A stretch of DNA of 64,000 nt from Camelus ferus (Eukaryota): the NCBI RefSeq assembly GCF_009834535.1, contig NC_045696.1, positions 33,916,001-33,980,000 of the forward strand. Direction: 5' to 3'. Below, piece after piece: positions 1 to 64,000 of this stretch (its first letter is position 1; each line of letters opens with the position of its first letter). The notes beneath the pieces were generated by a model. That model saw only the letters and a program-made list of their open reading frames with translations, had not been told where the DNA came from and made no database searches. A program made the position numbers and the translations under genes.

Positions 1-2145
1 GTGTACTAGTCAACCCTAAATGTGTTTTACAGCATTCTCTTCCTCCACCCAAAATCCACTTTAACTTTCCTGATCCAGACTGGACATCTCCTTTCTCTGT
101 ATCCACAGACTCGCTTATGTTCTGATGTACAAGCTTAACATTTAATAAAAGCCAAAAGTAGAATATAAGAAATTGTGGAAGTTTAGAATGAGGTGAACAG
201 GGTCAAGCCTGCCTCTGAGAGACGATCCGTGTTTGCCTTCAGCAGCCCTTCCCTTCAACACCACGTTCACCTGCTCCCCCTGGGAAGCCTCCTTTTCCTC
301 TGACTCTCCGTACCTTTGCGCTGTCTCCTGGCTTCCTGCAGTCAGAGAGGCCTCAAAGGCACAGACCACCACTCACGGAAGGAGACTAAAGGATCCTGGG
401 ATCTGCCTGCCCCATGTGTTCTTTTATTTTGTGAGACAATATCCTATATACATTTTTTAAATAACTCAAGAATTTTATTTTACTTATTTTTATAATATAT
501 CTTAAGTTAAATGACTCAAAACAAAAAATTCATCCATCTGCAGATAAGTGGGAATTGCTCTCCATTTTGTTGCAAGTTAACCAAAATTCAGAGCTAGGAA
601 GAGATGGTGCGGCTACTTGCCTTAGAAGCAGATATATGAGTGATTTATATTTTAACTACAATGTATACAAGTCTTAAATTTCAATTACTACAAAGCCAGT
701 TATGTATGTATATATAAATATATATAAAGCCAAAATGTACATTTATATAAAACATATGTAATATATATAAAGCCCCAAATAGGTAATTCTTACCCTCTAT
801 TGTTGTATAAACAGCAATCCACAATGAATTAAATCAATAGTGAAGAAGCTAAGCTCACCATAACTTACACACAGACACAGGTGTACACACAACACACACG
901 ACTGTGAGAAGCAAAAGACCCTAACCAACTGAAGATCAAGATGAGTCACGACATAGCGTACTTCCAGAAAACCACTAATTCTGGTGATCCGTGAGTGTCT
1001 ACAATAGGAAGTTTGCAGAATAGTTCGGTAGTCCTACCTTGAAGACCAGTAATTATCCTCCCGAGTTGAACGTATCTCCCTTAACTGTCCTTAAGAGTAA
1101 GTATGTTACCCTTAGTAGTACAAACAAATGAAATTCTATGGGTCTTCTCTTTATTGGCCTATATGAATCAAATAAATGACTTAGATTTTTGGAGTTAAGG
1201 GTAACAGTTTGAGAATCTAAGATCTGACGTCTTCACATTGCTCCATTCCACTTTCTGCTTTGTGGACATATTTTGGCTCCTTCTTTGAATTAAATTTATC
1301 TGTCTTGATAATAGCTTGAAATATATTAATAATATTCTGAGTTTAAATTTAAGGTTAGCACCTAAATTATGGTGCTCAGGCATGTGGTAGTTAAATGGTG
1401 GTTATTAAACAGAAAACAGTTATACATATATAATTGCTTATAATTCTAGAATGCTAAGCAAATTATATATAGTTTTCACGTGTGCCCTCTTATAAAACAC
1501 TGAGGATTAGGTATTTTTTTCTATATCACTTAACTGAAATTCTATAAAAAGATATTAAAATATAGTTCTGTCCAATAGTAAATAGGTCTGTAAAATGAGT
1601 ACTGAGCAGGCTTAGCAGATACACATCATATCAAAATCTACTAACAAAAGTAATACATATTCTCAGAGACACTCTAGATAGAAACATGTTTGAGATCTTT
1701 GCCATGTACAACTGCATAGTTCTAAAAATTGTATCTTGATGGAGATCGGTGAAATGATTTACTCTGACTCATTTGCAAACATATGTAATTTTCAAAAAAA
1801 AATGAGTTCTCCTTTTTAATTTAAAGCAATATATTTTCAGTGTATCCAAAATATCCAGATGCGTAAAATAAAAAATTATGCACACTGGAAATGAGACAGT
1901 CACGGTGTTCTGGTTTTTCATTTGAATTAGGCAAATATGGATTTGGTAGGTAGCATGTCTCCTGAAAATAGGGTTACATTTTATAAGAGTGATTAAGTGG
2001 TCCAGTGCTCAAAGAGTGAGATAACGTTTTGAAATCAGCCAAGAACTCAAGGAACCTGGAAAAAGTTGATGAGTGCTCTTAGAGAGATCTTAGGAGCAGT
2101 TTAGTTTCAATTTTCTGATTACTGCAACAGGGAAAGAGAGACTGC

Positions 2146-2164
2146 TACTGCCATCTGTTGGTCA
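2146..2164 (-). promoter_or_regulatory. Candidate CTCF site
   Basis: Minus strand reads TGACCAACAGATGGCAGTA, close to the CTCF core CCASYAGRKGGCRS. Motif only; no binding data. Confidence 0.5.
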
Positions 2165-2458
2165 AATAAAACATTGTCCTCTCTGGTCTATGGATTAACT
2201 TCCTGCAAGGCAAAATCTTCCCCGAAAGGCAAGGACTCTTGCTAACCCTACGGCATTAGGCCTGATGAGCCTAGAGTTCTGTTAGAATACCAAACAAAAG
2301 GACATTGTCCAAATAAACTTCTTTCTGCCTTGTGCATTACACTGTTGCTTTGTGGCGCTGTTTAAGAAAGGGGAAATGTTTGCGTCCTGACAAAAATCAA
2401 GAGATCTTCCAAAAAGTTTAGCTCAGCACTAAAGTCAGAGTGATTCACTGTGTTTCCA

Positions 2459-2511
2459 TGTGTGTATGTGTGTGTGTGTGTGTGAGAGAGAGAAAGAGAG
2501 AGAGAGAGAGA
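2459..2511. repeat. Compound (TG)n(AG)n microsatellite
   Basis: tgtgtgtatgtgtgtg...gagagagagaaagagagag seen directly. Confidence 0.95.
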
Positions 2512-2689
2512 GGTGGGGGCTGAGGAACAGAAAGAGACGAGTGGTGGAAAAGAAGGGAGAACAAAGAGGGAAGCTGTGATCTAACAGATATTCCTGGTAT
2601 GCAGCATAGGCAGTTTGAAATACCTTTGTTACCATTCTGATGAGAGCATTGTCTTCAGGACATGCCTTTAGCTAGGATGATAGAATTCT

Positions 2690-2885
2690 GTTCTTTGTTA
2701 TTCAAGGTGAGGACCCCAAACCAGCAGCATCTGTATCACCTGCTTGCTCTCCTTAAAAATGTAGAATCTCAGGCTCAATTCAAGAAATTCAGAAACTAAT
2801 TCAGAAATTGATTTTTCTTAATCAAATCTGCATTTCAAAAAGATTGTCAGGTGATTCTACGCATGTCCAAATTTAAAAAAGGATC
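2690..2885. mobile_element. MER5-type hAT-Charlie MITE
   Basis: ccagcagcatc..atcacctg..aaaaatgtagaatctcaggc..aatctgcatttc..caggtgattct matches recalled MER5A consensus motifs. Confidence 0.75.
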
Positions 2886-2924
2886 TTCTAGTTGGCTCCC
2901 ATTAATACCTCAAAACAGACTGTT

Positions 2925-3103
2925 TGCTTATTACATTTATTGATTCTAAAATGCACATTTAATTTACATTTTTACATCTTTAAAATTAAGATACATTTTA
3001 TAATCTATAACGTCTGATATTTTAGTTAGCAGTAGTGTTTTTTCATTTCATTGGTACATAATGTAGTGATCCATCTTGAAATTGCTGGAGTCTGAAATAC
3101 AGT
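2925..3103 (+). mobile_element. MER104-like TcMar-Tc2 non-autonomous DNA transposon
   Basis: Starts ...ttgattctaaaatgcacattt...tttacatctttaaaatt; ends ...ggtacataat...catcttgaaattg...tgaaatacagta; resembles recalled MER104/Kanga termini. Confidence 0.6.
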
Positions 3104-3157
3104 AGGCATCAGTTTGTTAAGCAGAGAAAGAATCTAAGGGGAGGAGGCAGAAAGCTG

Positions 3158-3400
3158 GTAATAATAAAAACAGCTAATATTTCCTGAACATTTCCCACAC
3201 ACTACATATTTTGCTAAGTACATGCATCTTATACTTAATCATAAGAGACACTATAATCAGTCCCATTTTACAGATAGAAACTAAGACTTCAGTTAAATGA
3301 ATTTTCATGTCACCATATGGACTATAAACGTAGATTTGGAACTGAGCAGAACCCTGCAGGGCCCCCAAGTACAAAATCGAGCACTTAATGATTAGGACAA
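3158..3400 (-). mobile_element. MIR SINE
   Basis: taataataaaaacagctaatattt...cccattttacagatagaaactaagac = reverse-complement of the MIR core. Confidence 0.75.
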
Positions 3401-4120
3401 TATATTCACAGACTCAAAGTGTCTGAAACATATTCCTGAGTTGTTTTACAGACACTGTAACTGCCGCCAGAGGACATGATGTGAGCTGCTCCATCTTGAG
3501 CAGCACTGACTCTAAGGCCAGCACCATTCCAAAAACTGGCCTCAGGAGAATGGAATTAATGTTACTGCTCATAATGATCTATATCTTTGTGGGCATCAAA
3601 ATAATTGTAGCTTGCTCTGCTTGTATATGTAAGTGGGCACCTAAAATTGTCAGCAAAGAGATGCTACAGACCCATGTTGGCATCTTCCCCTTTGAGACAC
3701 AGTGCCCTATGTCAGCGTGGAGAAGTTACAGGAGATGGACCCTCACCCCTAATCCTACAGAAATAGAACGATGTTTGATGGTGGGGAAGTGGAAACAGCT
3801 CTTTGCTCCTTTCCTGTTTGCCCATTCCTGTTCCCCTCTAACCATGAAAGAACCTAATTAAACTGTTGATTCTTTTCCTAGATAAAAAAGAAGAATGAAG
3901 AATTAAATAGTTAAGGAATGACTAGCTCTCTGCTCCCAAGAGCCCCCTTGGCAATCCTTGTAGGCAGATCACTGAGCAAGATAGCATCTGAGCAGAGAGT
4001 CAGCCAGTCTGCACGCAATGGAGAATGACGCAGAACCCAGCCTCCCTCCTTGATGATACACTGAGATTCTTCCCCCTCCTTGGGGAGAAAGTGTTAAAGT
4101 ACATGGCCTAACAGTTGGCA

Positions 4121-4945
4121 ATCATAGAATGAGTTTGGGAGTGTGCCCTCCTCTTCAATCTTTTGGAAGATTTTGAGAAGGATCAGTATGAGCTCTTCTT
4201 TGTATGTTTGATAGAATTCCCCAGTGGAGCCATCTGGTCCTAACTTTTTTTTGCAGGGTTTTTTTGTTTTTTTTATTGCTGATTCTGTTTCATTTTTAGT
4301 GATTGGTCTGTTCAAATGATCTCTTTCTTCTTGATTCAGTTTTTGTGGACTGTATGTTTCTAGAAACTTGTCCATTTCCTCTAAATTGTCCAATTTATTG
4401 CCATATGGTTGTTCATAGTGTTCTCTTATGATCTTTTGTATTTCTGTGGTGTTGGTTGTAATTTTTACATTTTCATTTCTTATTTTGTTTATTTGTGTCC
4501 TCTCTCTTTTCTTCTTGGTGAGCCTGGCCAGAGGTTTGTCGATTTTGTTTACTCTTTCATCAAAACCCCTCTTGGTTTAATTGATTTTTTTCTATTTTTT
4601 TTAATCTCTATTTTATTTATTTCCTCCCTGATGTTTATTATTTCTTACCTTCTGCTGACTTTAGGTTTTGTATGTTGTTTTTTTAAGTCTTTTAGGTGGT
4701 AGGTTAGGTTGTTTATTTGAGATTGTTCTTCTTTTTTCAGGAAGGCCTATAATTGCTATGAACTTCCCTCTTAGGACTGCTTTTTGCTGCATACTATAGA
4801 TTTTATATGGTTGTCTTTTCACTATTGTTTGTCTCAAGGTATTTTTTAATTTCTTCTTTGACTTTATTGTTGACCTTTTTTTTTTTTTTTTGGTAGCATC
4901 TTGTTTAATCTCTATGCGGTCTTTTTTTTTTTTCCTTTTTTTTCG
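4121..4945 (-). mobile_element. L1 LINE ORF2 fragment (inverted 5' part: post-endonuclease linker to start of RT)
   Basis: ORF track [38 protein letters not shown] and KAVLRGKFIA are L1 ORF2p motifs; frameshifted. Confidence 0.95.
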
Positions 4946-4946
4946 T

Positions 4947-5030
4947 GTAAGGACACCAGTCATATTGGATTAGGGCCTACTGTCATGACCTCATTTTAAT
5001 GTGATCACTTCTGTAAAGACCCTGTCTCCC
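4947..5030 (-). mobile_element. Short internal fragment of an MLT1 (MaLR) LTR
   Basis: taaggacaccagtcatattggattagggcc..atgacctcattttaa..gtaaagaccctgtctcc is an MLT1B/C-type LTR segment. Confidence 0.8.
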
Positions 5031-5932
5031 ATCCAGATGGCCAACAGGCACTTGAAAAGATGCTCAATATTGCTCATTATCAGAGAAATGCAAATCAAAA
5101 CTACAATGAGGTATCACCTCAGACCAGTCAGAATGGCCATCATTCAAAAGTCCACAAATGACAAATGCTGGAGAGGCTGTGGAGAAAAGGGAACCCTCCT
5201 ACACTGCTGGTGGGAATGCAGTTTGGTACAGCCACTGTGGAAAACAGTATGGAGATTCCTCAAAAGACTAGGAATAGACTTACCATATGATCCAGCAATC
5301 TCACTCCTGGGCATATATCCAGAAGGTACCTTAATTCAAAAAGATACCTGAACCCCAATGTTCATAGCAGCACTATTTACAATAGCCAAGACAAGGAATC
5401 AACCTAAATGTCCATCCACATATGACTGGATAAAGAAGTTGTGGTATATTTATACAATGGAATACTACTCAGCCATAAAAAGTAATAAAATGATGCTATT
5501 TGCAGCAACATGAATGGACCTGGAGATTGTCATTCAAAGTGAAGTAAGCCAGAAACAGAAAGAAAAATACCATATGATATCACTTATATGTGGAATCTAA
5601 AAGAAAAAAAAAAAGACAAACAAACTTTATTTATAAAATAGAACAGACTCACAGACGCAGAAAACAAACTTACAGTTACCAGTGAGGTAAGGGGTGGGGT
5701 GGGAAGGGATAAATTGAGAGTTTGAAATTTGCAGATACTAACTAATGTATAAAATAGATAAACAACAAGTTCATAATGTATAGCACAGGGAACCATATTC
5801 AATATCTTATAACTTATGATTATAAAAAATATGAAAATGAATATATGTATTTTCATGTATCACTGAAACATTATGCTGTACACCAGAAATGGACACATTG
5901 TAAACTGACTATACTTCAATAAAAATATATGT

Positions 5933-5963
<31 letters not shown>

Positions 5964-5964
5964 A
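5031..5964 (+). mobile_element. L1 LINE 3' end: ORF2 C-terminus, 3'UTR, A-rich tail
   Basis: [30 protein letters not shown] (ORF2p Cys-rich domain) with premature TGA at 5349-5351; 3'UTR ending gtaaactgactatacttcaataaaaa; (AAAAC)n tail. Confidence 0.97.
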
Positions 5965-6294
5965 GAGTCAGCAATCAGAGGGTCTAGAAAAATAGGAAAA
6001 GCATGTATCAAAGAGAAGAAGATATTCAAAACTGCCAATGTAGGAAAAATTTTCAAAACTCTGAGTATGAGGAACAGATGATAGAACAGGCTGGAGTGGC
6101 AGCTGGGAGCCAAGTCCCGGGGAGGGGGAAAGATGTGCTGGCATTGGCAGTGAGGAGGCACCTGGGGTATGCTTGTCTCACCTCACTGCGTTATCATGGG
6201 CCATCCCTCCACAGGTGCCAGAAATGATCTTGTAGTGAGCACATGGGTAAAAGCAGTGGAGATTTCCTGGTGTTATAGCTGCATCTTTTGGGGC

Positions 6295-6322
6295 GTTAGT
6301 TAGTTAGTTAGTTAGTTAGTTA
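6295..6322. repeat. (TTAG)n tetranucleotide microsatellite
   Basis: gttagttagttagttagttagttagtt. Confidence 0.9.
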
Positions 6323-8489
6323 ATTACTATTTTAATGTTACACAAAGGTAAGAATGTTTCCTAAGGTGACACAATCCAGATTTGATCTCTTACCTTTCAG
6401 ACAAGTGCTATGGACTGCAAACTTCATAAACTAGGTTGCTCAGTGAGCTCATCAACAACTCTAGTTTGGAGATATTCAGGGAAAGTGATGATAATACAGA
6501 TCTCTATCATCAGCAGAGTACCTGCTATTCCCCAAGTACCACAACAAGACCTTTATACACAGCAACCAGCAGGTCAGTATGCCCATTTCAAAGATGAAGA
6601 AAGAGATGCTTCGAGGACTTGAAATCCTAATGTTGCACAAACAGAAAATGGTAGAGCTGAAAGTTCCTGACTTGTATTCACATGATCAAATCATAGGGGA
6701 GGCAGGTAAGCAGGTATTAATGAAGTCCACAGGTGTTGAGGTTGCGTGAAACAGTCTGGCTTATGGTTCTCTCGGGTTAATAATTAACGGGGCTCCCATG
6801 CACTCTCACAGTTGTCATGGGTTGGACAAAAAACCATATGGTCAACCTCCAGATTGTGAATTAGTCCTCATTCTTACTGAGTTTGGGCAATTCAGAAAGA
6901 GTGAGCTCCCTTCAGGTTACCCTGTGCACCTCAGTCAAGTAAGTGGCTACCAGATACTTAAATCAGAAAAATACATAGAGAAGTGTTTGCAAGACTTGGC
7001 CCAAACCATAAGCAAATATGACCTCTAGCGAATACCAGCATCCTACAGCTAGATTCTCAGGGCAAGGATTCCCTCGGCTGACACTGGTTTAGAAATAAGC
7101 ATTATTTATTACACTATATAAATATTACTGATAATGATGCTGATAATGTCTTCCCATTAAAGGTTGCACTCGTTGTTGTGTAAGCCTCCTCCTGCTGATT
7201 AATTGCCCACAGGTTAAGTCAAGTTAGTGTGTAAATACTACAGAGTGCCAACCGAGAAGAATCTAAGAAGCACAACTTCAAAATAAGTGATTATGGCAGA
7301 AAGCCATTTCCTATTGTCACTAAGTGTTTTAAAGGTTGTTAATAATATAATAAAAACATGCCCTAGTGATTTGTTGTTTCACAATATATATGTTTGTTCA
7401 CAATTGGAAAATTTATTAAATATACAGTCCATCATCTTAATTAGTATGAAAGCATGACTGAGTTCTGAGCAGAACGAATTCCCCCAGGTATGCTTACAAG
7501 GAGTTCTGTTCAGCTTAGAGGCACTTTCATACTGGGTAGACGCAGAGATCCCACTGTTCCAATCATTTATCTCTGAAAGTCTAGAAACACTTTCTGAGTT
7601 TTCAGGTACAGTATTTCTCCCCGTGTTATTTGAATATACAGTGAAGGCATATAGTGACTTTTTATGCATGCACCAAGTGACTTTTAATGTCTGTCACCAA
7701 GTGACTTTTTAAATTTTTTAATCAGTGGGAAAATATTTTCAAAACATAAAAACAGAGAAATTCTGGCACAATTATAAGTGAAGAAAAATACAAGAAAAAA
7801 AGGAAAGCAATTCAAAATAATCTTTTTCATCTGAAAAAAAGTTTACATTTCTAATATTTTGCTTGTGGAATTTTGATTCTGAAACTGCAGATAAGGATCT
7901 TAGATTTTGTGGCTCTAATTTTTTTGGGGGGGGGGTGAAACATATTGCAAACGCAAACCTCTTTAGTCAATAGAGACAATTTACAACGCTTTGTCTTTTC
8001 TTCTCAATGGGGTGCATTTTGCTTTACTTCTCAAAGGAATATTCTCACACATTACTTATATACCCATGATAGCAATCGCTCCCATTTTTATTTTTTGCTT
8101 GAAAAATTGGTGAAGAATTTTAGACCAGTAGAAAAATCAAGGAGGAAGAAAATGCATGATTTTTCTGGAGTAGACTGTGTGTTAACAAAAACTAGGTTAC
8201 TAAAATAAATTCCTAGCCTTGAACTTCATAGTTGATTTCCTTCACTTTCTACTTTCATCATAAAACTTTCTTTCCCTTTCTGGATGTGTTTATAGGATTG
8301 ATTATTTGCTGGGTTGATTCACTCACACTCTTACCGAATTGTTACAACCAGCTCTGTGTTCCAGATGCCATTAATGTACTTTTGTTCTCATTGTTGTTGT
8401 AAAAACTGAATTAGGAATGATGATTTATTTTCCCAAGGTCATATATGAACAATTAATTGCAGCATGGCTCTCTCTGATTAAAGGCCATA

Positions 8490-8850
8490 ATAAGAGCTAC
8501 CAGTTATTTAAGACTACCATGTACTAGGCACTGTACAAATTATCTCAACAAAGCTGTAAATTAGTATCATTTTTTATTTTGTATTATTTTTTATTTTGGG
8601 AAGAGGTAATTAGGCTTATTTATTTTTAATGGAGGTACTGGGGATTGAACCCAGGAACTTGTGCATGCTAATAAGCATGTGTTCTAGCACTGACCTATAC
8701 TCTCCTCTCTGCAAATTAGTATAATTTTTCACTGAAAAAAATAATACCCAGAGAAATGCAGGGATATGCTAAAGGCTACAACAGAGAGTTTGGATTTGAA
8801 GTCTTAGCTACGTGGTGCAAAACCTGGGCTTTTTTTACTATACCAATTTT
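8490..8850 (-). mobile_element. MIR SINE interrupted by a younger SINE
   Basis: taataagagctacc..tgtactaggcactgt..attatctca before the SINE; tttcactgaaaaaa..cagagaa..gctaaaggctaca after it. Confidence 0.55.
8575..8708 (-). mobile_element. Camelid Vic-1-type tRNA-derived SINE with TSD
   Basis: Minus strand: GTATAGGTCAGTGCTAGAAC (A box), GGGTTCAATCCC (B box), CAGTACCTCCATTAAAAATAAATAAGCCTAATTACCTC; flanked by ctg(t/c)aaattagtat(c/a)attttt at 8554-8574 and 8709-8729. Confidence 0.9.
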
Positions 8851-10749
8851 GTGGTCATTGATTTAACAAATCTGTTCAATGAAAAAACTAAAATCAGCTA
8901 CACTGTTTCAGGCCTCAGAGTGTGAAGGCTAGTTGCCACCAAAGAAAAAGAGGTACTTCTTTAAGGTAGAAAAGATCTAAATGTGAGGACTAGTGTAGAC
9001 AGATAATAACCATGGAGATAATACATATGGCCCAATGACTTATAAAATTTTGTGGGAAAAGGTTATTTTGCTTTAGAGAAATCACTTACATAATTTGATT
9101 TTCTCCCCAATGAAAAGGAATTATTTGCTGTCTTAACATAAAACAAAGTCACAAATATACATGACGTCCTAATCTTTATGAGGAAACCATAGTTATTTGA
9201 TACCTATGACTCAATTTATTCCATTAAGAATAGTTTCCCTTATGGAAAAAAAAAATTCTTCATAGTAATTTAAACACTAGCAAAACTTTAAAATTTTGAA
9301 ATTCATCTCTATATAGAGATACTTATTCCCTTACTGTTTTCCCCCTATTTACACATTTTTTTTTACTCGAAACAGTAAAGTCTAGTGATGTGTTTATAGA
9401 ATAAAAGGAAAAGGAAAAGTGCCAGTAATGAGCCTCAAAATATAAATTCCCTCTACACAGAAGTGAGGGGTAGAGGAGAGAAGCTGGTTCTCTACAGTGA
9501 GTTAATTCAACTGATTTCATACATCAATTAAAAGCACTGAATAATGGCTGATTTTTCCTCCCTTTGCCTGTAGCTATAGTGAAAAGAGAGAGAAAAAAAT
9601 TTAATTTTTCTAGTAAATCCTCAGGCTTTGCCTAATTTTGAATTTGGGAAAATTCAATTGTTTTTACTACAGGGTAGAAATCATGTTTATTTCAGTGTTT
9701 GAGACCCCGAGATATTTTTCTAGCACATGGTGGGCAGGGACATCTATTTATGCATCTAGGTCATCTTTCTATTTATGCCTTAGTATTTTTAAAAATACCA
9801 GATCAAACTGTAAGCCAACCATAAGGCTTTCTGCATAACTGTGTGGGCGTTCAACCACAAATATTATCTATATTTATGTTGGGCGGCCCCACCCGTTGGC
9901 GGGTTTAGTAGGACTGACAGTCCTGGACAGCAGTGGCGCCACATCTATTCGGCACAGCTGTCTACATGGGACCTTCCTTCTGTTGTCTTTCTTTGGCCCA
10001 AACCAGTGAATGAAGTCATGCAGAAATGTGCCTAGTCATTGCGGATGCCTGGGACTGCGATAATGGAGGCGGCTAATCTGGCAGTGTGTCCGGTGGTTTC
10101 TGAATTATTTCCTCGCTCTGCGGGTTTTTGCCTGGCCTGATACGTGTGTGCCAAGCTTCCCACACTCAAGAGCAGTGTGCACAGGAGCAGAGTACATCAA
10201 GTGGCAGACGTGAGTGGAGAGACGTCGCCTCAGTCTTCTAGCTGGCTGGCAAATTCTCATCGCGCTATTCACACAGCCCTTTAGTTTGGGTTTTACGGGG
10301 CATACCTTCTTGGACTTGTGGAGCTGTGGAGTCGTGCTCTGTGGTTGTGTATCCACTCCTGTTAAGTTCCAGGTATGCTGATTACCAGTTGTAGCACAGC
10401 ACAACACGTTCATGTAAGTCTACAGATTTGTGACCTGGGAAAAAGTTCAGATGTTTTCAGGGGAGTCCCCAGTCAATCATAAATAATTATTATATGCACT
10501 TATTTTGTGCCCGGAATCTTTAAAAGAAGGAGAGAGGGGGGTTGGGAGGGAGAGAGAAAGAAAGAAGATTAATTGTGGTGACAAGAAAAAAATGAAACTA
10601 GCTAAAAGTATGAAAGAACTTTCAGAGAACCTAAGATGACTCAGGCTTCAGTCAGGCAAGGTTGAATGCAGCAGGCAGGCTGGAGCCAGGCACTGAAAGC
10701 CAACCAGGAGTTGGTCAGACAGGTGGCGAAGTTAAAGGACCGTTAACAC

Positions 10750-11850
10750 CATCAGCAAACATTTAGAGGATATCTGTGATATGCATATGCAGGTGTTTAC
10801 ACCAAGTGGGAAAACAAAGTGATACACAACAATCTCTTTACTCAGAACCTTATAATCTAATCAGAAGCACATACAATAGGAAAGCAAATAGTAATTCAGG
10901 CCAACAAATTATAGTGCTAAATGAGAGAATCTGACAGTAAAAGCGAGTAAGATTAGAAGCGTGGGAGGGATCAGGTGGCCAAGAAAGAATGAGTGAATGA
11001 GTCGAAATATAAAGTGGTCTCTCATAGGTAAGCCGGTCTTAGGTATGTAGAAAACACACCCTAAGCATTGCTTTATGTCCAACATGCATATTAACTGAAC
11101 ACAAACAATGTTTGTGTCAGGAATAGTGGGAATATGTGAGAATTAAGGTCAAAAAGTTATGCATCATAGGGCCATAAATTTGGAAGGGACTAGAAAATCA
11201 TGTGGCTTTTCACAACCATAAAACCTCTACAAAAGCACTCTATAGTGACAAGGGTGCACGATTAGGGGAAATGATGCCTGGATTGTATAGGACTATTCAT
11301 GCCAGGCTTTAAAGTTTGTTTAAAATTTACCCTCCAAGAGGCAAAGAGTAACTGAAAATATTTGAGCAGGCAAGGAACGTATTAAAATATATATACAGAT
11401 GTTATGTATTAAAATCTACCAATCAAAACACCCGTTTTCTGATCCAATTAGAAGATATGAGCAGGCAGGTCAATGGGGAGACCTTTGAACTTGTCAAGCC
11501 CTAAGGTGAAGTAAGCAAGATGAAGTTTGGTGGCAGCATAAATACTGAAGTGATGGATCTGTTGTTAGAATTAAGAGAAGTTGAACAAAATTCTAGTTTA
11601 GTGGGAAAGAAACCTTGATTTCAGTTTTAGGCATGCTTGTTTTGAGTTCACAGAGGGCAAAGCAGAAATTTAGCATGAAGGTGAATGTATAAGACTGACA
11701 CTTTCCAGGGTGCTAATAGGTTGAGAGAGAGGACTGGGCTTGATCATCGAGTATGGGGCGAGGTCTTCATCCTGCATCATGATGGAACTTAAGACTGGAA
11801 GTGTAAAAAGAAGTCATAATTATCAAGAAATTGAAAAAAATTCTAATTTT
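10750..11850 (-). mobile_element. Degraded L2 LINE 3' portion
   Basis: catcagcaaacattta..ctcagaaccttataatcta..gagcaggcaagga..ttcagttttaggcatgcttgttttgag resemble antisense L2 segments. Confidence 0.55.
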
Positions 11851-14800
11851 TTTTTCCTGTTTCTAAAACTGACAAGTTGAGCCTTCCATCTACACAGATT
11901 CAAAAACATTTCAGGTCCGTTTTACAACCATTAATCTGTGGGGCAAAATGCAACCCAAAGATGAAACTCCTTCTGCTGGTCTATAAGTTACTGGCAAGCC
12001 TCAGAGACTCACGGCAATGCTGTTTAAGTGGAGAGCAGTAGCAGAAGTATTTACATATATATGTTTCTTCCCTGCAAAACAAAGTGGCCTTAAATTCTAT
12101 TGCTCCCCTCCCACCTTCTGCCTTCCAAACACCAGGCAAAAGGAAAAAGAAACAAAAAAAGTCAATAGTAGAATTTCCTTCTAAGTTTAATTTCTGGGTC
12201 CAGATGAGTACCAAAAATCATGATGTGATAGCTGGCTGAAGACAAACATAAAGCAAGTAAGTGGAGAGATCAATAAACAATACGGTCAAAACCATTCCAG
12301 GGAATACTTGGACTGCACCATATTGAATTAATACAAATGCCTTTGGTACAAAACCAAAATTATTTATGAAACAATAGAAAATCTGCTCTTAAGCAGGAAG
12401 AAAAAAAAAGCACTGAACATGATTTCAGTGAAAAAAGAACCAGATGTTACACACACTTAAAAAAAACTCAATCCCATATGCAGTTACCCATGAAATATTC
12501 AACACATACGTAAGTTGAGGGCTTACTGCCTCGATTTCTCTCCTCCCTCTCACCTTCATGCTAATCTTCCCATGTCAGCATTTCTCTGAAATCAGGGTGT
12601 GTTACTCAAATTGAGAAGAGAGAGCCAATTGAGGACTGACTCCAGTTAAAATTTTTGCCAGGTGCCTAGGGATGCTCTCATCCAAGAAGGAAGAGGATGC
12701 AATGACTCCATGCCAGGAGTGCGGGTGTGCAGGCATCACGGGACTGTGGGCTTTCTGCAGAACCAGCAGTGGTTAGACCTCTGCAAATAAATTTAATAAT
12801 TAAGCGAATGTCTGTGCAAGAAAGGGGGTTGTTTAGTCCAGATTTCTATATTGCAGATGAGAAAGTAGACCTGAAATTATCAGTTCAAATCCCACCACTC
12901 AAAGTGACCTATGTGGTCTCAGTTACAAAGTCAAACCCTGAGCTGGATTATAGTATCCCAATTGAAATTAAATTTATATATGAAGTTTTGTTTTTTTTTT
13001 TAAGATAACACTGAATAACAAGCAGCCAACAATAGCAATCATATGTTTACCCACCCCTTTGTTATTTTTTCCATTGACACAAAAGCCCCAGGAGTTTCCT
13101 ACATTTGGGATTTTTGTTAGCTCTGCTTTTTTGAAATCTGCTCTTGGACTTTTGACATTGATTTTATTTTTATTGTTTCTCCACTCAGTTAGATCTGGTG
13201 TATTCTGAAGCCCACAGCCATTACTAGGAAATACACAGATATGCTGTATCACCCATTCAAAAATGCAAACCTTTTACTTTAATATGCTGGTTTCTCTCTT
13301 TAAAAATTTAACAATATTAGGACTGTCTCATATGCCCACAATCCTTCCAGATTTCTGTCTCAAAGGAAGCACCAGTCACTCTACAAAGAATCTCAGGACC
13401 CCAGATTCTAGAGGGTTCAACGAGTATTAGAGGCTGACCATGGTGGGTTCTCCCTAGACCTACAGCTGAGCCCCCTGTGGGCAAAATTAGATCTCGGGCT
13501 GCAGGAGGAGATGTTATAAGCACTGTAATTATTTCACTGAGGGTACATATCAATCACAATTCTCTTCTAATTTTTTAAACAAGAACACCAATAGACAAGC
13601 TTTCCCAGATACTTTATAAAACATGCATTAACAACACCTTTCCTTCATTCAAAGCCTGTGAGGCACTTACCTAAATATTTGGGATTCATTCATTAACAAA
13701 GACAGATAGACTCCCTGACCTCCAGAGAGCACTTATATCAAAGATAATGTAAATTTAGAATTGGATATGGATATAAACATATAGTAGGTATGTGTCGATT
13801 ATGTATATACTTATATAAATGCTATTTCTCTAGTTAGAGATATTTGTATAAGTAAATATATACATATAATATCACAACACGCCCATTTCTTTATATGTAT
13901 GTATGCAGTTATCTTAATAGAGCATGTATGGTGTCTATATAGAGTCTTTAGAAAGCAGATACTTCACAGCATCTTGTTTGAGAACAAGTCATGGCCTTGT
14001 CAAAATAATCTGCTTTCTATAATAAGGAAAAAGCACGGCATAGGCAGAGCAAATATTCTCATGACACGTGTAGGAGATTTTCCTGAAGTTCTGCCCTACC
14101 CTTTCTAATCCATTTTAATCCAAAAAATTAATTGTGTTGGACCACAGAAATAGATTGCTTACAAGACAAGATAATGAAGAAAAACAAAAGTAGTCAGGGG
14201 AGGAATGCAAAAAATGCAAACCAGCACATCCTCAGATACCATGATCAGAGGTAATGTATACAATTTTCCAATCATCGGGACAGAGCAGAGTCCCTTGTTG
14301 ATAGTACATTACCTGACGATGTGTTATTTATTCATCAGCTATTCATCAGTGGATGTACTACAAAAAGTGGTACATTATTTCCCCATCAATAAAAAGAGCT
14401 CACATATTTGGAATTAACTAAGATAAGCAGAGACTTTTTCCTTCAGCATTGTCTTTCCTTCCAAAAAACATAAAAATAAGTAAATAAAAATTTCCAAGAA
14501 GGGCATTGATGAAGGAAATAATTAAATACTGTTTGGGGTTGGAAATTACCAATCATGACTGTTGATACTAAAAACTACAAGCTCAAATAAGCTCTCTCCT
14601 CTTTTCCTCCTTCCCTCTCTTCCGTCACTTTTAATATATTTTTCTTTCATTCCATACTTAGTTTTATATATTTTCCCTTGAAAATAAGTCATGAGAAGGA
14701 AACTCTGTAATTCTTTAAATCTATGCACATTTAAAGGGACGGGCGTGGTGTGAAGTGTAAAGTCGGGAAGAAGACATGGCTGCAAATGACTGAATAATAA

Positions 14801-15489
14801 CCCAAGTGGAAATAGAAATGAAGGCTGGCATTTGAAATATCCGAGAGGGCAGAATGGTTATGAGTGAGTTTGGCTACTATTAGCCATTCTGCAGGGTATG
14901 TAAGTCATAGAGTTACAAAGTACTGTGATTTTCATTCCATATCTTGGTTCGAGGTTTGAAGCTTTAGAAATGAGACGTACCAGCAAGATAGACAAGCATA
15001 AGGATGGGTAATCTAGTTAGGTGAAACTTGGATGTCCACTTAGACAGGAAGACACTGGCCTTAAGGAAGTCAGTCTTTAACTATGGGAGCCCAAGTCACC
15101 TAACTGAGTTCTGAGGCCGTTCCAGCTCCCACATACGGGTGCTGATCAGAGCAAAGCAAGACTCAACATCCCAGGGGCACTAAGGAATTAGACAGGAAAT
15201 GAGAGTATGAATAAAAATGGAAACCAGATCAGAAGCTGAGTCCAGAGACAAGTTAGAACCTTGGGTGTAGACACTCTGGTACCAAAAACACCTTCAGAGC
15301 AAGGACACCACAGACAGCTCAGAACTAGGTAAGGTCCAAGGTCAGCCCTGTGATCCATGGTCTCAGGTCAGGTTTCCCACAGATATAACAAGTGGCACAG
15401 GATAGAGCCTGAGGGGATGTCGTGACTTTAGTTAGTTTGGTACAAAGAATCCAGAAAAGAACACTATCATTTATCAGATTCCACTTATA

Positions 15490-15600
15490 CATCTGGCACA
15501 GTGTCAGATGTTTTGCATACATTTTTTTCTAATCCTCACAACCACTATTTAAGGTAGATATTATTAATTCTATTGTAGTGATGAAGGATTTAAAGGCAAA
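15490..15600 (-). mobile_element. MIR fragment
   Basis: ttttctaatcctcacaaccactatttaaggtagatattattaattctatt. Confidence 0.65.
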
Positions 15601-15979
15601 AAAGGGGGCTGATTTAAACTCTTAAATCCAGATTGGTCTAGGAATTAAAGCAGGGTTAATTGCACAGATAGGGATCTTAATGAGAGAAGGAAAGCACAGG
15701 AAGATAGAAAGCAGATGGTCTTTTAGCTGCTTTTCTGGGAGCATTATCTGTAACTCTTGCAGCTACCTGCCGTATGTAACATAGTCATGAGGGTTTGAAT
15801 ATCTACTCAAAATCCCAAGGCGAAGCCCAATTACGTGCTGGAAAATATCTAGGCACTGGGATATCTAGGGAATGGTCATGAGTTAGTTAGATAGTATATA
15901 TTCTCACGGAGTCCGTATGCCAGTAGTTGATACCCCAATGAATTTTGTAAACCAATCATGGAAATCGCATGTCCAATAA

Positions 15980-16298
15980 CCAGCCTAGACTTGTGGGACA
16001 TGAGTAGTCAGCAGAGGACATTTGAGGAAGATTTTCTTTCCAAGAAAGTTCCAATCCCTCCCTATCGTTACGCAAACACAGAGGAAGCTAACTCCATGAA
16101 GCTGACGCTGAGGATGACAGAATGATAGAGGAAGCCCAGGTGCCCGATGACATCATGGAGTATCTGCTCATACTATTCTGTGGCCTGCTCTGTTTATGGG
16201 TTTTGATTATGTGAAATAATTTCCTGACTCCTTAATGTGAAAGCCATTATGAACTGATGTGTTCTATAATTTGTGGCTGAAACTTACCAACCTGATGC
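15980..16298 (+). mobile_element. Old MLT1 (J/K-like) LTR fragment
   Basis: tgaagctgacgctgaggatgacagaatg..gatgacatcatggag..gttctataatttgtggctgaaac..ctgatgca. Confidence 0.55.
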
Positions 16299-18266
16299 AC
16301 AGACAGGAACTGAATCAAAGTATCTGTCCTATAGGCTAATTTTAGCCATTCAAGTATTATATGGGTAGGGTAGGGAGGCTAAAGAAAGGGTTCAAATCTA
16401 AATTGTAACAGGTAGAAGAGTAAGGCTGAGAGGAGAGAAAGAAAATGACCAATGAAAAACCAAAGCATGAGATGTGGAAGTCCTTCTCTAAAAACGAAAC
16501 AAAACAAAAGTATAAGGGAAAGAAACAGAATCAAGTACTGAACAGACAAATCACCAAGTTGCCTTCCCAAAAGATTTTTCTGGAATAAAATGTACTTTTC
16601 CCAGAATTCCAGGAGCAGATTTAGTACCTATCATTTCAATTTGTCTTTATTAACTTTAAAGATACAGGTTGCAGAGTGTCCTGCCAGAGTCAAACAGCAT
16701 GGACCTTGATAATGTTCATTACAATGAGCACACTCTCTCCTGTGAACACCTCTTTCAACGGCTCTGATATTTTTCGACTTGGAAATATTCGTACTCTGGA
16801 GCTATTAAACAAAGGTAGAGTCAGTGTAGGGCAGAAGAAAATTAATTTGATACAGAAGAATCTTAGATTTAAATCACATTCTTTTAAAACAGACATTTTA
16901 GAGCAACCAGTTGTTACTACTATTGCTCAGTCTTGCTGATTGGCAGTTTTTAAAATATTTAATTGAATTCTCAAGCTTAAGGGCAAGTAGCTTTCTTTAG
17001 ACAATAAAAAGAAATATTACAAGGAAGATTTGCATTTAAAGTATCAAAATAGCCTTTGAAAGGACTGAAGTTGAAAGAAGAGACCTCAAGAATGGTGAAC
17101 ACTAGCATCAACTCTAGTAGCAATTAAATATTACTTACATTTTGCAAATTTTAAATACTGTTATTTTACAAAGAGCACAGTTTTATATAGAAATAATATA
17201 AAATGAAAACAATAGCTCATTGTTAAACTTCCATTCTAAGGATACCAGACATAATTGAGTTACATTAACTCTCACAAAATAGGACCCAGTGGTGACATCC
17301 TGATTACCATTCTCAATTAACACTGCTACATTTTTTAATGCCTATGTTTAATGTCAAAGCATTAAGAGGCTTCCAGGATAAGAAATCTATTAGTGTTTCA
17401 AAAATATGTTCCAAACCAGAGAGGCTAGAAACAGAATGAAACCATATGTCATTTGCACTAAGGTGATAATTTCAGCAATATGAATTAATCAAGTTTCTCA
17501 AGGGAAGGCTATAATTTAAAAAGTAGTAAAGAAATTCAGTGTTGAACACTAGGCTGAATCAGCTTGTTTAACATGCAAAACAACAAATCTGAAAAGATTT
17601 GAGGAGTATTACACTTGGGAGAGAGAATATTTCCATATTTCTAACTGCCAAGTGTGCCTATTCAAATAACGACCTTTCTGTGTGTTCTTGTTTATTAATG
17701 ATGACCCTCACAGGGCCAGGCAAAAAGCATGCCTTCAATGTGTAGTTTATGAATGAATGACTAGCTTAAAGAAAAAAAAAATCAGAGGGATAAAAACCTT
17801 CAAAATTTAGGATTACAATAAAAGAGGCAATGCAACCTAAATCGGCATTCTAGTCCCAACTTGCAGTAAGTTATTTTTATAACCATGAGCAAATTATTTG
17901 ACACACAATTATTACATCCCTGAATTTACTTACTAGATTGCTAGGTCTCTAAAATCCCTCCCAACTCTTCATTCTGTCACGAAAGCTGTGGCTTAGCTTT
18001 AAAAAATTAGGCCAATAAAATGTCCCAGAAGTTGAGACAAAGGAAAGGAAATACGGAAAATGGCTAAAAATTAGTAACGGTAGATGATTTGAAAGATTGT
18101 GTTTGTTTTTAAGATTGGAACCATCTGAATAAAATTAAATGGAAATAATCCCTTAGGGTCTGAATGTATTTAAATAGAAACAACCAGTCTAAAATACAAA
18201 GAATACATCCTTGATGAAAACAAAAAGCAAAATTTCCAAGTAGAAGATATTAATATTCAGAAGTTG

Positions 18267-18400
18267 TTCATTTATACATTCAATCAACAAACGTGTATTA
18301 AATGTGTTCACCATGCCAGGTACCTTGTTACTAAGGACGAAGGGTATAAGGATAAAGGAGAGAAACTCTGTTCTCTAGGAATTACTAATCTGACAATGAA
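18267..18400 (-). mobile_element. L2 3' end
   Basis: ttcatttatacattcaatcaacaaacgtgtattaaatg..atgccaggtacc..ctctaggaattactaatct. Confidence 0.7.
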
Positions 18401-20249
18401 TTCACAATCTAGTCTAGAAATGTAATGCTGAGAGTTAAAAAAAAAATGTCACTAAAAGGAAATTCAGACAATAACAGTGTAGTCCTCAGACTGAAATGTA
18501 TATATTTTGAAACATACAAAATTAAAATATAATTATTATTTTTATCTTGAACTTATTGGGAAAATCAAATTAATTGATCTGAATATTAACTGACAATGAC
18601 AAGTTAAATGAGAAAACAGGCTAAAACAGAATGTTCTCTTGCATCTGACATACGCAAATGCATAAGCATCCCTAAAATATCTCTAATTAGGGTGCTTAAT
18701 GTGTATTGAGACTCATTTTTTGTCCTTCTCATGCAAGGAATTTATGAAGACTGGGATTATTAGAGAGTAAACTTTAAAAACATTTTTAAACACAAAGCTA
18801 AATTACTTTGTCAAAAGTTTCTATTAATTTAAAATATATTAGTTAAATGTTCCAACCCATTCTTATGAGCAAAGAGCATTTTAATTATTTTATATTTTTG
18901 CTTTATTAACAAATATGTAGTATTTTTGTTTAAGTTTTGTCTTTCTTTCATTACTGGTGAGGTTCAACATATTTCTGTATGCAAACTGTTTGTCATGGCA
19001 TTTTACCACTTCTTAAGGGCTTGTTATTCTATTTTCTTCTAAGTTTTATGTGCTTTCACAATCAAATATATTATACTTTCATCATATTTCCTGTAAGGGT
19101 TATTCCCCTATTTTGAAGTTGCCTCTTTGGTGTAGGCTTGTCTGGGATTTGATGTTTATATATTTAAAGTTTAATTTATAAAATGTACTATGATTTTTTA
19201 CTTAATAGCATTTATAAGATATAACATTTTTAATTATAAAGTACATGATTTAAAAAAATAATGTAGTTTAATGATAAAGTGTCAAGTTTTGGCATTGCAA
19301 TATAAGCAATACATGAATTATTTATAGATAAAATGTATAGTTCAAAGCGTACAGTCAAAAAAATTTCCCATAGCTAAAGCAGGATTTTCAAACAAAATTA
19401 TTTTAAGCTGATGGGGCTATCAATGGAGTGTTTAGTAAGATAAAATAATAATACAAGTAAGAATAACAGCTAAGATCTATTGCGTCCTTTCTGTGTTCCA
19501 GGCCCTGTGCTAAGTAAGTTATGAAAAGTATTTAATCCTCACAACCACCATTTGGGACGAGAGACTGAACCTTCTCTAGAAAAAGCCTGGGAATTGGGAA
19601 GGGAGGGTTCTCTCCAAGAGTATCCGGGAAAAGACTTTGGAAATCTATTTGGTGTTGTTGGTGCTTAGGGGGTCTAAGGAAACATTTTGTTATACCTGAG
19701 AACAGTAATTCCCTGGAACAATCATAGGTACTGTTTTTATTTGATTTGTTTATTTCTGAGTTAGAAGGAGAATCCATGGTAAATGATTTGGAGAAATCCT
19801 GAATTAAGACTAAATATTTCTTTCCTGCAGGATTCTCAACACTTTTTACAAGCTTATATGCATTCTTATTCTTCAAAAAAACATATTCAGTATTACTTGT
19901 GCATATTTGACCACGGAGTATCTTTTTTTCCTATGAACCTAGAGATCCATGGAATGTTTTAAGTAATACTAGGTTAACCATTTGTATAACAGTTCTTTAT
20001 GGAAATGGTAAGCCAGAGATTAGGTTATAAAAGCTCTTCTCACCAGTACAGCAGAAAGGGAGCTCGCTTGTTTAACCATGCACCACACTTTGGTGTACTG
20101 TGATCCAGGAACTTTCCACCGGAGGGAGAAATTAAGAAAAGAAATGGAGCTCAGAGAAGGGAAATGTTTTTGAAGGCAGGATACTTTCTGAGGACCTTCA
20201 AAGCACCAGATGTTTTTCCAAGTTCTGGGGATAAGGAAGATTAAAAGTG

Positions 20250-20910
20250 TCATAAGGGAGACTGCTAAGCAAACAATCACACTACCCTAGTGTGAAGTTG
20301 GGATAGTGGTGCTCTGGGAGCATAGAGAAAGAACGTCCAAAGTTCTTCTAGGAGGTGTCAGAGAAGGATAATGGAGAAGGGTGTTTTTACCTGAATCTTG
20401 AATACTGAGTTGTTAATTAAGCTGGTAGGTGGTGACAAACATCCCGGGAGGGGTAATAAGCAGGACAAAGGCATGGAAGTGTGAAAGAATGTATTGATGG
20501 TTTGGGAAAGCAAATGATTTGGTAGACTTACAGGTAGGGTAGAGTCATGGAGCTGAAAAAGTAATCAGGGATCAGATTCTAAGAGCCTTGTTTGTTATAT
20601 GAAAAAAATAAGTTTTGAAAGATTTTAGGTAAGGGAGTGGTATGAGTAGACAGGTCTTTTAGAAAGTTCTGGAAACTCTGTGGAGGATGAGAATGAAAGC
20701 GGGTGAGAAGGTGGCAGGGGTGGTGGTCAGAGGCAACACAACAGGTGAGAAAAGCTGAGGATTTAGATTAATGCTATACAGGGGGAAAGAAGATGGAGAG
20801 AGGACAAAGCTGGGAGCTGAAGATGTTTAGAAGGTCATGATAGAACTTGATGACATGGTGGCTGTGGATGCCTAGAATGAAGGAGGGATTAAAGAAAACA
20901 GCTTTTTCAT
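20250..20910 (-). mobile_element. L2 fragment
   Basis: gtgctctgggagcatagag..caggacaaaggcatggaagtgtgaaag..cagggatcagattctaagagcctt..gaaagattttaggtaagggagtggtatg. Confidence 0.7.
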
Positions 20911-21258
20911 GGAAACTGGGGCCCTAATAGAGTTTCTTTCAAAAGAATCCAAGATCATTGCATTGTCCTAATGTAAAAATCAAAGAACTGCACAGTGTTC
21001 AGGATAAATGACATATTCATGGCATTTTCATTCTTATGCCTGTTTGTTCAGATTGTAAAAATAAAACATGCTTACATTAAAACATTTGAAAATATAATTC
21101 CTGTGATGCTTGAGAGAATTTCCTTTCAGGCTTTTCTTCTAAGCATATGGGGAGGGGCTGTGAGTGAATGTGTGTGTTTACTGTGTGCGGTGGAAATCCA
21201 GTTTTTATACCATACTGCACCTGAGTTTCTATTTAATATTATATCATCAACATTTTCC

Positions 21259-21593
21259 TATCTGTCTGGGCTGCCATAACAAAAATACCATCGAGTGGGT
21301 GGCTTAAACAACATTTATTTCTCATAGTTTTTGAATCTGGGGAGTCTGAGATCAAGGTGTCTGTCTGCTCTATGTCTGGTGAGAGCTTGCTTCCTGGTTC
21401 ATAGACAGCCTCCTTCTTGCTCTGTTCTCACGTGGTGGATGGCTGAGGGAACTCTCTGGAGTCTCTTCTATAAGGGCACTAATCCCATTGAAGAGGGCTC
21501 CACCCTCATAGCCTACCTCCTTGTGATATCATCACATTGGAGGTTAGGATTTTAACATATGAATTTGGGGGAAAACAGCATTAAGTCCATAAC
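21259..21593 (-). mobile_element. MLT1A-type MaLR solo LTR
   Basis: gggctgccataacaaaaatacca..taagggcactaatcccatt..gagggctccaccctcat..atatgaatttggggg..agtccataaca. Confidence 0.9.
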
Positions 21594-22174
21594 ACCATCA
21601 TTAGAAATTACTCCTCAGCATTATTAAAGTTCTTTTTGATGGCTATATTAAATTGTTTAATAACTGTCTTACAATTAACTTAAATTTTCCTATTTTTTGA
21701 TATGTAGGTTGGTTTTTTCCTTTTTTTTCCTTTAGAAGTAAGTATCTGTTCACCTAAGTGTTCTCAGATTCTTCTGATAATTTACTTTTCATAGATTTCA
21801 TGAAGTGGAATTACTTTGTCAGAGGTTATAAATATTTCCAGTATTTTTATGGAAAATTTTGATTTTTCTAAATTTAAAAATGGAAAAACTAATCAAGAAC
21901 AAGTTATTTATCTCTTCTATGTTTAATATATGTTTCTGATTTCTGCTAAAATCAATACTGCACAAGGTAGAAAATTTGGAAAATATGGTAATATCTACAG
22001 GAAAAAAAATTACTTACAAGCCTATCATCCAAAGAGAACCATCTCTAATGTGTGTTACCATTCACAATGGTCTGTGGGGTTTTTTTGTTCACAGATCTGA
22101 TCCAAGTTTAACAAATATTTGTTGAATGAAAGAATTTTTTTTAGTTTAATTTCCAATATTTTACATAGATATTT

Positions 22175-22405
22175 ACAATAGCTAACATTTATTGATTGAT
22201 ATATCAAGCTTCATGCTAAATGCTAAAATGCTACATGCAACATCTCATTTAATTCAACAACCCTTTTTGGTAGGAACCAGTGTAGTACTCAAATGGTAAA
22301 TATAGTGTCTGTGCTTTGAACAGATTAAGTTGCCTGTAAAATGTCACATAATAGCCAACAGTTTAAGCTGTGGCAGGATATGCTTCTAACAACTACTCAA
22401 TTCTG
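22175..22405 (-). mobile_element. MIR SINE
   Basis: caatagctaacatttattga..atctcatttaattcaacaaccc. Confidence 0.7.
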
Positions 22406-22755
22406 CCCCCTTGATAAGCAGATAAACCATAGACCTTTTATCAGGGTTTACTATTTTAAAACTGCTATTGTTTGTTATCCATTTTTTAAATCCCTGAATG
22501 TTTGATTTCCTGGAATTAGTAGCATTTATTAAAACATTTCCATTTTTTTGGATAATTTCAATATTTTGCTATTTTAATATTGTGATGTTTATCATTGTAA
22601 TTAATAGTAAGTCCAGTTTCTGATAATTAGTTGTGATTTGATTGCTATCAGTGGAAGTACTAGATCAAGGAAAGGATTATTTTTAAGAATTCCAGTTTAA
22701 ACTAAGTAGTTTCCACTCTCTGACAGTCTGTTGGTGTGCTCATTATAAACACAAG

Positions 22756-23103
22756 CAGTCCTCAATCATTTTGGTCACCAGACCCCTTCAGATTCTTAAA
22801 ACTTATTGAGGACCCCAGGGAGCTTTCATTTATGTGAGTCAGAGCTATCTATAGTTACCATATTAGAAATTACAACTAGGAAAAGTTGTAAACACCTAAG
22901 CACACATTCCATTATCATCAGAGTGATGACTCAGCACAGATTAAGTAACCTGTACAAAAGTCTCCAGCTCAGTTGTGAGAGAATGAGAGTGAAAGGGCAA
23001 GTGATGCCATGGCTTTGTTATGAAAATGCTTTGACCATGTGGTTTCTGTGAAAAGTTCCTGGGGAGTCCCAGGGTTCCCTGGATCACTCTTTGAGAACCA
23101 CGG
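22756..23103. mobile_element. hAT-Charlie non-autonomous DNA transposon (family not assigned)
   Basis: cagtcctcaatcattttggtc..gaccccttcagattcttaaaacttattgaggacccc at the left end; ctctttgagaaccacgg (Charlie-type TIR) at the right end. Confidence 0.7.
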
Positions 23104-23451
23104 CACTATACCGTACTTAGTATTTTAATTTACTATTTAAAAAATTCTTTCATTTTGATGGACAAAGAACAATATATCACCCTTGTTTTAAGTTGCATTT
23201 ATTTGGGTCATTGTTATTTGATCTCCCCTTTTATGATCTTCCTTCTTCTTGTTGGTTTCTTTCTTTGTCTTTCACTGCTTTGAATCAGAATTCAAAATCT
23301 CTTCACATTTTCACTTGAAATGTAGACAATAGCACAATTTAGTTTTTCACTTTCTTTCTAGCATGCTGAAGCAAAATTATGTTACTTGTGAAGGTTCTGG
23401 CAGCCTTCAAGCTTGTAAACCCACAGAATAAATTCACCTGACTTCATACTT

Positions 23452-23504
23452 GCTGCAGGTGACCTGTGTGTGCGCTGCAGGTGACCTGTGTGTGCACTAC
23501 AGGT
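23452..23504. repeat. 22-bp tandem duplication (two exact copies plus a partial copy)
   Basis: gctgcaggtgacctgtgtgtgc at 23452-23473 and 23474-23495, then actacaggt. Confidence 0.95.
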
Positions 23505-25009
23505 ACTTCAGAAAAGGAGACTTCTGTCTTGAAAAGCTGATAATCTGTTTAACTTCTGTGTTTGTTATATAGAATCTCCCTTAATGTTTACCTAAAGATA
23601 AACCTTTTACTCTTTCCTCCTCATTCTGTTCCTGAATGCAAGTCTGGAGAAAAGCCGTAGGAAAAAAACCAGAAAAGACACGCATACTTCTACACACTGT
23701 CATTGGGCCACCAAATTTGCTTCTTACTGCCTTTCCCCCATTTGGGTCTTTCAACACTTGTTGCCAGAATACCTGATATTATATAACACCAGCTCTTTTG
23801 CTATTTAATTTCATTCTCTTGACTTAAAAATAATTAGTTTCTAAACGATGCCTACACTTATATTTCTAACCATCATCTGTCTACATTTTCCAATTTAACA
23901 TATAAAATTGGGATTCATTTTTAAGAGACTATCATGGGAATCATATTGTTTCAACTGAAATTATATTGTCTTGTCTGGATATTAATCATATTTTCTTCTA
24001 TTGAATATAACTTTCCATGTTTAAAAAAGCTAATTTCATTTTTTGACAATAAGGTTGAGTTTATCTCAAAAAAAAATCCCTTGCAGCATTTGGGTTTACA
24101 GAAATTATGTTCTGTCAAAATATTTTATAATGGCAGCATTAAATATTGCCCTAAGGAAAAATACAGCTAAAAGTTGACTGAGAAATAATATCTTGGTGCT
24201 GTGCCACATTAGAATAATTTTTTATTTCCTGGAGATAATATTTTATGGCCATACTTTTGAAAGAGAATCTGTATTTGCCCACAAAGTAGAATATTTAAAT
24301 GGGAAAGTTAAGGATTCATGATGCATTGCTAGATTATGAATTCGACTGCCACCTCCATACATTTCCACTCATAAAAGCCCCCTTTCCACTTTGTACTAAA
24401 TGAAGTGGTTAATAGTTTGGGTAGAGTACTTAGCTTCTGAAAATAGCCTGCAGATAAAGGATGACATTAGTGATAAATATAATACACAACTGACAATTTA
24501 CATACAGTGCTTATGCCGACAGTACTGTGTGATAATTAGCAAGCACCCCTGGCGACTCCCTGTATCCTCCCCTCCATCTGTTGCTTCACTTTGAGTTTTA
24601 GGCAACTAGAATATTGAGTATTTGGAATGTTTTTCAGGGCTGTGAAATTTTGTTTTAAATATATATAATGTACATATGCATATATTATATAATATAGTAA
24701 ATAAGTAATATTATTGACTCAAGGACTCAAGAATTTTTCTACATCTGGCAATGGTTAGGCTGCCTATCAGATATTTGAAAGACATTTCCAGTCTTCATCT
24801 GTATATCTGGCATTCCTTTAGACCTTGAAAGATGGTAAAATCAACCCTGAGCATTGTCAGAGCAAGATCATATAAAAGATTACATAGGATAGCTGCAAAT
24901 AACCCACATCGGGGACATGATTTCATGGTTTAAGAAAAGAAATATTGTCTATTTTCTGGAATATGAGACCAAATGGTTAATGATATCAATGTGATAAACT
25001 CAAAAAGCA

Positions 25010-25270
25010 AAATTATTTTATAGAATAGTCATTAAAATATGAATGATAAGAATCAGACTTTCTGGGTTAAAATCCATACCCTACTATTTACAAACCAGGT
25101 AAACTTGGTCAAGTCTCTTTATAATTTTTCTCTTTGTCTTGATGTTTGCATTTGTAAAATGAACATAATAATAGTATCTGTAGGGTTGTTGTGAGGATTG
25201 AGAGATAATATTCATAAACACTTGTACAGTATCTGCCACAGAGTAAATCATACGTGGTTGTTAAATGGCT
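25010..25270 (+). mobile_element. MIR SINE
   Basis: aatcagactttctgggtt..cttggtcaagt..tgtaaaatgaacataataatagtatctgtagggttgttgtgaggattga. Confidence 0.8.
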
Positions 25271-25969
25271 AAAAAGGAATAAACACGCTATACTTATCTT
25301 ACCTTTGCTCATTTTAGCCCTGAAACTGTGAAAGATGCCCAAGATTTGCTTGTGCTAATCAGTCATAAAATTCTTATTGAGCTCATTTTATTCTTCAAAA
25401 AATAATTTTATTAAATGTTCTTAACATCATGATAGAATTCAGTTGACTTCTATCTACATTTTATCATGAATAAAATGTAATGCTTTCACTTGAAAGACAT
25501 GATACCTATTTTGAAACTGACTATTGTTTTCTGGGATGGTTCCAAATGAGACATGTCAGTTAGTATAATAACTAGCAGTGCTTATTAGTCAATGTGCCCA
25601 AACTTTTTTTTAAATCTGCAGAAAGTCTTGTATTGCATGTGAATATTTTTAATTGAACAAGAGACCATAACTAAAACCCTGGAGGTATAGATTAGATAAT
25701 TAGTCACGGTGTGCCCTTTGCTGATCCCAACAGAAATTAGCTAAATCTAAACCACTAATGATGGACAGTATAATATGAGAGTAAACAGTGGTCCTGTTAC
25801 TCCCTATTTGCTGATACATTCCTTTTAAAAATATGTTTTTAAAATAATTTTTTTCTTGTATCTTGGTGTGAATTTTTTAAATTTCAGGATGAAAGATTTT
25901 TACTACATAGTTGTAAGTAGCAGTAAAATGGTAATATAACATGAACAAAAATTTGCTTAACTCTCTTCT

Positions 25970-26052
25970 GTTTTTTTAATGGAGGTACTGGGGATTGAAC
26001 TTAGGACCTCATGCATGTTAAGCATGCACTCTACCTCTAAACTATATCCTCC
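25970..26052 (-). mobile_element. Camelid Vic-1-type SINE (short form)
   Basis: ttttttttaatggaggtactggggattgaacttaggacctcatgcatgttaagcatgcactctacctctaaactatatcctcc; same family as 8575-8708. Confidence 0.9.
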
Positions 26053-26407
26053 TTTCTATTTTTGATTTAAGTTCTAAAATACAAGGCAAACAACAAAGGA
26101 AACCATCTTTTGTTTCCTGTTTTAAATATATTAATATCATTAATATTCTTCAATATTCAAATAATCTTTCTAAGATCCTAAAGTTAGGAAAAAAAACCCC
26201 CAATTAATTTACACTGTATCTGTATAATTTATAATAAGTGCAAATAAACACAAATAAAAAGATATAGTTGTAGACAAAGTCTAGATGTTTTGATAGCTCA
26301 TATGGATGTCATTTAAATACCTGCAGTCAGAACTTAGTAAATTTCTCAACAAGCAGGAGATTTGGGCAAATTAAGCTTCTCAATAATTGATTAAGAATAG
26401 CTCCAGT

Positions 26408-26857
26408 ACCAGTTAGCTTTTGCTATGTTACAAGCCACCCATAAAAGGAAGCAGTTTAAAACAATAACAGGTTATCATTGTTAATGAGTCTATAGGTTGG
26501 CTGGGTGGTTCTGCTGATCTGGGTCAGACTTGGCTGATCTTAATGGCTGGGGTAGCCTAGGACACATGTCTGGATGTTGGTCAGGTGACATTCAGAGACA
26601 ACAAGGCTAACTGGACCATTCTCTCACCATGTGGCAGTTTAGCCTAGACTTGTTCACGTCAGTCAAGAGTGAGAAAGGGAAGAAACACACAAGGTCCCCT
26701 GATGCTTGGGTTCAGAATGAGTACATCACTTTGCCAAATTCTATGGGCCAACTACAAGTTGCAAGGGCAGCCCAGATTCAAGGAATGGAAAAACAGAACT
26801 CCACCTTTTGAAGGGAGTAGCTACAAAGAATTATAGTCATTTCTGCAATCTACCACA
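26408..26857 (-). mobile_element. MLT1 (H/I/J-like) solo LTR
   Basis: ccagttagcttttgctatgttacaagccaccc..ggttggctgggtggttctgctg..cccagattcaaggaatggaaaaacagaactccacctttt..gcaatctaccaca. Confidence 0.8.
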
Positions 26858-27589
26858 GGTACGCTGGGTAATTTAGTAATAAATTATACTTTTTTCTTTA
26901 ACTGAACTGAGGCCTAATCTAAGTACATCATGAGCCTTATAATTAATAAGTTAACTTTTTTTTCCTTCTTTCTTTTTTCTTAATATTAACAACGAGATAG
27001 GAAGTATGAAAAAAAAAAAATAGCCAGTCTGGCCTCAAAGACCCCTGAAATATTTTAGCCATGGTTGAACTAAACTATTTGATGGTTGATTCACAAGAAA
27101 ACATTTCCAGGCCAAAGCCTCTTGATTTCATGTCAGCAAGTTAAATTCCTACCCTTTCTTTAAATTAACTGAATGGGAGTAACCATCGCAATGGCGAACA
27201 AAGTTGTATTCATTTAAAAATACCTACTCAATGCAATTCCAGTTGAATTGGCCTCCCAAACTCCAGCATGGTACTGTGGTAGACAGTTAGCATGTGTACA
27301 GCAATGTACCTATGATCTTGCTAGCTAAAAGTGCATCGGTAACAATCTAAAGTTTGGAAACATACAAACAATGCTTATTATGTGTTTTTTCTGTTCCAAG
27401 CACCAGATTTCTGTCTGCCATTTGCTGTGGAGGCCACCTGATACCTGTGCTTCTTTGTGAAAGGGTCTTCCAGCCTGGATCTTATAGAGGTGACAGAAAG
27501 GTTCAGTTGAGAAGAATGTACATCATATACACATTAGCATAGACTACATGCACACGTGTAAACATGTCTGTCTTTGCTACGTAACTCAC

Positions 27590-28050
27590 AAGATCTTTTG
27601 CCCCATCTGTCACCCACCTTTGTTCCTCCCTCTTTACTTCCATCTCAATTATTGGCACCACTTTCTGTTCTGTTACTCAAGCCCGAAACCTAGAAATCCT
27701 TCCTAATGTCTCCTCTCCTTTATTCCCTGTCTGTAATGAATAACCAAGCCCTACGGATTCTCATTCCTCGATATCTCTGCTGTCTAACTTTGCCTCACCA
27801 TTCTTCACGGCGACTGCCCAACTTCAAGCCTGACTCTTCAGTGATTGCAACTGTGTCCTGACACTTCTCCTTAAAATCAGTTTCATTTCCTCCAGCCCAC
27901 TGCCTTCACTGCTGTTGGCATGAACTCCCTAAAACAACTCTACTTATGTCATGCGCCAGCCTAAAATTGTACACTGACAATTCATGGCCTTCAGGATAAA
28001 AGCCAAACCCACAAACACATGGAACAAGATTTTAAAGCATGACCCCTTGT
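27590..28050 (+). mobile_element. L2 fragment
   Basis: ggcaccactttctg..ttactcaagcccgaaacctagaaatcc..taaccaagccctacggattc..ccttcaggataaaagccaaac. Confidence 0.7.
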
Positions 28051-30436
28051 GCATTTAATTAAGTTATTACCACAAGGTCTAGAACAAAGCGACGGGTGCT
28101 TGGTGCTGCCACCTTCCAAAAATGAGACAGTGCACTTTGTAGGCGGAGTTACTGAGAGTGTGGCAAAAGTTGATCTGCAACCCTCAACCTGTCACCTACT
28201 TCTAGGCTGGGGCTGTAGAGACATTTTAAAGTGCTTTAGCAACCACCACCCTCCACACCCAGACACACACACACACAAACGGAGGCACTCCCAAGTCCTG
28301 GGGAAGGGAAAGATGGTTCTTTCCTCTTGATCTAAGGTGAGTGGCAGGGTCTTTAAGAGGAATACTTGGCCCTGGAAATGTGTTCGGTACAGAAACCAGT
28401 ACCAGAGCTACATCTGAAAAAGCCCACAGAGGATAGACTAGATGGCACAGTAAAGAGGCCACAATGGAAGCAAATTTCACTAGAGGCAGGAGGAAAGGCA
28501 GGTGTTGCTTTCTAATTTGTGGGCAAGGTGTGTACCACACGTAGGCTGAAGCTCTTTTAAATATCACACAGATGGCTGCCTGGTAGGTCGATGTGACCCC
28601 AACTGAGAGATGGCCCTTTGCATGCCCAGGGGCCTGAAGGACGGATCATAAGTAAAACGGACTGCTTGAGGCCAGCATTTCCCGTCTCAAAGGTACTGCA
28701 ATCAGAGCTCCCAGCAAGGCATGTACCTGAGGAACCCAGGAAAGCAGCCACCATTGAGTATCAGCAGGAGCCAACATTCATAGGGCGCTGTCGCTAGATT
28801 ACTCCTGTGCCTGTCAAAGAGCTCTTTTCTATTTCTCACATCTCCCCAGTTCTAGTCATTAGCGCCTCACGGGAGCCAGAGTAGCCCAGGGATGCTTTTG
28901 GGGAGAGTGAGAACAAGGCGATCCTTGCGCTGGATAAACTGTCCTTATCTCTGGCAAAGAAACTGGAATTGGTATTGTGAAAAGGGAGAATGGGAGATAG
29001 AGGTGGGTTGGGGGATAAGATAACACAACTTTTCTTTGTGCAAAGTTTCTTTCCCGGAAACTGACTATAAAGTTTTCTGCAGAATGTATTTACACCCAAT
29101 ATTCAGAGATACAGAAAAATCTAAGATACCTTCGCAGTATTTGGTTTTTCCTTTCTAGAACTAATCTCTACTTAGCCACAGATTCACTTGTATTTGAAGA
29201 TAATATAAAATGCCCTCTTGTTTCTCTCAGAAAGGGAAATAAAACATCAGAACCTAAGAAGTGTCCTCAGTCATTACAAATAGATGTTTATAAAACACAA
29301 TGGACTCTGGTTAAAGGAACTTAAGAACCTGGGGAAATATTCTCTGGCAACCCCTCTGGCAACATTTTAATTATAATGTGGCCTTACTCCCCAGACAATG
29401 AGTCCACTCTATTATAATATGAGCAACAATCTATTTACTACAACACATTAATAAATCCAAATATCTGGAACAGGTCATATCTCATTTGCTGTTGCCAATT
29501 AAAACAAATAATGGAGTAAGATGGCTTTCTGTCTCTTTCTTTTTCTTTTTAAAACACCATTGTGCTTGTGTCCAAGATTATTTTGGAAATAAAGCTTATA
29601 CTTTAATACTCGAACAGATATAATTTTCTAAATTGTATTAATGACATGAAACCGTTTAAAAGCTCTTCTCTTGAGTACTTATCTTAGTGGTGATGGAGGC
29701 ACTCTTATTTATCAGTGCTGTATGTATTTTGTAGACTGTTTCAAGATCATCTCCACACAGGTCGCTACAGGATGCCAAAATATGACTTCTTGAATAATGG
29801 AAAAGTGAAATCCCCTCTTCCCACCTTTGATCATTTCTCTGATCATTTGGTAACCATTTGCACAAATTACCTCTAGTTCCTATATTTTCTCTGAGAATTA
29901 CAGAAATGATACCTAAAAGATGGCCTAGTGCATCACACTAGATTCTCAGCTAAGTGACAAACAATGGGTGTAGCCAAGCCCACATGTCACTCCATGCCCA
30001 GGGTGAGAGGACAGACCACCGTCCTCCACTCTCACTTACATCACAGTTGCCAGCCCTTTTTTTTTGTTTTTTTGTTTTTTTGTAAGTTTAAAGACTTCTC
30101 AGACTCCTGTTGGTATATCATTAGTTCCACTCTTCACAGAAGACAAAATCTTGAAAAGACAGCTTATCTGTGCATATAGGAAATGATTTTCCCTGAAGGG
30201 CATTTTCTTTTTCTTTATTCAGTGTATTTTTAAATGTCTCAAGCGACAAGGCTGGCTGTTCAACTAGGTTCAAGAACACACTTTTTTATTCAACCCATTA
30301 TCTATCATTGTGAATTCAAACCTGCTGTTTCTCTCTGCTGATAATCTATCATCTAACGAGAGCGGGGATGGCTTTAAACCACAGGAGCAAAGTGCAGTCA
30401 TGGACTTGGCTTACAAGGAGATTTATATGTTGAGCT

Positions 30437-30466
30437 ACACACACACATGCACACACACACACACAG
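30437..30466. repeat. (CA)n microsatellite
   Basis: acacacacacatgcacacacacacacacag. Confidence 0.9.
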
Positions 30467-33400
30467 AGAAAACATATTCAGTTTAATAATTCCTTGCTCA
30501 AGTTTTACACAATGCTGTACACACATACACCTCCCCCTCGATGACTTTTGGAAACTTAAGAGACCTACTACAGAGAATTAACCAAATATTGAAGAAGAAT
30601 TAATGGAGGAATCTAAAACTTATATCTCGTCTCTCAAAATTAATGTCCAGAATATTGTTTTTAGTGGGAAATGAATCATTATTGTCTGCACATAAATAGA
30701 AACCAGAAGGGATGTCCTGCTGAAGGACTCTCTCTCCTAAATGTCCTTATTCTTCCTTCATTATGCTATCTATGTCCCAGGATAGCAACATTAATTTGAC
30801 ATGGCTGAATTATGCTACCTGCTGTTCCTGTGTAGCACATGCAATGCCTGAGGCTGGGTTTCCCGCTCTGGGGATCAGGGGGCAGAAAGACATTTCTAAC
30901 TCTACTCTAGTATGAGAAGCAATTAGGCTACAAGTTGTTTAGCTGTAAGCAGTTAACCTCACAAACCTAATAAATTATTTGATTACATGGAATGCTTAGA
31001 ACCTGGACCCCCTTTGGTAAATGTGCATGAAATTGCAAAGCTTGTATTTTTTGGTTTTTGTCGCTTAATTATTTTACCATTGCCCCTCTTATTCCATGCT
31101 TTGGGATGTACAAAGAGCAAGCAGGATAGGTGTGTATGCTCCCTCGTTGCCAAATCATTGGATTATACTGTCTTTGCCACTACGATCATCACTCGTTCAG
31201 GCGCAGATTATATCATTTTATTTCTGCCTATAAGGAAAAGCAGCCTTTGTTCTTTTTGTCCCCTCTACTCAATTAAAGACAAACAAACAGGCATAAAAAC
31301 CTTCATGGACACTAATGAACCCAAAATAGTCTGCAATTAATTTCAAATTCACTGCTAGTTTCAAAAATTAGCTAACACTGCAAATTGCACTGACCATGAT
31401 CAGGCCCTTAATAACAAGGCCTATTGTGTGAAATGTGCAAGTCAGCAGAAACACAAATGAAAACCTTCCGGCTTCAAACACTTCTACCCGCATGAAAACA
31501 AACAGAGCAAGATGAAATCTGAAATTTCAAAAGGGCTTTAAGCAACTATATCTCATAGCATATCAATTAATAAGTCACTTCAAAGTGCACTTTCTTTTGT
31601 GTATACTCATTTTTTTCTGAGATCAACTCATAGGAAGCATGTCAGCCAAATTTTGCCTTTTTTCCTAAAACCTCAATAATAACATACCAGAAAGTCTTAG
31701 GCCATCTAGGGGCTCATGTTAGTTAAGTATATAAATGACCTTTATCTTTATTATGAGAATTAATTTGAAAATAGGCAAAATTAAACAAGTTCAAAGTATT
31801 ATTTGAACTAACACAAAGATGAAATGTAGGATTATTATCTTACAGCTGACCATTTCCCTAATCCTGTTTTCAATCTAAGTATTCCTGAGATTTCTTTGCT
31901 TTTTAAGTACTGTAACAACTAAATCACAAATTTACTTTCATTTTCACTCTCCTTATATATATTCACTATTTATTTAGTCAAGGTAATATAGACTTGCAGT
32001 AATCATTTCACATTATTTGCATTTGCTGTTGTTATTTGTTTGCTTTTAAAGCAATGCAACTTTGAGCTATTATTTTTGAAATAGTCCAAATGGTTCAAAC
32101 AGCCTGCTGAATCACCGTGCATCTTCAAGCACCATACTCTGTGGCTTTAAATTCCGGTCTTATCACTTGTCAACTGGGGGAAAATTGCTAAATCTATTTA
32201 ATACTTGGATTTGTTGGTCATATAATAGGGATGACTACCTACGTCACAGGGACAAAAACTGCAGGGGCAATCTATAGTACTGACTAGAAGAATATGGAAA
32301 AGATATTTCTTTCCTTCAGTAATTGTTCTGTTGATCACCAGTTTCCACAGAATCCACACCCCGATCCTCTCCAGGTCTCCTCGGTGGCTCTGTAACTCAT
32401 GGCCAATCGTTTTGCTCTTCTTCAGTTTTCATCATTTGCTGCTTCCTGTCTTATAAGAGTGCCCCTTCCCCTCACTGAAACTCTTTCTTCAATGCCCTCT
32501 TAATGAAAAATTTATGCAATACTTCCTCCTACCCTTTGTAAAATCTCATTCCACATTCTTAACGACTTTCCCAACAAAGGAAAAGCAGATGCTGTCCCCA
32601 AAACTCCAGATGCCACACAACGTCTGACACCACATATAGCTAATCTTATACAAACTAAAGATTCATTTTTTTCTTTCCCTGAATTTTTTTTCTATAGCAC
32701 ATGGTTCTGCTTATGAACGTTATACATACAGTCAATTATCCAAGCTAATGGAGGCGAGCAGTGGGAGAGCTAATTAAGAAGAGTAGATAATCTACCCTGC
32801 TATTAGTGCAGGTGTCAGCAAAGAGTCTGGCCTGAGACAGCACCATAGCGGATGTGTGGTGGGAAGAAGGCAAGCTTGTAGTCCCAAGCTACAGCAGAGT
32901 GGCAGGGAAAGAAACTACGGAGGGATGGGGAGACCAAGCCTGCAGGAGGGGGAAATGTTCAGACAGGTGATCACTCATCAATATGAATGTTGTGGATAAT
33001 CTGGAATTTCCTATTATGTTTAAATGCCTACATGGAATATGATACTAGTCTTAAGTCATATGTTTGATTTATACCATGAGCAGTTAGTTTCCCCTACTCC
33101 ATTGGTTGTATTTTAAGGTGACAGATCCTACTATCAGCCCCAGAAGCCATTGTGCCCTTATGATCAGTAAAGGATTGGCATAACCCAACACCACCAGCAC
33201 TGGGAAATCATTTAACACACATATTCTATTGATTACAGGTCATTGCCATTGATTTTGTACATACAAGCCAGAAAGTATACCCTAAAACTATGACCAATTG
33301 GTTTTTAATCCATTTTTTTCCAGCACTGTTTCAATCAAGTGGTCTGTTCAAATGGGCAAGAATATGTGAGCATCTCTTTACTAATTCAGTAACTATTTCA

Positions 33401-35372
33401 TAAAGGCCTATCATATGGTTTCCCGACCTAACAAAGCTTATGTAGTGGTGAGATCGTATACCTTCAGGATGGCAATGAACTCTTTCCATATTCTAAAGAC
33501 ATGATAAGTATTTTAATACTCCACATATAGAATAGAATCAAAATCATCTACCAATGAAAACTAAAGAAATATTAAAATCTACATGGGAGAGTAGCAAGAG
33601 TAATCCAGAGTGCTCTATTTAGTGCCTTTAAATAAAAACCCTGATACTAATGGAAATTCTTTGGCAATCTAAGAGCTTTTGTCTTTTTTTTTTTTTTTTA
33701 ACCATCAGTGGTTTCAAAGGAGGCTACGAGTAGCAGATGCAGACCTTTCAGTTTACAACCTTCTTCCCCACAGCTTTATGCTGTGGTGTCCTTTGGGCAG
33801 AAACACTCCAGGGTCTCAACTAGTGTGTATTTCAATTACTGATACTGTCCTGCCCTGATAGATAGGAAGTGATAAAACAAAAAGCAAGAAATCATTTTTC
33901 ATAATTCTTCAGAGTCCAATCTAGCCTCAGTCCTGCTTCTCTTGCAGACCTTCATGCCATGGAAGCTGAGTTTTAGTGGATTCTACAGCCTCAGAGTAGA
34001 ATCACTTCACATATTTTTCAGTAGATTAGCCTCTGGAGTATTTCCTTCTCACTCTCAAAGTCTAGAAAAACAGAATATAGCCTATAAGCACTCTCACTGA
34101 GGAGACATAAATATCAGACAAAATATTTAAACAACCTTGCTGTCCAATATTTCAAACAACATATTTTCATTTAATAAACATCCCCAATTTTTTCCCAATT
34201 GGTTGAAGGAATCTGGAATATTTAGATGAAGCATTCAACACATAAAATCCCAGTGGATCTGTGTACTGGGAATTATGAAAATTATGAAATTTCTTTGCTT
34301 AAAAAGTTGAATGTCCAAGGAAATTAAACTGCAACTTGCCAAAAAATAATCTCCTTTCAAAGAAGAGAATCAATCATATATTGAAGTATTAAAATTTAAT
34401 ATAAAGAGTCTGTTTTTAATTGGCTTCATCTTTTGAGGTTAATAGGTATTAACTTTGATTTTTATAAAATATTTCCATGTTAATGACTCCAAGATCTATT
34501 GTTGCAAGGATTTTCCTGAGGCACATGAAGCTAAGGTTTAAAGCAGTTAAGGGTGCTTGAATTCCTTTACAAGCCTATTATAAGCCAATATTCAATCAAA
34601 ACGATTATTGCTAGCCATTAAAAAATCTACCAAGTATCAGGGGTAATAACTCTTGCATGTTATTACTGGGAATTCCTACAAAGCAAAAGGCTTTTGTATT
34701 GCTGTTTGCAAAGACTGCTTAATTTATCTGACATCTTGCAGGGAAAAAAAATCTGCTGTTCAACCAGAAAAGAAAAAAAAAAGTAGTTTTGTCCCCATTA
34801 TCTCTGAACAAGTAGTGTCAGGAAGCTTCAGGCTAGAATTAACATAAGATAGGCTATTACAGTTGTAAGAGCATTTAGCAGCCTTCCCTACTGACTTCAG
34901 GGTGATAATACAGACAGCTCCGTGTAATCTGTCTCTTCTGCTGCTCTTTCTTTGCCTCTTGCCTCCTCTCATTCTTTACTAATATCCATGCCTTATTATA
35001 AAGTGTGATAAGAAGTAAACAGCAGCATTTTTCTGCTAAAGTGACACCATTGGTTGAAGTCATAGAGTCACTGCTTATAGGGAACCATTTTAAAAAGCAA
35101 ACATTCAGGTATAGAAATAGTCCATGACTTATCCTCTAAAGATTAAGCTACTATATCCTTTCTGCTAGAAAAATTGTTTTCAGATATTGCTAACTTGCAC
35201 AGAGAATGCAAATATAGTTAAACTGAAGTTTAAGAAAACAATCATTTAGAATGTGGTATCTTAGTTCATGAAATAAAATGCAATAGTGTTAATAAGAGGT
35301 GAAAAATGTTCCTTGGTGATTCAGAATATCCATGATTATTATTGTAAATATTATCTACCTGGAACTGAGTAT

Positions 35373-35416
35373 GGCTGAAAGCACATTTAAACCAAGGCTG
35401 AAAGCACATTTAAACC
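35373..35416. repeat. 23-bp-period tandem duplication
   Basis: ggctgaaagcacatttaaacc repeated exactly at 35373 and 35396. Confidence 0.95.
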
Positions 35417-35671
35417 TTGAAATTTACAAGACAGAGTATACAAGAAATGTTTGAGCATTTTTGGTTCCTGAATTTCTCCAAGTGTTTCTAGTTTAATTTC
35501 TCTTAATTTTCCTTAAACTAATATTATTCCCCCTGAAATTAAAAATGGAAAGCAAAACAAAAATGACACAAGTGTGTAATTCAAAATTTGTTAAAGCTTA
35601 AGCATCACAAAAATCCAAAAAATAGCAAAGCTAATATAAAGTAAAATTATTTTGATGAAATTTCTTTTAAT

Positions 35672-35870
35672 CAGGCGTTTTCAATCTGTTGACATTTAGA
35701 GCCATATGGTACTTTGCTGTGGGGGACCGTACCTTGTATTATAGAATGTTTAGCAGCATCTCTAGATTCTACCCATTAGATTTCATTAGCACCCTCCACC
35801 CTACACACCATGGTTGTGACAACCAAAAATGTCTCCTGAGGGTCAAAATCACCCTCACTGAGAACTACCG
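35672..35870. mobile_element. MER20 hAT-Charlie DNA transposon
   Basis: ttgacattt..tttgctgtggggg..atagaatgtttagcagcatctct..gttgtgacaaccaaaaatgtctcc..caaaatcaccc..tgagaactac. Confidence 0.9.
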
Positions 35871-36140
35871 CTCTAGGTGGAAGACATAATCTAAATTCGA
35901 TTAAATTTATTAATGTTTAATTGTATTATGAACACTGGAAAAAGGAAGTATCACCAAACTCTCAGTTGCAAAATTCAATTTGTTTTTAGAAAATGATACA
36001 CATACTAGCTGTGGCAAGACAGAGCAGGGCTTCATGTACATTTCCTATACACATTCTGGGACACTGAAATATTATTATGCATATACAGGAAACCCAAAGA
36101 TCCAAATACCATGAACACCATGAACATTTATAAATACCAT

Positions 36141-36483
36141 TGTCTTAGCTTTCTCTGGCTGCCATAACAAAATACCATAGAATAGAAATGTATTTCTTAA
36201 ATAATAGAAATGTATTTGTCATAGTCCTGGAGGTTGGAAGTCTGACAGTAGCATGACCGGGTTTTGGTGAGAGAACTCTTTCTGGCTTGCAAGTGGCTGT
36301 CTTCACACTGTGTCCTCACGTGACCTCTTCTTTGTGTGTACAAGACGAGAAAGAGAGAGAGACCTTTCTGGTGTCTTGTCTTACAAGGGCACTGATCGCA
36401 TCACAAGGACCCAATCCTCGTGTCCTCATCTAAACCCAGTTACCTTGCAAAAGCCTCTCCTCCAAATACTGTCACACTGGGGC
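36141..36483 (-). mobile_element. MLT1A/B-type LTR (one end truncated)
   Basis: tgtcttagc..ggctgccataacaaaataccataga..tggtgtcttgtcttacaagggcactgatc..ctccaaatactgtcacactgggg. Confidence 0.85.
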
Positions 36484-36759
36484 GTATCTGTTTCTCTGTT
36501 CCTGGAAGATAAATGACTGTCAGTTACTTTTTAGAATGTCATACATGTTGAGTGTTCAAATTAGATAAGCATTATTGACACTTTAATTGGTATAGTTAAA
36601 TTTGAATTATTCTGGGTTGAGAACTTGTCTTTTTGTGTTTTATTCATACACATATAAAATAAAGAGAAAAAGTAAGAAGGTGCAAATTCACTTACCCCCA
36701 AATTACCTAAGATCACAAAAACTACATGAAACAGTTTCTTACTATTTATTACAAAACGA

Positions 36760-36980
36760 TTCTATACTGTTAGACATCTGAATGTGATTACTTTTGGACA
36801 AGGGGAAGATTTAGTGACTCTAAGGGGTCTGAAGGGACCCTCTGAGCAGACTCGGTGACTGAGAGTATTCTGGGGGGTCATTTCATAACCAAAGTTGGGT
36901 ACACTTTATGATTCATCAAGTTGTACACCTAGGACTTACAAAGTTTTCTTTATATAATTTATACTGTAAGTCCAATGTTT
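36760..36980 (+). mobile_element. Old L1 (L1ME-like) 3'UTR fragment
   Basis: attcatcaagttgtacacctaggacttacaaagttttctttatataatttatact. Confidence 0.55.
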
Positions 36981-38199
36981 AAAAGCTTGTTTGAACACAT
37001 GGAATCTGAGTCACACATTTATTGCTTTTGTGGATTCAAAGATAAATAAGATCCTCAAAGTCTAAAGAAAGGTTCAGACCTGTAGATAGACTGTACAATG
37101 CAATGTTATAAATGACATATATGAGCAGAGTTGTTTGAGAACACGGACAGTGAGGTAATTAACAGTGCCTGGGAAAATCAGGAAAGAATTTGTGATAAGT
37201 AGTGCCTGAACTGGTTAGGAAGCATGTTAAGAGCCCATCTTGCTACATATGAGTTATTGTAGAGTAAGTTAGCTTTGAAGAAAATGTATACATTCAGGTT
37301 AACTGATGATGTATGGATTTCAGTTTTTAAGTTGTTTCTATACTTTTGATTAAGACAAAAAACATGAATCAGATGCAACTAAATAAAAAATCTCTTGCCT
37401 TATTACCCAGAACTTTATTTAAATAGGAAAGTACTGAATAGTGGGTAGGCATGGATATTTGTTTATGCTCCATCTTTGGTGGCTTTGTCATTGAAACAAA
37501 CTTAAAAAAATGTAACAATTAAAGGCAAAGGGTGAGGAAACAATAGAAGAGATGAAATAATAAAACGTCACAAAAATGCTGATGGAGTACATTATGCAAA
37601 TTGATGCTATGCAAATACTTAAGCATTGCCTTCATAGTAACAAGATGAAACTATGAACAAATTTCTTTGAAAATGATTGCCAACCATCACTGACTGACCA
37701 TGAATACAAAAATTAACCCTTGAGGAAGAGTAATGGTTATGTTCTCATAGATCTAAGTTTTAACCTGGAAGGAAACACAGACTTCTAGAAGCAGAGTTAA
37801 CAGCAGCAGCCACATTGTAACCAGAGTTTGCAATACAAGAGGTACAGGTCTCAGTCCTGTCTACTAGTAAAGGGGCTGCTCCAGAGAAGGGTGAGAAAAA
37901 AGATCGCTTTTCCTGAAATTAAAAGTTAGACACAGGAATCTGTGTGTTTTCATTGGAGCTGTATTGCAAATTATTTTTCACTGTCAAAGCCGCTTTTGAA
38001 TGATATACTGGAAAAATTATTCAACCAGGAGTACAAATCAAATTATTTAAAAATCCTATTTACTTTACTAGGCACAATATTAAATTGGGTATTTCTCATT
38101 CTTCCTTCTTTAGCAAAGTTCTTTCAAGATGGAACACTTGAACTAGTTAACTCTCACGTGTGATCCTGAAAGGTTAAACTCTGAAATGCTGGCATTCTT

Positions 38200-40640
38200 A
38201 CAATCACCTATCACTTCATATTTCTCAGTCTCTTGGTCTACACTGCATTTCTGCATTGACCTCCAACTAGAGATTCTCTAATTAATCTCACCCTGCTTAG
38301 CAACTCTGTGCTAATTTCACCCTAGTGGCATTTTCATCACTTTGATAAATTCTCTCCCTTTTTCATCTTTCTACTACACCTTCAGTAACCAGTCACTATC
38401 CACTTGGATCCACTTGGGTCAATACAGCCCACCTTCAATTCTCTATGATTACCAATGCCTCACACACTGACAATGAAGAATCACAGGACGATGTTTATTG
38501 ACGTTCTGCACACAGTTATGGTTTCTAATTTGAACTGCACCACTAAGGTGCCTACTGTTACACTTCTTTTTCAGTTCCTTGAGAAATCTGTTGTAAATGT
38601 TTACTCTTCAAATCCCAGAACATATCCTACACTGTTAAAAGAGATCAGTATCAGTCAAAAACTCTGTAACTCCTCCATCATGCTCAGGTATCTATATATA
38701 ATGCCACACATTCTTTTTTTCCCTTTTTGTCTATGAGTTCAGAATCTTCCTATTCTCAAAGAGTAAACTTTGACCCATGAATTGGAAATTTTATTCTCTT
38801 TTTTTCTCTGAGACCTCATTCCTCTAATTGTCCTCTTTCCCTTTTAGATTATTGAAACTCTGTTTTACTTACCTAATTAAAATAATTTGTCTTCTTCAAT
38901 CTAAAAACAACTGCCTCCCACCCCAACCCCTTTCCCTCTGGGGAAAAAAAAAAAACTTGCCTCAATATTACTACCTCCTCCAGTGACTGAACTATCACCT
39001 TCCTTCCTTTTGTGATCAAACCTCTTGAAAGAACACTTTGTACTTACTTTTGTAAATGTCCTAAGTTCCTACTTACTCCTTGTCAATGGTATACAGAGTG
39101 GTATGAACCTGGCCTTAACCTTTATAGAAGGCTATGGAAAGCTGTATGGCCTTGGGCAAATTATATAACTTTTCTAAGTCTATAAAATTTTAATGCCTAC
39201 TGTGACAATCTGTTAGAGGGATTACATGTCATAATGGCACCTAACACTTGTGCAATGCCTGCACTGTGTAAGTTCTCCATAAGTATCATCTATCATTATT
39301 CTTATTCTTTCATATTCTTATTCTTATTATTGCTACTACTGTTCTTCAACCCAGTATAATCCACTTCTGCCCATAACCTCATCCCCAATTATCCTCTAGA
39401 ATTGCCCTTTCTAGAGTCACCAATGTCCTTCTAGTTGTCAAATTCAACGTACTATTTTAAATGCATTACCCTGTTTGAGTATTAATATTTGATACCTATA
39501 GATGCTCTTGTCACTTGAAATACCTTCTTTACTCGGTGTTTACAGTGTCTCTCTTAATTCTTCTCTCTGCTATTCCTTCATGGTCTCCTTTGTTGACTCC
39601 TTGTTCTCAGTGAGCTCTTAAATGCTGGGTTTCATCAACGTTCTGTCCTTGGTTACATTTTCTCCACTTTCTTGCATGTTCCTTAAGAAAGTTCCTTCGA
39701 CAAGGCTAATGGCTCTAGCTCCACATCTTCTCTAAGCTCTGGGCTGTATTTCCAATTCTGTGCTGGAGAGCTTCCCATAGATGTCTCATAAACGTATCAA
39801 ACATAGCGTATCTACAGTGGATTCATATGCATTCCCCCTAAATAATCTTCCTCCTACAAACTTTATCTTAATTGTCCCTATCTACCAGACTCCGATTCTA
39901 ATTTTGGTCAACTCAACATCTCAACTGAAATATTCATTTTTTTATCCAGTAGCTTTATACTTCAGTTTATCTGCCACAAGATTACCTTTTCAAACATAAA
40001 GTTAGCACCACAGTATGAATGGACTTAATACTGCAGAGCTGTACACTTTAAAATGGTTAAAGTGATCAATTTTATGTTATGTATACTTGACCACAATAAA
40101 AAGAAATTTAAAAAGTAAATGCATCAAATGCTGGCAAAAATTCTTCAGTGATTCCAGTTACTATACTCTCATCATTGCAAACAAGATACTTCAAAATCTG
40201 GTTTTAATTTACCCCTCTAATTCTTCTGAGTCTGGTATTTCTGTCACTTGGATGTTCACACTATTTGTTGAACATTCTAGGACACTTCACCACTTTGCAT
40301 ATATTGTTCCCTCTGCTCAAAATATATTCCTTTCTTGGTCTAATAAACACTTAGTGATGATTTAATCCCTAATCTCTCTTCTGTTAAGTTTGCTCAGAAT
40401 CTCCCAGGCAGAGCCAGTGACTTCTTCATAATTACTCCAATAATAGCATTTTCTGTACATACCTCTACTACAGTGTTTACCACCTATATTATAATTATTC
40501 ATTTCTTCTCTCCCTCCCTATGAACACATTAATCACAAGACTATGCCTCATTAGTCTTTTTATCCTTAGTTTTTAGTAGAATTCCTAGAACAAAATTGTT
40601 ACTTTTTATGGGTTGCACAAATGGATGGATGAGTGAGAGT
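38200..40640 (+). mobile_element. Long degraded L2 with nested MIR (~39130-39310) and L1 3'UTR piece (~40005-40115)
   Basis: tctagagtcaccaatgtccttctagttgtcaaattcaac..; 3' end tttagtagaattcctagaaca..tggatggatgagtga; nested tgtatggccttgggcaaattat (MIR) and gctgtacactttaaaatggttaaa (L1M). Confidence 0.75.
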
Positions 40641-40684
40641 ATACAGGAAAAAAGTGACAAGTGACGTTGCAAAAATCCCTGTTA

Positions 40685-42406
40685 TAGTACTTTATTTAAT
40701 CTAAGATGCCATCGATTCTCAGAAGTATCTTTTTTTGTGCGTGATTGTGAAGGAAAAAAATCTGCCAATTAAACTATGACAAGCTTTCCTGAAACATAAA
40801 TATTTTCATTTTATATTTGTTGAAAGAGCTCTTTTAGACTTTTTTAGATGTACAAGAATTTTTAAATATAATTTATGCATACATTTAAAGGAAAATATAA
40901 GCAGACTGTATTGCTTTGAGGAGGATACATAATTTTCTAAGTCTCAATTCAATTGATATGGAATTCCTAAATTAGGTTTACTTTCAGAGCCTACTCGTTT
41001 GAATCTTTTTGACTTACTCATCCATGAGCGTGTTTACACCCCAATAATCATCTACTGTCCCACTAAGTGCGTTTCTGATGCACAGTTATTTCTTACATCT
41101 TCACTATTTTCTTCAAAATATTCATCTAGACTCTTGACTCCCATTCAGCAGGTTTTGATATCTGACACTACATTCATCTTACCAGCAGGTGTTAATAGAT
41201 AGTATTCTTTCAGCAACAAGGGCTCATGCCCTTCTTTAAATGGTGCTTACATGGCTGGTTGAATGAAAATCATGAGGTTGCAATTGCAATTGTCCACTCA
41301 CACTGGCAGCAATAACAACTAAGACATCATAGTTTTGGATAATTGTATTTTAAAACTGGTCCAATGCACATCCACTAACTAAAATCAAGAAGTAAAATAT
41401 GGATACTCCTTAAGAAAGGTTCCTAAGTGTCTCTTCTAGAAAACATATATCCAGTCTAATAGCTCAGTAATTTTCCAACCATCTGTGTGTGTGTGCACGC
41501 ACATGTGTGTATGCACGCGCACATGTGTGTATGCACCTATGTATGTGCGTGAAATGGTTTTGAGGAGATAGTCCTCAGAAGTATTTTTAGGTTAAAATTC
41601 AACATGGAGGAAACATTTGGCCGTTGGCAACAAGCACAGCTTGCTTCATGGTGATACATCGCCTTTCTTCATCCATGCTCATGATCTTCATCTTTTCGTG
41701 CTTTGGTCTTGATGGTCTGGTCTAGGGGCATGTCAAAGAGCTGCAGGATTCATCACCTTATCCTACTTGACTAAATCTATATGCAGTTTTCTTCAACTGA
41801 ATCGCATGTTGCTGGAAGTGAAAGTACTCCTATTCAGTTAGTTGAAGTCTCTGACAAATGAATGTCAAGCACTTTAAGAATAATTCTGTGTTAACAATTG
41901 CATTGGTCACACCAACTTCTCATTGATTTGAAAGTTCATTCATTTATTCTGAGGTATACGGAAATTTCCCTTTCCTTCAGTTGCCTGGTCTGTGATTGCA
42001 ATCGTTTTACAAACATCTCAGTAATAAATATATGCAGGTCTGATATTCTTGGATCTCATTAAAGCTTTTGGTTTTTCTTTGCTAGAAACTATAGAATTGC
42101 ATTCATTCCTTGTCTGATGAATATTTGCTTCCTTAATATCAAATTCATGTCCTACTGCTCTGTTTCCATGCCTTTCTATGTACAAAATAACTTATTGTTT
42201 CAATTCTGAATCAGAGTAATCATTTTGATGACATTTTCAGCAATGCACATAACTCAATTTAAGTGACAATATGATTAGGCATGATAGAGTTCCCATATGT
42301 GCTGGAAATAGCAATTACATGAAGACTTAGCTAGCACTGATTTTAAGTTGCCATCAATTATTAAAATGTTAGAAGAAAATCATGCCTTATAAACAACAAA
42401 ACATTG
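40685..42406 (-). mobile_element. Near-full-length Kanga1-like TcMar-Tc2 DNA transposon with decayed pogo-type DDE transposase
   Basis: Both termini resemble Kanga/MER104 ends (aatctaagatgccatcgatt..tgccaattaaactatgaca; caatgcacataactcaatttaagtga). My manual minus-strand translation gives FDMPLDQTIKTK (DETP..FDMP region, ~41690-41740) and LVVIAASVSGQLQ..PHD..FNQP (IPGG.T..LQPLDV..NKPFK region, ~41245-41325), with stops and frameshifts. Confidence 0.8.
41484..41551. repeat. TG/CA-rich low-complexity repeat inside the Kanga element
   Basis: tgtgtgtgtgtgcacgcacatgtgtgtatgcacgcgcacatgtgtgtatgcac. Confidence 0.85.
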
Positions 42407-45400
42407 ATTCCTAGGGAATTCAGCATAGTGACCATTCTAAAACTTCTCTATTTTTTTCTCCACTCACGATTCCACCATTTACTTATTTTTAATACAGGAC
42501 TTCTTACATCACTTAGAGAATCAAGATGTTCAAATTAAGCTATTTATGTGCTCATCTGTCCACTTTTCCATAAAGTTCATCCAGACTCTTTCTTCTTTGC
42601 TTAAATCTCAGAGGCAAAGATACTCTTTTTCATTTTTAAAGATAAACTTCCTTTTGCTCTTTGCCTAGAAAAGATGTGTGACAAAAACGATGTGACTTAG
42701 ATAAACACCACAGGTGACTGTGATGTAGGTAGTCTTCAGCTCTGTTTGACAGACAATGGTGCCGCCATCTTTCATCTTTGCCTCCACTAGGAGCTCTCCT
42801 GCTGTTATAAATACACTCGTGGGGTAATAGAAGTTTCCTGTTCCTTTTATGCACTTCCTTCCTTTAAGGTTGTCGATACTAACATAGAAGTGTTTACCTT
42901 TCAGATGTTAAACTCCAGAGAATCCAGACGCTCTCAATTACTCCCAGCAGAAAACAGGATGAAACCCCCAAACAACAGTATGATTTGCCCTGACTGCAAG
43001 GTGCACTATGACCTTGGTGTTTTGAGGCTGAGGAGAATGAGAAGAATAAAAAAAGAAGAGAAAAGCGATGAATGATTAAAAAAAAAAAAGTGAAGGTACT
43101 TCTGGGCACCCATTCAAGGCTGATAGGGCATGGACTACAGGAAATCCTATACAAAGCATGATGGCATTTCTCACCTTTTCCCATAAGCATGCTTGAGTCC
43201 ACTGATTAAGAGTTTTCCCGGACCTACACATGCGCCCCACCAGATGTTGTGAGGTCTTATTTCAAGTATCTTGAAAACACTCTACTTCCTTTTATTTAAC
43301 TCTCAGAATTTTGAAGTGTATTCTTCTTTCTACTCATTTTCTCACCATCATTTGCTCTTTATCTCAAAGTATTCTGACCTTCTGCCCCTACACTAATGAA
43401 TCAAACTTCTGAAGGTCACCAATGACAATCACAAAATCAAATGGCCTTTTCCTCTGCCCTCTCTGCACCCACTGTACATGATTTTCACACTTTGACCACT
43501 CATCTTTGAGATTCTCTTTCCTTCTGACATTCCTAACACTAAACCAGGGATCCTCAACTTACTTACTTGTGTCATTTATTTCATTTTTATTGGATAAAAC
43601 TCAAATTTCACAAAAGGAAGAAGCTAAGGGAAATTGGTAAAAAAAAAAAAAGAAAAAAAAAAAGTTATGTTGAGAGCAAAATCTTTCCAGAAAGTCATAC
43701 AAAGAAAGGAATTGGAGACACACAACTTCCAACTCCACATTTCCAAACTGATTTTTTTCAGTGATAGGAATGTCCTTTCAAGCACGAAGAGAAGAAAGTC
43801 AGCATGTTATCTTTCTCCCATATACCAAAGGATGCTAACTTGCTTTTAATAACATTTAGCAATATACATTTAGTAAGAATGCTTTTAGAAGTCAACACCA
43901 GGGGTGGTTCCTTGGTTCACAATGATTTTTTTTTTTACTTATCTGATAATAACCCACTAATAAGCAAAAATGGGTTCTTAATAGCCATATGTGTACTCTA
44001 ACCTTTCTATTCTGAGTTCATCTGAATATCAAGGGATAAATATCTGACCTCAGTTGGACATATAGATTTGGTATCCTAGGAATTCAAAATTTAGAAGGGA
44101 GAAACACAGAGACTTGCTGGGTATTCTACCAGAGTCATGTTAATAAATATCAATACCTGTAGCAAAAGGTATTCCTTCAAGTCCTAACAGTTGCCCTAGC
44201 CCTGTTCTTCAAATAAAGTATACTGCTCAATTCTTCAACTAAAGGTGTTATTCAGTATTAAGTACTGCATAGACTTACAGTAAGAAGGTACCATTAGCTG
44301 AACCCTTATGAAAGAGATACCAAAACACTGCAGGGTTGGGCTGTGTTTTCCTCTTTTGCTGTCCCTCACAGACTTTGGAGTAAAATCCCAAGTTCCAAAT
44401 CATGCACATTTTGTGGATAAAAATCAAGCCATACGAAAATTTTGGTAGGTAAACATTGTTAGACTATATTTTTGTTATCAGGTTCAATGAGATGCTCAGC
44501 GTTTTATTACAAAGTTCAACCCACTTGCTTTGTTATCTCTTAACCATTTGTTTTCCTTCTCAGCTGAGCTCTGAGAATGGTTGTTATGTTCAGAGTTACT
44601 TTTTAGTGCCTGTTCTTTACAACACACTTGTGAGTTAGCAAAATATGATTATTCATACTGTACAGATGGTAGGACTAAGGTATAATGCCATCTAAAATCT
44701 GACTAGCAGGGTCGGACCAGAATTTATGATTCCCCAAACCTCAGGAAGTGCAGTATTTCCTGGGATATCCCTGCCCTCTCTTTAATGTTTATGAACAAAA
44801 GGCTGCGGAAAACTGCAATCTTTAATCAAAATGCCAAATACTTTTTCATACGGAACAGATCTGGTTCTCTCACTGCAATCAGTGTTGTTTCTTAAAATAT
44901 AGATAATGGTTATTAGTAGTACTCAGAGATAAGTTCTAGCTGATTTTGAAAAGCATTGTCTTTTGTGTTTTGCATGAGTTTAACTCCTTTCTCATTAGAT
45001 TTCTTGTTTAGGGCATGTTTTTTGAAACAAGCAGTAATCTCTGGTGGGAAAAATGTGTTGTTAGAAATAACATTGAGCTAAGTATTTAACCCTATGCTCC
45101 AGGTCTGGGAAACTGCCAGCTTAGTCACCCAGGGTAAATGACATTCTGTAGCAAGAAATATATGAAAATTCAGATTTAACTTATTTTACTACTGGTAAAG
45201 AAAGGAAGGACATAGGGAAAAAATAATTCAGACTGATACATTTATGTTCTTATTTCTAAAGCAGCTATACATCAATATTAATAAAATGATTTTTCCCCTC
45301 TAAAAACTAGGTATAGGAAGAAAACATGTTGGCCTCGCGTATGCATTTTTCCCATTCCTTCTCTTCTGGGGCCAATTTTGGAGTAACTAGGTTAACTGAA

Positions 45401-45699
45401 CACATAGAATAAGATTACAATTGACTTTCCATAATGTAGAAATCAAAATACGCCTTTGCTCTATTTATCATCTATATAGTATCCAAATTAAGATTTCTGA
45501 AAGGGTTTTCAAAGTTGAGTTTACCAGCCATGTCGTTCAGACGTTTCTTCTGTCGGTTAATGAAGCGCAGGGGCTCACCTAATTCATGTGACTCCCATTC
45601 GTCATTGCTGCCGCAGTGAAGCCCAAAATGAAATTCCATTCTTCATTCAGTTCCTGTAGCTCAACAGTAGTCAGGTAATCAAGCACAACTCCTGGGGTC

Positions 45700-45795
45700 T
45701 TGCATTTTCAGGTGAGGAAACTAAGGTCAAGTGACTTTCCCTGGGTCACACAGCAAGACACCGTAAGAACAGGGAAAAGATCCAGCAACCTTGGA
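45700..45795 (-). mobile_element. MIR core fragment
   Basis: cattttcaggtgaggaaactaaggtcaagtgactttccctgggtcacacagc. Confidence 0.8.
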
Positions 45796-46049
45796 CTGCC
45801 TCAGACGTTACCAAGACCACCGATGCATACCACCTTCTCAGGTAATTGCCTTCTCTGATATCAAGTGGGTCACATTTTATTACCTCTTTTTTTTCCTCTT
45901 TGAATAGAATCTTTTTTCTTTCTTTCTTTCTTCTTTTTCTTCTTCTTTTAAACAGGCATTTAGAGATGCTATTGTCTGCTTAGTGTTTCTGGTAATTATC
46001 TTCAAGGAAACCAGAATACAAATTTAAAGCCCTCATTAACATGCTGATT

Positions 46050-46225
46050 AGAAATTTCTCTCAAAGACTCAAAAGGCTGGAAGAGACCCCCAGAGATCAT
46101 CTGATCCAGCCCCCGACTTCAGGCGTGTTTCACCTAAACAGCTTCCAGCAGATGGAAGACTGTATTTATGACCCCCAAGGAGAGAGTCCCCAACCTCCCT
46201 GGGCAACACAACCCTGGGCTTAGAT
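46050..46225 (-). mobile_element. L3/CR1 3' fragment
   Basis: ggctggaagagacccccagagatcatctgatccagccc..ggagagtccccaacctccctgggcaac. Confidence 0.55.
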
Positions 46226-48031
46226 CTGCTTTACTATGTAATGGGTTATGTGCAAATTGTAGAAGAAACTGCCCTCTCTTGTAATGTCAGATATTACTAA
46301 AATGACTAAGAGTAACCATAATTTATATTTGTATTCATGTAATTTATCTGACCAACATTTCTGACTCTATTTTAGAAAAGTCTTCCTTGTCATTAGGCAT
46401 TCTTTTGACATAAACCTGTTGGAATTTATTTTTAAATTTTAAACCATATTCTGGAAGACACTGAATATTTGTCATTTTAATTGAAGTAAAATGTCTGCCC
46501 TTTTTATTTTTATGCTTTTTGCTTCTCCAGTGCTGAACGTGTCCCACAGAAATACTAGTATTTCTCTCAATCTCTATTTCATCATCTGAACCTGGATAAC
46601 CTCAGCCTGGGTTTGAGGGAACTGTGAGACTTAAGAACTGTTTCTTGTGACTTAGATATTGAATAGGGTACATGCATACATCCTGACTTGTTCCAGGGAA
46701 TTGTCTTCATCAATTTCTAATTTCTTTAGCAGATTGTGGGCAGGGCTTCAAAAAAATCGCAGCTCCATAATCCTAATCCTATTTCTGCATCATTCCTTTC
46801 TGGAACCGATCTCATCTCTGTCCATTTACGCTTCTGACGTAAAATAATTTTCCATCTTCATTCAAATCAGAATATATTTACAAAAATATTAATGAGTGTT
46901 CTGAATTTTCACACTGAATGGCAGAAATCATTTGCTGCAAGAAATTTCCTAGCTCAAATGCACCTAGGCGAATAAGAAGTTTACCCAAAGGGCTGGCCTC
47001 TCATATATACAAACCTGGCCTCAATGAGCTACATGAATTATACCCTGGGCCCTGATGGTGGTGGGAACATCTTGTCATTTCTTCATAAACCATAATGTCT
47101 AAGTATATCAACAATGCCTGCAGAGTTCTGAGACTGCCTTCCAGATCTTCTCTCTTCTTTATTCTCTGTCTCTTTATTAAGACAGGACAGGGCAAGCATT
47201 GGCTTGGAAGCTGGGTCATCGAGGGTTCCTCGTTATAGAACTCCTAGTGATAACAGTGAGTTTCAGCAATTCTTTGTTATGGGCCCTGATATCTATTTGT
47301 AAAACTAACAGCTTGTAACAGATGACTTGTAAGACCCTGTTAACCTCTGAAATTCTAGCATAGAAGAAATAAATGACTGAATAAATTATTAAGCATTCTG
47401 ATCTAGTTTTACCTACTTTGTCTTTCTTGCAATAAAACTGAATGGTATGACTTGAATATGCATTTTTGAAATGTATTTAAATTATAAGCTAAATGTTGAT
47501 TGAATATCGTTGACTTAATACAACTAATGTTTATTGAAACCTTATCTGCCAGCAATGTGTGGAGGACAAAAGAAAAAGGCAGTCAGTTATTTAAACATTT
47601 AAATATGTTGATTGTCAACACTATGAATACAGCCTGAGTCCAAAATTAAATCTCAAATAAAATTTTGATTAAATACAAATGCACTATATCCATAAAGCAG
47701 AACAAAGTATTAAACCAAGTCTGTTTCAATGAAAAATTTCATGTCAGGATTTGTCCAAATGTCATGTGTTTTACTCCCTTTCCTAGGAACCTGCTAGAGC
47801 CGATGTGAGAACGCAGCAGGGGTACTCTTGCCAGGGGAAAGCTAGACACGTTAGCATTTCGAACACAGCTAACCATGATGCATGACAGTAGAGAAGAACA
47901 GTATATCTATGTCAGTAAGGTCAACAGTGCTTTTTAGAACCACTTGGGGGGTGTAAGATAGCATTAGGGAATCAATCTACAACTGGAATAGGGCCAATGA
48001 GTCATACTTTTAAACAAACTTAGTCTCACCT

Positions 48032-48480
48032 CTGGTAGACAGAATGCTGTCCCTCAAAGGTGTTCACGTCCTAATGCCTGGAACTTGTGAGTAAGTTGTG
48101 TTACATGGCAAAGGGAAATTAAGGTTACAGATGGAATTCAGATTGCTAACCACCTGACTCTAAAATCAGGAGATTATCCTGGAATATCTGAGTGGGTCCC
48201 CTGCAGTCACAAATGACCTTAAATGTGGAAGGAGGTTAGCAGAGTCAGAGTTGGAGACAGATTTGAAGATGTTACTCTGCAAGCTTTGAAGATGGAGGAA
48301 GGGGCAAGGAGTCAAAGAATTCAGGCAGCCTCTAGAAAACACACCCCTGATGAAACCTTGATTTCAGTCCAGTAAGACCCATTTCAGAATTCTGGCCTCC
48401 ATGACTGTCAAATAATACATTTGAGTTGTTAGGCAGTAAGTTTGTGGTAGTCTGTTACAGCAGCAGTGGGAAACTCGTAC
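48032..48480 (+). mobile_element. MLT1D MaLR solo LTR
   Basis: tggtagacagaatg..cacgtcctaatgcctggaac..ttacatggcaaagggaaattaaggttacagatggaatt..tttgaagatggaggaagggg..tgttacagcagcagtgggaaactcgtaca. Confidence 0.92.
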
Positions 48481-51400
48481 AGCATCCTTCTGGTAAAAAA
48501 CCAAGGGTAGACATCCGAGAGAGGTTAGGGGTAAACCACTTGAACAGCCTCCTTTATAAACCAATATCCTGCTCCCACTAATCTCAAAATTGTATTTGAG
48601 ACGCTCCATATCTCCAAAGGCAGCAGCTGTTGTCATAAAAACTGTCCTCACCCATACGTCTGTTCTGACGTGACAAATCACCTTGCTACACTTAACTACA
48701 AATTTAACCCTCTTAATACAAGTTACTTTGCTTGTGGGGTTAGTTGTCATCATCTAGAATAGATTATTCTTAATTTGGCAGAAACTCTATCTTGATACCT
48801 CTTTACACCTCTTTATGCCATACATAGAATAGACCATCACTAAATACGATCGTTGACTGTGTTCTCACAAGGACCTCGTAAAAATTAGTCTCAGGTGGAC
48901 ACTAATCTCACAACTGGGTCTGTATGTGCATCAACAAGATTCCAACAAACTGAATGCTCAGGTCTGTTTAAGAATGATTATCTTAAAGTTGTAATTTAAA
49001 AATAATATTAAATTTTTAATTTTTAAATTGTATGTTTTAGGCTGGTTTATAGCCTAAGTTATACTTCTGACAAATAAAAAAGAAACAAAAAGTGAAGATA
49101 AGCAATTCTCATATTAAACTATGAAAATATGATACAGCACTCCTTCAGAGTCTGAACATTATGTACATTCAGATATTACTTATGATTACTATTGTGTCTA
49201 TCAGTAAGTTCAGGTTTATGCACTTTAGACATTCCTATATTTTCACTGCATCTAAAATATCGAAAATTATTTTCAAAATTATTTTAATTTTTCATCTACT
49301 CTTAGACATCTCTGAACTTCTGAGTCACTTCCCTGCATATAAAGAGAGACACATTTAAGAGGAGACCTTTTAAAAATGATGACACATTTCTAAATACAAT
49401 AGATTAATTATAGCCCAACTATCTTAAAGATTTCCAAACAAATTTATGGTCACAAGTTCAATTAATCACATAATTTTTTTAGTGGCCCCAAATTGTACGA
49501 CCATATAGTGTGACTTGTCATTTTAATTCTTGATGTACGTTTAATACTTTTACTAGACTTTTAACTTCTTTAAAACAAAACCCATCCCTAGTTCATTTTT
49601 AGACCCCTTAACTAGCATTGCATGTTTCATATTGCAGGTGCTCTTTAAATATTTGTTATGTGACTGAATAAAACAATGAAGAGAAGCCCATGTAAATGTA
49701 GCTTGAAATGGGTGTTACTATAAAAGGCCATCTTATTTGTGTAATAATAAGAAATAGAAAGTGTAATGCCACTGTTTTAGTAAATTATTCATACTTAGTA
49801 ATTTACCAAGATCTAACATCCACAGCCTCTTTTAATTTCTACTCATTTGAAATAGAAAGTGAGATAGCTATTAAGGTTTATTTTATTGAAGAATCAAGTC
49901 CATCACTCCTATACTGAAGTTCATTTCTACCTTATATGGCAGTAGCTCTGTGCTCCAGAGTCCTTATTGGATTGAAGAGCAAATCTATACATACGCTGTG
50001 TTGTGCCAGGGGGCACAAATACTGTCTTGATTTACTCATGTGCAACTCCTATTAACACTGTGAGGAATTCAGCGCAAAGCTGAGTATATTTTTCAAGAAG
50101 GATCATGTTGTTACACATCCAAGTAACACACGAACTCTTTTTGACTATAAAACCAATGATGTGCAGCCCTACACACTTAGGGTCCTCATTTAGCTTTTCA
50201 TTGACTAAATGTCCGACTGGTCTGACTCATTCTTTGTGGCAGATATTTTTAAAAGCAAGATTTGACAAACAGAAAAATGAGGCAAATTTCTGGAACTATG
50301 AAAGCATGGAGACAGAAGTCATAGGGAAAATTCCAAATTGTCATGCTGTAACATGGCGAACATGCTAAAACATGGGCAATGTTGCGTACATTATTTAGCT
50401 TGAAAGGGACAGAAATTACCCACATGTTTGAGATAATCTCCTTTGAGTGTTGTCCTTTGTTTTGTCGGGTAGAAGCAGCACTGCCTATTCTGCTCTGAAT
50501 TTGGAGATGTTAAGAGAGGGGGATCCATGTACAGACGCTGAGCCCTGACGAGAGCTGGGAACCAGGAAGGGATGGTACAACGGGAGATCCTTCTCCAGCT
50601 TACCTTTGCCTGAAATCAAACCTCGTATTCCTCTGTGAGTGCATGTGGACCTTACACAGTCCACACTCTTTGCTGTCCTGCCCCCTGAGCACACACAACC
50701 TCCCCAGTCATAGCCACGTGGTAATTGACCAACAGAGCCGACGTCATCGACCAGGAAGTACGAACACACCAAAGGAGTCTTTCCTCACATCCTCTGACTC
50801 AACACCTTATTAGCTGTATGACTTTGAAAAGCCATTTCATTTCTCTCTTAACTGTTTACTTCAAGAAATAAGAGACTTTTCAGACTTTGCCAATGACTCT
50901 GTCCTAAGTTTCTACGTCTCTAAAAACAATTCAGTGCTATATAAGTTGACATGTTATTCACAACTTTGCTTATAAATAGTCAATTTTGTCCTGTAACATT
51001 ATTAAATATAAGGCAGAATATAGTTTGTAATTAATGAAATAGCAAAACAGTTTTATAGTCTGTACAAATTTGAACCTAAATGAAACAGGAAGCAAAAAAG
51101 GGGATATCCACATTACTCTTTAGATTATTTATTGACTTGGAACCAGGCTCTCTAGACATATGCTGTTTATGGGGATGGATAATGTTGGCTGCTTTCAGAT
51201 ATATGAAGACTTGAAACTAAGTGTGTTAAGTCAATAGAAATGTACTAATTATATATCATGTCATTTTGGCATTGAAACATTGAAACATAGGTAATAAAAG
51301 ATGCTACTGCATTATTAAGTTTTGATGAAATATACTTACATTCCAGTAGGAAATGATTGAAGTGTGTGACAAGAAATTCTCTATTCTCTCTGAACCCAAG

Positions 51401-51744
51401 GAGCTTAGGATCAGCTGCTGAGGAGAAGAGACCAACACAAACAAGTCTGTAATGAATCCTCCCAATATAATAAATACCAATGTTAGGCACATATTTCTTA
51501 AAAAAGTCAATTCTACAAATACAATGGAGTCAAGAACAAGAAAAACAGTTTTTTTTTTTTTAATTAAGGAGAAAGAAAAGGGCTAACTGGGGAGTAGGGT
51601 AGGGTGGAGTGTCTGTTAGGGTGAAGGTAACCAGGATCAGAATTGGAAAACATAAATTGAATATTTATATTTTCTCTATTACAGATGACTGAAATTCAAA
51701 GTGAAGAGATTGCTCTTGATAAAACACAAAAAGATGAGAGAGCT

Positions 51745-51990
51745 GGGAACAATACTGTGCATTGCTTGGTATGTGTTGGTGCTACTCTGGATGTTTACAT
51801 GTATTAGTTCATTTAATTCTTTCAACAGCCACATGAAGGTAGTACTGATATTATCTCTATTGTACATGTGATGAAATGAACATGGAGAGGTGCAATGACT
51901 TGCCCCAGGTCTGACAGCTAGAAAGTGGCTGAGTCGGCACAGACCTGGGCAGTCTATGTCCAAAGCCAGCACTCTCAATCATGATGTTGT
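51745..51990 (-). mobile_element. MIR SINE
   Basis: acatgtattagttcatttaattctttcaacagccacatgaaggtagtact..tgacttgccccaggtctgacagctagaaagtggctgag..cctgggcagtct. Confidence 0.85.
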
Positions 51991-53199
51991 ATGCTCTCAA
52001 GGGCCAAAAGAGTAGAAGAGGGTGTCTATTTAAATGATAGCTAAGACACCAAAAGACTGAAAAATGGCAAATACTCTGGATTTCAAAGAGGACACTATGT
52101 TAAAAAATATTCCAGAAAATTCTTTTAAATAGATTATTAAATTATGTTTTATTAATACTCAGAAAAGAAACTGTTAATCATGTGGAGGGAATATTGTTTC
52201 CTCTGGAATGAATGACACCAAACTCAACTCATCTCTTCTATCTTTATAGGTTGCTGGAACAGATAAAGTGTGATATAACATAGGCATACCTTGATCTCAG
52301 CAGAAAATTCTTTCTGCTTTATCAAAAATTACAAAAATCTTCAAAATGGTCCTAAAAAATGAAAGTTAAATAAAATCTTGATGACTTTGTATGAATGGAT
52401 TCATAGACAGCTACCATGGCTCAAAAGTACTTACAAGCGAATCAATATAAAGAAGAATGGATGTCTCTAGTGATGCATGAAAACTTTTGTATTTGGGTTA
52501 AAATTATCCATAGTCAAGTATAGGATGGGGAGAACTGAGTAGGAATTTATATTTTAAAAAAAATACTAAAAGTTTTAATTGGCTAAAAGTTTGATACAAT
52601 TCAAAGGACATGATAGTCAAAAAATTGTAACACAATCGAAGAGAGTACTATCAGAAATTCCGTGTACAGAACAAGGGAGGTAATAGATGGCATCATTCCA
52701 AGATCGCATGTAAACAATTATGTTCCACGTGAGGTGAGCGACACACAATGAAGGGAAATAAGCAGGAGGGAAACCCGGATGGTAAAAATTTGGATATTTA
52801 ATAAATGAATAACAGAAGTTCAGTCTGTAGAACAGATATGTGCGTGTGCGCACATGCACGTGCATGAGTTCACACATGTATGTGGGGTCCAGACGTGAGT
52901 ATTGAGATCATGTTGCTCTCTTTCTGAGAAACAGAATAGCATGCTCTGATTCACATTTTAATGGGACCACTCTGTCTGCTCTATTGAGACAAGAGAGGAG
53001 TGAGGGAAGGATGGAAGCAGGGAAGTAATACAGGTGGTAATGATCCAGAAGATGAAAGTTTCATGGATTGGGATGATTCTGAACTGTGAAATGCTCTATC
53101 TTTTTGGCTTTACCCTATCTTTAAGGGTGAAGCCAGTAAGATTTGATGACACTATCTGTAAGGAATGAAACACCATATACCAAGACATCATTTTAGTCA

Positions 53200-53405
53200 T
53201 AATAAACTTCCCAGATTTAAAGGAAACTTAGAAACCTTCTTATCAAGACTGATTCTTTAAAGGAATTCTTTCTACAACAATCTACTCCTGCTTGACTACT
53301 TCTGTGACAAGGAACTCACTGTGTCACATACCATTCATCACATTTTAGAAAAGCTCTGCTTTTAAAAGCTCTTTTACTTATAGGAGCCTAAGCCTGTTTC
53401 TCTTT
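53200..53405 (-). mobile_element. L3/CR1 fragment
   Basis: aaggaaacttagaaacc..cctgcttgactacttctgtgacaaggaactcactg..agctctgcttttaaaagctctttt. Confidence 0.55.
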
Positions 53406-53417
53406 GATGAGCAAGAG

Positions 53418-54225
53418 TGATAGTGTGAAAATAGGTATCTGGTCTTTATCCTCAGCACGAAGCTCTTAAAGCCCTAGGGAATTCAAGTGATAAGAGCAAT
53501 AAAGGTGTGTGTATTCATAACAAGCTCACAAGTGGGTATTAATGAGGTGACTTTTTGGAAAGCATCTAAGAACAGGCGCTGGTCACCAAGGGAACCAACA
53601 TTAGAGGGTTGGAACTTACAGTCTCCTTCCTCCAAAATCTGGAGAGGGGAGAGGAGCTGAAGACTGAGTTCATTCACCACTGGTCAGTGATTTAATCAAC
53701 CATGCCTATGTAAGGAAGCTTCCATAAAACCCCAAAAGGTTGGGGTTCTGGGAGCTTCCAGGTTGGTGAACCAGAATGCATCCATGTGCCACTGTGCCTG
53801 GGCCCCAAACCCCATGGGGACAGAAGACCCTGCATTCAGGACCTTGCCCGATGTATCTCTTCACCTGGCTGGTGATTCCATATCCTTTACTATCTATTGT
53901 AATAAACTGATAATCTAATGAGTAAACTGGTTTCCTGTGTTCTGTGATAATCCAACAAATGAATCAAACCCAAGGAGCAGGTCATAGGAATCTCTGATTT
54001 ACAGCTGATTGGTCAGAAGCACAGGTAACAACCTGGACTTGTGATTGGCGGGAGCACTTTTGGGGGACTGAGCCACATCAGCCCTGCAGATATGATGCTA
54101 CCTCTGGGTGGAGAGCGTGGGAATCGTCGGAACTGAGCTCAACTGTAAGACACCCAGCTGGTGTTGGAGAACTGCTTGGTGTGGGAAAAATATCCTACAT
54201 GTCGGAATTGGTGTCAGAGAGTGAC
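53418..54225 (+). mobile_element. MER21-family endogenous retroviral solo LTR
   Basis: tggtctttatcc..agctcttaaagccctagg..ttagagggttggaactt..ggagaggggagaggagctgaagactgag..tttaatcaaccatgcctatgtaa..aataaac..ggtcagaagcacaggtaacaacctggacttgtgattggc..gacacccagctggtgttggaga. Confidence 0.85.
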
Positions 54226-56434
54226 AGGTGAATGAGAAAAAAAGTAAAACCTGGGAGAAAGGTGCGTAAGAGAAAAGGGGAGGGGAACTGTATTTGTTTC
54301 TTCATTGGCATCTCCCAGCACATAACATGTCATGTGCCATTAGGTATGTAATAAATATTTTTCTGTCTGAGCAATTTGTATTGGGTCACAATAATGTGAC
54401 CATAGGATATTAGTTTATTTCTTAATGAGGTTTAAAAATAATAAAATTTAAATGTTTTCTCTATCCACACACACACACATACATATGCTTATATATGTGT
54501 CTTGTTGACTCAGTAGGTTTGTATGTGTTGATGGTTTTAAACAAGTGAAAAATACCACTGCATTCTAACTGATGGTTCCTTGGTGTCCTAAATCTCAGTT
54601 AAGTTTAAGGGTACATGCCCTTCAATAAGGAGTGACAGACAAAATATATACCAGTACAGTTTGACCAACTAACTCATCAGAATGGATGCCAGTCTGCCTG
54701 GTGCCTATCAGCTGAATATCAGCCTGCTTCAAACTAGGAGAGAATTAAGCTATTTGAGTGCTGAGTTTAAATACTACATATTTCTATTTTGTCTTTATTG
54801 TTAATGAACAAGCCCTATCTTTAGCTCCTGCTGTGCACTTTTGGAGGGTCTTCCATATGGTTGCTGCTAAGTATTTTGGCATTTTCCCAACTGTTTCAAT
54901 TGGGTCAGTGGGGGGGACTGTGTAGGAGTAATAAAACAAGGGTGACTGCAGCAGGGAGGAGTATGATTACTAGACACATAACAGCTTACTGCCTCTCAGG
55001 CATGAAAGCACAGCTCAGTGCCATCCATTACAACAGGCAGTCAGGGCAAACCGCCTTTTTGCCATAGAGTTTACTCCAGGAAAGGCCAGGCCTTGGGTGC
55101 AGAGATGAAATCTCCTGCTTCCAGTTGTTTTTTTTTTTTTTTTTTTCCTGTTTCCTTCCTTCTTCACCTTCCCACAATATCTCAAATGACTCGACAAGGA
55201 GTTAGACAGTTATATCTTGCACGCTACGTCATTCTGAGAAAGTTTTCATGAGTGGACTCAGCTAAATTTTAGCAGCAACAGCAGGGTATCAGTGGCCCTG
55301 AGGGCTTTGATCTTAGGAGAGGGGAAAATGGGGAGGGGAAGTCTGACTACCACAAATACTTGAAAATCCCTGAGACATGATTCACAAAGCCAGAGGTGAC
55401 TGATAATACTGATACTATTATTGAAGTGTCTTCCTGTTAGAAATAAAATCTATGGAAAAAAGGTACTATTGTTTTCATCCTATGGAAGGCAGTGTTGCTT
55501 AAACACTAATAGATTGGGAGGGAAAAAGTCCAAAGCAAAATTAAGATTCTAAACAGCAAAATGATATATTAAAGAGATGTGTACACACACACAGAGACAA
55601 ACACACAAAATGAACGATGTATTCAAGGTCTTGATCCAAAGAGAGTATTTCCCATATTTATGCTTATACACACAAGGATTGTTTAAATAATTCTTTATGC
55701 TTTTCCTTTCACATAATATGGCGCTTTTTCTCCACACTGAACACCAATATACAGCTATGTAGCATTCTAATAGGTTCACAGTGTAGTCAGTAATTTTTCT
55801 TGAGCAAGAAATCGAGATGTTAAAGAAATAGTTGGAGACATTTAAACCGGTAAACAAATATGTATACGGATTTCTTTTTTTCACGTTTCCAGTCAGGAAC
55901 ATTGAACAAAAATGTTGCATTAAAAAAGTTGCTCCACATTTCCTTCCTCCCCTGCCACCCCCAAGCCTAGACACGGGATCCCTGGAGACCCACACCCACC
56001 CGCAGTGAACGCCCCGGGTCTGGCAGGAGGCTGCGCGGGGGAACGAGGCAGGGCGGAAAAGAGCGTGAACTTCCTAGACAAACACCACTGGGCCCGGACC
56101 TCAGCATCACCACCAGCCCCTGCACTTAGGAAAGCACTACTACCGACAGCAGAGGGATGGTCGTAAATCAACTGGTTCCAGGAGGACCCACACTTGTCCT
56201 AGGACTCCAGGGAACCCTACTTCCAGCTCCCTCAGGGCAAGGAGAAAGCTAGGTAAGACTCATATCTGTCAGCACGCAGCACGGAATCCACACCTAGAAG
56301 CCCCTGACACCACCCGCGCGGTCTCCACACCGCAACCGCCGCAACTGCGGGACTCACCGCGCCGCGACCCCACGAGCGGGAGGAGCTGGCAGCCGCTGAA
56401 GTGAGGGCAGCGGCAGCGGCTTCGAGCGCCGCAG

Positions 56435-56446
56435 TGCGCAGGCGCG
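56435..56446 (+). promoter_or_regulatory. NRF1-like site at the probable TSS region
   Basis: TGCGCAGGCGCG versus the NRF1 consensus YGCGCAYGCGCR; followed by further GCGCA half-sites. Confidence 0.65.
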
Positions 56447-56454
56447 CGCGCAGA

Positions 56455-56712
56455 CCGCGCAGACGCCGCCTAGAAGTGACTTCTCCAAAAAGTGTCTTAG
56501 TTCGCGGTCACCTGAGCTCCAGGCAACTCGGCAGCGGCAGGCTTCGTGGATATCCGCCCTCCGCAGGTCCTGCCTGGAGACCTCGCCCTCTCCTCTGGCC
56601 CATCCGCTCCGCCATCCCGAACCCTCCCGGGGTCCTGTCCTTTCCCTCCTGTTCTTTCCCAGTCGCGGGCCGGACCGGGCCGAGCCGGGCAGCCCGGGCG
56701 CGGTCCCTGACC
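56455..56712 (+). other. CHMP2B: CHMP2B exon 1 5'UTR (TSS approximate)
   Basis: cctagaagtgacttctccaaaaagtg..ggtcacctgagctcc..gggccggaccgggccgagccggg resembles my recall of the human CHMP2B 5'UTR. Confidence 0.75.
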
Positions 56713-56746
56713 ATGGCGTCCCTCTTCAAGAAGAAAACCGTGGATG
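56713..56746 (+). CDS. CHMP2B: Charged multivesicular body protein 2B (ESCRT-III), coding part of exon 1
   Basis: Strong Kozak ACCATGG; ATG GCG TCC CTC TTC AAG AAG AAA ACC GTG GAT G = MASLFKKKTVD, the CHMP2B N-terminus; phase-1 donor G|GTGAGT at 56746/56747. Confidence 0.97.
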
Positions 56747-56837
56747 GTGAGTTCCAGGCCGGGCCGAAGAGGCCTAGCTCTGCGTTTCTCCGGTGTATTT
56801 TGGGGGCTTCCGGCCGCGATTCTTGTAGCTATCCCTG

Positions 56838-56847
56838 GGGGCGGGGC
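56838..56847 (+). promoter_or_regulatory. GC box (SP/KLF) in proximal intron 1
   Basis: GGGGCGGGGC exact consensus; TGCGTCAC CRE/AP-1-like half-site at 56881-56888. Confidence 0.55.
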
Positions 56848-59494
56848 CGGATCAAGTGGCCCCACAGGTGACCGCCCTCGTGCGTCACTTTTCTGCTTCC
56901 TTATCTCTTCTGACTCGCCCCACCTCAACCTCACCTGGGCATTCTTCTTCTCTCTGATAACATAACCTTTAAATCCTCCCGGCCCCCACCTCCGGTTTCT
57001 CCTTCAGCGGGATCCTGAGCATTTCATGAAGGGAGGATGCGGCTGGACCTTGGGGGGTCCTTAGACTTGGGGATGTGATGAATTTCTTCTTGATCTCATC
57101 TGCTTGTCAGTTGGGAGCTGTACTGCTACTTCTGGGCACCAAACCGGAAACCTGTATTGAGGTGGGGGAGGGTGTAATAGGCTCCAGTTGCAAATTGAAC
57201 TTGAGTCTGGGTTAGTCTTGTGCTAAGAACATCCCATCAATGGAGATGTGATACAAATGCTTCTTGACTGACTCCAGTAGAAAAATAGAAACCCAGGGAA
57301 AGTGCCTGGATTTTAGTTTTCGTACTAGATTTTTCTCTCTTATGATTATCTTTTGCTGTCTAAAGTAAGAGATGTTGTATGTATTGTCCGCATAGAAGTT
57401 TATTTACATTTTAAGATACTTGCATTGCTTCAGACATTTAGCTCAGTGTCATGTTAAGGGGAAAAAAGTGAATATACAGGGACATACAAATTGATGTTTA
57501 TAAGCAGTGCCTGTTATTATATGATTATATAACTGTTTAATTAGTCCTGATATTTTTTTTTTGACTCTACCAGGAATCAGATTCATTCAAGTTACTTAAA
57601 ATTTGTGTTTCCCATTACATGTTGATTCTAGGTTGCTGCTGGTTCAACCAAAGAATCACTTCTTTGTAAGGGTCTAACTCTGCCACAAAAGGAGCAGTGG
57701 TAGCTAGACAGTGATTGGTACAAACAGGGAGCTCAGTCCAGACCTGGGGTAACTCCTTCATTCTTTTGTATTGATTATTCCAATGCCAGCAAATTATTTT
57801 GTGGAGGATTACAAAGATGTCATCTTCACCCTGCCACTCTACCCTTCACTTCAACACATAATGTCATTTTACCTCTAATCTATCCCAGAGCATAATACAT
57901 TTTTGCTTACCCTTAGTGGGTGAAATGGACTTTTTATTAACTGAGAAATACCATTTACAATACCTGAAATAACTACCAAGTTGGTATCGGAAGTAATACA
58001 ATTATGTGAAATTGGTTTTATATGTGTTTTACCTGAAAATGCTGTTTAATCTTTAACATGGCACTTTATTTTTTTCAGTGTTTCAGTACCAATATTGTAA
58101 TGTTCAGTTATTGTATAGTACTTCAAGGGAAAGAAAAAGATTTATTTTTTTGTTTCAGTTTCATAGAGTGAGAATTTACTAAACAGAGAAATGGGGCTGC
58201 ATCTTTCTTACTGTGATGCTACAAATTAAATTTTTTTAAATTAACATTAAAAGCCAAACATCGCAGTTTTAATTGCTTGATATCTGTCAGATATTTTCAC
58301 AGACATAAATATCAGTTCTGTATTCTCATTGCTGTGCTTCCTGGTGCTTTCAGCAATCTAGTGACTATTGCACTTGAAGTATAGAGCAGAATTAAAAAAA
58401 AAAAACAATGAGGATGTGCAGTGAGGGTATTTAACTGTATACTTATTTGCAGTTGGGTTAATTCATCCATGGAACAATGCTTTTGTTAAATAGACTTATT
58501 TGTGAAAAAAAGGTCTTAAGGCCTTTTGGGAGAACTACTGACTTAAAGATCTGTGTATGAAATTTCTGATTTCTGAAATTTCGCCACTGTTTACATTTAC
58601 TATAACTACTAAACTGCATACTTGATGTTTTCTTAAATTATCCTGTCAATTCAGATCATTTAATGATGTCTTAATTATAGATCTGTACTTTCATTATTTT
58701 GACATAGAGCTTTGTTGATGTTTTTATTTTTTGTTTTATTAAAAAGAAGGTGTTCTGTTTTGTTTAATAGGTGACAGCATTCTTCTTAGTAATGATGGGG
58801 CTATCTATTATGAAATTAAATGTATTTTTAAGCATTTCCCCCAATCATGAGACTCATTGATTATTGATCATAAGACCTTTTACTGTATGCTGTCTTTTTA
58901 TCTGTTTCAGCTGTAATGAAATTCTGATATATAAGGAAAATATGTAACTGCTTATAGAGCTGGAGAATAATTGAATCTTTTTGTCTCTTTGAATTGGCTG
59001 GAAGAGTTGCACACTATATCATTAAAGAATACTGCACATGTAAATTAAAAAGGGAGGCAACAGTACAGCACTTATTACTATTCAGAGTTATGTTTAATTC
59101 ATTTTTGACACAAAGATGAACAAGTCTCTGCAGTGTGTACTTTGTTACAGAAATTAATGAGAATTGTACCTTAATGCCATAGAAGAGGAAGATTCTTTTG
59201 AATTTGAAATTACAATTCAGACCTTGATTTTCCTTTTACTGATTTATAAAGTATATACATATACAGGGCAGTGTGTTTATCTACAGTGTTGTATTTTGTT
59301 TTTGTTTTTTGTTTGTTTGGTTTGGTTTTTTTTCCAAAGTAGACTAATGGTGACCTATTTATTGAAGCTAATCATGAACCTGTAAATCAGGATGCCGTGA
59401 GGACTTGTCATGAATGCATGACTAAATATATTTCTTAAAAACTGAAGTTCTTTAAGCACTATATAATTCATGTCTGTGATCTTCAATAAAGACA

Positions 59495-59655
59495 AACTTG
59501 AGCCAGCATTGTGTTAGCATTTGGTATCAGCATCTTAATTCTTACAAAACCTGTAAGTACTAGTGTTATCCTCACTACATAGGTGAGGAAGTTGAGAGGC
59601 AAAAGGCTAAGTAACTTGCCCAGGATCACACAGCTGCTAAGTGGCAGAGCCAGAA
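59495..59655 (-). mobile_element. MIR SINE
   Basis: ataggtgaggaagttgagaggc..ggctaagtaacttgcccaggatcacacagctgctaagtggcagagccagaa. Confidence 0.85.
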
Positions 59656-59899
59656 CAGCATCCCTTTGAGTATTATAATAGTTATTTTTTTCTCATTTGG
59701 GATCTTATGGCAGTTTAATTTTGCTGTTCTTGCTAAGTACATGAAGTTCTCAGCGTTTGATAGGTACCATGTGATGCTTACTTTTGCCTGTGAACCAGAC
59801 TCTCTTCTCTCATAATTAGTGGTAGAACTTTAATTTCTAATGGTGGTAGAACTAGAAACAACCCTCCTCATCCTGACTCTCCCTTACTCCAACGTTTTC

Positions 59900-61175
59900 C
59901 TAGGCAGTATTGCCCAATCTCTTTTTGCACTTCATCTAAACCTCTTGAAGGGGTAGTGCTGTCTCCTGCCTCCACTTCATTACTTCTCTGACACCTCCCA
60001 TCCTACAGCAGTTTGCTTTACATCTCATGTCATGAAATCTTGCTACTATCATCAGTGACTTCTACATCACCAAATCCAATGGTAATTTTTTAGTAGTCAT
60101 CTCTTGAGCTTATGTTTTGCATTTGATCTTGATAATAATTTCTTCCTTGAAATTCTCTTTCAGCTTGCATTACATAACACTGATTTACTTTTCCTCAAAT
60201 TCCTCTGACTATTCTTTTTCCTTTTGGGCTTTTCTTTTCTTTTTTGCTTTCTTTCTTCCTTCCCCCCTCCTTCCTTTCCTTCTTTCTTTCTTACTTTCTT
60301 CTTTTAACCAACCCTTTAAGTGTTAGTGTTTTTCTTGGTTCCATCTTGGGCTACAACTATTCTAACTGTACATCCTCTCTGTACATGGTCTTATCTTAAC
60401 CCTTATTATTTTAGTTATAACTTAAGTGTTGATGGATCCCAACTGTGTCTCTATATATATTTTTCTGAGTTTCAGACCAGTATATCCAACAGTTTGATGA
60501 ATATCTCCACCTAGATGCACAAGAGTACCTCAAATTAAAACAGATCCCAAACAGAGTTCATCACCATCTCCTTCAAGTCAGTTCCTTCCCTGAGCTCTCC
60601 TCCTGCAGTGTTTGACAGTTCTCAGTTTTGCCCTCTGTGTTCCATTGAGTACCAAGTCCTGTTCCTTTTGCCTATTAAATATTTGGCACATATGATCTTC
60701 CACTGTGTGCCTTCACCTCCTTGCTCTAATTCAGATCCCATTTATCTTGCTCATTACTGCATCACCTTTCTGCTTTTCTTTCCTGTAGCTTCATAGCCCT
60801 TGAATCTAGAGTTGCCTGTGTGATTGATAGACCCAAAATCCAAATCTTACTATACTGCTCCCCAGTGTAAACCCCTTTTTTGAGTCTCTAGCACCAGCAG
60901 GATCAAGTGAGTCCTCTTTAATAAGGCATGCATGGCCCTTCTGAATCTGGCCCTTGTCTTTCTAAAAAGAAAGCCATGTCCCTGGACAGCAACACTGTTC
61001 TCATATTCATCTCTATGTACCATATTCTTTCTCACTCTGATATATTTTTGCTTATGATGCATGGAATTTTTTTCTTCCTCTAGCTAACCTGAACTGTCTC
61101 AGCTCTTTTCCTTCTCTAGAAATTCTCCTTTGATGCCACCTCAAACTATGTTAAATACCTCACTCTTTGTGTCCT
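59900..61175 (+). mobile_element. Degraded L2 LINE
   Basis: catcagtgacttctacatcaccaaatccaatggt..tttcagaccagtatatccaacag..atctccacctagatg..cctcaaatt..aaggcatgcatggcccttctgaatctggccc. Confidence 0.75.
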
Positions 61176-64000
61176 TTTTTTTTTTTTTTGGCATCTGCTT
61201 CCTGATTTGCATTCGCCAGAACCAAAGTAGATCCTTATGCACTTCCAGAGTTGGATTATGCTTTTTCTAAGTTTTTCCTACTTTCCATATTTGCAAGGTT
61301 AAAGAGAATCTTCAGCATAAATGAAAATAACTCTGCAGCAGTTTGTAATTCAGAGACTAAATTCCAAAATACTAGCATTTACTAACCAAAAGTAGTGTTC
61401 CCAGTATCCAGAGCTTACTATAGTCTGCACCCATTTTACCGCTACCCACCTGGCACCTTAGTGCAAGTTTAGAGATAATTTGAGGAATATTACTGACAGA
61501 AGAGGAACAAAGCTTCTTGGGTTTTTCCTCATTGGGGTGGTATCCATGCATGCTAGTTGTCCAGTGTTCAGAACCTGTGAAATTACAGATAAGTTGGATA
61601 AATCTCCTGTCAGGAGTCAGTTGCGATGCCACATTTTCGATAGCTCAAGAGGGAATAAAATTTACCATGTATATAAACTATGTCCCCTCCATTTCTCCCA
61701 AATAAAATGCAACATTCTCACGATGCTACCTGCGGGACCCAGATCTCTCCTAGCATACTGTGTGTTCCCTTACTGCTTGTTACCCTGAATACTTAAAAAC
61801 TCAAATTTTACCTTTTGATTTGGCCCTTACATTCTTGGCACACCAAAGAAAAATAATTGAATATGGGATTCAGGAACACAGTCCTGTCTTCTGATCATTT
61901 TTCTGAGCGAAAGTTCTCCAGACAGAATGGGTATTTCTGTAGGAAAGTGTCTTTCCTCTGTATTTCTCCATCCCGAGAATGATGCTGAAGAGTGGTCTTT
62001 CTTTTCACAGTACCTACAAGTCCATATGTCTGTGAGACTGTTCTTTCGAAGGACATTTTCTTCATCCCCTCACTTGTCAAAGCTGAAAAATGCGCTTTGA
62101 CAGTTTTCTGGCTTGAAGCTGTTACTTAGTACCAAAGCCTGTGCCTTTGAGAACCACATGAGACCGAGTGGTAAACAGATTCATTTCAGTGAGTTCCTCA
62201 GGGTTTGAGTGACTTCAAGACTTTAGTGGTAGGAAAAAAAAATTCCTTGTTACTTCCTTTTGTGCTGCCAAAGGGTAGACTCCTGTTCTCTTGTTAGTGG
62301 CGCACCCCTTCCTTCCAAGCAGGTCCTGTTGAGTGTTTCAGCTTCAGCCTGGTTCTTAAGTGGCTCCTTGGCTCCATGGACCAGTATGTAGATAAAGCTG
62401 TTGGTGTGATCCTCCTTTGTTTCCCATAGTTTGTTTGTTTTGTTTTTATTATTTTCTTTACTATATGTTAAGACTGATTAATTAAGCTGATACCATTCCT
62501 CCCTGCTTTCTGATGTACCCTGTCCAAAGCCTGAGAAATAGATTTGCCGTGCATATCAAATTCTGATTTCTCCTCACCCACTCTCTCATTGTCATTGTCC
62601 TTCTGCCTCTGAGTAAATTTGGTTTTTAGGGCCAGCATTTTCTAGTTACTGACCTTTAATATTTCTTTCTTAACCCTTAACCTTTGAGTTCAGAGCATTT
62701 TTGCAGTTTCTTCTCCTCATCAGCCTAAGAAGATGGTATATCCCCACGTGGCCAGGACCCCATCCCCCTTTATTGTTCACTGGTGAGCTCTACCGCTCCT
62801 GCTCCAGCAGGGCTCACACTCCCAGCTCTTCTGTTCATAGCCGTGATCAGGGTTTATTTAGTGCCCTTGATCAGTGCCGCAGTCCCCACTGTTTCCATTG
62901 ATACCAGCTTGCAGAGTTTCAAGATGAAATCTAAAGAGGGGGCTCACTTTCCTCTTGGATCTTGATCTCCAAAAGCCAGTTAATGGAGGTGGTCTCGTAG
63001 GATGTGGGAGCATTTTGTGCACCTGTCTCAATTCTTGTGATGGTTAGATTCAGGATAATTGGTAGGCAGTAAAGTTGCATAAATCAAAATGATTTTTTTC
63101 TCTGAAGAAATACATTTAAAAGCAGAAAATATGACATATTAAGTTAGATTTTAAAATCCATCATGACCTTATAGTACAGCACCAAACCCAGTACCTGGTA
63201 GAGGGGATGCTGTCTAGGAGACCAGCGTGAATCCCGCTGATGGTACGATCTGTGCCTTGTGCCTTAGCGCTTGTGGGGCTGTAATCCTGCTCTGCCCTGT
63301 AAGCTTGAGACAGGCCCCCTCCCTTCTCTCAAAAGATAGACATTTTAAAGGATATTACAAATTAACGAGTGTCCATATTTGCAGTTGATAATTACTTTTT
63401 GCTTTAATCCTCAAATATACACGTAGCTTGTAAATGAGCAGAGTCTAGATGGACAGCCATAATTCAGTTTGGAGCTTGGCCCCAAACCTCGGTAGAGAAT
63501 TCTAGTGAGCTCGACTAGACCACATGAGAGGCCCTTTTAGATTTTTTTTTTTTTTTTTTGGCTTTTCTTCTTCTTTTTCTCTGTAAGCAGATAGACCTTA
63601 TTGACTCAGAAACAAAGAGGGCAGAATGACCTTCTCTGTCTATATCTTCTTAAGTCCAAAATTTAAGTCAGTGATCTTACCACACTGATGCACACATGGG
63701 TTATATTTTGTTCAGTGAGAAGAGCCTGAAGGGCTTGAGACAGGCTTTTAATGCTCAGAGTGGAGCTGGCCTGGGTGGCCCTTCCTAAGTGTTGTGCTGG
63801 ATATGGGTGAGGAGAGGGTGGTGGGTGGGGCGCCTCCAGATACTTGGTACCTCACCGGATGGTAACAGAGAGAGCAGACCATAGGCACATGTGTGTACTT
63901 TTGACATTTTCACAGGTTGAAAGTTCCTTATACCCACCTGTTATGAATGCTTCACAACACCCCGCAAAGTAGATAAAGTGCTGGACTATAAGAATTCAGG

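Follow-up and report, generated by a model that had tools for sequence, protein, structure and literature searches.

Does the DNA upstream of CHMP2B in Camelus ferus preserve the state in which this locus stood before the hairpin of the human microRNA gene MIR4795 came into being? The question was raised by a first-pass annotation of the window analysed here, a stretch of 64,000 nucleotides of C. ferus DNA in which all positions are counted unless another sequence is named. It described a stretch with the likeness of one arm of the human hairpin, and proposed that the other arm arose later, in one step, through an inverted duplication. We have considered in turn the stretch itself, the gene beside it, its likeness to the human microRNA, the second arm and fold that a microRNA precursor would require, and the published account of how the human hairpin originated.

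The 53 bases quoted in that annotation were found by direct reading at 55378-55430, with TTCC as the next bases, and the two halves of a small stem noted within them are located at 55411-55416 (GATACT) and 55425-55430 (AGTGTC). The surrounding DNA is rich in A+T, and the sequence downstream, at 56000-57000, has a G+C content of 0.63. A search of the whole 2.09-Gb genome for copies of the 201 bases around the site returned one candidate, which is the stretch itself, and this excludes a dispersed repeat as the explanation. Ordinary non-coding DNA present in a single copy, the stretch 55378-55434 lies about 1.1-1.3 kb upstream of CHMP2B. Collections of metagenome and prokaryote-genome contigs were also scanned for stray mammalian DNA, and these scans gave 0 loci with the arm pattern and 0 loci with an unchanged CHMP2B exon 1 stretch.

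Two other features were noted in the neighborhood of this site. A run of about 20 T residues on the + strand (55126-55147), roughly 230 bases upstream of 55378, is possibly the tail of an ancient retroposed element lying on the opposite strand. A short, imperfect, CA-rich stretch resembling a microsatellite lies at 55580-55612 and gave a chance match to the Rfam family AniS (E 0.71).

On the evidence of its translated exons the downstream gene is CHMP2B. The coding part of exon 1, read from its open reading frame at 56713-56746 (+ strand), encodes MASLFKKKTVD plus one base and is followed by a GT donor; it lies in the promoter region of the gene, which by base composition is the G+C-rich segment at 56000-57000 (0.63). 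Reading the genome downstream of the window placed exon 2, DVIKEQNRELRGTQRAIIRDRAALEKQEKQL, at L002:5912-6004 (G000:C1:33985912-33986004, + strand), exon 3, of 66 residues, at L004:625-822 (G000:C1:33990625-33990822, + strand), and a further exon of the Snf7 family at G000:C1:33993719-33993823 (+ strand). The Snf7-family exons are in the correct order on the + strand; exon 3 matches the family with an E value of 2.8e-11 and the further exon with 0.006, and for exon 2 Pfam returned no more than a weak Snf7 match (E 0.076). It is the protein matches of exon 3 that settle the name, with 100% identity over its 66 residues to proteins called charged multivesicular body protein 2b by their sources. 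One of these is a cluster representative of 213 residues, standing for 258 member sequences, the N-terminus of which matches exon 1 and, over the 31 residues of exon 2, agrees at 30; the single difference is ...RAIIRDR... in this genome against ...RAISRDR... in the representative. Searches with small pieces of CHMP2B produced no usable match in the ESM Atlas and only chance matches among PDB sequences, and no paper was matched by the CHMP2B peptide strings in a literature search. Intron 1 is about 13 kb long, as judged by the distance from 56713 of the window to L002:5912, and the window therefore contains exon 1 only.

With the gene identified through exons 1 to 3, the stretch does lie upstream of CHMP2B, as the first-pass annotation had it, and 1,283 bases separate 55430 from the start codon at 56713. 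The corresponding gap between human MIR4795 and the CHMP2B start we take to be about 1 kb.

The human gene hsa-mir-4795 is listed at chr3:87226189-87226277, on the minus strand and intergenic (PMC10710096, Dataset S1), and MIR4795, CHMP2B and POU1F1 are given as neighbors in the human genome by two papers. The minus strand in the former listing and these neighbor lists agree with the earlier statement that MIR4795 adjoins CHMP2B on the opposite strand. For the mature human sequences we relied on printed tables: miR-4795-3p was taken from the specific ends of two stem-loop primers in Table 1 of PMC12219827, which correspond to the first 11 bases of the miRNA and to the complement of its last 11, and the 21-nt miR-4795-5p is printed in Table I of PMC4626193. 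Compared by hand, the reverse complement of miR-4795-3p as given by these primer ends matches 55388-55409 without gaps at 17 of 22 positions. From this alignment it follows that the look-alike lies on the minus strand, opposite CHMP2B, as in human.

Given the base composition of the window, the probability of at least 17 matches in 22 is 1.1-1.2e-6 per position. Chance matches of this quality are thus expected 0.0023-0.0025 times in 2 kb of one strand and 0.15-0.16 times when both strands of the entire window are counted, and because of this latter expectation the similarity is convincing only when taken together with its location; the match is significant at the expected place and is not so window-wide. 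Over the longer stretch an identity of 42 of 53 positions had been reported. We reproduced this count from the string used in the first-pass annotation, and the part that could be compared with print consists of the same 22 positions, with their 17 matches. The other aligned positions, 31 of the 53, depend on the MIR4795 precursor as written in that annotation, and would count towards the identity if that string is right. Sequence, the 17/22 identity and the adjoining CHMP2B together point to 55378-55430 (minus strand) as the single-copy, non-coding counterpart of the 3p arm and loop side of MIR4795.

The site at which the human second (5p) arm would stand is 55430/55431, and here the sequence runs directly into TTCC. 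This exact point of insertion is a putative one, taken likewise from the precursor as written in the first-pass annotation. The claim that the second arm is absent was upheld: in 55250-55600 only two inverted pairs were found, of 8 and 9 nt, neither of which pairs the whole arm, and the best reverse-complement match to 55385-55412 within about 500 bases on each side reaches 16 of 28 positions, a value also reached by 58 of 300 shuffled sequences. One perfect 8-nt inverted pair, GTATCAGT at 55286-55293 and ACTGATAC at 55408-55415, has its arms 114 nt apart and is of a length in the chance range; one of its arms falls within the miRNA-arm look-alike.

Nor does this genome's version of the locus fold into a hairpin, both strands of 55360-55460 being at the level of shuffled sequence. 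The minus strand has a folding energy of -15.7 kcal/mol (z -0.37), with 72 of 200 shuffles folding as well or better, and the plus strand one of -13.3 kcal/mol (z +0.11), with 97 of 200 shuffles doing so. The six 90-nt windows across the site have energies between -8.8 and -12.5 kcal/mol; for the 184 such windows of 55000-56000 on both strands the mean is -13.5 kcal/mol, and none of the eight best-folding 90-nt windows of that kilobase is a single hairpin. A miRNA precursor would be expected to form a stem-loop of roughly 60-90 nt in which a long stem is paired, and no such structure is found at the site. A search of 54800-56000 against Rfam at E values up to 10 returned no miRNA family, although Rfam may not include a mir-4795 model; the seven matches obtained belong to unrelated families, have E values of at least 0.45 and all fall below the gathering scores.

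Likeness to the mature products of miR-4795 is confined to one arm, which agrees with 3p at 17 of 22 positions by the hand comparison above, and the place of 5p is empty. The counterpart position has the template arm but lacks the inverted copy, which is the arrangement that characterizes a locus before a template switch. The locus shares with hsa-mir-4795 (miRBase MI0017442) its neighbor CHMP2B, its strand relation to that gene and one similar arm, checked at 17 of 22 positions; unlike hsa-mir-4795, it lacks a second arm, forms no hairpin and gives no fold signal, and it is in all likelihood not a miRNA gene.

These observations bear on a first alternative, according to which the stretch serves some function independent of any miRNA, for example as part of an upstream regulatory element of CHMP2B or of an upstream antisense transcript. 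Its position within 1.3 kb of the G+C-rich promoter would suit such a role; however, the absence of a fold signal and of an Rfam family argues against it, as does an identity with human of about 77% over the 22 bases checked in print, which in our view falls within what unconstrained DNA would show. Of the alternatives weighed here this is the least improbable, and even so we consider it very unlikely.

The proposal that the human hairpin was produced by a template switch is borne out by print. Mönttinen, Frilander and Löytynoja (PNAS 2023; PMC10710096) reconstructed every human miRBase locus in a comparison of mammals and explained 111 of these loci by template-switch mutations (TSMs). Row 103 of their Dataset S1 lists hsa-mir-4795 as generated by a template switch, with a TSM length of 33, in an intergenic location; the same row marks a SINE/MIR within 1,000 bp as 'older' and gives an expression quality of 0.198 and 275 CLIP targets. 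The 62 genomes of that study include those of Vicugna pacos and Camelus ferus. The evolutionary age of MIR4795 is given as 'Primate' in Table S1 of PMC9522702, and the portions available of the miRNA-age supplements of PMC5579935 and PMC4848552 contain no 4795 entry. As for function, a miR-4795-5p mimic is reported not to repress a Prox1 reporter (PMC4304626).

The template-switch origin of hsa-mir-4795 is thus already published, and the arm-less state described here is the ordinary one for this species. Within the class of template-switch-born primate miRNAs defined in PMC10710096, hsa-mir-4795 is a member, and the window illustrates the 'parent' state of the model. It does not differ in kind from the loci of that study, being a non-primate sequence like the outgroups used there.

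The printed human sequences carry a further indication of age. When miR-4795-5p and miR-4795-3p, as printed in PMC4626193 and PMC12219827, are paired by hand, they are perfectly complementary over their 18-nt overlap, and the arm shared between human and this genome differs at 5 of the 22 positions that could be compared. A hairpin dating back to the divergence of the two lineages and free of constraint should carry mismatches, so the perfect pairing of the human arms would indicate a young copy. The TSM length of 33 would be compatible with an insert of about 25 bases plus a few bases that already matched, an arithmetic that uses the loop as written in the first-pass annotation.

A finer part of the earlier proposal was not supported. 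The switch had been thought to be seeded on the short inverted repeat at the end of the stretch, the tiny stem GATACT / AGTGTC (55411-55430, + strand), which has an 8-nt loop and which as DNA is complementary at five of its six positions. Stems of 6 bp, with G-U pairs allowed and loops of 3-12 nt, start at 394 of the 9,971 positions in 50000-60000. Since a stem of this kind is at chance level, and since there is no indication of its presence in the primate ancestor, the claim of a seed is unsupported, and we have rejected the 6-bp stem in that capacity. The interpretation offered in the first-pass annotation is accordingly supported in part, in that the template-switch origin is backed by the literature and the detail of the seed is not supported.

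Taken together, the data make it highly probable that 55378-55434 is the counterpart of MIR4795 in its pre-switch state and that the human hairpin was created later by a template switch in the primate lineage. The stretch would correspond to the 3p arm and loop of human MIR4795, the older half of that gene, read on the minus strand. In the primate lineage, replication would have left its template just past the position equivalent to 55430, copied the existing arm as its reverse complement immediately after the loop, and then returned to the template, so that a perfect inverted repeat would have been made in a single event. The C. ferus genome, having neither the second arm nor the hairpin, would make no miRNA from this site; where no switch took place in the lineage, nothing would be processed into one. 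The sequence, its place beside CHMP2B, the similarity of one arm and the absence of the other arm and of a fold come from the present analysis, and the switch and its primate age come from print.

We infer that the arm-less state is ancestral in this genome and not the result of a secondary loss, and this choice between gain and loss relies on the tables of two papers (PMC10710096 and PMC9522702). The opposite course of events would have a two-armed hairpin in the ancestor of placental mammals, from which this lineage lost one arm through a deletion of about 25 bases. Palindromes are prone to deletion, and in that general respect such a loss would be plausible. It is nevertheless at odds with the published age of 'Primate', with the reconstruction from 62 mammals, in which a 33-base template switch accounts for the locus, and with the pairing of the human arms at 18 of 18 positions beside five differences in 22 in the shared arm, when an old and unselected hairpin would be expected to decay. 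We regard a loss as having only a slender chance of being correct, and gain of the second arm in primates remains our reading of the locus. Least credible of all, by a small margin, is that the similarity is due to chance or to a shared old repeat and that the stretch is no counterpart of MIR4795: the 0.15-0.16 matches of 17/22 expected window-wide and the SINE/MIR lying no more than 1,000 bp from the human gene (PMC10710096, Dataset S1) speak for it, but both the strand of the match and its distance from CHMP2B exon 1 are those expected, and at that place only 0.0023-0.0025 chance matches would occur; moreover, no further copy of the 201-base stretch exists in the 2.09-Gb genome, and the identity extends to 42 of 53 positions if the precursor string of the first-pass annotation is right.

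We suggest tentatively, and with more doubt than belief, that an upstream antisense transcript from the CHMP2B promoter may already cross the arm-less stretch in this species. Five RNA runs contain 0.19-0.49 of the sampled words of 55000-56000, proportions that we do not count as evidence of expression. If such a transcript does cross the stretch, transcription would predate the hairpin, and a single template switch would have sufficed to yield an expressed miRNA.

The case has already been catalogued, and the locus, which adds a further outgroup sequence to it, carries little weight alone. What the window provides is the expected arm-less state, which in this genome is present, single-copy and unfolded. 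Were the stretch already transcribed as suggested, the locus would offer a natural 'before' state in a bench test of the claim that a single switch suffices for an expressed miRNA, and as a clean 'before' sequence it could serve to test whether one inverted copy is sufficient for processing by Drosha and Dicer.
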